In this document: positions 1-64,000 of the stretch, one piece after another
Position numbering within the stretch: the stretch's first letter is position 1
Layout of the letters: every line of letters starts with the position of its first letter
From: Perkinsela sp. CCAP 1560/9
Lineage: Eukaryota > Protista > Euglenozoa: Kinetoplastea
DNA: 64,000 nt
Reading direction: 5' to 3'
Assembly (NCBI GenBank): GCA_965644495.1
Contig: CBFFSA010000019.1
Coordinates: forward strand, 1 to 64,000
The notes under the pieces: generated by a model
What the model saw: only the letters and a program-made list of their open reading frames with translations
Database searches by the model: none
Told to the model about the DNA's origin: nothing
Position numbers and translations under genes: made by a program

Positions 1-1988
1 TATTCATATTACATGTAATACATGCCTATGTGTTCTATGAAAACTTTTTTTTGTTCATTGAACACGTAGAACGCATTGAACACTTTTTGGGGAGGTACAC
101 ATCCCACGAACATGTTGATTATTTTTCATAAAACTTTTTGTTTTTGCGCATATCCAAGTGATTACACATGCCCTAGCTATGCAGTATAAGAATACCGCGG
201 TATGAGGTTCTCTCTTAGTACGCGTGGCAGCTTTTTTGTACTCGCCGAACGTAATACATTTCTTATTTCAAAATATTTTGTTGCTGTTGTTGTAAAAAAC
301 TATTGTTTCCCTCATTTAGTCAAGCATTATCTACAACCCTCAACAATTTCTAATGAGAGGACGAGGTCCCACAGGAACCTTTCGTGCCCGTCGAAGAAAA
401 ATGGGGAACCACCCCAATCGATTACATGGGGAACCAATTCAAATACACAAATACATCCTATATCCTATAAGACCGACTTAAAGTCGGTTGAAAAACTTAA
501 CACTTTAACCTTGAAGGCTTTCATCTATGACTTCCAAGTTCAGAGCTTATATGTGTCTGATACGGTGCAAACAAACAATATTTTTCCCATAACCTACAAA
601 TAATCCTCAAGGCATTCCAAATTTGCAAAGATACAATTCCATCAATTCTTTCCTTAGTTAGACGGTTTCCCATTACCGCCAGTTCTCGCAACCTTACCTC
701 GAAGCACACTTCGTACCTCAGCTTCGCGCTTGGATGCAGGAATGTCTCGCGCTGGCCCATTTCCAAGGGATTTCATTTTGAGTAAGGCCTTCAAAGACCA
801 TAAAGGCTGTGAATTCTCCTCCGAGTTGTCAGTTGTTTTTCTCCTTTTTGGTATCGGAGGCCGAGCCACTTTCATACGAAACATAAACAATATACCATCG
901 ACCTCACTCTCATACGAAACACTAACCTTTATAAAATGATCACAGACGAATCCAGGGCTTGGGCGCTTAAAAGTTATTCAAAAAGTGTGTTCAAAAATTA
1001 GTAATTTACGAGTGGATTATATTACGGTTAATTTCATTAAGATCAATTTTAGCCAAAAATAACCTTAAAAGCGCAATTAAATCATACCGTAATTAATATA
1101 CTATCCCCCCTATTTACACCCTATGTAATAATTTACACCCTATGTAATAGGGCTACGTGCCACCCCCCTTTAATAGGGCCATTTTGTCTGGAAGGCCGAA
1201 AAATATTTCAGGGAAAGTGCCAAAAATTTGTCGAATGCGCCGCGAAGTGGCGGATTTCTTTTTCCGTATCTACTCCAACAACCACAAGTGTATGAAAAGG
1301 GAGTAGGAGCTTGTTTCACAACGATAAAAAAACGTTACCTCGTTTGCCTTCAGTGAAAAGAGGTACCGTTGCTGAGACTAGAAAAGAATTCATACTACTT
1401 GCAACGGCCCCGGTTCTTGGCAAAGGGGGGCTTCGAATGATGTACTTGCTTATCGGCCCACGATTTTTTAGGGGATATTCAGATATAGAGATGATAATTC
1501 GAAGATCGTAATTTAATAAGACTTATAGCAAAAGCGAATAACAACATGGGGTTAATAAATTGATGAAATCACTAAAAAAATCATGAAAATTATATTCGGG
1601 AAAAATTGAATGGAAAAAATAAATTTTACTGTCTCATACTCACTCTCTTTTCATAGACTTCTTGGGCTTCGCTAGGTTCATTAACAAAGATGTCGACGTC
1701 AATGAGGACGTGCTGCTGAAGAGGGTTTTTATTTATATTCTTCCATGTCTCCCCTTTTTGTGGCTACTATTTTTTTTCGAAAAAAGATAATCAGTAAAAA
1801 TGAGATTGTATGTGTATGTGTGTATATGGGGCAAAGTAAAGCACTTCTGCACAAAGTAAAGCACTTCTGAATGTTTATTGTAGGAGTGGGACAGAAGACG
1901 AACTAATAATGGGAACGCAAAAAGAAAAGCTCCTCATAGTGGGTTCTACGCCACTTTTCCCGAATAAACGATTGCAGAGGGAAGCTAA

Positions 1989-2900
1989 TTACTCATCTCC
2001 CTCCTCGCTGCTTTCTTCCAAGGTGCTGCGCTCTAGAAACAACAAGGACTCAGAATACATGCGAAGGTCCGTAAGAATACGTTTTATACGCGAGCCTCCG
2101 TTCACTAATAGTGCCCCGTTAGCAAGTTCTGCAAACATCTTCATTCTGTTGCAGCGTGTTTCCTCTGTGTGCCCCCGGCGCCCTCCTCGTTGCTTCAACT
2201 CGCGCTTCAAATGGTAGTTCGCACTTTCCACGGTGTTCGTATGAAACCCTGTAGGGCTCGCCTACTCTTTTTTGTGGTTTACAACACCATGACGCCAAGA
2301 CTTACTTATGCATTTACTCGCAGCTTCCCCGTCAGTGTACACTTGCGTGCGCTCGTTTTTGGCAAGGTGACGAACGTGAGCGGTCATGTCTGACGGAGTG
2401 GTGTGCTCCAAATATTTGACATAAATGTCGAGCATCGGATAGTGCAGCCCACCGTCGACGTCCATGACTTCATCGCAATTCACCAATGTGTGGGACCAAG
2501 AGCTTCCGTTCTCCCGCACTCGTTTTCTGTGTCGATGACGAGACCTTTTGATTTGAGACACGCAAGTCTAGTCCTTTTGCATGTATACAACAGTCCCTTC
2601 GGCACGGTCGAAGCGTATATCATACACCATTGCAATGATGCTCTCAAAATAGTTCGTAAATCTCCCTGTTTCTCGAATGATATTCCTCAGTGAGACGGCG
2701 AATGTCAGAGCGTAAATCATTTTTATCGTATTTTTAATGGTGCGCTGAGCACAGTTGCTAATCATCGGTTCTAAAACTCCATAAAGGCCTCGACAGGAAT
2801 CGTTGTCTTGCGTCGGGCACAACCAATAAGTTTCAGTGCGGTCACAGGCCACAGGCTCCTCGTGATACTTTTCCTTGTCACACCATGCCTGCTGTACCAC
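1989..2900 (-). mobile_element. Merlin/IS1595(ISXO2)-like transposase pseudogene
   Basis: Three ORFs (2568-2900, 2262-2561, 1989-2231) lie in one frame, separated by two TAG stops. Motifs VYTDGEAA...VVNHKKE..PTGFHTNTVES match the ISXO2-type TD..VNH..HTN.E signature. Confidence 0.8.
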
Positions 2901-2990
2901 TAGTTTGTGGTTTTTTGCCTGAATTTTTTGATACTAAACCACAGTTATTATTCACATTCAAAAACAGGCACTTTGTGAATAATAAGTGTA

Positions 2991-3856
2991 ATTGCGGTGG
3001 TTGTATAACTACCGCGCTACACTCGATTATTGAAAAAAAAGCGAACAAAAACAGTGAAAATATAAAGAGGAACACAGTAATATAATAGAAGAAAAAAATA
3101 TTAAAGGGGGCTCCGGTGGTCCAAAACTGAAAAAAAAGAAATTGAAAAAAATGGGAGGTCTAGGGGGGGGTCCAAGGGGGGCATACCGCACGAATTATTT
3201 TTTGAAAGAATTATTTTTCGACAAAAAACCGCAGATGGGGTAGCCGGGGTCTTGGCGCGTATTTTCCACCCCCCTACCAGGGGGTGAACCCCCCGCGTAT
3301 CCGCAGGACGGGTCCGCCAAGTTCGGATTTTTTCGGAAAAAAAATGAAAAAAATTTCAACTTGGCGAAAAACAAATTTTTCCAAAATCGTTTCCCCTATT
3401 GTATTTTGACAGTGTGGGACCTATACTAGCTTGCTCGGCCGGTGTTTTCAAAAGGTATCCTTTCTTCGAGCCGTGGTGCGCCCTTCAAAATGACCCATTT
3501 TTGACTAAAAAAGGTGAAAAAGTATTTTTCGGACCCCAAGGGGCCTTTTTGTCTCGAAAGAATGGTGTGGTTGGAGTGGCATTCTCCACCCAATACGTTC
3601 GGTAAGCTTTGGTTCATCCCTACGAGTCATTTCCCACACGCAAACATCAGATTTAGTGCTCTGAGAGCAAAAATATACGAAAATCACCCCATTTTTATCC
3701 GAAAATCGGCTATTTTTGGCTATAATCTTTCCGTTTTCTTCAGCTTTCCTGGCCAATTTTTCTTTTTTAGGCTCTTCTTTAAACGAGGTGGTAGTTTTCA
3801 ACGCGAAGCGCGCAGCATGAGTGACTTCTAAGTTAAAAACAACCACCGCGTTTAAC
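2991..3856 (+). mobile_element. Hairpin-ended non-autonomous element (family A-B), copy 1
   Basis: Left palindrome ATTGCGGTGGTTGTATAACTACCGC and right long hairpin ending AAAACAACCACCGCGTTTAAC. Both ends recur together at 38600-39048, 46166-47710, 52377-53483 and 56711-57222. Confidence 0.7.
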
Positions 3857-4109
3857 TAAGATTGTGAATAATATGTGTAACTGACACTTATTATTCATAA
3901 TTACACTTATTCCCATGCGTCGAGAAAGAGAAATAGGGATCTCGTCGAGGTTAATTACGAAAGAGTAGTCCAAGAGCAGTGACACATCGCTGAAGGGGGT
4001 CGCAGCGTCGCAACTTTTAAGTCTCACGTGACGGTGCAACTTCTTTCCATTTATAATTTTTTTTGGATTCGGATTTATAAAGCTGCTCTCTGCGATGGAC
4101 GGTATACAA

Positions 4110-4477
4110 TCCGTTCCAGGTCGCTCCGGACGGTCACTGGCAAGCCAGACCCTTCACAGACAGATATGGAAGTTTCGAGGCCGACGTCCTCTACCAGTTT
4201 CCGCTTGTCCAAGGTGGCACCAACGTGCTGTTACCAACACGCTGCGTCGATGAATTGTACGTCAACACGGCTCACCCAAGAGGCTTAAGCCGGGTAAGGG
4301 AGCTGGTTCCCTGAGGGGAGGGTCCGGGACGGTCCTCCGAGTACTGAGCCTAGTCGGTCCTTAGCCCAGCCACTTAGAGTGAGGCCGCCAGGAATAATGC
4401 GATGAGCGGGTTTGAACTCGCCATCTGAGCACCATGTGCTTCAATCTTTGAGTTCTTGCCACTCCGCCACCTCCGTC
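4110..4477 (-). mobile_element. Putative tRNA-derived SINE (degenerate tRNA-like head at 4399-4477)
   Basis: Minus strand GGAGGTGGCGGAGTGG (A box) ... GCGAGTTCAAACCCGC (B box/T arm), with a variable-arm-like hairpin AGCAC-ATG-GTGCT. The acceptor stem does not pair. A GC-rich body follows; the 3' boundary is uncertain. Confidence 0.45.
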
Positions 4478-4722
4478 TCCTTCTAAAAGTGAAAATGTTT
4501 TTCTTTTATTTTTCTTTTCTTCACCTGTCTACTTAACATACCTATATCTTGATAACATACCGGGGGGTATGTTAAACGGGTATGTGGTTTAAATCTGGAT
4601 ATGGAAGAAGCTTTTCCAAATACGAAAAACTTCCTTCGAACCTCTCCGGCAATAAACATAGTAACTTTGCAGATTTTCTCCTTGATAGAGCCACGTAAAC
4701 TGCTGAATGAGAAAGCATGCCT

Positions 4723-4940
4723 CTATGGTAGATTAGTATGAATTGTGGCTCCTTGGACTTTAGGTATTATGAACGAGAAACCGCAACCTATTTTCAGTTC
4801 ATAGTCCAAATAGCTTTTTTTGAATTCGGCCGACACTCTGCCGTCAACGGTGGTTGCTGAAATTTCCACAACAGCGAAAGATGAGCAGTCTAAAACTTCT
4901 CCAGGTTTACCTTGTTCCCTCACGTACTTTCCGAAACCAA
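4723..4940 (-). pseudogene. PIF1-like helicase C-terminal fragment (possibly Helitron RepHel)
   Basis: ELKIGCGFSFIIPKVQGATI resembles the SF1B helicase motif 'l.lafa.T.hK.QG.T'. Confidence 0.45.
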
Positions 4941-5148
4941 AACGAATGTGAATAATAAAAAATGTGAATAATAACTGTATTTGTGAATAATAACTGTACT
5001 TGTGAATAATAAAAAATGTGAATAATACCTGTGAGGGAGGTTTAATTATTGAGATCAAATTTGCACGCCCAAAGGATCTCTTTTGGGAAATTTCATTAGG
5101 AAAGCACAAATGAATAAGCAATCGAGTTTTGTATTTCGCACAAAGGCT

Positions 5149-5690
5149 TTACTCCATTGTATCAAGATTGCGCACGATTTCCAAGGTGCTAACAATCGCT
5201 TCTTCACCAGCAGATGAAACTGCTTCATGAGAATTCTCAGAGTCGGGAGAGTCATACAAGAGCGGAGGGCGACACTTTAAAATCTCTTTGTGGAGGCTCA
5301 GTGGGGAAGCGTTCCCAAGAACTTCTTTTGGACGCTCATTTATTTCAAATGCAACGCGGCGCACCTCTTCCTGCGACTGGGCAAGAAACGGGAGCTTTTT
5401 AGGATAATAGTCGCGCACTAGGCCATTAAAATTTTCAACGCCCCCCTTTCTCCCAGCTCGAGTACGGCTTGCAGAAAAAGGAAAAGCTGTCGTACGCCTC
5501 GTTGATTACCTCGTGCTTCGCGAATTCCGTACCATTGTCGTATGTAATGCTTCGCACACGGTACCCTTCAAGAGCTTCAACGATCATGTCAGCCACATGA
5601 TCTGACTTTTTTTTTCAAGTTGACGCAGTATTCCAAATCTACTCTTCCGCTCGATCAGGATTAAGAGATATCTGCTGTGCTTGTTCCCGG
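5149..5690 (-). mobile_element. IS30-family-like transposase, catalytic/C-terminal part (frameshifted)
   Basis: Contains LLILIERKSR, RSITYDNGTEFAKH, GGVENFNGLVRDYYPK and INERPKEVLGNASP, which are typical IS30 DDE and C-terminal motifs. Confidence 0.85.
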
Positions 5691-5895
5691 CTGAGTCCTG
5701 ACCGCGTAATCCCTACTCATTCTGCAATCTCCTGTGACATCTCTCCGTTATTATATAACAATGCGATATGCGACCGATGAGTTGGATTGATGCGTGTGCT
5801 GACTTCCGCCGTCATTCACAGAAACTTGACAAAAAAAAGTATTATGACAGATTAGGGTGGGAGTTTCTATGACACGGCACTAGGCCCATAGCGAT

Positions 5896-6480
5896 TTATA
5901 AAGTGGAAACTATTTGCCACTTTTTTACCTTTTCGCCACCTAGTTCGACGCAGGCCTTCAGTCTACGATCGAAACTTAAGATGGTATTATTTATCATCTC
6001 AGTCGGGAAAGAACTCCATGTATTTAGAATACGCCTTTGCAGTTCGGAAACTGTAGATGGTAGCTTTTCATTTACGTCTTGTTGTGTCATTGACCATATG
6101 TTTTCAATGGGGGAATGATCGGGAGAATTTGGGGGCCGTTTAGTAGCTTAATTTTTCGTTTGTTCAGGTAATTTATGGTGGCCTTGTCCTTATGAGAGGT
6201 GGCACCATCTTGTTGAAATATTCTTTTGCGGGGGTAAATAAACATCTTTTAATGTGTCTATCTACACTGTATGTTTCGTGGGTAATAGAGGTCCCGCTGG
6301 ATAACATTTAAGCATCTCCAGTCAATTCCTATAGCACCCCACACCTGACACTTAGGCGCCCAGCGCGCCTTTAGTCTCTTCGCAGGGGTCTCTCCTTTTT
6401 TTACACATATTTTCATTCTATTATCGTTTGTATCAAACACCTTCTCATCTGAGAATATCAATTTCGAATTGTCCTCTTTG
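5896..6480 (-). mobile_element. Tc1/IS630 transposase pseudogene
   Basis: LIFSDEK, VWGAIG, FQQDGATSH, SPDHSPIENIW and RRLKACVELGG, broken by stops and frameshifts. Confidence 0.9.
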
Positions 6481-6490
6481 TAAAAGGAAA

Positions 6491-7087
6491 CTGTAAAGGT
6501 GGGGTACACCCACTATTGGCAATCACCCACTCTTGGAAATCACCCACTATTGGAAATCACCCACTATTGGCAAATAATTAATTACCTCAAAAATTGTTCA
6601 GATAGAATTTCTAAATGTACATTTCTAGCAACTAATGGATACCTTGAAGGCTGCGGCCATAAAGGAATTAGGTGATAACTCATGTGATATCGGTGTAGAA
6701 GTGTACTCTGACATCGAAAGTGATTTTGCATGCGATTTCAATGATGACGAGAAATGTCACAACGATTTTCCTACTACTTTACACCCCTCAGTAAGAGATC
6801 CCCCAGTAAGAGATCCCCCAGTAAGAGAGATTTGGCTCGTGAGCCCCAACAGGAGGCGTAAAAGTATATGGCGTAGGGGGTGGGCGTCGGGGCCCTTCGG
6901 GGTTTTTCAGTAGAAAAAATAGAACAATTTGCGAAAAGACTTGCGATAAAAGAGAAATTTTGAATGCGTTCGTAAAACCCCTTTGTCCAAGAGTGGGTAA
7001 TCTGACTTAAAAATCACCCACTCTTGGACAAAGGGGGTAAAAATCCCCCACTATTGGAAAAAAAGTTTCCTTTTTGGAGGCCTACAG
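6491..7087. mobile_element. MITE-like insert with subterminal 16-bp repeats
   Basis: Ends CTGTA...TACAG. About four tandem AATCACCCACTATTGG copies on the left and related copies on the right. Truncates the adjacent Tc1 ORF. Confidence 0.5.
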
Positions 7088-7798
7088 AATGATTTTTTCA
7101 TAAATCGACACTAATGTGAAAGTGGTAAAATAGTTTTTAATAAAACTAGCAATTGGTCAGCCCAAAAGTAGCGATTGTATGTCCCTTAAATATATGCCGC
7201 AAACATCAAACAATAAAAATAAGAACAGTAAGAAAAGCAACCCAAACCATTCGCGCAGGTTTCGAACCCGTTTTTGTTTTTTTAAAAATAAACATATTTT
7301 AATATTCTTGTATTTTTTATGAGCTAAAAACAGCGGGAACGGACAGATCTCAAAATTTTGAACGAAAACGTGGTATGATAACCCTACCATGCCCCCTCAT
7401 GGAAACAATACGGGGGGTGACTTTTTGGTAGCCAGGGGTTTATACACACCCCTGTATGTATATTAAACCCCTGTGTGTATATTAAATAGGGGTTTATACA
7501 CACCCCTGCATGTATCTAACAATGTCCCTGACCTATAATGTACAATACACTATGCACAAACGGATCTATACACAAAGCCAGCTAAAAAAGAAAAAGAATA
7601 GACCAGGTATTGCACGAAATTTTTTTACTCATCCTCACTTGAAGGAGTTTCTTGGCTAGCTTCAGAAAATCTGCAGAAACTATCGCTGAGATCATTCATT
7701 ATTTCAATGTTTTCGCATCCGTAGAAATCGCGGATACACTCAAGTATATTAATGAAACGTACCTGCCATGCTTCTTTGCTCTCGGTTTTCTCATACCC

Positions 7799-8806
7799 TT
7801 ACTTCACGCATTGCAAAGCCGCATTGCGGCGCAGATCCATTGACGACATACCATAATTATAGTGCTGTTGCTTTATCCAATGTTTGATTGTCCGGTGCGC
7901 AGCCTCCGCGTGGTTAGTATGGCGCCCTTTTAGAGTCACGAATTCTTTACTGTGATTTACAGTAAAATGGCGGCAGTACTCCCCCAAGTTAATACACACA
8001 AGTTAATATGTATACTACAAGTTAATATGTGTAACCCCGCCACTGTCCGGTGGTCGGCAACCACCACTGAACGTGCGCTCGTTAAATGGGGAGTGATCAA
8101 ACTGAGAAGCGTATTCTGGTCCCTTCGCTTGACCAGCTTACAGTACGTTCTCCCCATTTTCCGGTCATCAATCTCCGTGACGGTGACAAACTTTTCTGAC
8201 TCGCTTTCCACGGTGATACTTTCTTTTCCCGATGAAAGTTTCATCGACTTGCAACTTCGAAAAATTAAAGACCACATTCTCCTGGCGAAAATACAGTAAG
8301 CAACTCTGGAAACCATGTGCAACAGATTAGTTACTGCCCTCTGACGCACTCCACGGTTACGGGCGATTTGTCCAGTCGTCAAATTATGGGCTATACCCGC
8401 CCAGATTAGAAGAAGGGTAAGTGACGCTTGTTCGGCTGCTCAAGTAAGGTTCGTACCGAAAAAACCTTGCCCTACACGCATTGGTGTCCCCCTCCCCAGG
8501 ATGAGTGCGCTAAAAAAAACCGAAGGCTCCCCTTGATCCCCACCATGAACTCCCCCCGTGACGTTTACATTGCGGTTCCGACAAGAGTCCATGGTTTTTC
8601 ATCCAGACCTCAGCCGCTTCCCCTTGAGGAATGTAACGCATGTTGCGCCATAACCGAATGCACGCGAAGCCCTCGCACTCCCGACACACACTATGTGCTT
8701 CGAAGGGAGGAATTGTGCCCTCAGTCCAAGATGGTTCACCTTCACGATTTTCAACACTACTATTGGTGTGAGAAGCTTGTGTTTCCAAGAAAGCCATGAA
8801 GCGCAA
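7799..8806 (-). mobile_element. Merlin/IS1595-like transposase pseudogene, second family
   Basis: HFTVNHSKEFVTLKGRHTNHAE and VKRRDQNTLLSLITPH, with N-terminal WMKNHGLLSEPQC. Frameshifted. Confidence 0.85.
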
Positions 8807-11274
8807 AAAAGTTCCGAAGTATTCCCAGTATCACTGTTGTTGTTCGTTTGAAATAGGATCCGTAAAGGAAAAATGTAGTGTTTTCTACAGGTCAATATTA
8901 TAGAATAAGTACAGAATCCTGCGGAATTTGCAGACTTAGGTTCTCAGCGCGCGGGTCGCCAAAAAATATAACTCTGTCCCAGGGCTACACTCACAGAAAA
9001 ATAACTTTTTACAGTTGGATCTTCTCACAGTTGGGCCTTGCTCGCAGATGTGGGCTACGCCCACAGTTGAGCCTTGGTAGGCGATCTAGGTGACACAGAT
9101 TAGAAATTTTCGGTGAAAAAACATAGCTCAGTGAGAAAATGGGTCGTGTAAAAATTGCTAACCCGTTCGTTGAATCGTTCAACGAACCGACGGCGGTTCG
9201 TAGAATATGCAACGAAGTAGAGACATAGCTCAATGGCCTCTCTTGAATGCCTACCCCATTACTCTGCCTTTGTATTGTAAAGGTTGTATGTACTGTAAAG
9301 GTTGTTTTCTCTTTATTCTTTCATATTTTTGCTTTCTTTCCTTTTTTCCTTCATCTCACCCTTATGCATTTTTGGGGCACTGTGCGTCGTTTCCCCCGTG
9401 GCCGGCGTTGGCCCTGCATTTGTAACCGTAGGTTCTTTGCCTGCATTTAAAGTCGAGGTGCCCAACTTCTCGCAGTTCAAGCATTTTAGCGACTGATATG
9501 CCTCGGATGAGGGTCTCAGTCGTAACCTGTTACTTCGCCCATCTGACGGATCAAGTTTGGTCCCATTGTCAGCTTTCCGGACCGTGTCAGAAGCTTTTGG
9601 ATCGACGAGAGGATCCGTGCTTTTTTGCTAATGGCGTTTCGCACGATTTCGGCTGTGTTTTCCCGAATAGGTGCTGTCCCGAGTAGTTCCATCGTGTGCT
9701 TCTCTCGGTTTTCGTGCACGCCAAGGGATCGTCGTGACGTCCAGCATGCAGGTTACATCAGTTAACCACGACAGTCCCTGGGGAAATCGGGGCTCTGGGT
9801 TCATAAGCAGGGGTGAACGGCAATGCTGTACCACACGAATAAAATCATTCTATTTTTCTTTCTCGGTGTCTTTCGACTTCTCATCCTTTTCACTTGTCTT
9901 TTTCCTTTCCTGGGAGGCCTCTTGAGCTTTCTTTTTTCCCCGAAGGACACATGCAAGAAGAGGGCACCGGAAATACGTTCGTTCTCGTATTTCCTCTCCT
10001 CCATAATTTCCATCACAGTTAGTTTCTCTTTCTCTGGGACCACTTCCCCTATTCCTTCGAGGACGGCTGAGTCGAAATCCAGGCACACAGGCCAGGCACG
10101 GTGCATGGATTTGAAAATCACTAGCCACTTCTTCTTATCAACTACTGTATCTTCATTGTTACATACTTAATTACTGTGCTGAACTCGTCTTGCAAGGCGT
10201 ACAGTAAGCGAGGAGTGTCCGCTTGTGTTTAGATGTACTAAAATTTTACCTCGGGATTATTTTTGGCATTTCACCTAAACTTTCCTTGCACCTTGATTTT
10301 CTCGCTACAAATGCCACGGCGTGCATCGCTGTAATCTCTATTTCCCTCCAACTGCAAAATGTTGTGAGCCTCTCCCACAAGTTCCCTGACTCTCTATTTT
10401 CCTTTTATTTTTGTCTGGCATGATCCACACATTTCTCTCTCGAAAATTATACTCATACTGGCCGTTTGGGTGGGGCTGTTTCATAAGCTCTTGCAGCTTC
10501 CGATAGAGTCAGCCACCCGCGAGCGGAAATCCGCCTGCGATCTCTTCGGGAAATTCCGCCACACATGGTCGGGCGAACGACACCCGAAACAGAGGATACC
10601 AGGTCTAAGATACGCATACTACATACTATGTTGTTCTGAGGACTGTTCTTTGTTCTCAGAACACCGAGAACACCATTCTATGAACCCACTTTACATGAAA
10701 GGTTTCCATGATCTTTGAAAAAAAATTAGAATCATCCAGCGAGCCGTTGTTGCATACGCTTGTTATGGGCGGATCTGGAGAACATGATCCAGTCCCGCGG
10801 ATTTTTATTACCAGAAAGTAGGCGACGCATGCTATCCTGTATGAACGACCTACATGCGACATCTTCATCCGAGTCATTAATTTCACCGAGAAGGCTTTGT
10901 TGCTTCGAAATGCGACTCCCAATATGGCGTATTCATGTCGCAAGTATCCGGGGAATGAGTATGACACGTCATGAGTATGAGTGGAAATGTTTTAAAAAGT
11001 CATTTAAAAGTTTTCTGAATAGGAAAAACTCATGAGAAACATTTGCCAGGCCTTTGACATTTGCCAGGCCGGGGGCACACTTCTGTCCATGGGTGTATAT
11101 TCCTAATACATACATGTATTATATTTACATGTATTATATTTCAATGTACATGTATTCCTTCCACTCCTCCTCGGTAATGCAAAAAATTGGATGCTCGTTA
11201 TTATTTTCTGGACGATAGAGATATATGGGAAAGAGATTGTTGGCGCGTTCCCAAAAACTTGGGGAAGTAATTCC

Positions 11275-11881
11275 TGGATTGTCATACTCAGTGCACCACC
11301 CACAGTTGGTGGTGCAGTTGGCAAGACTTACAGTTTCAGTACAGTTCAGTACAGTTGTGTACGCTACCGCCTGCATCCTTATCCCGTCAGACGAAACGAT
11401 AAATCGTGGAAGTAGACGGGGAGCCCTGTGAACCAACGATTAATGTATGGGCCACTTGTTCTGGGCTATGAAATTTTTTGAGCCGAGCTTTAACTTTTGC
11501 TTCGACGGCTCCGCGAATAATTTGAGGCCTCGTCCCTTTTTTACTCAGGCGATTTCGTGCGACACGATTCGTACGGCCAGCCAAGTAATATTTGCCCCTT
11601 TTCTTGTTTCGTACCAACTCTCAGAAAACAGTGCTGTGGGATTTTTTTATAGAACGGGCAATTTCTCTGCGTGTCGATCCGCTCTCATGCATCGTCTGAA
11701 TGTCTTGCCGCTCCTGAAGAGTTAATCTTCGATATTTAGGCATATAAAGTGCGAGTTTTGATTAGAAAGAAAAGCTACTAATTATGATAAAATATGTACC
11801 TCTCGGTGCACTGAGTATGACAATCCTATAAATTGTGGTGCACTGAGTATAACAATTTGGTGCACTGACATTGACAATCCA
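11275..11881 (-). mobile_element. Internally deleted IS30-like element
   Basis: TIRs TGGATTGTCATACTCAGTGCACC / GGTGCACTGACATTGACAATCCA (three copies at the right end), flanked by a CC direct repeat. ORF from 11743: MPKYRRLTLQERQDI...REIARSIKKSHSTVF*ELVRN...HSPEQVA...STIYR. Confidence 0.85.
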
Positions 11882-12302
11882 CCATTACCGGGTAATTACC
11901 CGACTTACCCTTTCATGTGTGCTCTTTATTCGCATTTCACTTATTTAATCAATGAGTTTTTAAAATTTACCAAGAAGTATGGGTGCAAAGCATTTTGAGC
12001 CGTGGGATTGAACAACAAAAAGAAGTTGGAGACTTCTTCGCCGTATCATACGTCGTGGTCGGACGAACAGTAGAAACTTGTGAATACATAGGCCGCTGAC
12101 CCGCTGACGACTCCGCCGAGTACGTCGTGTACGCCCGAGAAAACTGCTGTCGGTCCGCTAGCTGGTCACTAACGTGGTGATAGAATTTATCATTGGGTCG
12201 GACATCTTTCTGCATTTTCTCATGTATCAATTCAACATCAACGCGACGCGCACGACAATAATCGTCACGTAGTGATTGAACAATAGGCCATTATTCGAGC
12301 TA

Positions 12303-13127
12303 TTATAGCTCGTCCCATCTCCAGAAAAGTACCTTGATTCCCGGTGTTTGTCTTGCCAGAATGATCCACTTGCGAAATATCCCATTGAAGTTTCTTTTTT
12401 GCTGTTTCACAAAGGTACGGTCTTGAAAATATTGATTTGCTCGCAATCCAAACTCTGGAGCGTCGCGCAACTCACGAATAAGATCTCTCGTGCGGAATCC
12501 ATCATCATCGAATGTCCTAAACCAGGGATCATAGGTGAGGGGCTCGTATGGATCGAGTAAATTTGGATCAAGCATTATGGGGGTCGCACCCGCCCCAGTC
12601 ATCCCCTCATCGAAGCCTTGTACACCTCGTACGACATTTCCTGAAATGGTTGAATCAGGCAGTTGCGAAGACATTCCAGGAGGAATTGGAACTTGGGGTC
12701 CGGACATGCCTGCATTTACTCCACCTTGCACTGCAGAAATACCACCCTCGGAACCGGTTCGTGTCCGTAGATCATTGCGCAACTTCACCAGATGATATTC
12801 TAACTCGGGATGCGGGAATGGATACTCTTTTGTTGGCTCATCTTCCCACACCCCCCACAAATACAGGCCCTCCTTCCTCAACTTTACATCCACTACCTTC
12901 AGCGGCACGTCAGGCTCATCCTTGCGGCGATAGGTAGCCTGCACTCGCATACTCGGCTTCTCGCCAGGTTTCACCGGAAGGTTCTCCCTCACAACCGTAC
13001 ACAACTGCGTCAGATCATTCGGTGTGAGTGGCCCGGTAGGCGCGGGCTGCTCCGTCACAGGAGACGAACCTCTCGAACCTCGCGAGCTACGCGTAGAAGA
13101 AGTCATCGTTGCAAGTTCTGATTGCAA
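12303..13127 (-). CDS. Unknown 274-aa ORF, probably continuing by frameshift to ~11967; possible retroelement ORF1
   Basis: Long open frame with protein-like composition, antisense to the host genes. No family recognised. Confidence 0.4.
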   Translation of the reverse strand: MQSELATMTSSTRSSRGSRGSSPVTEQPAPTGPLTPNDLTQLCTVVRENLPVKPGEKPSMRVQATYRRKDEPDVPLKVVDVKLRKEGLYLWGVWEDEPTKEYPFPHPELEYHLVKLRNDLRTRTGSEGGISAVQGGVNAGMSGPQVPIPPGMSSQLPDSTISGNVVRGVQGFDEGMTGAGATPIMLDPNLLDPYEPLTYDPWFRTFDDDGFRTRDLIRELRDAPEFGLRANQYFQDRTFVKQQKRNFNGIFRKWIILARQTPGIKVLFWRWDEL

Positions 13128-13187
13128 CTTTCGCGAATAGTCAAAACTTCCTTTCGCGAATAGTCAATAAGAAAACACGCAACAAGG

Positions 13188-14311
13188 TACCCCCCCCTAC
13201 TTATGCGCAACCGTTTGACCCGGCCACTTAGGCGCAATTTTGACGCATCGTTCAGAAGAACAGCGCCGCAAAGCGGCGCGATATTTTTTTTTGTGGTACG
13301 AATTTTTGTACCAATTTTCGCCGCTGTTGAAATGGAGAGTCTGCAGGTAGTCCCTTTGGGCGTTCAAAAATGATCATCGATCTCCAGCGATCTCCTCTGA
13401 TCCACACTGACCTCCACCGATCTGTACGGCTAGTCTTTGCATACTATACTGTACTGTACATCAGAGGAACTCTCCTGCCACGTACTGTACGCTTTTGAAA
13501 TGATCAGCGCACCAGCGTGCGGCACCGCCTAGATGTGAGGCGGGTAAAGATAACGTGGGTAACTGCACTACAAGTGCATGAAAAATTAAACTTTAATTTA
13601 TATTTCGGACCCATGCTCTTAAAAGTCCGTTCTTTTCCTACAATTGATCGGGTGCTCGCAAAAAAGCCACTCACCCCGTGATGTGGTCATTCGCGGGCAT
13701 AAGTAACCATACAAGTGAAGTACTGTACCTCCTCCCTAGTTATCTCTCACACGTCACCCCCCTAGTTATCTGCCACTTTTCGGTCCTTCAATTTTTTTTT
13801 CGTCAATTACTCCCCCTAGTTATCTGTCACTTTCATAGCTATTGTTTTCCAAAAAAAACTTAAAACGAAATTTATCCCCCTACTTATTTGTCACCTTTCC
13901 ACGAAAAGTTGTGACAGATAACTAGTGGGGTTTATTAGCGTTCCTATTGGGGTTCATTAGCGTTGCTTTCTAGACTCTTTCTTGCTGCGAAGCTATGGTA
14001 AAAATGTACCCTAAACAGCGATTTTTTTGAAAATCTTCCTCAGTAATCCCACAACATCGGCTTAGCAATTCTTCGGCCCCAGTTTTTGCCCCCCCCCTCC
14101 TAGCGTTGCATTTCATCCCAGCAAGGGCACGCTAGGATAGGGGGGATATTATATAAAGCAGCCCCCAAGGGCACCCCGCGTATATAACTCATGATTGAAG
14201 CACGCACCGCGAAGCGGCGCGAAATTTTTTTTTCACCTCTTTTTTTGACCCGGCTACTTATGCGCAATTTTAGGCCAAAACCTGGTTGCGCTTAAGTGGG
14301 GGGGGACAGTA
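13188..14311. mobile_element. Nested pogo/Tc1-type MITE cluster
   Basis: Outer ends CCCCCCCTACTTATGCGCAACC / GGTTGCGCTTAAGTGGGGGGG. Internal ends from other families (CCCCTAGTTATCTG; CCTAGCGTTGC...GCTAGGATAGGGGGG) also occur at 23075-23192 and 51672-52372. Confidence 0.6.
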
Positions 14312-15568
14312 CAGGTTTACCTCGGAATGAAGAAACGCTAGGATTGGTCGCTCTGAAACGAGCCAAGCAATTAGCTCTTAGTCATCAGTATCTGTGCCTC
14401 GAAGCATTTCTTGTCTCCTATACCAGGGCTCGATACTAGCCGAGCGGCGCTTATGTTTTTCTTGCCTATCATCACATCACAGTAAGGTACAATCATTTAC
14501 TCTTCTGCCATAACATCATACATTGTGTATGGCATTACACATCATTACCTACATGGTATCATACATTTGGTATAGCATACATACATTGGTAGCGCATCAT
14601 ACAGTAGTACAAACAGTAGTATACTGTACATACTGTAGCGTATCTGTAGTATACTGTATAGTAGTCAACATGTGCCAACGAGGCTATCCAATGCTGGTCG
14701 TGTATCGCATGGTGATGGACACGATCCCGTGAGGATACCCCTACGACCATTGATGCTCTCCGTCTAAGTGCTGGTCGTAATCTGTAAACTACATGTGATC
14801 CATAATTCTTGTCTCTTATTCCAGAGCTCGATCCTGCGCCTTGTCGTGGCGCTCTGGCTTAACACCCGCAAGAGTTAACCAAGACATGTAGAAACACATT
14901 TGAACATTTGAAACACATTTGAAAAATGTGTAATGGGGTAATAAGGGAAATAAAATTGAAATAAATCGCAACAAAATCTGCGCCGCTTCGCGGCTCCTGT
15001 TTTCTCCTACTGACAAATAAGTAGGCGGTGTAAAATTACTACCTTCTCTGAGAACTGACAAATAAGTAGTGCTTTGTCTTAGTAGGCAGAGCAGTACCTT
15101 GAACTAGCACTTGTACTTTAACACCATGCAACGTGTCGTACGCGCGGTTGATGTCCCCTCTCGACCCAGTAAGGTACGAAACGCGGTCCTCCCACAAGAA
15201 TACAATATGTTTCGACTACTGAGTAACGCCAGTTTCGCTGAGGAGTCATGGACCGAGAAAACGCCTGCTTGTGTGTGGAAGCATGTGGAGTGTAACGATG
15301 AGGGAGAAGTGACAAAGACACAATGGACCAGATACGAAAGGGTATACGTGTATATACAGGAAGAGAAGAGAGTCTCTCTAAAAGGTGCACTGCGATTGAT
15401 TTTCCTACCCGACACATTGACCTCCTTCGATGCTTCCTTGCAAGAGGTTTTGGAGGGGCACGTAGACTTGGCGGTTCTACCGGCAGGATTGAAAACGTTT
15501 GACATTCGTTCGAATCAGTTCAGCGGAGGTTTGGATTTAACCCATTTGCCGTCTACTCTGGAAGATTT

Positions 15569-16364
15569 TCTTTAACGATAAAGATACAGTTTCTGTACCT
15601 TGTTGGTACATTTTGCTAGCCCTTCCTTTCTTTTCCCGGAAACGGGCATATTCTTACTTTTAAATGCCCGTTTCCGGCTGACGGCTAGCTGGAACTGTTC
15701 CTCTTTGTCGCGGAAGTAGGGGACGCACTTCGCACTCTTCACCCCTCCCCGGCTCGCTCTCTTCGAGTGAGCTTTCTTCCCTCCCCGGCTCTCTCCTTCT
15801 CGTGCTTTCTTCTCCCGGGAGCTATGGCCTCCCTTGAGGACCACTGGGCGTGCTACAGCGGGAGGACACGTTGTATGCGTGTATAGGGGATGCGAACTTG
15901 CACCCCTCTCTCCCTACATGCTGTAGCGAGTGCGGCGGTAACGGACCTCCCCATGATGCATCATGATCCACGATAGACCATCTGACAGCATGAACCCACG
16001 GCTTGACCGTGTTGCAGCATGAACCATGGCTATACGTGCTGTAGCATGACCGATGGTCACGGTGGCCTCCCTTGAGGACCACTAGGCGTGTCCTCCGCCG
16101 ACGAGACTCCCGGCTCTCCGCACCTGGGGGTCGCCCAGCTCTCTACACCCGGATTGCCCCCGAAACTGTAATATGGGGATTACGCATCCGGCTCTCTGCA
16201 CCTGCACATGACAACCGAGCTCTCTGCACCTGAGACCCCAGCTCTCTGCACCCGCACACCTCCGGCGAGGGCGAACCCTCACTTGATCCACCCGTCGCAT
16301 GCGGGCACGGACTTTGTGAGCATAATCTCTGCACTATAAGTGCATGAACGAACAATGTGCATTG
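15569..16364 (+). mobile_element. SL-headed structured non-coding element, unit 1
   Basis: Begins TAACGATAAAGATACAGTTTCTGTACCTTGTTG|GTAC (euglenozoan SL-like exon plus donor GT). Contains multiple hairpins and GCTCTCTGCACC repeats, and ends in a GCACTATAAGTGC hairpin. Confidence 0.75.
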
Positions 16365-16944
16365 AAAAGATGCAGTTTCTGTACCTTGTTGGTACTTTTT
16401 CCTTAGTTAATCCTTTCTTTCCCCGGCAACGGGCATACTCTTACTGTATTTTTATGCCCGTTGCCGGCCGGCACTAAGGTCGGAACTGTCTCTCTTGTCG
16501 CTGAAGCAGGGGACGCGCTTTCACCCCTTCACCCCTCCCCGACTCACTCCCCTGGAGTGAGTGTGCTTCCCCCTCTCGGCTTTTTTTCGACTTGTCTTTT
16601 TCCTCTCCGAGAGGGCCATGCGTCACGGTGGCCTCCCTTGAGGACCACTAGGCGTGTCCGCCGCCGACGAGACTCGGTTCTCCGCACCTGGGGGTCGCCC
16701 AGCTCTCTGCACCTCGGCTCTGTCGCAGCTCTCTGCACCCGGATTGCCCCCGAAACTGTAATATGGGGATTACGCATCCGGCTCTCTGCACTGCACATGA
16801 TAACCGAGCTCTCTGCACCTGGGACGCCAGCTCTCCGCACCCGCACACCTCCGGCGAGGACGAAACCTCACATGATCCACCCGTCGTATGCGGGATAAGG
16901 ACATGGTGAGTAAATCTCTGCACTATAAGTGCATGATAAAACAC
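16365..16944 (+). mobile_element. SL-headed structured non-coding element, unit 2
   Basis: Starts AAAAGATGCAGTTTCTGTACCTTGTTG|GTAC. A diverged tandem homolog of unit 1 with compensatory stem changes. Confidence 0.75.
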
Positions 16945-17678
16945 ACCTTGGTCACAATAGTCTGTGCGGAAAACCTGATCTCACCAAGCTCCCGGAAGAG
17001 CTAACATGGGCCATGCTCCTTCACAACCTTTTCGTCATACCTGACTTTATTCCGGAAGGTGTTCGCATCAAGCCATATGTGAGAAAATAGCATCCACCCT
17101 GTAGATATAACCCATGCAGTCTGAAGAACCGACGTAAAAACATTTTTATATAAAATGCGGTACTTGGAGTAGGTAGACTGAAGTATTAAAGGAGTACTTC
17201 AGTAGTAAAACTACCACTCTATTTTAGAATACGACTTAATAAAATTTTCTACTGCGAAATATTACGGAGTATAACACTAGAATCTACAGTGGTGATCAGC
17301 ATCTTTTACCCCCCCCCGTACACGTCTTTTATTTTGTCCGATTTCGACCCAATCGTTCCGAATCCGAGTTTCTTTTCACTCGAGCGACCCCCTACCCCCC
17401 TTAGCCAGGTACGAGTCAAAAACGCTAATTACTGTAGCCCCCCGTTTGTAATGGCCTCGATTTTGCCCAAATGAACCTATAAGGGGGTGAGGGGGGGAGC
17501 GATGGAAGATTAAAAGTTGGCACAGAAAGTGTCCTACATTTTGGAGCGAGAATCCAGGAATTATTCAACCGCTAAGTGGTCCTTGGAGGTCTGCCAAAGT
17601 AAAATGTACAGCACCACCCCGCGCCATACCTCGCAGAACCATGTGAAAATATCAAAATATTCAATACGGTGCAAGAAA

Positions 17679-18420
17679 ACCCCAGGCATAAAGGGGCGGG
17701 GGAGATACGAAGCATCAGGTGTAGCAGATTCCTACTGAAAAGAAATCGTGTCTCTCTGCACAATAAAATACGCTTGCTTGGAGTCAAAGGCGTACAGAGA
17801 GATAGGATTTCTTTTCAGTAGGAATCTGCTACACCTATTGCTTCGTATCTCCCTCGCCCCTTTATGCCTGGGTTCTATAAACCCACGAAAAAGTGGTCAG
17901 CTGGCCACCACCTGAAAAAGTGGTCGGCAGGCCACCCGCTGAAAAAGTGGTCAGATCCTCACTCCTCTAGGGGGTGGTCAGCAGGCCACGTTTTTAGGAG
18001 TTGAAGATTCATCTTACACATACGAAATGCAAACCGTCTTTTCGGTGGTCAGCTGACCATTTTTTCGTCAGGCGGCCAGCTGGCCAACTTTTCCACAAGG
18101 TGGCCAGCTGGCCAACTTCTTCAGAAGGTGGCCAGCTGGCCATTTTTTCACGGGTTTGTCAGTTGGCCATAAAAAATAGTGCTTCTTTTTCGTTCATTCG
18201 TTATGGCCCCGGCCGCTGAAGCACGTTTTGAAGAAACGAATAGGCCTCGAACATATTTTAGGAGCTGAAAAGAGTTCCCCAAACTTTGAAACAGTTGTAC
18301 TTTATGAAATTGGGGATGATAATGAATCATCTTTGCGATTTTTTGTTCCACGCTCGCACGCTTGCCGCGTTCCAAGTCACGATTTTAGTAAACAGGTTCT
18401 AAAAACTGCGTACTCAACTT
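17679..18420. mobile_element. Foldback hairpin (~75-bp arms, 17679-17875) plus GTGGCCAGCTGGCC-repeat element
   Basis: CCCAGGCATAAAGGGGCG...CGCCCCTTTATGCCTGGG. Homologous to 22280-22805 and 56471-56692. Confidence 0.7.
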
Positions 18421-18618
18421 GATTTTTTTTATTTTTGATGCAATACTGAGATTCTGTAATGAAAAATACCTGTGCTTTTAAACTTTTACAGGGTACAGTA
18501 TAACTTTTTGGGGGGTCAGACAGTAAAGTAGGTCAGAGGACGTGGAAAAATAGTGTAAAGTAATCTCTAGTATTTCATATTAGTAATCTCTAGTATTTCA
18601 TATGCCCTTTGGCCTACT

Positions 18619-19075
18619 TCACCAAAAGTAACCGCTTACGATAGTTCCGGAAGATATTCTTAAATGTTTCCGGTTGATCTTCTGAAAAAAACGGAAAGTT
18701 TCAATGATGGACTCCCGAAGTTGAGTCTGATTTCGGGGTTTCAGCACATCCTTTATGCGGCGAGACATTGCTGTCCACGCCATTTCAACGGGATTTAAAT
18801 CAGGGGAGAGAGGGAGCAAGTCAAGACGACGTTTCAGATACTTTTTTTATCAATCGAATGGGTGGGGGCGTTGTCCATTCGAAGGATGGCCTTCCGGTGC
18901 GAATATTACTTGTCTCGGAAACATTGTTGGGTATACCAGTGCTTCAAGCTGCGCTGTTTCTTCTTTCCGAGGACCCCTTATATAGTACGACGCATGCATA
19001 GTACGACGCATGCATGTGTGTGAAATATGGTTTCTCACTCAAGGTTGAGAAACCCCACATTGCACGCCAAACAAA
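18619..19075 (-). mobile_element. Tc1/IS630 transposase remnant
   Basis: MDNAPTH and LPLSPDLNPVEMAW occur in different frames. Confidence 0.8.
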
Positions 19076-19286
19076 GCACGGTACAAGTTGTTTACCACGT
19101 GAACTGCATGTAACAAAATGATTTTTAAATCCAAATTACGTGCAAAGAGGTTTTAGATTTTAAGAGTAGTATTTATCTCAATAATGTGCAATAGGGTAAT
19201 AAGCAAAATAAAAGGGTTAGGCGATGATAGTACTTTATCTTAGTAGGCAGAGCAGTACTTTGAACTAACACTCGCACTTCAACACC

Positions 19287-20003
19287 ATGCAACGTGCCGT
19301 GCGCGCGGTTGATGTCCCCTCTCGACCCAGTAAGGTACGAAACGCGGTTCTCCCACAAGAATACAATATGTTTCGACTACTGAGTAACGCCAGTTTCGCT
19401 GAGGAGTCATGGACCGAGAAAACGCCCGCTTGTGTGTGGAAGCATGTGGAGTGTAACGATGAGGGAGAGGTGACAAAGATACAATGGCGCAAATACTTAA
19501 GCGCATATACAAAGGAAGAGGAGAGAGTCTCTCTAAAAGGTTCACTGCGATGGAATTTCCTACCCGACACATTGATCTCCGTCGATGTTTCCTTGCAGGA
19601 GGTTTTGGAGGGGCATGTAGACTTGGCGGTACTACCAGCAGGACTGAAAAAGTTTGACATTCGTACGAATCAGTTCAGCGGAGGTTTGGACTTAACGCAT
19701 TTGCCGTCTACTCTGGAAGATTTGAGTTTGGGATCCAATCGTTTTGAAGGTGAAATTGACCTTACACGCCTCCCCGATACTTTGAAAAGGCTCGACCTTG
19801 GTCATAATAGTCTTCGCGGAAAACCTGATCTCACCAAGCTCCCGGAAGCGCTAACATGGGCCATGCTCCTTCACAACCTTTTCGTCATACCTGACTTTAT
19901 TCCGGAAGGTGTTCACATCGAGCCATATGTGAGAAAGAAACATCCACCCTGTGGATATAACCCGTACAGTCTGAAGAACCGACATAAAAACATTTTTAAA
20001 TAA
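19287..20003 (+). CDS. LRR protein (subfamily 1), intact, 238 aa
   Basis: SKVRNAVLPQE leader, W...C.W..V.C N-cap, and 24-aa LxxLxLxxNxFxGxLDLxxLP repeats. Confidence 0.92.
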   Translation: MQRAVRAVDVPSRPSKVRNAVLPQEYNMFRLLSNASFAEESWTEKTPACVWKHVECNDEGEVTKIQWRKYLSAYTKEEERVSLKGSLRWNFLPDTLISVDVSLQEVLEGHVDLAVLPAGLKKFDIRTNQFSGGLDLTHLPSTLEDLSLGSNRFEGEIDLTRLPDTLKRLDLGHNSLRGKPDLTKLPEALTWAMLLHNLFVIPDFIPEGVHIEPYVRKKHPPCGYNPYSLKNRHKNIFK

Positions 20004-20699
20004 AATGCGGTACTTGGAGTAGGTAGACTGAAGTAGTACTTAATAAACATTTCTCTTGTAAAATGTTACGGAGTATAACACTAGAATCTAGTTTTCTTTG
20101 ATTTTTATATGATTTACGTGTTAGAGTCGAATATCAATCTATGAATAGGTTTAATGGAGTTAAAACTATTCAACACAGTTAAAAGATGTCACAGAGTCTG
20201 TCTGTAAGAATTTTGCATAGCCAATACACGCAACGCTAGATTCTTTCTAGCACTATACATTGTAATATATATTTTTTGGGTTCACCGGCACTATAAATGT
20301 AAATTGAAAGCAAAACAAATCGTAAAACCAATTTGGTCCAAAGGATAATTGATTTTGGTCAAAAAAAGTTGAAAAAGAATTAATAATTTCTTTTTTTTTT
20401 AATTTCTAACAGTTGCCTCAAGAATACGACCCGTTGCCCCTGGAAACTACACCCATAGACCGTGGATTATTTCGCTTTAGGTGGAATTTTGGAAAAGCAC
20501 GGAAACTTGGTTCAATCTTGTGGGCTTAAAACAGTAAACCTCAATTTTTTTGTGGAACTAAAGTTTTTACTAGCGCGCCACAACCACATAAATTAACGTA
20601 ACTTTAATTAACGTAGCATTAATTAACGTAAACACTTTTTTCTCCCAGAAATTACGTTAAATAATGTTATTCTTAATTAAAGTTTAACCGATATCCTAA

Positions 20700-21576
20700 C
20701 TTTACCAAGTCAACTGGAGAAAATTGGCATTTTTCCAATACTGAATGAGTTTCATCCACTTGTAGCTCCCGCATTAGCACAACTTATTGATGCTTACACC
20801 GATTACCTCGGCGACCGTCTGGACAAGTACACTTGCAACCTTGTAGACCAATGTTCACAGTGCAATAACACTAAGTTTCACCTTTAACCTCATAGTTGTG
20901 GTCACCATTTTCATCTACCTCATACCTACGAATGTTCAGCTACGACCCTACCTAAGCATGTAGGTACAGGACCTCTTTGTATCTCTGATTCGCCAACAGA
21001 GTCACTCGCACTAGACTACATTTCTCGTCAATATGTTCGGTCGGTGTAGAGACACGAAGGATGCGTGAAAAATCAACCCAGCTGACAGAAATTTTCCTCT
21101 TCGAGATGGAACGGGGTCTGCTAAACGAAGTATAAAGGGCGGGGGTCCGACACGCGAAGTATAAGGGGGGAGTCATAGCATTCGTAAATCCTCTTAGTTT
21201 TCGGGATAGCTTCTCTAAATGTCTACACGCATACGGTCCGATGCCTCCCCTCGTCCTAATCATACCTGCCACAGGCCTCCAGACAAGGGATGTACCGGTC
21301 TGACGCCTGAAAATTGCAGCTTCAAAAATATAGCTTTTGAAGTTTTTGAAGTACTTGTAGAATTCGGTGGCGTGTTGGCTCACGTTTTCTGCCCATACTT
21401 CTCATCAAATAACAAAGAACACTAACCTCATCGTACTTCTCCAAAAAACACGAAGCAAATCGTTCTCCCGTCGTTTCCGTTCTCCTTCTTGGCTCTTCTG
21501 AAGTGGTACTTTCACCTTCTTCGACAGCGTTTTCCGCTAAAAGCTTTAGAGTGATCTTCAGGATAATGGCAGTCAA
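20700..21576 (-). pseudogene. SWIM zinc-finger protein or MULE-related remnant
   Basis: The frame continuing from ORF 20952-21383 reads TVNIGLQGCKCTCPDGRRGNRCKH (CxC...CxH). Several stops are present. Confidence 0.55.
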
Positions 21577-21723
21577 TAACCACCGTACTAGTCGCTTCGT
21601 TAAACGCAGTGATTTGTTTGAAATGTAAACAAAATTTTAAATACAAATCGTCAATATTATTTACATTTAGCGAGCAGTGCTTTGGAGAGTAGTACTTTGA
21701 ACTAACACTCGTATTTCAACACA

Positions 21724-22236
21724 ATGCAACGTGCCGTACGCGTGGCCGATGTCCCCTCTCGACCCGGTAAGGTGCGAAACGCAGTTCTCCCACAAGAATA
21801 CAATATGTTTCGACTACTGAGTAACGCCAGTTTCGCTGAGGAATCATGGAACGAGAAAACGCCTGCTTGTGTGTGGAAGCATGTGGAGTGTAACAATGAG
21901 GGAGAGGTGACAAAGAAACAATGGACCAGATACGAAACAGTATACGTGTGTATACAGGAAGAGGAGAGAGTCTCTCTAAAAGGTTCACTGCGATGGAATT
22001 TCCCGCCCGATACGTTGATCTCCTTCGATGCTTCCTTGCAAGAGGTTTTGGAGGGGCACGTAGACTTGGCGGTTCTACCGGCAGGATTGAAAAAGTTTGA
22101 TATTCGTTCGAAACATACTCTATACCCCCCTATACCTTCCCCCTGGAACCCCCGGGATCCCCCACCCGGGTCCAGCGAACTCCATAGCCGAAAAAACGCC
22201 AAGTACTGTATGCCATTGGTTTCTTTTGGGACCTGA
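21724..22236 (+). pseudogene. LRR protein (subfamily 1), truncated at ~22110 by repeat DNA
   Basis: Aligns to the 19287 paralog up to KFDIRS, then reads into unrelated MITE-like sequence. Confidence 0.88.
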
Positions 22237-22279
22237 CTGGGTTTGCCTCGGTTTGCATTTTACTGGTTTCAGTCCTCTT

Positions 22280-22805
22280 AGATATACAATTTCTTTTCAG
22301 TGGGAATTTGCTACACCTGTTGCTTCGTATCTCCCTCGCCCCTTTAAGCCTGGGTTCTATAAACCCACGAAACGTGATCAGCTGGCCACCCGCTGAAAAA
22401 ATGGCCAACTCGTCACCCCCTGAAAAAGTTGCCTGCTGATCATCCCCTGAAAACGTGGCCGGCTGACCATCCCCTTAAAAAAGTGGCCAACTCACCACCC
22501 GCTGAGAAAGTGGCCAGCTGGCCATTTTTTCACGGGGTTGTCAGTTGGCCATAAAAAATAGTACTTCTTTTTCGTTCATTCGTTATGGCCCCGGCCACTG
22601 AAGCACGTTTTGAAGAACCAAATAGTTCGCGAACTTAGTTTAGGAGCTGAAAAAGATTCCCCAAATTTTGAAACAGTTGTAGTTTATGAAATTGGGGATG
22701 ATAATGAATCGTCTTTGCGATTTTTTATTCCACGCCCGCACACTTGAGCGAGCCGCGTTCCGAGTCACGATTTTAGTAAACAGGTTCTAAAAACTGCGTA
22801 CTCAC
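22280..22805. repeat. Second copy of the foldback-arm / GTGGCCAGCTGG element
   Basis: Colinear with 17800-18420. Confidence 0.75.
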
Positions 22806-23441
22806 TACGGGGATAGTGAGTACTCACTACTCACTGAGACTGGGTAGTGATACTCCTAGCATGGGGATTATGAAAAAAAAAATATTGCAGCTGTGATTTA
22901 ATCTTAAGATTTTCTTTAGTTTCTATTAGCACTGTTTCGGAAATGATTAAGAAGGCAATACGTCTCTTCTGAGGCAAATTAACCCAGTATCTTCTCAACA
23001 AGAACGTAAGCGCATTCACACCCCTCACCCCACTCCTTACCACACTCCACAGCATCCTCGTCCAACAATTATTGGGCCCCTGGTTTTTACCCCCCCCTCC
23101 TAGCGTTGCTTTTCACCAAAACCAGTCAACGCTAGGATAGGGGGGGAGAGTAAGTGGGGGGGACTATGACAAATAAGTGGGAGGCACAGTACTTAGAAAT
23201 GCATTTAGAAGTACATTAAAAGTGTATTCAAAAAAATATTTGTTTTGCGCTATTTAGGTACTAATCCTCCCAAAAGACAATGAGTAACCACTGTGTGCAC
23301 TATTCGAAGCCAAAACTGGATTTATTCGAAAATTCATTAAACGTCGATAAATACCCATCCATCTGCTGCCTACATTTATGGTTCACATTCGACTAAAAGA
23401 GTCCCATTTTTCCTCTACCTCTCTTTCTCTTCTACCCCCCC

Positions 23442-25022
23442 ATGCGTCCTCCCACCCCTTTTTCCTCCCCACTCTACGCCCTCACCCGTCGTTTCACCAC
23501 CATCCTGGCCGTACGCAAAGGCAACGTGGTCGCACTGATGGGCGACAGCCGCGTCACTCTGGGCCAAAGCATCATTGCCAAAGACACCGCCCGGAAACTA
23601 CGAAGGGCGGGACCTCCCCTCATCTCACGCTATGACCGCAAACCCCAACCCCGAGGAGAAAGCGCAGGGGTCTATGGTGAGCGAACACCACCGTACACCA
23701 CGCCCCCAAAAGACGAATTCGAAAAACAACACAATCTACCCTCGGTAACTCACGGATCAAAGACCTTTCCTCCTTCTTCCTCCCCCTCTTCTCATGCGTC
23801 ACAACAACAAGAAAACGAAAGGTTCAAAAACCAAACCCCAACCCCAACAACAACAACAACAACAACACCTTTTTCTGGCCAAGAAAAACAAAACCTTTTC
23901 AAAAATAAACCAACAACAACATTAACAACACAAGAACAAGAACAACAACAACAACAACAACAACAAGAGAAGAAAAACCCCAACCCCAAACCCAACCCCA
24001 ACCACCATGAAAAAGGGGGTTCTTCATCTTCGGGGTCTTCGTTGTCTTCTTCTCTCAACCCCCAACCACAAGAACAACCACCCCCACCCCCCAACCCCAA
24101 CGACGCCCTTGGCTCCGTCATGGTCGGCTTCGCGGGCTCCACCGCAGACGCCATGACACTCCTCTCGAAGCTCGAGGCGCAGCTCGCGGCGCACCCCGCC
24201 CAGCTCACCCGGGCCTGCGTCGAGCTCGCGCAGGAGTGGCGCGGGGACAAGAACCTCCGCCGGCTCGAGGCCTCCATGGTCGTCTGCGATGCCAGGGAGA
24301 CGCTGGAGATCGATGGCGCAGGCAACGTGCTGACCCCGGAGGCGGATGGGATTGTGGGGATTGGCAGCGGGGGGCCGTACGCGAAGGCGGCCGCGAGGGC
24401 GCTGGTGGGGGTGGAGGGGTGGGGGGCGGAGAGGGTGTGCCGGAGGGCGATGGAGGTCGCGGCGAGTATTGATTTGTTCAGCAATGACAGGTTCGAGGTG
24501 GATGTGATGGTGGGGGAGGGGGAGGGGGGGGAGGGGGAGGGGGAGATGGGGGAAAAGGGGGGGATGGGAGAGATGGGGGGAGAAGGAGAAAAGGGGGGGA
24601 TGGGGGGGAAGGGGGAGATGGGGGGGAAGGGGGAGATGGGGGGGATGGGGGAGAAGGGGGAGATGGGGGAGATGGGGGAAAAGAAAGGAAAAGAGATGGG
24701 AATGGGGGAGAAAAAAAGGGTAGAGGACAACGGGGGAGAGGTGAAGGAGAAAGGGGGTGAGGGGAGAGGGGAGGGGGGAAAGGACGTGGGTTCCGAGGTT
24801 GCGGCTGAGGAAAGGCCGGCGGGGGGGGAAGAGGGGAAGAAAGGGTCGGTCACCCACGAGGGTGGGAAGACGAAGCGGGGTGAGGAAACGGATGGGGAAA
24901 AGTCGGGGACTCAAGGGGAGAAGGCACGCAAGGCGAGTCCAAAGTTAGCGAAAGATGCGCCCGCTGCTGATGTCAAGCCGTGCGATTCGAGTGTGAAGTC
25001 ACCCAAAAAGGAGAAGAAATGA
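23442..25022 (+). CDS. hslV: HslV (ClpQ) protease subunit, mitochondrial precursor, with ~165-aa low-complexity insertion and ~170-aa G/E/K-rich tail
   Basis: Presequence ending RRF, then TTILAVRK..GDSRVTLG..KLRR, GFAGSTADA, EWRGDKNLRRLEA, GIGSGGPYAKAAARAL and AASIDLFSN. Confidence 0.93.
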   Translation: MRPPTPFSSPLYALTRRFTTILAVRKGNVVALMGDSRVTLGQSIIAKDTARKLRRAGPPLISRYDRKPQPRGESAGVYGERTPPYTTPPKDEFEKQHNLPSVTHGSKTFPPSSSPSSHASQQQENERFKNQTPTPTTTTTTTPFSGQEKQNLFKNKPTTTLTTQEQEQQQQQQQQEKKNPNPKPNPNHHEKGGSSSSGSSLSSSLNPQPQEQPPPPPNPNDALGSVMVGFAGSTADAMTLLSKLEAQLAAHPAQLTRACVELAQEWRGDKNLRRLEASMVVCDARETLEIDGAGNVLTPEADGIVGIGSGGPYAKAAARALVGVEGWGAERVCRRAMEVAASIDLFSNDRFEVDVMVGEGEGGEGEGEMGEKGGMGEMGGEGEKGGMGGKGEMGGKGEMGGMGEKGEMGEMGEKKGKEMGMGEKKRVEDNGGEVKEKGGEGRGEGGKDVGSEVAAEERPAGGEEGKKGSVTHEGGKTKRGEETDGEKSGTQGEKARKASPKLAKDAPAADVKPCDSSVKSPKKEKK

Positions 25023-25425
25023 GGGAGATGGGAGAGTCCTGGTATTTATCTTGATATTTGCGATCATTGCATTTTTTTTGTTGTCGGTGGAACAGATTCC
25101 CGGGGGATGTAATTTTTCCAATACCTTCATGTAACTCTTTTACTGCGATAAATTGTGTTATCACCCATACATCGAACTCTTTCGAGGAGGATATATTTTT
25201 TAACCCATGAATCGAATGCGAGTGGTGTGATGATATTGCCCATCTACGGATACACATCGTTAAGACACTTTTATATTTCTCGTTTGATCTATGCAGTTTG
25301 CTTTGTGGAAATCAAAACTCACATCAGAGCCAATTCTCAAGGAAATTTTAACCTATTCGACCTTTTTTACAGATTTCGTCATTTTTTCATGTCTTTGATT
25401 CTTTTTACATTTACCTTGAAGATTA

Positions 25426-26233
25426 ATGCACGGCACCTACTGCATCGATGTCGGCTCCGATTTACGTCGAGGCAAAGTGACCTCTCTGCTACTACCCCAA
25501 GAGGATATGCTGGAACGTTTCATTTCAAACCTAACGGGAAGGCACAAATCATGGCGTACGACGAAGAAGAATATGTTTGGACGTCTCAAACGTTTAGCGG
25601 CATGCAAGTGGAAAGGCGTCACATGTGATCAGGACCAGACAGTGCGCTACATTGAATGGATCTCAATGGATCTTTTGGGGACCTTAAAATGGGAGTTGCT
25701 GCCTTACACGGTAGTTTCCTGCAAATTGATTCGTAACAGACGAATGAGAACGGTTGAACTGGACACTTTGCCATCTTCTTTATCGCTTTTAATATTAGCA
25801 GACAATACTTTTACTGGGGAACTACATCTATCCGATTTGCCCGACACTTTACAGAATTTTAGCGTGAGTAGCAATCAATTTGAGGGGAGCGTAGATCTTC
25901 CGAATCTGCCTTCGACGTTAAACGTTCTATATCTTAATACTAACCTGCTTTCTAGTGCCGTCGATCTTTCTCACCTACCGGACTTGGAACACCTCCACCT
26001 GAACAGCAGGGCCTCTCTCTCTGGGACATTTGCCCGCATCACTTAGGTTTGCTAACTTTTACAATAACTTATTTTGTGGTTTAGTAACTTTTGACGGCCT
26101 TCCCAAAGGCTTGACATTCTTGTCCCTCCACAGTAACAAAGGCGTTTATGGCGAGATTGACAATTGCGTGTTTCCGGAGACTTTGCGAATTCTGGAATAT
26201 TATGGTACAGAAATTCATATGAAATCTACGTAG
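25426..26233 (+). pseudogene. LRR protein (subfamily 2), frameshifted
   Basis: Near-copy of 29956-30774 with a net 11-nt loss at ~26005. Confidence 0.9.
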
Positions 26234-27164
26234 TGTTTTGAGTTTCCGAGAATACCACTTTCTATGTTTCCCTTTTTGTGAAATCCAGTCCCGGTGAACT
26301 GGTTACCTTTTCTTCGCCACCTTCCTGTGGTACTCACAAGAGGAGACCGACAAGTTTCGCCACTTCGCATATAGCGTTGTCGAATGCACTGATTTGGAGG
26401 TATGCAATGATTTGGATTTGAATGTATCTCATCATAAAAATATCATACAATTGTATCTTGGCTTCCAAACTCTCAGAATGTGCTTTGGCAATTTTGAAAA
26501 AAATATTTTTTTACCTTTTTTTTCGGTAGAAAAAATAGTTTTGGGTCCCCTGCAATATTGCTTGAAACTTTTGTCGGACACATCCTGCGATCACAACGCA
26601 GAGTTACCCCCTGTTGTGTGGGTAAAAAATCATCATCGAGGCGTGCGCTACCACTTCCCCTAACTCAATTTTGAAAATCAAAGATATTTGTTTTTGCTAA
26701 AAGAAATCGGCAAAAAAACGGGCCACGTCCGGGCCAAATTTGAGGAAAGGGTGAACAAAATCTTTGGCGACCAATTAATAAATATGGTATATTATATTAT
26801 ACCATATTATATCGTAGCGAGGGTGTGTTAAAAGTGGTTCCCCACCCTCCCTGGAAAGGGTAAAGTTGTTAAAGTTGGCCGACCTCGGTCAACGGGAGGG
26901 CAACAATCAGGCAAACAAACGGTAAAACTACTGATATTGCCCATCTACGGATACACATCATTAAGACAGATTTATATTTCTCGCTTGATCTATGCAGTTT
27001 GCTTTGTGAAGCGCAAAACTTACATTACGGCGAATTCCCAATGTGACTTCAAACTATTGGACCGCTTTTTCACTGCCTATTTTCATCGGAGGAAAAATAT
27101 ATTTTTACTTTTTTTGTCATGCTTACTTGTGTGTATTTTTTTATTACCTTTACCTTTAAGCTTA

Positions 27165-27995
27165 ATGAACAGCAATTATTGTATCGACGATGGATCCGAT
27201 TTACGCCGTGGTAAAGTGACCTCTCTGCTACTACCCCAAGAGCATATGCTGGAACGTTTTATTTCAAACCTAACTCGAAAAGATAAATCCTGGCATACGA
27301 CAAAGAAGAATATGTTTGGACGCCTCAAGCACGTATCGGTGTGCAATTGGCAAGGCGTGACATGTGATAAGAATCAAACAGTGACTCATATTCTATGGAA
27401 TTATATGAATCTTCGCGGATCTTTGCAGTGGGAGTGTTTTCCTCATACAATAGTTTCCTGCAACCTTTTTGAGAACAGACTAGTGGGATCAGTAGAACTT
27501 GACATTTTACCATCTTCACTATTTTTTTTGGTTTTGACAGCCAATACTTTTACAGGGGAAATACATCTAACCGATTTGCCTAACGCATTGCAGAATCTTT
27601 ACATGAATGGCAACGGATTTAGAGGGAGTGTAGATCTTACGAACCTCCCTTCAGGATTAGAATTTTTATATCTCAATAACAATCAGTTTTTTGGTGCCGT
27701 CGATCTTTCTCATCTACCGGACTTGAAAGAACTCTACTTGGGCAACAACATGTTTACAGGACCTCTTTCTTTGCAACATTTCCCCACATCTCTTAAGGTT
27801 GCTCACTTTGGCAACAATTTATTCTCTGGTTTGGTAATGTTTGACCGACTTCCCAAAGGCATGATAGATTTGTCCCTGCATAATAATAGAGATCTTTATG
27901 GCGAGATCAACAGTCCCGTCCTTCCCAAAGATTTACGAATTCTCACATACTGGGGTACAGGAATTTATTTGAAATCTACGCAGTATCTAGGCTAG
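27165..27995 (+). CDS. LRR protein (subfamily 2)
   Basis: MNSNYCIDDGSDLRRGKVTSLLLPQE. Start chosen by paralog alignment; a pyrimidine tract and AG lie just upstream. Confidence 0.92.
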   Translation: MNSNYCIDDGSDLRRGKVTSLLLPQEHMLERFISNLTRKDKSWHTTKKNMFGRLKHVSVCNWQGVTCDKNQTVTHILWNYMNLRGSLQWECFPHTIVSCNLFENRLVGSVELDILPSSLFFLVLTANTFTGEIHLTDLPNALQNLYMNGNGFRGSVDLTNLPSGLEFLYLNNNQFFGAVDLSHLPDLKELYLGNNMFTGPLSLQHFPTSLKVAHFGNNLFSGLVMFDRLPKGMIDLSLHNNRDLYGEINSPVLPKDLRILTYWGTGIYLKSTQYLG

Positions 27996-28699
27996 ACAAA
28001 AATTGAATCTTTGGAAAATTGAAGCACATTTAGGCACATAATTTTTGGTGAAATTGAAGCAAAAGTTTAGCTTTTCTTATTTCCGATTTCTGTAATAACA
28101 AATGAGTCACCGGCAGTGCAAATGTAGGTTGAAATGCGTTTTTTGTAAAAAGAAATCTTTTCATAAATTGTATCTTAAAATGGGTGTTGTATTGTATTTA
28201 AACGTTCGGTGAACGGTTTTAGCGGCATTCAAAGTGGTATTTCAACTCTTTTACACTCTGCTTTCCACTGACTACAATTCACTTACGTCACATACAGCTG
28301 CACGGGTACAGTTGTCGGTTAGATATCAAGAAAACACTACTCTCTACATACATTGTATATGTATCTTCACTTACTTGAGGAGCTGTCGGTGGCGAGATTT
28401 CACGAGATTTCGCGAATATTCACCGGGGGGTTATCATGGTTTCGCGAGGTTTCATCGACGTTTCGAAAGGTCTCGTCGAGGCTTCTTGGGGGTTTAAAAT
28501 ATAAAGAGGAACACAGGAATAAAGAAAAATTTACTCCTCCTCCCATAAGTACAGTGGTGATCAGCGTCTTTTACCCGCCCCCCTACAGGTCTTGTATTTT
28601 GTTCGATTTTGGAAAAATTTTGTATGGGACTGTTTTTCGACCCAATCTTTCCAAATCCGAGGTCCTTCTCACTCGTGGACACCTGAAGAGCTGCGGGTA

Positions 28700-28818
28700 T
28701 GATCTCGCGTGATCTCACGTGATCTCGTTTTGAGGTCGTCCAACCACCCTCCCGAGCCAAATCCGCTCTCGAGAGATCTCGCGTGATCTCACGTGATCTC
28801 GCATGATCTCGCGTGACC
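28700..28818. repeat. 10-bp GATCTC(G/A)CGT tandem repeats within a Tc1-type MITE remnant
   Basis: Repeats are directly visible. The upstream end TACAGTGGTGATCAGC (28549) is shared with 17284. Confidence 0.65.
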
Positions 28819-29307
28819 TCATACTGGGCCTCACCCGCAGCCCCTCATCTGTATCATTCCTGCTCCCAAGCTGCAAAAAACTCGATATTTTTTTTACGAA
28901 GTATATTTTTTTCAAGATCAATACATTTTGGTATTTGACAAAGGAGCACCGCCCCCTATGTTTACCTTACTCTCGCGTGCGCCCTGAGATGCGCACGGCA
29001 CTCGTGATTGAATACGGGCGACTTAAGTCCTATAAGGCAGTCGCAAAACTTCATAAATTATAGATCCTCCACAGGAGGGCTGTGTGAGAGCTCTCGAACG
29101 TGCTAACATTTTCCAAAATTGGCTAAAAGTTTTACAAATTTTAGACCCTCCCCAGCATTAGCTGATCCCCCCTGTGTACTACATTTGTTCGATGGCTTAA
29201 GGCAATGAAAATTACCTTAAAATCCAGTAAAAATACGTTTGTTCATTCGTACCCATCAAATATGGAAGATTTATTATTATTTTCTTATTTATTAATATTT
29301 TCTTCTA

Positions 29308-29879
29308 CAGGGGGGATCAGCTAATGCTGGGGGGTCTAAAATTTGTAAAACTTGGCCCATTTTGGAAAATAATAGCCCATTCGAGAGCTCTCACACAACC
29401 CTCCTGCGGAGGATATGTCGTTGTGCATAAAATCGACAGTTTTATAAAGTGGTGGGAGGGTCAAAAACGTCGATTGTTTTTTAAGAAATTCTGACGTTGT
29501 TTCCCCGAAACGTAAAGCCAAGCCTAGTACTCACAGTGACGCCCGTTCCTCTCTATAGCAATATTTACGTACCCTGGGGTGAGAAACGGCTCTCCGGCAA
29601 TTTCTCCCGAAGTGAACGTGAAGATACTCATCTTTGAGGCATGAATCATGAAAACAGGAGAAATCTCAAAACAAATCAAACAAATTGCAAAAAATGCAAG
29701 TCGAACGTGTGTAAAAGCACGGGAAACGACAACAAAACGCGCTTCGTGTGTAAAAACACGGGAAACGATATACCCTCCACGGGAGGTCTGTGTGAGAGCT
29801 CTCGAATGTGCTATTATTTTCTGAAATTGGCCAAGTTTTACAAATTTTAGACCCCCCCAGCATTGGCTGATCCCCCCTG
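29308..29879. mobile_element. Tc1-type MITE, ~105-bp TIRs, TA TSD
   Basis: TA|CAGGGGGGATCAGCTAATGCTGG...CCAGCATTGGCTGATCCCCCCTG|TA. A solo right end lies at 29064-29175. Related to 43901-45079. Confidence 0.9.
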
Positions 29880-29955
29880 TATTTATTATATTATTATTGT
29901 TATTTTCTCATGAATTCTTGTGTTTGTTTGTTTATTACATTTACCTTGAAGATTA

Positions 29956-30774
29956 ATGCACGGCACCTACTGCATCGATGACGGCTCCGATTTACGTCGA
30001 GGCAAAGTGACCTCTCTGCTGCTACCCCAAGAGGATATGCTGGAGCGTTTCATTTCAAATCTAACGCGAAGGCACAAATCATGGCGTACGACGAAGAAGA
30101 ATATGTTAGGACGCGTCAAACATGTATCGGTATGCAAGTGGAAAGGCGTCACATGTGATCAGGATCAGACTGTGCGCTACATTGAATGGTGTTCAATGAA
30201 TCTTTTGGGCACCTTAAAATGGGAGTTGTTGCCTTATACGGTAGTTTCCTGCAAATTGATTCGTAACCGACTAATGGGAACGGTTGAACTGGACACTTTG
30301 CCATCTTCTTTATCGCTTTTAATATTAGCAGACAATTCTTTTACCGGGGAACTACATCTATCCGATTTGCCTGACACTTTACAGAATTTTAGTGTGAATG
30401 ATAATAAATTTGAGGGGAGCGTAGATCTTACGAATCTGCCTTCGACGTTAAACGCTCTATATCTTAATAATAACCAGCTTTCTAGTGCCGTCGATCTTTC
30501 TCACCTACCGGACTTGGAATATCTCTACTTGAACAATAACATGTTTACAGGGCCTCTCTCTCTGGGACATTTGCCCGCATCACTTAGGTTTGCTAACTTT
30601 TACAATAACTTATTTTGTGGCTTAGTAACTTTTGACGGTCTTCCCAAAGGCTTGACATTATTGTCCCTCCACAGTAACAAATACCTTTATGGCGAGATTG
30701 ACCGTTGCGTGCTTCCTAAGACTTTGCGAATTCTGGAATATTATGACACAGAAATTCATATGAAATCTACGTAG
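29956..30774 (+). CDS. LRR protein (subfamily 2), intact, 272 aa
   Basis: Leader, Cys N-cap and 24-aa LRRs. Confidence 0.93.
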   Translation: MHGTYCIDDGSDLRRGKVTSLLLPQEDMLERFISNLTRRHKSWRTTKKNMLGRVKHVSVCKWKGVTCDQDQTVRYIEWCSMNLLGTLKWELLPYTVVSCKLIRNRLMGTVELDTLPSSLSLLILADNSFTGELHLSDLPDTLQNFSVNDNKFEGSVDLTNLPSTLNALYLNNNQLSSAVDLSHLPDLEYLYLNNNMFTGPLSLGHLPASLRFANFYNNLFCGLVTFDGLPKGLTLLSLHSNKYLYGEIDRCVLPKTLRILEYYDTEIHMKST

Positions 30775-31473
30775 TGTTTTGAGTTTCCGAGAATACCACT
30801 TTCCTATTTTCGTATTTTTAAAGTCCAGTCCCGGTGATCTGGTTATCTTTTCTTCGCTACCCTTCCTGTGGTACTCACAAAATGAGAGACAAATTTCGCC
30901 ACTTCGCACATGGCGTTGTCGAATACACTGAGTTCTCCTGTACTGGCAATTCCCCCAACAGTTTTGCCAACTTAGACTTCTCCTCTCTTGTAAATCCTCG
31001 TAACAGGCGAACGTCAATACGTTTCTTTAAAGAAAAATTGTTTGGATTGCTTATCGAAGATGCACATACCACCATTTCTTATGAGTTCCTTTTTCTAATG
31101 GGAAACCTTTTTATATGATTAAAGAATTTCGTACAGAAAGCTCAATGTTTGGCTGCTCTAGGAATTTGCTGATTACGCAGTGCATCCTACTTGTTACTGT
31201 CCTGTCTCATTAGCGCGGCGCCAAGCGCGCAGAGCCCGATATTTCCCTTGTTTTCTTTGTGCTGCAAAGATCCTTACTGTTTTGGTACTTTCTTTTTTTA
31301 CTGTTTTTGGTACTTTCTACGACCGGGGTCACTTCAAAATGTTCCAACTCTGCATCAAGCGCGCAGAACCCATCTCGCAAGGTTACTACGACAGCTTGAG
31401 AGACGTTGTCGGATGAGAAGGTATCACGCACCATCGCATCAATGGTCCGTCGGACTACTCGAGCTCCATTCTC

Positions 31474-31500
31474 AAAAGATACAGTTTCTGTACCTTGTTG
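31474..31500 (+). other. SL-like exon copy upstream of zinc-finger ORF
   Basis: AAAAGATACAGTTTCTGTACCTTGTTG, with a core identical to 15580-15605. Confidence 0.8.
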
Positions 31501-31542
31501 TACTATGTTGTATAGAAATGATATGCGTCTGTAGCCCCTAAT

Positions 31543-33072
31543 ATGGCAAGCTCAGACGTTCCTGCACCAGCATCACGGGGGGAACGACATGTGAGGATCA
31601 GGAGCACCACAAGTATGACATTGACAGCGTTCACGAGCATTAAGTCTGCGGCTGCCAGCTCTCTCGTCAAACAGTTTTACCCAAATCCCGAGACCGGTCG
31701 CGCCGCCCTCACTAACGCGCTCGATAAAAACAATCCAGCCTGCGGACTCATGGTCGAATCGACCGAACTGTTTAGGTATAGAGTTCGACATCGAGGAGCC
31801 GATGAAGGATGGACCTATTATCCGAGCGTTGCTGACCTACATGCCAGGAAATTTTCTTCTACTTATTCCCGCGTCGACTCCCTCAGTCGTGCCCTCGTCA
31901 GATATTTTGAAGGATCTCCTCCCAAACTCCTGCCCTTTGAAATCGAATCATTGCACACAGACAGTCAAGAAGCAACATCGACACCAATCGCCACCGAATG
32001 CAAACACAGCTGTATAAACAAGGAAACATGTTCCCACGCATGCTGTAAGCGACATCTTACGGGCCATGCGAACATCACTCCCAACGAAGAGCCCCGGACT
32101 GCGACAAGTAGCAATGCGGACACGAATATCGCTCCCAACGAAGAGCCCCGGGGTGCAACAAGTAGCAACGCCGACACTAGCGAGTGCAAACACCCCTGTC
32201 GCGACAAACGTACCTGTAAGCACTTATGCTGTAAACGTCACTTGCCTTCCCGCACTGCTGTAGAATCTCCAACTGCTGAGCCACAGCATGAAGGCGGAAC
32301 CTCGCAGCATAGCGAAACACAGGTGTCTTCTCGGGAAGTTGAAGAATGTAAGCATATCTGCACCGACAAACGCGCATGCAAACACCTATGCTGCAAACGT
32401 CACCTATCGCTTACCCTTGTCCATCCCGACGATAGCTCTGGAATAGACGCCACCGACTCACATCGCGAATCGCGCGATTTACCCCCACCACGTCCAGCAC
32501 AGGTCCCTCCTAGCTCCAACAAACCGAGAACCCGTTCAGTCCCTACACGCACAACTTATTACTCTGCTGGAAATGACAACACCTCTCCGGAAACAAGAAC
32601 CGTCTACCACACACTGCACTCGATTGGTAGTACTGTCGGAACCTACATCATAAGCACCGCGCGTCAAGTTCTCGCTACAAGTACCACTCCGGGACACAAA
32701 CCGCATCTCAGTAGAATAACTGAGCAAAACCTTTGTGGTAATGCCCAGATAGAAAACACAGAAGAACTTTCACAAGTAACATGCAAGCTGAAACGGACAC
32801 GACGGAAACGATCCGGCCCACGGAATGTAAGCATGTCTGCGGGAACAAGCGTACGTGCCTTCACCAGTGTTGCAAAAGACACCTGGATAGCGCCCCAACA
32901 CAGCAACAGCGTGACACCGCGGCAACCCAGTACACGGGCGACGAACTCCCAGCACCGCTTCCCCCACCACCGCATGAACCTAGTGAAGTACACTTACCTT
33001 CCCCCACTACCCCGCAGTACGTCGAAATTTAGTGCTCTGAGAGCAAAAATACGCTCGCGCGACCCCCGCTAA
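31543..33072 (+). CDS. Protein with repeated CKHxCxxKxxCxHxCCKRH zinc-finger-like motifs (frameshifted/truncated)
   Basis: Three in-frame motifs (31999, 32185, 32347) and a fourth in another frame (32826). Cut off at ~33025 by a family A-B fragment. Confidence 0.7.
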   Translation: MASSDVPAPASRGERHVRIRSTTSMTLTAFTSIKSAAASSLVKQFYPNPETGRAALTNALDKNNPACGLMVESTELFRYRVRHRGADEGWTYYPSVADLHARKFSSTYSRVDSLSRALVRYFEGSPPKLLPFEIESLHTDSQEATSTPIATECKHSCINKETCSHACCKRHLTGHANITPNEEPRTATSSNADTNIAPNEEPRGATSSNADTSECKHPCRDKRTCKHLCCKRHLPSRTAVESPTAEPQHEGGTSQHSETQVSSREVEECKHICTDKRACKHLCCKRHLSLTLVHPDDSSGIDATDSHRESRDLPPPRPAQVPPSSNKPRTRSVPTRTTYYSAGNDNTSPETRTVYHTLHSIGSTVGTYIISTARQVLATSTTPGHKPHLSRITEQNLCGNAQIENTEELSQVTCKLKRTRRKRSGPRNVSMSAGTSVRAFTSVAKDTWIAPQHSNSVTPRQPSTRATNSQHRFPHHRMNLVKYTYLPPLPRSTSKFSALRAKIRSRDPR

Positions 33073-33296
33073 ATAGGGGGGGAAGGTGGTAGTTGTGGGG
33101 TATGGAGGCCTTCACGCAACTCCGGGGCCTTACCGGGAACAGAAATGAGACACTATGGTTCCAGTATTTATAGCTCGTAACTACTTTTTTGTAAAGCACT
33201 CTTTAAGTGATGAAAAAGTCATTAAGGGGTAAAAATGTCTTTAAGGGGTAAAAATGTCATTAAGGGGTAAAAATGGCCCAAACGACGTATTTTAAC

Positions 33297-33600
33297 TTCG
33301 TTAAACGCAGTGGTTGTTTTCAACTTAGAAGTCACTCATGCTGCTTCGCGTTGAAAACTACCACCGCGTTTAACGAAGCGCCTAAAAAAGAAAAATCGCT
33401 AAAAGATCATGAATAATCTAGTTTTTTAGGTGAAAAAGCTCGATTTTTTGGCAAAAAATGCGAAATTTTAACCCGAATTTGCGCGGTTTGATACCTTTCC
33501 AGTAGGGATAGGAGGCTAATCTGACGAAAAAATCGTCGCAGAATGGTAGCTGAGGTCCCAAACTCTTAAATTACGTTTTAAGAGTCGGTTTTGGAAAAAC
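33297..33600 (-). repeat. Family A-B right end, inverted
   Basis: Reverse complement of 47400-47705. Confidence 0.75.
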
Positions 33601-34039
33601 AAATTACATTAATTAAAATTACATTATTATTATTTTTGGGATCAAAAAAGAAACCTTTTTGGTCCCCTCCTTGTTGGACCCAACCTTGTTTCCCAACCTT
33701 GTTGGACCCCTCCTGCGCGTTCCAGGGAGGCAAAAGCCCTCTTTTGCGAGCAAGGCCCAACTGTGAGCGAAGTCCACTTCTGGAGGCAAAAGCTTCAGCG
33801 TGCGGGTCGCGCACTGAGAATCTATGTCTAGGATTGTGCAACGCGGACAAACAGCGCGGGTGAGCTCACAGAGAAGTTGAAAGCTGTGTGACCCAATTTA
33901 CCCGTCCGGAGGAGCTCTACCACTGATGAGTATGGCGGGGGAAGATTTATGGATAGAAAGGAATTTTTCTGTCCAAAGGCACTTTATTTGTCCAAAGGCA
34001 TTTTATCTGTCCAGAGGCATCGGTCCTGTCCGGCCGCCA

Positions 34040-34374
34040 TTGCGGTAGTTGTATAACTACCGTATACCCCCCCAGTAATAGAATGGGTTTTGGGCCAAAA
34101 AATGGCTAAATCTCTGTTACTCGGGGGAGGGCTTTTTTCCCCAAAAATGGCGAAATCTCTGTAACTGGGGGGGGGGGGGGGGCTATTACTGGGTGGGGGG
34201 GGGGGGTATACGGTACCGCCTTACCTTCGATTATTGAAAAAAAGCGAACAAAAACAATGAAAATATAAAGAGGAACACAGTAACAAATTTATAGTAGAAG
34301 GCGGCCGGACATTTTTTGGCCCGAAACCCATTCTATTACTGGGGGGGTATACGGTAGTTATACAACTACCGCAA
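34040..34374. mobile_element. CCGTATACCCCCCAGTAATAG MITE inserted at TA in a family A left end, plus inverted duplication
   Basis: TA|CCGTATA...TATACGG|TA at ~34060-34213. 34310-34374 is an inverted copy of 34040-34105. A mini copy lies at 49112-49185. Confidence 0.75.
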
Positions 34375-34712
34375 TTGAAGAATATGACCATCTCGTAACT
34401 TATTACTATACCCCCCCTGCTTATGAGTTTCACCTATTCTGGCACGTTTATGAGTTCCTTTTTCTAAGGCGAATGATTTTGTATCCACTTCGCGATACGA
34501 CATGTACGTCCGTTGTGCACCTTAGAAAAATGCGTTTTCGTTCATTATCTCCATATTAACGCAGCTAGAATGTATTCACGTGATTTTTATCCATTTTTCT
34601 ACGTTCACATTTCGTATTTTTCAAGATTTTCGCATTTTTTTGCTATAAAACTTTATTTCGTACGCCAATTGACCAATATATCATCAACAAGATGGTCTAA
34701 TCCGCCTTCTGA

Positions 34713-35318
34713 ATGGAAAACTCATATGTCTTGATGCAGACGGGTATGATGCCCCCACAGGTTACACAGAATGAGGTTTCTGACTGGAGGCTGTACGACA
34801 CCCTGAGAATTACAACATCAGTTGCAACCCGCGTGGAAAAGGAAATCACCGGTCAGACTGCTGTCGGTGAGCTCTCCGACTACGAAAAACTGATTATCAC
34901 CACTTCAGTCGGAACCCGCATGGGGGAGGACAGTATCGATCCAATCCCTGCTTCAGTGGCAAGAGGGTCGCTTGACGTTCACAAGGCTCCGCAACATAAC
35001 ACGCAAAGAAAATATGAAGATGTGAAAAAAAATCGACGTTTGTCAAGCAAAATCAAACGTCTTGAAACGAAGATAGAAAAAAACTGCAAAACTTTTGCGC
35101 TAGAGAACCTAGCAACTTTGCGAGAAGAGAACGTCATTTCAGCCAACACCAAAAAGAAATTAGAAGAGCGAAATAGGCTCATAGAAGCAGAGTGTGCTTC
35201 CAAGGCACTACATGAAAAGTATTTGTTGGAAGTCCTCGGAAAAATTCAAAAACAGTACATTTATACAAGCGCTAGCGAAACAAGTGAGAAAAAAAACTGT
35301 GAAGCGCGGGCGTACTAA
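34713..35318 (+). CDS. Unknown coiled-coil/basic ORF, probably transposon-associated
   Basis: 201-aa ORF between a TIR-like end (34404) and the Tc1-like ORF. Confidence 0.35.
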   Translation: MENSYVLMQTGMMPPQVTQNEVSDWRLYDTLRITTSVATRVEKEITGQTAVGELSDYEKLIITTSVGTRMGEDSIDPIPASVARGSLDVHKAPQHNTQRKYEDVKKNRRLSSKIKRLETKIEKNCKTFALENLATLREENVISANTKKKLEERNRLIEAECASKALHEKYLLEVLGKIQKQYIYTSASETSEKKNCEARAY

Positions 35319-35514
35319 AAAGACCAAGAGAGGACTCAAACCGCGCGATACCTCCACTTTGATTGTTCAGAAAGGAGCAAAAGGTAAGGGCTCCTTGAGC
35401 AAAGAGGGGATATCGAATTTTAAAGCCTTGCTTTAAAATATAGGTAACACCTATATTTTACAAGGCTTTTTACACCTTTCCAAGTTCGATTTAAACTGAT
35501 GTACCAGAGAGCTG

Positions 35515-36351
35515 TTGGTTGATGAAACGGAAATAGTATATACTACTATACTATTATGTAGTATGTATTATGTATATAGTACACCTGGAGTTTTTCAGCG
35601 TTGGCAACTGGCCTACATGTTTAATTTGGAGAAAACGACATGTCCAAGGGTTTGGTTTAGCGACTACGACTCAGGTTCTCTTAAATCTGAAAACAGCCCT
35701 ATTGGCAAATGGGAAAACCTGGAAAAAGCAGAAAGTCTTCTACCTAAAGCGTTGAGCGAAACACGCTCTTTGTCCTTAAATGACATCGGTGACGCGTACA
35801 GCCACATCACCCATGGTACTCTTGTTCCCTCGCGTCACAGGCCCTGCCAACTTCTGACTAACAATGGATACTCATATTCAATGAAGAAGAGAGATCTGTG
35901 TCTCACGCAGCGGCAAAAAGAGTACCGGATCAAATTTGTCGAGGTGATGCTCAGGCAAGACTCGACCTTACTCGACCGTTTGGTTTTCTCTGACGAAACA
36001 CCAATTTTAGCAGGAGATCTGAGCAAGAAGGCATGGCAGCACCCTGATGCTCCCGTCTTTATGGATCGCCCTGTCGTCTTTATGGATGATGGAGCCCCTG
36101 GGCATCGAGCGAAGGATACGATGCAGTGGTGGCAAGCTCGCGGGGATCTTACCGTGCTACGCTCACTGCAAGCAGAGGAAGATGGACCTTTTCTTCGTTG
36201 GCCAGCGGACTCCCCTGATCTCAACCCGATAGAGAATCTTTGGGACGCAGTAAAGCGCTTCAAAAATAAGAAGCGGCCACGAACCAGGCAAGAAAGCGAA
36301 GTGCGCCAAACTCCACGCGTCATTTCAAAAGCGACTCAGAATGGTTATTGA
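35515..36351 (+). mobile_element. IS630/Tc1-like transposase with long D-E spacing, internally deleted
   Basis: LVFSDET, VFMDDGAPGH and WPADSPDLNPIENLW. Confidence 0.85.
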
Positions 36352-36484
36352 GTATAAAGGTGAGAAGATACCTTTTTGAAATTATAGAGAATTATAGAGA
36401 GAGGCGGTGCGGGCGTTTTGTAAGTTCGTTCGAGTCGGAGCTTATCTTAGCGTCGCGTGGAAACACTAAACCTGTGATGAAGAT

Positions 36485-36796
36485 TTTGCTTGGTCTGGGT
36501 AGGTCGTGCGTGAGGGGCCGGCGTACCTAATTAGCTTAGGTCGGGTCAATAAGGGGAATCTGTTAGCGGAGAAAAAATCCTTCTCTGATCCACTTTGCGT
36601 TTGGTACGTGGCAAGGCCACGAACGACCTTACCCTTTCCTTTTGCTTGGTCTGGGTAGGTCGTGCGTGAGGGGCCGGCGTACCTAATTAGCTTAGGTCGG
36701 GTCAATAAGGGGAATCTGTTAACGGAGAAAGAATCCTTATCCGATGCACTTTGCGTTTGGTACGTGGCGAGGCCACGAACGACCCTATCCTTTCCC
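36485..36796. repeat. Tandem dimer of a ~156-bp self-complementary unit
   Basis: Units are 36485-36640 and 36641-36796. The ends GGGTAGGTCGTGCGTG / CACGAACGACCTTACCC pair. Confidence 0.85.
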
Positions 36797-36989
36797 TCTA
36801 TTCGCCACACAGGTGTAATTCTCTGCGCGATGCACTTGAGTAGCACCCGCCACCGTCCTTGGTTACCGGACGTGTATACGCACATGTTTTATTCAGTTGA
36901 CATTGTTTTTCTCTTGTACTTTACTTACTTGTAGGTTCATGTTACACAAATAGCAGTCATTTAGATGGAGGCACAGGAGTAGGAAATCT

Positions 36990-37018
36990 ACTCAAACGAT
37001 AAAGATACCGTTTCTGTA
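36990..37018 (+). other. Degenerate SL-like remnant
   Basis: ACTCAAACGATAAAGATACCGTTTCTGTA, followed shortly by GGTAC. Confidence 0.65.
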
Positions 37019-38599
37019 AAAAGGTACCTTCTTCGAATGTTGGACACAACCCCGTAATGGGGAAGTAAGTTCGGAACCTCTTCCTGGTTCTAACAACATT
37101 CATCAAAAGGCTGTTTTCCTGTGTGGGATGACGATGCTAGTTGTAAATTACATTCTTGCATTGTAAACCACCCCTTCCTCTGTGCAACCACTATCAACAA
37201 AGTGAAAAATTGGTTATGCCAAAAAAAATGTCACTTTGCGGGAAAATTGAAAGTTACGCCCCCTCGCAAACGAGTACAATGGGGTTGTCATGGAAAAAAA
37301 GATTTTCCTGAATAGAACTCTTCCTAGAAACGCCGAATAACCACTTTTTACACAGTTTCAATCATTTTTTCGAGGTACATAATACCGGGCAAAACAGGGT
37401 GAACGGGGGTGTAATTGAATCGCTAAGCATCTCGGGGAACAGCTACCGAAACAGCTGCCTGAGTCATGAACGAGACAGCTATCTAGGGGACCGAGCTAGA
37501 AAATAACTACTCCTTGAGTATCTAACTAGCAATTGAATTGATAAGACGAACTAAAATTTACTATACACTGTAAAAGTAACTGACTCAGAACCAACCAACT
37601 GACTCAGTAAGGTTTCTAAATGATGAGCGCACTTGCGGGTTAACGTACTAGTCGGATACTTTTACTAGTAATTTACTATTGGACTTATTACATGTATGTG
37701 GCTATCTGGTGACTCAAATCACTCACACACTCACTCACTTATCAATTGCTTATTCCTGGATCTCACTCGATACGCAAGAGGGTACGCAGCAAACGATAAC
37801 ATGTAGAGATTTTTATGATAAAAAATACGCCATCTATGATAATGCACGATCTGCATGAAATACAATGTATGAAGAATATATGAAAATAAAAATCCAAATA
37901 TACGTCCTAACTATACGATACCCAACGAGGGTTCTACTGACCTAGGGTGCATCCGACCTCCGTCCCGACAGGAAGTGCGCATAACGTTCCCTATGGGGTA
38001 GTAATGCATTACTTCCTTTCGTGCGCTGCGGTCTCCTTTAACCCTGCCGGACAAAGCCTAGGTCGGGACAAAGCCTAGGTCACCTCCCCCCCTTGTTTTT
38101 ATCTACATACGTTTTAATTGCAACATCGTCAGAAAGCGTTAAATTGCACATCATAGCATCACGTTACCTCGATCATCCTTCCATCACCTTTCCATCATAC
38201 CATTTCTCAGGTATGTGGCTCCGGGCTTTGGACCGGAATTGCAGGGTTAAAGGAGACCACAGCGCACGAAAGGAAGTCGTCGTCGCTGCGGCAAAACGTC
38301 AGAAGGCTCTGCCTTCTGCTTTTTGCCTTGCGCCTCCTCCTTCCTCTGCGGTCTTTCGTATCCCACACTTCAAGTTGAAAAAAGCATGTGGCAAATTGGG
38401 GTTTGCAAATCGCCTCCAAAGAAGGGGGTCTCGAGTGGCCCAAAAGGTGCGTTTTTATTTCCTAAAGCTATCTATTTATGGTGATGCCTTTGGTTCTTTG
38501 TGAAAAAAACTTTTTCCGGAAAAAAAAAATCGGTCCAAATATCGGGCCAAATTTTATTAATATAGGATAGCGAGGGAGGAGTATCTCCCTCAAAAATAT

Positions 38600-39048
38600 A
38601 TAAAAGGGGCTCCGGTGGTTCAAACAATATTTTCAAACAAATTCGGACCATGGGTCCATGGGGGGATCCAGGGTAGAGGGGGGGTTCAGGGTAGAGTATG
38701 CCGCGGCGATAATTTCCCACTCCCCCACCTGGGGGTGACCCCCCCCTGGTACGCGCAGGAGGGGTCCGGCACGGTCAAAATTTCCAGATCCAAATTATTT
38801 CTCCGAAAAGGACTCCTAAAACGTGTTTTAGGAGTTTGTGGCCCCAGCTACCATTCTACGACGTTTTTTTCGTCAGATTTTTCGCCTAAAGATCGAACTT
38901 TTTCACCCGAAAAAATAGATTATTCATGACCTTTTGGCAATTTTACTTTTTTAGGCTTTTCGTTAAACGCGGAGGTAGTTTTCAACGCGAAGCGAGCAGC
39001 ATGAGTGACTTCTAAATTGAAAACAACCACCGCGTTTAACGAAGAGCC
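38600..39048 (+). mobile_element. Family A-B element, partial copy
   Basis: GGGGCTCCGGTGG internal motif and the terminal hairpin. Confidence 0.7.
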
Positions 39049-39135
39049 TCAAAACGAAATTGATACTACATATTTTGACAGGGCAATATTCTTATTTTTA
39101 TCACTTAACTACTTTGTGAAATTTACTTGCGGTAA

Positions 39136-39894
39136 ATGTACGGTACCTATTGCATCGACGACGGATCCGATTTACGTCGAGGCAAAGTGACCTCTCTGCT
39201 ACTGCCCCAGGAGGATATGCTTGAACGTCTAATTTCAAACCTAACTGAAAAGCATAAATCCTGGCGTACGACGAAGAGGAATATTTTTGGGAACGTCAAG
39301 CGTTTATCGGCATGCCAATGGCGAGGCGTTACGTGTGATGAGGATCAAACAGTGAGCCTAATAGATTGGTCTTCAAAGAACCTTTCGGGCACCTTACAGT
39401 GGGAATTCTTACCTTATACGTTGCAACATTGTAACCTTTACTGTAACAAGCTAGGTGGGTCACCTAAACTTGATGCGCTGCCATCACGACTTACTTATTT
39501 AAGCATTTCGATCAACCATTTTACCGGTGAGTTAAACTTAACCCAATTGCCAAACACATTGTCTACACTTGGGTTGAATAACAACCAATTTGAAGGGAAT
39601 GTTGATCTTACGAATCTCTGTTCTGGGATGAAATGTTTACGTCTTCAAGGAAACCGACTTTGCGGTGCCGTCGATCTTTCTTACTTGCCAAAGAATTTGC
39701 AACGCTTAGATTTATCCAGGAACAGATTATCCGGGTTAGTGATGTTTGACCGTCTTCCTCCAAACTTGTTATGTCTGTATGTAGACAAAAACGAGGATCT
39801 TTATGGCGAAATTGACAAGTCGGTTCTTCCTAAGACTTTACAACCTATTGAGTTCCTGGATACAAACATTAAATACAGTATAAATGCAGTATAA
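39136..39894 (+). CDS. LRR protein (subfamily 2), 252 aa
   Basis: Leader, Cys N-cap and LRRs. One repeat shorter than the 62979 copy. Confidence 0.93.
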   Translation: MYGTYCIDDGSDLRRGKVTSLLLPQEDMLERLISNLTEKHKSWRTTKRNIFGNVKRLSACQWRGVTCDEDQTVSLIDWSSKNLSGTLQWEFLPYTLQHCNLYCNKLGGSPKLDALPSRLTYLSISINHFTGELNLTQLPNTLSTLGLNNNQFEGNVDLTNLCSGMKCLRLQGNRLCGAVDLSYLPKNLQRLDLSRNRLSGLVMFDRLPPNLLCLYVDKNEDLYGEIDKSVLPKTLQPIEFLDTNIKYSINAV

Positions 39895-40149
39895 GTAATT
39901 TATAAAATAGTAGTATAAGTACAGCTATAAAATGGCCGTTTTCACCTAAAAGATACTAGTGGTGCGCGCTATTTCGAGACTATTTGGACTATTAGTCTGT
40001 TCATTTACTTATTTATTGTCTACTAGATACAACGGGCGAAGTGAGATTTTTTTAGCGAATAGTAAGTATATCACTTCATAAGATGCCTTTCTGTACATTT
40101 TTCGTTCATAAAAAGCAGATATTACATTTTTTTCGAAAAGTGTGCAATC

Positions 40150-40440
40150 TTCCTTGAATTCCACCCTTCAAAGTAATAAACTTTCAGGCTTGATCCACAA
40201 CGTAAAGAACATTGTTCATTGAGAACTTTATCTACCCCGCCATCATCTACCAAGCCAAAGAACTTAGCGTCATCGATAGTGCGGCGAATTTCGGCTCAAA
40301 TTTTATCAGCAACTCGGTGTTCGCTTATGTGAAATTCGAGCGGACCACGCAACGTAACTAAAGCTTCAGAAAGATGCGTATCAATAGGAAATCCTTCAAA
40401 AAGGATCCTACACAAGCCAGAAACCTCTCGGCTGAATGCA
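40150..40440 (-). mobile_element. hAT-like transposase fragment
   Basis: KFFGLVDDGGVDKVLNEQCSL resembles the hAT/ZMYM motif 'FS...DE..D....EQ.s'. A TIR-like end at 40575-40643 matches 1140-1197 inverted. Confidence 0.4.
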
Positions 40441-40763
40441 GAGGTCGGCAAAACTACAAAAACTATTTTATAGTACTATCATAGTACTATTAACTTTGAA
40501 ACACGATAAAAAGGAAGAAGGATTTTTGAACAGATTTATGAAAAACGTGAAAATACCGAATTTTGCTTCAGTTTAGCCCCTTCTAGACAAAATGGTCCTA
40601 TTAAAGGCGGGGTCGTGCATAGCCTTATTGAATAGGGGGTAATATGTATCGAGATTGATATTCCAACCTTTTAGTTCGCTGGTGTGTCAGCGGACTGTGG
40701 TTTGTATCTCCCAATATGTTTTCTTGTTTCACAATACTTGATACTTACGTATGTACGTTTATA

Positions 40764-41663
40764 ATGCTTGCAACCTCACTTGCAATCCTTCTTCGTGTGG
40801 CAGATGACGAAAGTGGTGGACAAGGGTGTAAAAAGCGTCGAAAACTAAACGAGAGGATTTCTCCTGTGAATGTGAAAAATACCCCGCATAAAGTGCGAGG
40901 CGCCAACTTACCACAAGAATATGAACTCGCACGATTTATCCAAAACATTTCGAGTCCTGATTCTTCTTGGAACACTTCAACACCTGCGTGTGAGTGGCAA
41001 GGTGTGAAGTGTGACAAGGATTTACAGGTAACAAGTCTCCTGTGGAGCGCTACGGGTCTTGTCGGGTCATTACAATGGTCGTATCTATGCCATACTTTAC
41101 GTAAAATCGAGCTTTGGGAAAACGAGCTTACAGGCAATGTATCACTTCATATGTTACCACCTGAACTTGTGGACCACAACGCGTGCGTCAACACGTTTAC
41201 AGGGGAAGCCGATTTGGCAAATTTGCCAATGACACTGAAAGAACTCGTGTTGGAAGAAAATCAACTAAATGGGAGCATCGACCTCACTCATTTACCTGTA
41301 ACCTTGACAGATTTATGGCTTCGTGATAACCAATTTTCTGGGGACATTGATTTAGCGAACTTACCACCTAATTTAAAAATGCTCATGCTAGGGTACAACA
41401 GATTCACAGGACCGCTTGATCTGCAACATATACCCTCGTCGCTTCATTCGTTGGAGTGTCAGCACAACCTCTTCAGTGGTAAATTAGGTTTGGACCCGGT
41501 CCCTGAGAATTTGTCTTATATTCGACTGGACTACAATCCTGATCTGTACGGTGAAGTCGACAAATCAATTATTTCTCGTTTAAAATATGGATTCAACACT
41601 ATTCGCGCTCAAGGGACAAAGGTACGAGTAGAATTCTATATAAAAGGAAATTCGCCGCAATAA
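40764..41663 (+). CDS. LRR protein, divergent member with basic KKRRK patch
   Basis: HKVRGANLPQE leader, WNTSTPACEWQGVKC cap and LRRs. Start could be 40716. Confidence 0.92.
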   Translation: MLATSLAILLRVADDESGGQGCKKRRKLNERISPVNVKNTPHKVRGANLPQEYELARFIQNISSPDSSWNTSTPACEWQGVKCDKDLQVTSLLWSATGLVGSLQWSYLCHTLRKIELWENELTGNVSLHMLPPELVDHNACVNTFTGEADLANLPMTLKELVLEENQLNGSIDLTHLPVTLTDLWLRDNQFSGDIDLANLPPNLKMLMLGYNRFTGPLDLQHIPSSLHSLECQHNLFSGKLGLDPVPENLSYIRLDYNPDLYGEVDKSIISRLKYGFNTIRAQGTKVRVEFYIKGNSPQ

Positions 41664-43900
41664 TGAATCCAAATTTATGGTTATTGATTGTGGAGTTCTT
41701 CTTGTAAATGACATGAACTTCATGCTTTTGATTCAAACGTTTTGAGGATTGTTTTTTTTGTTAAAGTCAGGTAGTTAATCGGAGCCGGTTATCTCCGGAG
41801 AGGCACGTAGTATACTCCCCCGTTCACTCATTTCTATAAGCGTCTTCCATAAGTTTTTGAAAATTAATTTATGGAAGACCTACATCGCTTATGTTTACCA
41901 TAGCCCTACGTAGGTAATTGAGGGATCGGTGTACCGGATGCTTGGCCATAACGCGGGCAAAAAGATCCTTGGCCTCTTCGGCGCTACTCCATCCCGATAG
42001 AGTTCGACGAACTTTCTCAATTTTTTGCAGGCGCAGCGTGACAGTTATGGATTGGCCGTAGATACGGATTATAGGTGAAGTTCTGGGTCGGTCCTCCGTA
42101 CTTCAGACCAGCTAGAGTCGCAACTGGCCCTCATAACGCTCAATTTTGGCTGTCACGAAGCGTCACGCGCTGACTGCACAGTCACCTATGACGTCACTAA
42201 GTATTTGATCTGAATGCTGATTTGACGAAGTCCACTTCGTGCTGATTGTAGTGAAGCAGCTTGTACTTGCCAATGTGTGCAAAGAACCGTTCAACGCTGT
42301 TTCGGATCCTTCGAATGGTTCATCCACGTTGTCTCCTATCTCCTAACAGAAACAATGCGGCACGTTTCTGTACGCCTTCTCGACCATGATTCGTTCACCT
42401 TTTGCGTGCGGAAAGACAAGGAGTCTGAGTTGGCGAAGCATTCACTGTCGTGTATCCGCCCTTCGAATGGACTCTCACGCCAAAGGGTGGCCATCTATCA
42501 TTAACAAAACTTGGGAAGTCCAATATTTTGTCAAGTGCTTTCCGTTGTACAGCTCCTTAGGGCCTCGAGAGTACATGGGGACGCCATCTAGGATGCTTAA
42601 ATACGCTACAAATTCTGACTAGAGGACAGTTTAGCGTCGCTCCTTATCCGCGAGATTGCCGACAGTATCTGAAGCACGAAGCGCAGGACGTATGTGCAGT
42701 TCCCACACTGCAGAAGGAGAAAACTTTTCAGATCCCAGATAGGGCACTAAAATTGCAAGAGTCTGGGCATGAGCCACATTTATGTGTCATGGCCAACGCT
42801 CGAAAAACGGAAAAAACGTCGCAAGTTAGCCTTCTAGAACGCTCAACGGTAAATTCAACGGAATCATCAATCTCAAAATGTTTTAAATGGACATTCTCTT
42901 CAAGTTTCTCTACATGCGCCATGGCCTTAGTGGTTCCGTTGCGACTGTTTGTGATTTCACATTTTAGATCTTTGCTTCGCTCTCGGGTTCTTTCGGAATC
43001 TTCTACTGTGTTTCGCCGAAAGCGAAACTATTCTGAAACCACTTCGCTACGCGGAGTGTACTCCGCGTCATTAAAATGCATCAGCTCTATCTCACGTGAC
43101 TGTGAGCAGAACGAAGAATCGATCGGAACGTCGTATAAATTTTAAGATAACCACTTTACCGTATTGAGAATCTTTTAACTGTTACCTTCGATTGTTTATC
43201 AAGCGCTCTTTTGTAAGAGCACTATGACCGTGAAGAAGACTTGTTAGCTCATCGTGAACCCGCTTCATTGCATCTTGGCGAGCACTATTGAAACCTCGTA
43301 ATCGCTTTCTTTTGCGTCCCCCATGATTCACCGTTATTTGAATTTTTTTCCGCTTATTGTCTTAATGGAACGAATTGTTTTGCTTGATACTCCATAAGTT
43401 TTTGCTAGGTGTTTGACGGAATCACCTGATCGACAAATTGTAAGCTTTTGAATTATAGATAATTGTCCACGTTTATCAGGTTTTACAGAGGCAGCGTTTG
43501 AAGTCATTGGCGTTCTGGATTCCGGTACTATTGTTCCAGTTTCATCCGCCGAGATAGGGAATATGGGGTTCGCTAGTTGCCCTACATTTGGGAGCGAGGG
43601 ACCGGGAATTATCCACTCGCTAAGTGTCCCCGGCGCTCCCCAAAAGTGAATTGTCCAGCACGAACCCGCGCCATACCTCGAAGAGTCATGTGAAAAGAAT
43701 TGCTAATTTGATTGCTTGTTTTAAAATCATATGCGAAAAGAAAATATCAAAATTTTTAAGACGGAGCAAGAAAACAAAATTAAAATCTTCCTCATTTTGC
43801 CCGAAAAGAAAAGAACCTATAATTTATAGGTTCCCTTTATAATAAAGGGGGGGGGGGGGGCGAGGCTATTATAAACGGGGCGAGGGGGGTACAGTAAATA

Positions 43901-45079
43901 CAGGGGGGGCGCAGCTAAATCTGAAGGGGTCCAAATTCGTATAACTTGGCCAATTTTGGAATAGCGCATTCGAGAGCTCTCGCAAATCCCTCTGGTGGAA
44001 ACTAGGTCGTTTCCCGTACTTGTTCACATTTTATATAAAGGCAATCGGGTCAAAAACGCTAAATGCAAGATTTTTATGGAAATTCGACTTCTGGAAAAAA
44101 CCTAAAAAAAAACTTCACCTTAGTACCCGTAATGACCGCCATCCCTTTCTATGACAATGCGCATCCGGTTTAGCACACTCTTTATAGTGTTTTTTACATA
44201 ATTAACTTCATTAATCAGAAAGTAGTACGAAGCTTGAATAGCATCGTTTAATGGGTTGATGCCGGATTTGTGGGTATCCATCATGGACCACAAATTTTAA
44301 ATAGGTGTTATGTCCGGGGATTTTGCGGGCCAGTTTAGCATTCTGACCCCGTTCTAAGCGAAACACCGTCGTGCTTTGTTGTGAACAGTAGAGTTGTCCA
44401 TCACAACTACAGCAGCGCGATGCCGCTTTAAAAAAGAAGGAAACCCCCCGCGCTTCTCCATGGCCTCCTTGAAGTTGTCCCCTTTGATGTTACAATCCCC
44501 TTCAAAGATGTGAATAAGCATTCATACCGGAGGCTAACACCCATCCACACCATAATACCCTTCCCCCCTACCCAACGATCCATCCGAGGAGAAGAATATT
44601 TCATTGCGTCACCTTCACGACGAATGAATATTCGGTTCCCGCGACATACACGTGTAACTTAACCGTGTCTTCAGGTACACGAAAAGTACGGGCAGTCTCA
44701 GAAAAAGACCCTGTCTTGCCATAGTCCGCCACAAGAAGCATTCTGTGAGTGACTTTGGTCTGTCCGGGTGGTGAACCAGAGGTTTCCGAAAACTTTCCTC
44801 TGGAAGAAAGCGAATGCACTCTTCTTTGAGGCATGAACAATAAAAAAACTCACAAGCTTAGGGCAAAAAACACGAAAAATTATAAAAAACGCAATTTTTC
44901 CAAGTTGAAGTTCTGAAAGTTCGTATTTTTTTTATCAAAAAAGTAAGTTCTAAAACAACGGGAAACTATCTGATTTCCACCAGAGGGATTTGCGAGAACT
45001 CTCGAATGCGGTATTAGTTTCCAAAATTGGCCAAGTTATACGAATTTGAACCCCCCCCAGATTTACCTGCACCCCCCTG
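43901..45079 (-). mobile_element. Tc1/IS630 element with ~100-bp TIRs, TA TSD and decayed transposase
   Basis: TA|CAGGGGGGGCGCAG...CTGCACCCCCCTG|TA. Contains IMVWMGV, VVMDNSTVH and WPAKSPDITPI. Confidence 0.88.
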
Positions 45080-45144
45080 TATTTTAACAGGGGAATATTC
45101 TTGTTTTTATCACTTAACTACTTTGTGAAATTTACTTGCGGTAA

Positions 45145-45927
45145 ATGTACGGTACCTATTGCATCGACGACGGATCCGATTTACGTCGAGGCAAAGTGAC
45201 CTCTCTGCTACTGCCCCAGGAGGATATGCTTGAACGTCTAATTTCAAACCTAACTGAAAAGCATAAATCCTGGCGTACGACGAAGAGGAATATTTTTGGG
45301 AACGTCAAGCGTTTATCGGCCTGCCAATGGCGAGGCGTTACGTGTGATGAGGATCAAACAGTGAGCCAAATTGAATGGTTTTCAATGAAACTTTCTGGCA
45401 CCTTACAGTGGGAGTTCTTACCTTATACGTTGCAACATTGTAACCTTTACTGTAACAAGCTAGGCGGATCACCTAAACTTGATGCGTTGCCATCACGACT
45501 TACTTATTTAAGCATTTCGATCAACCATTTTACCGGTGAGTTAAACTTAACCCAATTGCCAAACACATTGTCTACACTTGGGTTGAATAACAACCAATTT
45601 GAAGGGAATGTTGATCTTACGAATCTCTGTTCTGGGATGAAATGTTTACGTCTTCAAGGTAATCAACTTTCCGGTGCCGTCGATCTTTCTCACTTGCCAA
45701 ATAATTTGCAACGCTTAGATTTATCCAGGAACAGGTTCTCCGGGTTAGTAATGTTTGACCGTCTTCCTCCAAACTTGTTATGTCTGTATGTAGACACAAA
45801 CGAGGATCTTTATGGCGAAATTGACAAGTCGGTTCTTCCTAAGGCGTTACAAACTATTGAGTTCCGGTATACAAACATTGAATACAATACAAATGCAGTA
45901 CAAAAGATTTATAAAATGGCAGTATAA
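45145..45927 (+). CDS. LRR protein (subfamily 2), 260 aa
   Basis: Near-identical to 39136-39894 apart from mosaic patches. Confidence 0.93.
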   Translation: MYGTYCIDDGSDLRRGKVTSLLLPQEDMLERLISNLTEKHKSWRTTKRNIFGNVKRLSACQWRGVTCDEDQTVSQIEWFSMKLSGTLQWEFLPYTLQHCNLYCNKLGGSPKLDALPSRLTYLSISINHFTGELNLTQLPNTLSTLGLNNNQFEGNVDLTNLCSGMKCLRLQGNQLSGAVDLSHLPNNLQRLDLSRNRFSGLVMFDRLPPNLLCLYVDTNEDLYGEIDKSVLPKALQTIEFRYTNIEYNTNAVQKIYKMAV

Positions 45928-46165
45928 ACACAGGTACAAAATAGCTGTTTTCACCTAACAAATACCAGTGCTGCGCGCTATTTCGAGACTATTTGGGCTA
46001 TTAATCTGTTCATTTATGCTGAATGAAACGCGCGAAGCGAGATTTGGAAGCTGTCATGTGATAATGCGTTTCCCGTATCCTTGGTGTAGCTTTCTATGCG
46101 AAAGGGGGTAAAGGCGACAACTACATCTAATACCGATATATAGCCCCATATATTACGATTGTATT

Positions 46166-47710
46166 ATTGCGGTGGTTGTATAACTACCGCTCTACCCTCG
46201 ATTATTGAAAAAAAGTGAACACAAACAGTGAAAATATAAAGAGGAACACAGTAATAAAGGAAAAAAATATAAAAGGGGGCTCCGTTGGTCCAAAATTGAA
46301 AAACAAAATTGAAAAAGTGGGGGCTCTAGGGGGGGGTCCATGGGGGGAGGGGGGCATACCGCACGAATTTTTTTTTGAAACAACTAGTCACTCACTACAA
46401 AGAAATTCACGTGGTGAAACTCCAAAAAGCCTTGGCACGACGAGGTCAATATCTGCTCTTCGCAAAGCAAAAAGCCTACAAGGCGCTCTTAAGAGAATAG
46501 GAGGACGAGCTAGTGGAGCTAGCGGCGAAACATTTCGCAGGCTTGGCAGCTCTTCGGTAGCGAGAAAGGTGCTCCAGCGAAGATAGGCTTCGATACATCC
46601 AGATGAGATCAAAAAACTGGGTCGATATCGAATTCCCGGAAGACATCGAGGTGGATGAGGATCTGGAGGAACCCCTTTCTACCGATACTGGCATCTCAGT
46701 GTCTCTCTCGTTAGGTCCACAACAATCTGGACAGGTTCGTATCCACGGTTTGAGCCCTGTGACACGGATTGAAGAGGTGAAAACCGAAGTCGGCAAAGCC
46801 ATTGGCCTACGAAAACACATGATTGCCATCATGGAAAGTTCCTCTGGGGCTATTCTTCCGCCGAACCTGCGCTTAGGGGAGCTCCCCGAGTCTGCTAAAA
46901 TGGTAGCCTCGCTTCACCTCCCCCCCGGAGATCCAGAGGACATGGGTGACTCGATTCAGATTTATGGAATACACTCCTCAAAAAACGCGGTGCGTGTGCC
47001 GGAGAATTTCGAACCTCAATATCTCCCAGCACTACTGTGTGAGCAGCTAGGCATTGACATGGATGGGTAGCGTATGGAGCGCCTCTCATTCGGAGCGTAT
47101 GGGCACCGTTTGGTGCTTCCTTCCTATGATACCGAGATGAACTCTCCGGCCGCACTTCCCCGAACCATAGTCGCATGATGAATCGTATTTGCTCATCGGT
47201 GCAATTCATGTACATTGCCATCAATGCTTCAATCACACCATACGCGTCCTCGGACGTAATCCGCAACATGAAGTTTATTACCAGAGAGCATGTGACATAA
47301 TTCTAATGATACGAATTGCGAAATTTGATATGAATTCCGAACCTTTTGGGGTGACCAAAAAACTTTTTTTTGCCCCCAAAAAAGGTAAAAATACTATTTC
47401 TCCAAAAACGACTCCTAAAACGTATTCGGAGAGCTTGGGACCTCGGCTGCCATTCTACGACGTTTTTTTCGACAGATTCGCCTCCTGCCCCTACTGGTAA
47501 GGCATCCAAAACTGCTCAAATTCGGGTTAAAATTTCGCAATTTTCGCCTAAAAATCGGGCTTTTTCACCCAAAAAAATAGATTATTCAAGCTCTTTTGAC
47601 GATTTTTCTTTTTTAGGATCTTCATTAAACGCGGAGGCAGTTTTCAACGCGAAGCGCGCAGCATGAGTAACTTCTAAGTTGAAAACAACCACCGCGTTTA
47701 ACGAAGAGCC
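46166..47710 (+). mobile_element. Family A-B element with ~950-bp coding-like cargo
   Basis: Both conserved ends are present. Internal ORFs at 46215-46586 and 46603-47070. Confidence 0.65.
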
Positions 47711-49377
47711 TAATTTGCGTATTCACGTATAGTTTTCACGGGATTTTCAACGTTTTTCTCATCTCTATCGAGAAAAGGCTTTCGAGTCTCCCTGAAACCG
47801 CGCGAAACCGCGCTGAAGCCTCACCCGCAGCCCAAGTGAAAACGCATATTTTAAAAAAAATTATAAAAAACGCAATTTTTCCAAGTTGAAATTTCATGCG
47901 CCAAGTCTAGGATGGATCTAACGAGTGACCTAGCGGGGACTGGTTGAAGGACAAATGTAATGCGGTTTGCACGGTACAGGGAAAGAGCATTTTGGGAAGA
48001 ACTTGTGAGCTATAGGATGCCCTCTTTTTCTATTTCTACAAGAAAGCTACAACTCTCTTCACTTTTTACCACGCGTAATCTAGGCGTATCCACACCACTT
48101 GCCGCACAACGTGCCACACCCCTCATCATACCACCTGATATCGCATGGCCCCTCTCAGCCTCTACACCTCCAGCTCTCTTCTGACCCAAGAAATTTCTCC
48201 GGATCCACCGACCGATCTGTCTACCGCGTGCCTTCCTGGGCATGAAACACTGATAAACATCATATAGTTTTTATAGTACTATAGTAGTACTATATACATA
48301 GTAGTGTTTATAGTACTATAAACAAGGTTTATAGTACTATAAATTTTCTTTAAACACTATAAACTATCTATAAATAGTTTTAGTGACCTCTGTAAATTTT
48401 CACATAGGTAGTCTAGTGGTAAGTCGCCTTTTCGGAGCGCGGAGCTTCTTCCACTCTTTGTCAAGATTTGAATTTAACATCACTGAAATTGTCTACGTTT
48501 ATCGAATTCTGGGCGCACGAAAGCGTCAAAGAAGCAGACGGTTCAGAAGATTCGATCGGTAAGACTCGATCAGAAGATTGGTCGTCTGATTTACATTCAG
48601 TGCATTTCAGAGAGGGGGAAGTACGAACTCGATATTCAGGGGCTTTCATTGACGTTGACTTTTCATTCTGTGTTGTGGAATGACTTGGGGACGTTTCTAT
48701 CCATGAATATTCCTTGGCGGGTCGTTTGATGTAAGTATGGGCTACTCGCAAAATGCTTGCGCGATGTTTCACTCATACTACAGAATGCGCTTTTCCGAAG
48801 AGTGATGTAATCCCCACGCGCTAAGCAATTCATTTTATGCTCCCTTGAAGATTCGATCATTCACTTGAATTGCCTTGTGCACCCTCCTGGTATGGTGCCG
48901 GGATCACAGTTTTCGTGTAGCTCATCAGGTACGATGACAAATGTAATCATCAGTGACAATGGCTTTCGAGGGAGGGTGTGTTTGGGCGTGTCAGGGTGGC
49001 TGGGTGGGGTGAGGGGTGGCTGCGCGGGAGCGAATGGCCTAGTTGCGGGGTTCGCTGGACAGAAAATCTACGCACTCATGGCCAAAAAAGGCCTTTGCCC
49101 ACCAAAAAAGCATACCCCCCCAGTAACAAGGATTTGGACTTTTTAGTCCAAAATCGATTCTATTACTGGAGGGGGGGTATACGGTAGCAAAGTAAAAAAA
49201 CGGGGTGGGTAAGAGGAGTGAATAGCAAATAAGAACAAGAGTATGTTATACTATTTCTTCGTATCACTAAAAAGATGTGTGCGTAAAAATGAGGAGTATA
49301 GAAAACATAAGTTTAGAACACTTTTTTTTTATAGAATCTTTGAAGAAAACAATGGCTTGAGACGCGATCTCACTTAC

Positions 49378-50268
49378 ATGATTCTCATAACACAAACGTG
49401 TGATGATCAGTCACCACACATGAAACGTAGGAAACAGCACCGAGACGTCTCAAGTAGCGCGGAAGTCTGTAATCCATCTAGCCGCCCTGGCAAAATACGT
49501 GGAGCTCTTTTACCGCAAGAATATGAACTGCAAAGGCTTATTTCCGATGTAATGTCTCCAGACCCATCCTGGAAGACATCCACAGCTGCATGCGATTGGG
49601 CAGGAGTGACGTGCAACGAACAAGGAGAAGTGACGGAAATTGATTGGAGTTACAGCTCGGTACTTCGTGCATACGGCGGCTCAATTGCTCGCCGATTATA
49701 TTTAGAACATATTCCCAGAACCGTTTTACGAGTATACTTACCAAGCAACGGCTTTTCTGGGTTCGATTGCTTAAGTAATTTGCCTCCGAATCTAACGCAT
49801 CTTGATCTTTGTTTCAACACTTTTACAGGCACAATAAAGTTTTCTAATTTTCCAGCAACGTTGCAAGTAATTGATTTGGGGTACAATAAATTTGAAGGTG
49901 GCGTAGATTTGGGTAGCCTCCCAGCGCATTTGAATAAATTGAATTTGAGTGGAAATCAATTTTCGGGCACGATTAACATATTTGATTTACCAAAGTGCTT
50001 GGTAAGTTTAAGTTTAAACGCGAATGAATTTACGGGCTACACACGTATTCATCCGCGGACGACACATTCAAGTCACGATCCGCCCTACCAAGACCTGGAC
50101 TTTTCTGCTCTCCCAGCCTCCATGGAATATTTTGAAGTTGCGTGCAACCGCCTTACGGGTAAGCTTCACCTCGAAGGTTTACCATCTTCGATTAAGAAAG
50201 CGGACTTTTCAAACAATCAATTCTTCTACATTGAACCATTCTACATTGTACAATCAATTCTACATTGA
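49378..50268 (+). CDS. LRR protein, 5' part (probably interrupted)
   Basis: PGKIRGALLPQE leader, CDWAGVTC cap and LRRs. Ends in duplicated TTCTACATTGAACC sequence at an insertion. Confidence 0.85.
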   Translation: MILITQTCDDQSPHMKRRKQHRDVSSSAEVCNPSSRPGKIRGALLPQEYELQRLISDVMSPDPSWKTSTAACDWAGVTCNEQGEVTEIDWSYSSVLRAYGGSIARRLYLEHIPRTVLRVYLPSNGFSGFDCLSNLPPNLTHLDLCFNTFTGTIKFSNFPATLQVIDLGYNKFEGGVDLGSLPAHLNKLNLSGNQFSGTINIFDLPKCLVSLSLNANEFTGYTRIHPRTTHSSHDPPYQDLDFSALPASMEYFEVACNRLTGKLHLEGLPSSIKKADFSNNQFFYIEPFYIVQSILH

Positions 50269-50415
50269 ACCATGGCTATACGTGCTGTAGCATGACCGAT
50301 GGGCGACTCGTCTCCTACCTGGCACTCCACTCTCTGTGTGACACCCGTCGTATGCGGGTCATGCGCTGATGGTATGGGCCGTCACACAGAGAGACGTATC
50401 TCTGCGCCACGAGCG
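50266..50415 (+). mobile_element. Fragment related to the SL-headed element, inserted in an LRR gene
   Basis: 50266-50302 is identical to 16020-16056 (37 nt). CACCCGTCGTATGCGGG is shared with unit 2 (~16879). Confidence 0.75.
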
Positions 50416-50419
50416 TATG

Positions 50420-50976
50420 ATCATAACCTGGACGAGAACAAGCTATCTGGGTCACTGGATCTCAGTGAACTGCCGGAGGACTTGATTTTTATGGACATCA
50501 GCAGTAATGAGTTTGAGGGTCTTATAAATTTAGAGACACTTCCACCTTCACTTGAGATTTTACGAATCAAATATAACCAATTTACGGGTAATCTTGACCT
50601 CAACGACTTGCCTGAGTCGTGCACCGATTTTGTCGCTAGCCATAATAGATTTTCAGATGCCCTTGATTTACGACATTTGCCGGAAAATCTTGTAAGTCTG
50701 AAACTTGATCACAATTGTTTTAGTGGTGTTCCCGATCTTACAGCTCTCCCTGAAGATCTTGACGAGCTACACTTAAACCATAACTCTTTAGAAGGGAACA
50801 TTCAACTTGATTTGTTACCCGACGGGCTAACGGATTTGTCTTTAAACGATAACCCAAGGCTCTGCGGATCTGTGAGTCAGAGCGCACAGCAGGGTAGAGA
50901 TATTACTTTCTGTAGGACTCGTATCATGGCTGTTGGGGTAGCGGAAATAGAAGGCCATGAACCATCGGAAGAATGA
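50420..50976 (+). pseudogene. LRR protein, 3' part lacking leader
   Basis: NLDENKLSGSLDLSELP... acidic LRRs. The N-terminus of ORF 50299 derives from the insert. Confidence 0.8.
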
Positions 50977-51131
50977 AATTACCAAAAAAAAAAGATAAAT
51001 TTGATTGTTGTCTTTGGCCCAGATTGCGTTCTAGTCTAATTAAATTCGTTTTTTATTTAAGCTAGACTTCTCCATGAAGCATCAAATCTTATTCATTATC
51101 ATCAAATCTGATTCTTTATTCACAGGACCCC

Positions 51132-51648
51132 CGGATGTTCAACTCCAGTGCACCACCCCATTGTCAACTCCAGCGCACCACTTTTTTCACCATACTCGAT
51201 CGTCATTTTTTCTGCGCCTCACGATAGTTGAACATCGTTCATTTTTCCTTTCAACATAAAAACTTACCCAGAGTATTTAAAGAAACCAAGAGGCGTCTTT
51301 TCGAAATGCGCTGTGCCCTCGTCCCCTCACTGCACTGACCCACTCTTGCATTACGCGCCAACTCGCGGCAAACAGTGCTGTGACTTTTGCCAATTATGCG
51401 AGCTATGCTTCGCCGACTCTCGCCAGGTGCGAAGAGTGATTGAATACGATTACGATCGTAAAGACTAAGTCTTGAATAATGGCGCATTTGTAGTGTAGAT
51501 ACGAAGGATATTATAAAATAATACTTCTTTAAATAATTGATGGTGCATTGGAAATGAGAATACAGTTTTTAAGAAAAAGTGGTGCACTGTAAATGACAAG
51601 AAAATTATTTTTTGTGAAAAAAAGTGGTGCGTTGGTGTTGACAATCCG
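51132..51648 (-). mobile_element. Internally deleted IS30-like element, second subfamily
   Basis: Ends CGGATGTTCAACTCCAGTGCACC / GGTGCGTTGGTGTTGACAATCCG, with repeated subterminal copies and CC direct flanks. ORF 51251-51487 is an IS30-type HTH (SIARIIGKSHSTVCRELARN). Confidence 0.85.
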
Positions 51649-51671
51649 CCCTCTTTTGCAGTCTCTGCAGT

Positions 51672-52372
51672 GCTATCCCCCCCTATCCTAGCGTTGCCTC
51701 GGTTGTCTTTCAGACTGTCTCTTGCCGCGAAGCCGCAATCTTTGGGGTGGACTATGGTAAAAATCGGTTGTTGTTTTTAAATCGTCCTTAGTAATACGCG
51801 GGATGCCGCGCCACGTTGTGACATCCTTGGAACGAAGCGAATGAAACCAGGCACTGTGACTCCCCCTTTAATAGAGACCCCCCCTCATCCCCCCTTTAAT
51901 AGAGACCAAATATTGGGGGAATTTGTTTGGGGGGGGAACTTTTTTCCCTGAATCCACAAGGTCGTTGTCTTGAAGTTTACAGTTTGTATTGAACCTTTTC
52001 AGTGACGGCTTCTTCGCCCAGAGTTAGCTTCTTTGCATGCTTAGCATTCGTCGGTCATCCACGCTACAGGGACGACGTACCGGTGCGCAAGCTGTGTCGC
52101 TGGTGTTCGAATAATAAGACGATCACACAATGTCGGTGTAGATCGAACCAATTCCCCTCTTCCCATGTCATGCACTCTCGTCGCGTCCAGATGCGTGCGA
52201 CAAGATGTATTTGGCAACCCGCGTGCACCAATTTCAAAAATCGGCTTTTATTAAAGCAAATTTAGCCCTGTTTATTTCCCACAACATCTTCGGCCTAGCA
52301 ATTCTTGGGCTCCCGTTGTTGACCCCCGCCCCTCCTAGCGTTGCTTTTTCACAAATCCGGGCAACGCTAGTA
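51672..52372. mobile_element. pogo-type MITE (CCTAGCGTTGC family)
   Basis: CTATCCTAGCGTTGCC...GGCAACGCTAGTATAG. Homologous to 13935-14150. Confidence 0.6.
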
Positions 52373-52376
52373 TAGT

Positions 52377-53483
52377 ATTGCGGTGGTTGTATAACTACCG
52401 CTTCACCCTCGATTATTGTAAAAAAAGTGAACAAAAACAGTGAAAATATAAAGAGAAACACAGTAATATAATAGAAGAAAAAAATATATAAGGGGGCTCC
52501 GGTGGTCCAAAACTGAAAAAAAAAATTCAAAACATGGGGGGTCCAGGGGGGGCATACGTCGCGAAATTTTTTTCGAATTTTTTGCTTTTCAAAATCGAAC
52601 GCAGGGAAGTGGTAGAGTAGGCCGCTGCGATAATTCCCCCCCCCCTGGGGGCTTTGTTTTTTCATGCAGGGCGAGACCTGCAGAGATATTTAGGCCCAGC
52701 AGGGGTAGGCGCAATCAACGCTCCCTGCTGAACCTTTTTGCCTTCCGCGGCGACACAGGGAAAAGCGCAGTATATCTTCCCCGGGAAGGCGAAGAGAGAC
52801 GGCCTCATCGGGATAAGATGTCCCGAGATGTTCAGTGAGCGCAATACTCCAGGAAAGATATACGGATTTGTGGGACGCGGATGGCATTCCCATCTTACAT
52901 GCTACAAATGACTTCCATGGTTCATGATACAGCATGGTCAGGGCCATGGATGCATGCTGGCAAATGGAGTCATGATTCATGATGCATCATGGGCATCGGG
53001 GTCCCAGAGAATCCGCCACGGCTGGTGAGCAAGAGAGGTGCATAGAACATCCTCTAGAAAACGCATACAACGTGTTTGTTCGCCGTGTGGGAGACTTCCA
53101 GCTTTTGGAAGCCTCCTGCGTTATGTACCGGTGTCGCGCGATGAAGAAGGCACGCCGCGTGGTCTCGTAGAAGGGTCCTGCAGCGCATGGGGACTCGGAA
53201 CCGTGTTCCGAGCGGGGTGGTGGGAGATGAAGGAAGGCAGGCGCACCCCTACTTTGCGACAAGAGGGAAAATTCCTCTCCTAGCGCCATCCGGAAACGGT
53301 CATTGACATAGTAAAAATATGCCTGTTTCCGGGAGAGAAAACCCAACAAAATAGATTATTCATGACCTTTTGGAAATTTTCTTTTTTAGGCTCTTCGTTG
53401 AACACGGTGGTACTTTTCAACGCGAAGCGAGCAGCATGAGTGACTTCTAAGTTGAAAACAACCACCGCGTTTAACGAAGAGCC
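52377..53483 (+). mobile_element. Family A-B element with ~700-bp different cargo
   Basis: Both ends are present. Followed at 53497 by another left-end palindrome. Confidence 0.65.
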
Positions 53484-54149
53484 TAAAAAAGCTAATTTGC
53501 GGTGGTTGTATAACTACTGCTCTATTGAGGGAGATACGGAGTATCTAACTCGCTTACCAAGGTTAATTCCAAAAATTGAAAATGTCTCCCAAAGAAGCGT
53601 AAGTGTAGATATAGTGGCACTTGAGAGACTGATAGCAGTGGCACGTGAGGCAATGACTGCAGTGATGCAGTGTATCTGCAGTGGCCCGTGCGAGAGTAAG
53701 TGTACTTCCACGTGAGGCAGTGACTGCAGTGATGTAGTGTCCTACCTATCCTAATAGACCGATTTTCATCGGTTAAGAGTACTTCCGTTTTTGTTTTCGT
53801 TTCGACGCCTTTATCTCAGGTGAATTGGCCCCTTCATGCGTCTTGGCCGCTGAACCGGGCGTGGCGATTCCTTCATGCACATTTTCATTTTCGATATCAC
53901 TATCCTTAGGCAAACACTCCTCGTCAGAAGTTTGGCCCACTCCAGTAATCCTTACAGGGGGCGAGGTACCCTTTTTGGTCAGCGGATCCTGCAGTCTTGA
54001 AGTAGTCTCGTCTTTTCCCTAATGGCTTAGGTATTTGACCACTGTTTTTCCTAGGACGTTTCATGATTTGAAAGGTTTGCGAGCTAATCCTGTGATCTGT
54101 TGCTCTTGTCTCAGTCTTTCTCCTCTTTGTTTATGAGGTTGGTATATTT

Positions 54150-54460
54150 TTTCGTGTACCTGCGAGCGCCAAGGTGTCTGCCTTATCATTGTATATGTTC
54201 CCGTTGTGCGATTTCACTTTGCACACGTAACACCTTTTTTCTCTTGACTGGAAAGTTCGTATTTCGAGATCTCATTTCTCAAGGATATTTCCATTTGGCA
54301 TGTTGTTATACCCAATGATGCGCCGTCGGATGCGTGTATGATGGAAAAAATTACATGCATAGAACGAATCCGTGTGAATAACAACGGTTTGAGACTCCTC
54401 AGGTATCCTTTCCAACGCTTCCCTCAGTGATTCAACCTCAGCCCGTTCAGCTGAGCCAGC
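54150..54460 (-). pseudogene. RNase H1-like domain fragment (retroelement-type)
   Basis: SAERAEVESLREAL..VVIHTDSFY and KVKSHNGNIYNDKADTLA. Confidence 0.8.
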
Positions 54461-54663
54461 ATGGGGATGCAGTGTAGCTGCAGTGGCCCGTGTGAGAGTA
54501 AGTGTACTGCCACGTGAGGCAGTGACTGCAGTGATGCAATGTTTAGCTAAAGTGGAACGTGGGTGCAGGTGGACTGCACATGAGACACCCACATGAGAGA
54601 CCGTGCGCCACCAGTCGCCGCACTGGTGTTCCATTTAGAGAATGTTGTTCCAGATCGCCGTTT

Positions 54664-54777
54664 TGCGGAAGAGTGGCTAGCTGTCCGTGTTGCGGAAGAG
54701 TGGCTAGCTGGCCGTGTTATGGAAGAGTGGCCAGCTGGGCATGCTGTGGAAGGGTGGCTAGCTGGTCATGCTGTGGA
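54664..54777. repeat. 27-bp tandem repeat, about 4 copies
   Basis: GCGGAAGAGTGGCTAGCTG(G/T)CCGTGTT variants. Confidence 0.85.
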
Positions 54778-54819
54778 ATCAAAATTACCTCAGGTATGTT
54801 CCTACCTTCTGTCGAAAAA

Positions 54820-55911
54820 AGCTACAGAACACCCTGCTTGAATGTGAAATTAAAGGACGTTTCACCGTGCGAGTCGGAACCAATAATTGAGGCACTGTCA
54901 ACAGATCAAAAAACGTGGAAAGAGAAGCATTGTCTCCTACTCTCTGAGGGAGTAAAGTTGCTGAAGTCCTTACAAGAGGCAGGGGAAACTCGGGGAATTC
55001 AAACACCGAAGCTATGAGGTGTAACACGATGGTGTACCGACAAATTCACCTGCATGCAGTTCTTGGCCGAGAACATGGCCACTGTCTCGGCATTTGTTCA
55101 CAATGAAAGTGAGAAGCCCAAGGCTTCACCCTCCATACTGAAATGTAAACGTTTGCCGGATCAGTTTGGTTTCAGGGCGATCGGTGCCAGTTGCGAAGAT
55201 TTTCTACAGTAATGCAAGATCCTACGCAGCGCCTTGCGTAAATTTTCGGACAACGCTGGTAAGCCAATGGCGACGCACGTTGGAACAACGCTGCAACTTT
55301 TATTCGAGCACAGCGAGAGTGAATCTGCACCGGAACGTCTGAAAGAATCTTTGATTTATCACAAAAAGCGCTTGCAGAAAAACCATAACATGCGATTTTG
55401 GAGCGATATTCTATGGTTTCGCCCAGCGTGGATCGTGCAATTCGCTCGTCCATGCGCATTACAACCCATTTCAGTGGGTCGAGCGAACAACATATTTGAT
55501 AAGAATGCGGATGGAACATCTGCTGAAACTCCTATCTTTGAAATCTCGGCTGACGAGTGGTCGAAGTATGTCTCCTGCTCCGATTATGGTTGGGATCCGA
55601 CGGTATTTCTGAACGAGTACGAGTGGTGGTGTGGTCCCGGAAGTGAGATGTTTCCCTCTGTTTGCGAAGCGGCTACGCACTACGTATGGACGCCTCCCTT
55701 AGTTAACAGATGTGATTCGTGGCTGTCTATAATCGGGTACATGTACAGTTCCAGACAGGCTTCCCTGGCTCCTGATGTCGTCTCTCACCAGATCTTCGTA
55801 CGTGGAAATTGCGACAAATTGGGTTATATTCTTCCGGACGAAGGTGTTTCTCAGGATGGTAGCGATGTTGAAGTATCTGATGTCGAAGAAGATGAATTTG
55901 TTATGCAGTAA
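54820..55911 (+). mobile_element. hAT transposase pseudogene (C-terminal half)
   Basis: PKL*GVTRW, then EWW...FPSVCEAA..P...LS..GYMYSSRQASLAP..V...IFVRGN (hAT dimerisation domain pattern). Confidence 0.75.
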
Positions 55912-56198
55912 TGATTAATGCATAATATTTTATTGGTAATATTAATGCTATGCATAGTATCACAGTATCATACACTGCCGTATAAATGTTTTCTATGTGG
56001 TGATTCTTTATAGTTTCGCCTTAGTTTGCTAGGACTCGAGGGTAAATTCGACTGGCCAAAAAAAAAAATTGGTACCATTGCGGTGTTAGGGGGTAGGCTT
56101 CCGGTGGGCCTAGGGGGTTCACACCAAAAAAAAAAAAATAGATGGGCGACACAAGCAAATCAGTAGAGGGAATTCTTCTTATGGAAGGAATTCCTCAT

Positions 56199-56221
56199 CG
56201 CTAAAGATACCGTTTCTGTAC
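56199..56221 (+). other. Degenerate SL-like remnant
   Basis: CGCTAAAGATACCGTTTCTGTAC. Confidence 0.6.
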
Positions 56222-56470
56222 ATAGAGCATTCCGTGCCAATCCTACGAATCAGCACACTTGAGAGGAAATCATTTTGTATTTAATGGCTAGTGCGCCGAT
56301 GCGAGTCTGTGTGGGTCGGTGCGGGTAACTGGGTCACAGACCCGGGTAATTTACCCGCACAGACCCGCTAATGGGTAATTACCCATCGACCCGGCAGGGG
56401 TATGTACCTGCCAGGAGGTAAAGCTCCCCCCGCAGCAGCGGGTCTGCACCGCCTCGAAGGGCCAGCCGTA

Positions 56471-57222
56471 TAACCCAGATTGAAAGGGGCGAGGTAGATA
56501 CGAAGCAACAGGCGTGGCATTTTCCTACTGAAAAGAAATGGTATCTCCCTGCACGAAGTTTGTCTCCGAGCTAGCAAGCGCTAAGGCTTTTTTCATGCGG
56601 GGAGATACCATTTCTTTTCAGTGGGAATCTTCCACGCCTTGTAGAACTTCCAACGCCTTCGTATCTCCCTCGCCCCTTTCAATCCGGGTTTAATAGAAGA
56701 AAGGAAAATCAAAGAGGGCTCCGGTGGTCCAAAATTGAAACAAATGGGGGATCTAGGGGGTGGTCTCGGCCCGCATTTTCCACCCCTCCCCCCGGGGGTT
56801 CCCCCCCCCGCGTATCCGCAGGACGAGTCCATGAAGTTCGGATTTTTTCGAAAAGAAAACTTTGAAAAAAAATTCAACTTGGCGAAAAAAGAGAAAAAGA
56901 AATTGATTTTTTCATAATCGTTTCCCCTATTGTATTTTGCTAGTTTGGGACTTCGTAGGCTTTAAGTTATTCGTAGGACGTTTCGTAGGCTTTAATTCAT
57001 CCGTACGAGTGATTTCCGACACGCAAATATCGAGTTTAGTGCTCTGAGAGCAAAAATACGCAAAACTCACCCTATTTTTACCCGCAAACCCGCTATTTTT
57101 GGCTCAAATCCTTCCTGTTTCTTCCACTTTTGAAGCCAATTTTGCTTTTTGAGGTTCTTCGTTAAACGCGAACGTAGTGACTTTTAAGTTGAAAACAACC
57201 ACTGCGTTTAACGAAGAACTCA
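56471..57222 (+). mobile_element. Foldback hairpin (56471-56692) adjoining a family A-B copy (56711-57222)
   Basis: Homologous to 17679-17875 and to 3105-3856 respectively. Confidence 0.7.
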
Positions 57223-57564
57223 AAAAAAAATTATGGCGTTCGGAATAGATCATCTCTGGTACTGTTATAGAAGATAAATATTCCAACGCCACGGCACCCA
57301 ACCATAATACTTTCGAAAACGCAATTGTCTGTCTCTCAGAAACCGCGATTTCTGCAGCTGCCGCCCATAGAATGATTGATCGGGTTTTGGTAATGTTTCA
57401 CTCCCCTGTTGCGTAATTTGTGCATGGCACTTCAAGAGAGCCCGTACTTATTCTGTATCTTGGATGGTTAGTTTTTATCTAAATAGTGTTTAATGGGTCA
57501 TTAAAGTTAATTGTTTTGAAAGAAAGCGCAAAAATAAATCGGCGCCGCTTCGCAGCTCCTGTTT

Positions 57565-58196
57565 TCAACGTTTATAATTTGCTATTGCACACCAGCATTG
57601 GACCGTCCAAGACTGGAAGCGGGTACTTTGGACAGATGAAACCAAAGTAAACCGTTTCAGTTCGGATGGGAGACGCTGGGTGTGCGTCGGGTGAATGAGA
57701 AGCCCGACTCCCGGAACACGAAAGGGACGGTGAAATATGGGGGCGGTAGCTTGATGGTGTGGGCGTGCATTGCGCACACAGGGGTGGGCAAGATACATCT
57801 GATTGATGGCAATTTAAACGCTCATCAGTACGTTGAAATTCTGCTCGAAAATCTTGCCCCCTCCATTGAAACCCCGACGAAGTCTTTTTTCAACAAGACA
57901 ATGACCCTAAACACGCAAACAGGCTTGCCAAAGAGTGGTTGGCGAGCCACAGCTATATAGTTTTGAAGTGGCCCCCGCAATCCCCAGATCTCAATCCTAT
58001 TGAGAAAATGTGGGGACACTTAAAACGGCGTCTCTCTGCCTATAAGAAGGACCCAGAGGGAATGATCGAGCTTTGGGGCCTGGCTAAAGTTGTGTGGGAC
58101 GCACTTCCCAGTGCCCTATGCGCGTCTACGGTGAGCAGCATGCCTCGCCGTGTGAGAGCGGTGATTGCTGCGAAAGGGGGGCATACAAAGTATTAG
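57565..58196 (+). mobile_element. Tc1 (DD34E-type) transposase pseudogene
   Basis: WKRVLWTDETK, TVKYGGGSLMVW, FQQDNDPKH, WPPQSPDLNPIE and AKGGHTKY. Two frameshifts. Confidence 0.93.
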
Positions 58197-58395
58197 TTTT
58201 ACCTTGTTTTTACCGTTTATTAATCAAGAAATAATCCATCTTTTTATCAAAAAATCCTCACTCGAAAAGAGTGCAAAAAACGTCTCAATAATATTTTTTA
58301 CTCAAAGGTGTTACAGGTCCTCGTGGAAGCTGCTGCATAGGTAACGGCCCTCATCGTCAGTGTGATGGTACATACCCCTACATAACCCCCATATA

Positions 58396-60645
58396 CCGTT
58401 ACCCCCCCCTTACTTATCCAGGTACGCTACTTATCACAAAATCCCAAACCTTACTTATCCGCAAGGATAAGTAGCGTACCTGGACCTTGGCCTTTTTTCC
58501 GAACTTTTTTATTGTTTTAGATTTGAGGTAGCTGTACAATGCGTTGCTATTTTAAAGTATTTATCTATCTACAACTCTTGAATTCTTTTTTCTACAACTC
58601 ATCCTCCCTCTCTCTCTCTCTGAATGTCTGACTTGAATCGGCTGGTTTTTCATGCAGGGCAGGTCCGCAACGCACTCTTACCACAAGAGGCGGTTGTCGT
58701 AATTCCGGATCCGAATGCCGTAGTCAATGTTATCCCAAACGTTGAACTACTGGCCCATGCTCAAGTTGAACAAGACCGTCCACGGAAAAGTCGGGTCGAG
58801 CTTACTATCCAGCAGAAACTTAACATTTGTGCTGCAATAGAAGCTATGAAGCCCGAAGCAACGGTTGCCGCAGAGTTTCGCATCACTCCTTCCACGGTGC
58901 GAAAAATCATCCTGCAGAAGGAAGAGTGGATGAGGCTTGTGCGCCTTGGCCACGGAAGTTCCTATCAATTCCACCCCCGCGTCAGAATCAGGAATTGTAC
59001 ACTCAGGGTTCTCGCATGATTGGGGTCTTGCGTGACGCGCTCGTCGGGGTCACGAAATGGTCTCATAGAGAATGGGAAGGTAAAGTTCTGGCAGCGCTTT
59101 TGTCGATTTGCGAACGTTCGTCGCCGCTGTGTAAACGGTTGCACTCAACTCGTTCCGTCAGATGCTGATGAGCGGGTCAGAAACTTTCTCGAGATGCTTA
59201 CTCTGATGAACGTCGATCTTTCACTCTTTACTCTGTCATCCTCACGGGTGATGAGACCGGAGTAGTGTGGGAACTTGTAAGTAGTGTTACTATTGAACTT
59301 CGTGGGACGTGGCGGGTGCGAGTTCGCACAGCCGGAACGGAACGCCAAATGACGACAACATGTTTTGCGGCGCGCTCCGTTCGAGGCGCGGGTGGCGTTT
59401 GGGACCATACCATGCCCCCTCATCTCATCTGGCAGGCGCAGTCCTCCACAGGCCCCATCTCGGGAAATCAACGCGGCAGCTGTAACCGTTGTACTGCCAC
59501 CACAACTGCATCGGGGTGGACAAATGGCGACTCTTTTCTGGCATGGCTTCAAAGAGAGTTGTTAGACCATGCGCGTTATCCTCCGCGACAAACTTTACTG
59601 GTGATTGACCTCTATGCTGCTCATCGAACTCACAAAATTCTTTCTTACCTTCGTGAGCGAGAGGTTGATGTCTTGTTCATTCCTTCAGGTTGCACCTCGC
59701 TCATCCAACTCATGGATGATGCAGTCAACCGAGCGTTCAAGCACTATTACCGGGATAAATTTTCTACCTGACGTGCCTCTCAGAACGGGTTTCGCCGCCC
59801 CACGCGTCAGAAAATCACGCGTTTTGTCACTGAAGCGCTACAGTCCTTTCCTGCAGTAGAAGCCTATCGTGTGGAATTTGAACGCAAGCTCTCATCCCAC
59901 CTTCTACGAGTCGCAGAAACAATTTCCCCCCAACGGGTACAATCTCTACGTGGTAGTACCCTTGTGGTTGGCGCAACGCCTGCAGAAGCTGCTTTGGAGA
60001 CAGAAGTCGTCTCCAATGCTTTTCAGCAGCTTTCTTTCGGTGAGGAAGTGATTGATGCGGATACTGATCAATGAGCGCCCTCTTTGATATAAAATTGTGT
60101 GCACTCGGGCGTAATATGATAATTTTTATAATATGAGAATAGATTCAATTGAGGCATATCGAATATTTTTCGTTCGCTTTTACTCCTGGGTTGGTCGGAA
60201 TGTCATTCTATAAAAATATTATTCCTCATATTTTTCTGGTTTTTTTTCCATGCTTTTACATGCCATCAACAACCAGCAACGACTACACTTTTTCCCCCCG
60301 CTTATTTTTTGTCATGCAATTAGCACTACTTTTTTTCGTGTTCTATGATGTTGTTCTTATAATGTGCATGACATTCTCTTAGCCTTCATTTGTGTCACAC
60401 TCGCGTTGTTTTTTATGTACCTTGTATATTTCGATTACTTCTCTCTGTTTGTTGTACAACTTTGTTTTCTCTATGTTATTGTTTTCATTTATGGCAGGAC
60501 GCTTCCGAAAACCACTCACCAACCTAAGGTACACTACTCAGGCACGCTACTTATCCAGGTACGCTACTTATCCAGGCACGCTACTTATCACAAAATCACT
60601 GATTTTGGGGTCAAAATGCGGGATAAGTAAGGGGGGGGGTAACGG
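58396..60645 (+). mobile_element. Full-length pogo/Tigger-like transposon, frameshifted transposase
   Basis: TA|CCGTTACCCCCCCCTTACTTATCC...GGATAAGTAAGGGGGGGGGTAACGG|TA. CENP-B-type HTH (LTIQQKLNI..FRITPSTVRKI) and DDE_1 (SGWTN, LLVIDLYAAH, IPSGCTSLIQLMD). Confidence 0.92.
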
Positions 60646-60998
60646 TACTATGATAATTATTCGTCGTTTATTTCAAAGATAATCATTAAACAAAATATTT
60701 TTTCATGACATTGAGACATTTTTTAACGTCACTGTAAGTAGGGGGTGGTGAATTTACTATCTTTTTCTCAGAACTGAGAAAAAGGGAGTAGGGGGAGCGG
60801 TGACAATTATGTGTGCTGGGATAGTATCAACTTTAATTGTTAAGCAAAACTTTACTTGTTAAACTGAATGGGCTTTATTGGAGAAGGAAGACATGAAAAC
60901 GTGCACTGAAGAAAGACCAAAATTACTACTATTCAAAAATCAACTTCTTCGACAAAAAATAACTTTCTTTGCCAATTCTAAATACTTCTACTCAAAAT

Positions 60999-61716
60999 TC
61001 ATAGACGTAAAGGTGTATTGCTGCTGATACATTGTTGTGCATTCCTTCTTGGTACTCTTGCGATACGTACTGCTTTGATTTTTACTTGTTCTGTCGTAGC
61101 AAAACAAACATACGCACGTTTGAACTTCTCAATGATTGTGGCAAGTTTCACCTCACCAAAGAAAGCGTAATACTCAGTTAAGTACCTTTTCCTCATTTCC
61201 GACGGAAGATGCCCCACAATGATCGAGCGCTCGTCACGCTCTCCCAAAGCTGAACTCAAGTTCATCTCTGATTCGTGCAAGTCATCCCGCTTCCGCTTAA
61301 CATCTAATCTTCAGCGAAAAATCGCGTTCTTCGGTGGGAGCGTTCTCCGGATGAGTAGATATAGTGTATTGTCACACGTTGTGGTTCCATGGAACACGGA
61401 ACACCGTTGTAAGTATATACAATGGAATGGTATCTTCCGTTAAAGGTTCTTTTGTCACATCGGAACCCTACAAACCGGGAGATACCATTCCTGTTCTGTG
61501 GTGGTTTGACAAAGGTTCTTTCGCACATTCTGATCCGTCCTTTGCCTCTTCACCCTTGAATTGTCCGTTTCTCCTGTTAAAGCTCTCTTGTATTTGATAC
61601 CGGGGGTACTTTTTTCCCTGTGAATAATGTCTTTCGAATGCTGCGAAATTGTCGTTCCTCAAATAATGCAGCGGTATTTCATTGGAACACTGGCGATTAC
61701 TGGGCGGGCGTTTCAT
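60999..61716 (-). pseudogene. RRM-domain protein remnant
   Basis: SIIVGHLP (RNP2)...FGEV...RAYVCF (RNP1). The upstream part is fragmented. Confidence 0.6.
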
Positions 61717-62978
61717 AACGACTTGGCGCTCTGTTCAGCGCTTCCAGCCGCCCGATAATGAAAAATGTGTCGTTCGTTTATCTAATGTGTCGTTCGTTTA
61801 TGTGGGCAGTCTCTCATCATACATACGACTGTATGATATGTATGTATGATCCGGGGAGCGACACGTAAAACATAATGGTCGGCTTCCGTGGGGAGATGCA
61901 CTGTAGTTTCCATACGAAAAATGTTGTGGTCGAAACTGTTGAAGCCTCCGATTTCCTGAAAACGTTCAGTATCGGCTGCATATCTTTTCGCTCTCATTCA
62001 GTTGGTCAGTACGTATTGACGCGGAAGGGTGAAAAGGATAAAGTGAATGAAAAAGTGAAGGGTTCAATGTACAGGGTTCAATGTACGGTACGGTGAGAAC
62101 CCATTTTTGTGTCTCGTGTCGACTCTCGGTTACTACGCAGAAGCACAATCATAGACCGTTCATCAAGTACATGAATAAATACATGGTATTATTGGTATAC
62201 GGCCGTGATGGAGGCTTGAGCCTAAATTCCCGTTGTCGAGATTGATCTATCTGAACCTCAACCTCTCTGAGGTCTATTTCATTTTCATGAAGTCTTCCTC
62301 CAAAAATCAATAATGAGGTTCAATAATGAGGTCTATAGCTCCTTCGTGCTTTAGAATATTACAGCACCGTTCGACTGAACTTGGAACAGCTCTACCTTTC
62401 GCACATACTTTGTACTCTACGAATTTCGCTACCGTTGGAACTTTCTGTGCCAGGTACTATACAGAAGTAAATTCGCCCATTACCCATCGTGTCACACCGC
62501 CAAGCTTAGGAGTCTCACATGCACATGTCGTTTTCGCTTTCTCGAGTTCCTCCAAGATGTGGGGCACTAATATTGTGAGGGCTGTGTGCTTTTCTGTATG
62601 TGTTTTTTCCGAGCTCAGCGTGAAGTGAGACCGCGAGACGCGGGACGTAACGCTTTAACAGATAAAGCATTAAACATATAAATTTATGTCGCCTGAAGGA
62701 GTGGAGCTTATGGAACGTGTCATTGTGTTTAGTTTCTTCCCCCCTTTATTATGATTCGCCCCGCTTTAATGTGCACAAACTCCAAAACAGTGTGCATATT
62801 AAAGGGGGGGGCGCAGTACTGCGTTCCTCTTTATACATGTATGTTTATACATGTATGTTTGCTATTTTTGTTCACTTTTACTTCAATAAGCAAGGTTGGA
62901 GCTGTAGTTATAATTATTCGCAATAATTCCTCATGGGGGGGTGAATCTTCAACTTGGTTAATCAAGAACCCTTGCATA

Positions 62979-63788
62979 ATGTATGTTTTTTGCATTGATG
63001 ACGAATCCGATTTGCGTCGGGGTAAAGTGACCTCTCTGCTACTACCCCAAGAGGATATGTTGGAACGATTTATTTCGAACCTAACTAAAACGCATAAATC
63101 CTGGCGCACAACAACAAAACAAATGTTTGGACGTGTCAAACGTGTATCGGTATGCCAATGGCGGGGTGTGGCATGTCACAAAGATCAAACAGTGAGCCAA
63201 ATTGAATGGTTTTCAATGAAACTTTCTGGCACCTTACAGTGGGAGTTCTTGCCGTATACGTTGCAATGTTGTAACCTTGTCAATAACAGACTAGGCGGCT
63301 CTCTTCAACTTGACATATTGCCAGCACAACTTACATATTTAACACTATCGGTGAACACCTTTATCGGTGAGTTAAACTTAACCCAATTGCCAAACACATT
63401 GCACACACTTGAGTTGCGTGACAACCAATTTGAAGGAAGTGTTAATCTCACGAATCTGTGTTCTGCGTTGAAGTTTTTATACCTTCACGAAAATAAACTT
63501 TCTGGTGCCGTCGATCTTTCTCACCTGCCGAAGAATTTACAATACTTACAATTGTCCAGGAACAGACTTACAGGATCGCTTTCCTTGCAGCACTTACCTT
63601 CATCGCTGACGTATTTTCTTTCGGATCACAACTGTTTCTCCGGTTTAGTTGTGTTTGGCTGTCTTCCTGAAAACTTGCAGTTTTTGTCAATGAGCAACAA
63701 CGTGGGCCTTTACGGCGAGATTGATTCGTCTGTTCTTCCGAAGACTTTACAACTTGACTTCTGCAATACCAACATTCGCTATAAGTAA
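62979..63788 (+). CDS. LRR protein (subfamily 2)
   Basis: MYVFCIDDESDLRRGKVTSLLLPQE. Start chosen by paralog alignment. Confidence 0.93.
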   Translation: MYVFCIDDESDLRRGKVTSLLLPQEDMLERFISNLTKTHKSWRTTTKQMFGRVKRVSVCQWRGVACHKDQTVSQIEWFSMKLSGTLQWEFLPYTLQCCNLVNNRLGGSLQLDILPAQLTYLTLSVNTFIGELNLTQLPNTLHTLELRDNQFEGSVNLTNLCSALKFLYLHENKLSGAVDLSHLPKNLQYLQLSRNRLTGSLSLQHLPSSLTYFLSDHNCFSGLVVFGCLPENLQFLSMSNNVGLYGEIDSSVLPKTLQLDFCNTNIRYK

Positions 63789-64000
63789 AACAGTGAAAAA
63801 TATGAAAGTGAAAACGAAGAGCCATTTTCAGAACCCGACCACAAGGGTCTACTGATAGGAGTAGGGCGTTTTTCAACACTCTCACTCCCTCTACCCTCCC
63901 TAAATCCTCCAGTGCTCATTCTTCCAAACCTTTTTTTGTCCCAATACTTATTTTTATCTCTCTTCTTCATTTTTTTATCTCTCTTCTTCATGTTTTGAAT

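Follow-up and report, generated by a model that had tools for sequence, protein, structure and literature searches.

Stacked copies of a probable spliced leader-headed, SINE-like retroposon family interrupt an LRR gene

Two units standing head to tail (U1 and U2) interrupt an LRR gene in the window, the 64,000-nucleotide stretch of DNA that was analysed, and both are copies of a dispersed non-coding family. With a probability of about three in four, this family consists of recently active, SINE-like and non-autonomous non-LTR retroposons, non-coding and headed by a piece of spliced leader (SL), which are mobilised in trans by an RLE-type LINE, with U1 and U2 representing stacked insertions. 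The initial annotation had proposed an SL-headed non-coding retroposon distinct from the coding elements SLACS, CRE and CZAR, and this proposal is supported: the units contain no RT/RLE ORF, such domains being found only in neighbouring LINEs, and the ORFs that cross the elements are short and not common to different subfamilies.

The limits of the whole insert (15569/15570-16944) were derived from read joints and from comparison with an intact paralog of the LRR gene at 19287-20003. The span of 15569-16944 given earlier was retained for the insert as a whole, while the limits of the units were refined, U1 ending at about 16355 and U2 starting at about 16366 (Table 1). The interrupted gene resumes one 72-nt LRR unit later than the paralog, relative to which the window locus is without this unit. 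No target-site duplication was found at the LRR sites whose reading frame could be traced across the insert (window, L047); absence of such duplications and loss of a unit at the target are usual for R2-type integration. A read joint connecting 15568 to 16945 was considered as an empty-site allele and rejected, as it corresponds to the paralog (71 letters between, 13 differences).

Table 1. Coordinates of the interrupted gene, the two units with their parts, and further family members in the window
Feature	Position	Strand	Basis or detail
LRR gene, 5' part	15111..15568	+	ORF list; alignment to intact paralog 19287-20003
U1, chimeric copy	15570..16355	+	Sequence comparison with dispersed copies
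SL-derived segment of U1 (SL nt 3-38)	15570..15605	+	Identity with paralog flank stops at 15568
Head domain 1 of U1, helices P1-P5	15578..15708	+	MFE -54.5 kcal/mol, z = -8.3
Conserved 'J' hairpin box (GGCCTCCCTTGAGGACCACTGGGCG) closing the common head, U1	15824..15850	+	Column identity of about 90% or higher in most copies
U2b-type 3' part of U1	16057..16355	+	89-91% identical to about 6 copies
Filler between U1 and U2, about 10 nt	16356..16365	+	Sequence
Head domain 1 of U2, P1-P5 as in U1	16364..16497	+	MFE -52.2 kcal/mol, z = -6.8; covariance model 142 bits
U2, complete 'sub3' copy	16366..16943	+	573-nt consensus; 8 full copies, 96-98% identity
Tail of U2	16879..16943	+	T1 (ACCCGTCGTATGCGGG), ATCTCTGC, T2 (GCAC TATAA GTGC), ATGATAAAAC
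LRR gene, 3' part	16945..17090	+	ORF list, paralog alignment, paralog read contig
Further member: 5'-truncated sub2 copy, last ~160 nt, same LRR-repeat position	50268..50428	+	
Further member: diverged S5-type, degraded SL part, ends ATATCTCTGCAGG..CCTGCATGAAAAAACAAAG	52655..53370	-	Covariance model 58 bits

The family is defined by 81 head-bearing copies, 490-620 nt in length, which belong to at least eight subfamilies and are spread over more than 30 contigs; the dispersed copies that had been set as a test of the first reading are thus present. The motif CAGTTTCTGTACNNNNTTGGT gave 106 matches genome-wide, compared to 0 for the reversed control, and the family head was recognised in 81 of the 106 SL+GT sites of the genome. 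Moreover, the conserved tail hairpin motif occurs at 85 sites or more, about 60 of which have no listed SL+GT site within 1.3 kb upstream and include 5'-truncated copies. Elements are composed of a common head (about 285 nt), a body of one of three unrelated types, and a structured 3' tail without poly(A). Within the head, SL nt 11-38 precede GTAC and a series of conserved helices; most copies have no more of the SL than these nucleotides, and SL nt 1-10 are absent in 80 of 81. Identity within subfamilies reaches 97-100%, and in DNA contigs words of the family are about 30-90 times as deep as those of single-copy flanks. Many copies are 99-100% identical, indicating that the family is young and likely still mobile.

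Three candidates for larger members were rejected. L002, in which an RT ORF, an element and an RNase H ORF follow each other, is a nested insertion in one LINE copy of another type and not a part of a LINE. The ORF following the L083 head is a member of a large gene family, about 113 strong, that has no Pfam domain, and was taken as flank, not as an autonomous element. Finally, an SL-headed ORF at 31543-33072 of the window, which has no Pfam match, was assigned to a different class, because its SL is joined without GT.

Both units start with the SL core CAGTTTCTGTAC followed by GTAC, and both end in TCTCTGCACTATAAGTGCATGA with a short A-rich end, as the initial annotation had noted. The core is located at 15587 in U1 and 16373 in U2, and five matches with at most one mismatch were found in the window against 0.25 expected. 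The description of the pair as two diverged units, on the other hand, holds for their number but not for U1 as a simple diverged sister of U2. Head and body of U1 (positions 1-470) belong to the subfamily 'sub2', of which about 18 dispersed copies show 97% identity to it, and the resemblance to U2 is confined to the last ~300 nt, which are sub7/U2b-like; the junction, near 16056/16057, is spanned by no other copy in a genome-wide search. Compared with sub2, 10 nt are missing just upstream of the J box of U1, while its 3' part carries a second J box (16066-16090), GCTCTCTGCACC repeats, the T1 hairpin (16290-16305) and T2 with the end (16326-16355). U1 also stands alone among the 81 copies in having a near-complete SL, which ends at an exon/intron-type boundary G|GTAC (15605/15606) and whose stretch from 15573/4 to 15605 is joined to other mRNAs in contigs of a probable RNA run. 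The chimeric structure and the uniquely complete SL suggest that U1 may have arisen by template switching within one insertion, from a sub7-like RNA to a sub2 RNA and then to an SL-bearing RNA. For the tail of U2, at least 40 matches were found, many of them at 99-100% identity.

The hairpins that had been quoted for the two units exist. GCTAGCC/GGCTAGC versus CCTTAGT/ACTAAGG (helix P4 of U1 and U2, respectively), CTCGCTC/GAGTGAG and the CCCCGG..CCGGGAG stem were recovered in the independent MFE fold of each unit. Helix P5 forms a 14-bp hairpin at 15636-15677 in U1 and lies at 16423-16467 in U2, and its arms (15636-15649/15664-15677 and 16423-16437/16453-16467) are 100% complementary. In the predicted fold of U1 the SL stretch ACAGTTTC pairs with GGAACTGT to form P2, whereas P3 (TGTACC/GGTACA) is formed across the donor-like site. 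According to this model, which is nested and without pseudoknot, the head keeps stem I of the SL RNA in an extended, branched form (P2+P3). A search of Rfam, at gathering thresholds for the whole window and at E up to 1 for the locus, yielded no relevant family, be it a ribozyme or an SL RNA.

What distinguishes U1 from U2 is diagnostic of subfamilies and preserves pairing, in line with the covariation suggested earlier. In head domain 1, 92% of cells were paired compared to 43% or less in slid controls, and ten pairs were changed on both sides, a number reached by 1 of 500 shuffles, although related sequences can outscore shuffles without any structure. Compensatory changes were present in P5 (A-U/C-G, 33:34), P4 and P8 of the head, as well as in T1 (U-A/C-G, 11:10), T2 (G-C/A-U, 15:7) and the long stem of the tail. 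The proposed selection for RNA structure is therefore backed by helices that are conserved with compensatory changes, although a family this young offers few independent covariation events. RNAalifold applied to the raw MAFFT alignment recovered the structure in part, since the arms of P4 do not line up from one subfamily to another, and realignment with the covariance model was no remedy; P4 was therefore judged from per-subfamily sequences.

The ends of the copies and their positions are those of retroposed elements with a preferred target. The 3' end is precise for each subfamily, carries no poly(A) and is followed by unrelated flanks, and 5'-truncated copies begin at many positions (query positions 127-258). 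The motif N-x-[FLIM]-x-G was found at a 5-nt-wide offset in 28 of 80 independent 3' flanks (35%), compared to 2% of control 48-mers. In about one third of the copies the insertion precedes the Asn codon of the LRR's LxxNxFxG part by some 9-10 nt, in the orientation of the gene. At L034, two copies are located exactly one LRR unit apart. About 65% of the insertions fall outside recognisable LRR sites, among them microsatellites and other sites, and the specificity is therefore a preference rather than a rule. The target may be read mainly from its downstream half, in which case a new copy could land between a resident copy and the downstream flank; this would give head-to-tail stacks such as U1-U2. 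The use of the SL head as a landing pad was rejected as the main cause of stacks: the member lying downstream in a stack has lost variable amounts of its 5' end, in some cases far into the body, a pattern that fits re-use of the downstream target half-site.

The tail provides the link to a possible partner. In its layout, a small hairpin is enclosed by a long stem; next come ATCTCT, a terminal hairpin and ATGA, and the element closes with a short A-rich end. The same layout, with different stem sequences, was found in the 3' UTRs of three RLE-type LINEs of the R2/CRE type (L028, L044, L046), while that of the LINE at L006 has only the small hairpin and an ATGA-type end in common with the family tail. 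The LINE at L028 adjoins an LRR flank encoding NLFTGELD, the same LRR target position. The C-terminal ORF of these LINEs, present in more than 130 copies, shows CCHC and PD..E.K motifs by eye and a weak zf-RVT match; a PDB sequence search with this C-terminus gave no match. Among the four LINE 3' ends compared, none had a tail nearly identical to that of a SINE subfamily, and no LINE bearing the family head was seen. The putative link between LINEs and family is drawn from a common tail architecture, in these four 3' ends, and a common target. A LINE reverse transcriptase would recognise the tail and copy the RNA by target-primed reverse transcription at the nick. As the head is conserved across subfamilies with unrelated bodies, it would represent a required cis-acting RNA module. 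Our best guess, by analogy with the 5' RNA element of R2 or with Pr77 of ingi/L1Tc, is that it acts as a protein-binding or 5'-end-defining signal at the 5' side of the RNP.

Since the units are tandem and begin with SL+GT, they could be taken for ordinary or degenerate units of the SL RNA gene array, that is, dispersed SL RNA genes with their spacers. Moreover, the depth of SL exon words in the DNA contigs exceeds that of single-copy sequence about 1000-fold, and a large SL array must therefore exist somewhere. The genuine SL gene (L037), however, is located apart from the family, has a unit of 297 nt with the full 38-nt exon, and continues with a GTATGAGAAGC intron (GTATGAGAAGCTTCGAAC...GGGGCTTA), so that it differs from U1 and U2 in intron and unit. 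The family, by contrast, is without SL nt 1-10 in 80 of 81 copies, has other sequence after GGTA, sits inside coding genes and occurs on more than 30 contigs. With the head covariance model, the real SL gene scores 29 bits and unrelated SL-capped loci 13-27 bits, a margin that does not demonstrate homology to the SL RNA intron beyond GGTA. The chance that the units belong to the array is considered negligible. A literature search for the SL sequence found no paper. The idea of a parasitic or circular RNA, also raised by the initial annotation, received no support from the one probable RNA run, which shows SL-capped mRNAs and the SL part but no contigs of the element body; this is not evidence of silence.

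Two other origins start from the SL as a relic of trans-splicing. The elements might be processed retro-copies of an ordinary trans-spliced cellular RNA, i.e. retrogene or lncRNA pseudogenes with an SL relic and no dedicated mobile element. Such events do occur in this genome, as illustrated by an SL-tagged copy in the window (31474-31500), whose relic starts with AAAG (about SL nt 13) and ends with TTGTTG, and by SL RNA retro-copies with A-rich tails in L051, L113, L116 and L126. This origin appears very improbable for the family, which has no poly(A), comprises eight subfamilies that have swapped bodies, and shows compensatory changes in a conserved head and tail, a fixed target position and large numbers of 99-100% identical copies; its SL, moreover, is cut at nt 11 with the donor-like GT retained. 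Alternatively, the short elements could derive by internal deletion from an autonomous parent that has both this head and this tail, in the way RIME relates to ingi and NARTc to L1Tc, with the SL being a relic of trans-splicing of the parent mRNA rather than a mimic of SL RNA. Full-length LINE and mRNA retro-copies in this genome do start with the SL (class B: SL nt 3 in 10 of 13), three unrelated bodies between a common head and tail would fit repeated deletion or recombination, and the tail layout is common to LINE 3' UTRs. Against this, none of the 81 head-bearing copies runs on into a LINE ORF, the head begins at SL nt 11 instead of nt 3, and the GGTAC after the SL forms an SL RNA-like stem I, which is unexpected for a random 5' UTR; descent by internal deletion is thus regarded as rather unlikely. 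Such descent is compatible with trans-mobilisation and differs from the preferred reading, an SL-headed SINE-like family mobilised by an RLE LINE, only in the origin of the head.

In some known pairs, for example UnaSINE1 and UnaL2 of eel, a structured 3' end is common to the SINE and its 'stringent' partner LINE. Like such SINEs, the present family is short, non-coding and multi-copy, is a composite of head, body and tail with 5'-truncated copies, and has a 3' stem-loop architecture in common with LINE 3' UTRs and no poly(A) dependence. In contrast to them, its head is not derived from tRNA, 7SL or 5S RNA and shows no known Pol III promoter, the partner type would be RLE (R2/CRE-like), and the preferred site is a protein-coding repeat where no target-site duplication was seen. 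If the preferred reading is correct, the family would be the first case described in a euglenozoan of a non-autonomous partner of RLE (R2/CRE-type) LINEs, and a SINE whose head stems from the spliced leader instead of tRNA, 7SL or 5S RNA. As the family disrupts a large LRR gene family at one codon-level position, it is also a probable driver of the turnover of these genes.

In R2, 3' UTR and 5' RNA elements direct two protein subunits, and structured RNA at both ends is needed for integration. R2 also lacks poly(A), has a site-specific target (28S rDNA) and variable 5' junctions, and an HDV-like ribozyme generates its 5' end. Two-ended RNA signalling of this kind is predicted for the family; a need for both ends would explain the conservation of head and tail next to a body that varies freely. 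Under the preferred reading, the family would offer a natural system for studying how an RLE LINE reads RNA signals at both template ends.

Non-autonomous elements of other kinetoplastids provide a further comparison. RIME, NARTc and SIDER are partners of ingi/L1Tc, APE-type LINEs with poly(A) and target-site duplications, and their Pr77 hallmark is a 77-nt promoter and HDV-like ribozyme that binds SL RNA gene promoter factors (PMC3383444, PMC8190864). The present elements resemble them in being non-autonomous, in residing in a kinetoplastid-type genome, and in sharing a 5' hallmark across families with a variable interior, and the binding of SL RNA gene promoter factors by Pr77 is a thematic parallel to the SL head. 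Unlike Pr77, however, the family hallmark is about 285 nt long and SL-derived, and has no match to an HDV-like or other ribozyme (Rfam, E up to 1). In dinoflagellates, a DNA-encoded SL remnant at the 5' end of retrogenes marks passage through RNA, the SL having been joined at the splice acceptor of mRNA copies (PMC12014239). The SL remnant at the 5' end is common to both cases, but in the family it is followed by a donor-type GT, its truncation is fixed, and it belongs to a dedicated mobile family.

The closest parallel in host and theme is offered by SLACS, CZAR and CRE1/2 of trypanosomatids, with which the family shares a euglenozoan host, a link to the spliced leader and, likely, an RT+RLE LINE as mobiliser. 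Members of the CRE clade are protein-coding, lie inside SL RNA genes and have poly(A) ends, and no non-autonomous partner was described in a mobilome survey (PMC5814959, PMC12278014). The present elements differ in being non-coding, in carrying the SL piece inside the element, in sitting in LRR genes and elsewhere, and in lacking poly(A). SLACS and CZAR insert in the SL RNA gene between nt 11 and 12, and the family begins 9 nt upstream of CAGTTTCTGTAC, a 5' boundary that matches this site in its distance from the SL core (PMC5814959). The LRR codons for N-x-F-x-G (e.g. AAC CAG TTT TCN GG), in turn, resemble the SL core CAGTTTCTG. A tentative suggestion, which we hold to be unlikely, is that the head imitates SL RNA in function or descends directly from it, and thereby connects the system with the CRE/SLACS lineage, whose target is the SL gene: an ancestral RLE LINE/SINE system specific for the SL gene would have been re-targeted to LRR genes, the SL-like head RNA still acting as a protein-binding or target-pairing signal that completes integration. 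The match of the 5' boundary with the SLACS/CZAR cut site provides a handle on target change in SL-specific retrotransposons.

Positions 15569-16944 of the window hold two units arranged head-to-tail (U1 and U2), each opening with the spliced-leader (SL) core CAGTTTCTGTACCTTGTTG and, directly after it, GTAC; at the 3' end both have TCTCTGCACTATAAGTGCATGA and a short stretch rich in A. Both the SL-like heads and the common 3' ending noted in the initial annotation are thus present. The pair splits a gene with leucine-rich repeats (LRR), and alignment with an intact paralog gives 15568 and 16945 as the positions flanking the insert. After the insert the gene continues one 72-nt LRR unit further along than the paralog does, so that both insert junctions lie at the same position of consecutive repeats. 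A contig from two public runs that appears to skip the insert was considered as an empty allele, but it represents the paralog, having 13 differences and 71 additional letters. Of the two units, U2 is an ordinary member of subfamily sub3 (96-98% identity to seven others). U1 has no counterpart in the family: over positions 1-470 it shares 97% identity with sub2 copies, whose usual continuation differs, and near 16056 it changes to a sub7-like element, of which it carries the final ~300 nt. U1 also lacks 10 nt ahead of its first J box (the conserved hairpin box closing the head) and is the only family copy in which the SL reaches nt 3. We infer that U1 is the product of template switches within one reverse-transcription event. 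Just 3' of the interrupted gene lie a long inverted repeat, whose 81-nt arms are 93% complementary, and an array built of units that contain GGCCAGCTGGCC.

Coordinates of the features discussed (window positions unless a contig is named)
Feature	Position	Remark
U1	15570-16355	
U2	16366-16943	
Interrupted LRR gene, ORF pieces	15111-15575 and 16929-17090	split by the element pair
Intact paralog of the interrupted LRR gene	19287-20003	
Inverted repeat and unit array	17681-17872 and 17879-18170	
SL relic with 509-aa ORF	31474-33072	
5'-truncated family copy	50268-50428	
Genuine SL RNA gene locus (L037), two 297-nt units	G000:C1:660100-661860	minus strand
sub0 copy in (GT)n run (L046)	G000:C1:3069473-3070893	
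LINE with nested sub2 insertion (L002/L031)	G000:C7:~501100-504300	

The 21-Mb assembly has 106 matches to the pattern CAGTTTCTGTACNNNNTTGGT (reversed control: 0), and 95 genome regions, covering 98 of the 106 SL+GT sites, were retrieved and divided into three classes according to the sequence after the SL. Class A contains the genuine SL RNA gene, present as two tandem units on contig 1, with exon AACTTTAACGATAAAGATACAGTTTCTGTACCTTGTTG and intron GTATGAGAAGCTTCGAAC...GGGGCTTA; the SL and the intron start are of the kinetoplastid/diplonemid type. The spacer at this locus carries a tRNA-gene-like stretch on the opposite strand (GGGAATCGAACC...), and a sub1-like element tail adjoins the gene pair in opposite orientation. 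Class A also takes in four SL RNA retro-copies (L051, L113, L116, L126), which run from about SL nt 3-5 through the full intron to GGGGCTTA and then into an A-rich tail; from these, SL RNA seems to be copied by the same machinery. In class B the SL is joined to unrelated 5' sequences, part of them ORF-bearing, and starts at SL nt 3 in 10 of 13 cases; these are taken as retro-copies of trans-spliced RNAs, including LINE 5' ends. Elsewhere in the window, an SL relic (AAAGATACAGTTTCTGTACCTTGTTG) is directly joined to a 5' UTR and an ORF of 509 aa in which CKHxCxxKxxCxHxCCKRH motifs recur and for which Pfam gave no match; this resembles a different sort of SL-tagged retro-copy. Two regions (L081 and L124) show nested partial SL repeats at their 5' ends (e.g., ...CCTTGTTGGTTTCTGTACCTTGTTGATTTT), pointing to several rounds of SL addition or to template switching among RNAs that carry an SL. 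Class C, finally, comprises 81 copies, both window units included, in which the SL is followed by GTAC and a common head.

The possibility that the window units are ordinary repeats of the SL gene array was rejected, as the genuine gene is a 297-nt unit with its own intron and the class C copies are dispersed, in line with the mobile nature first proposed for them. Compared with single-copy flanks, SL exon words were ~1000-1500x and element words ~30-90x deeper in the DNA contigs from public runs, indicating a large SL array distinct from the window units. Contigs of a probable RNA run join 15573/4-15605 to other sequences, which fixes the exon end at 15605; no contig of the element body was found in this one run.

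Clustering resolved at least eight subfamilies of elements of 490-620 nt. All share a head of ~285 nt (75-90% identity) closed by the nearly invariant box GGTGGCCTCCCTTGAGGACCACT, followed by one of three unrelated bodies and a tail of ~100 nt. Some copies are 5'-truncated, at many different positions; every subfamily has its own precise 3' end, without poly(A). The LRR motif N-x-[FLIM]-x-G was found in 28 of 80 independent 3' flanks, within an offset range 5 nt wide (2% in control 48-mers), and in every LRR flank read the element has the orientation of the gene; the remaining insertions lie in microsatellites and other sequence. Head-to-tail stacks are recurrent (L033, L069, L089, L125), with variable 5' truncation of the downstream member, and in L034 two copies are spaced exactly one LRR unit.

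Independent MFE folds of U1, U2 and a third subfamily (z-scores -6.8 to -8.3) gave the same Y-shaped 5' domain, except for P4, which is absent from the third fold and can pair there only with a bulged U. The domain consists of P1 (AAAGA/UCUUU), P2 (the SL stretch ACAGUUUC paired with GRAACUGU), P3 (UGUACC/GGUACA, spanning the donor-like site), P4 and the 14-bp P5. Across 68 distinct sequences 92% of cells pair, compared with 33-43% after a shift of the partner by 1-3 columns, and both sides are changed at ten pairs. The covariation of hairpins claimed initially is visible as compensatory changes in P5 (A-U/C-G, 33:34), P8, the tail hairpins T1 (U-A/C-G, 11:10) and T2 (G-C/A-U, 15:7), several pairs of the long tail stem that changed between subfamilies, and several in P4, seen by subfamily as the alignment is out of register there. 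Real compensatory events in the head are few, and since the family is young and its sequences related, the counts speak for selected structure without proving it.

A first look at the 21-Mb genome gave over 1000 RT candidates and numerous intact ORFs of 1000-2800 aa; the genome is unusually rich in apparently active retroelements. In one LINE group, a C-terminal region with CCHC finger and PD..E.K motifs (read by eye; Pfam gave weak zf-RVT and PD-(D/E)xK-type hints only) is present in more than 130 copies, and five such ORF ends have element heads 90-250 nt downstream in the same orientation. The 3' UTRs of the LINEs in L028, L044 and L046 (partly L006) have the tail layout of the short elements, with stem sequences of their own: a small hairpin enclosed in a long stem is followed by (A)TCTCT, a terminal hairpin, ATGA and finally an A-rich end. 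The L028 LINE adjoins the LRR flank NLFTGELD. Because of this common layout and LRR flank, these restriction-enzyme-like (RLE) LINEs are proposed as the putative partner group that would mobilise the short elements in trans. In L046 a sub0 copy lies within a (GT)n run downstream of the 3' end of an RLE LINE, and in L111 (AT)n follows a LINE of that type. The LINE in L002/L031, with a nested sub2 insertion between its RT and RNase H domains, is of another type and does not belong to the RLE group.

The fold of the genuine SL RNA has three stem-loops, and its exon nt 21-32 pair with the intron start; in the elements this exon strand pairs with GGUACA and, ~85 nt further on, with GRAACUGU. The predicted topology of the element head is that of SL RNA stem I with a branch inserted. 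A head covariance model scored the real SL gene at 29 bits, against 13-27 bits for SL-capped unrelated loci, so homology between head and SL RNA is supported only as far as GGTA. The commonest 5' boundary of the elements lies 9 nt before CAG (25 copies), and 12 further copies have one more matching base, about the chance rate. By our own count, the commonest boundary is as far from the SL core as nt 11/12, the site in SL genes where CZAR and SLACS insert (PMC5814959). The non-autonomous retroposons known from trypanosomatids belong to the ingi clade, with Pr77, and descriptions of the CRE clade cover only coding elements located in SL genes (PMC12278014, PMC3383444, PMC8190864), which upholds the distinction from SLACS/CRE/CZAR drawn in the initial annotation. 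As no SL-headed SINE was found in the literature searched and the known trypanosomatid elements differ, the family was classed as a new form of SINE-like retroposon: it is neither an SL gene nor a member of CRE/SLACS/CZAR.
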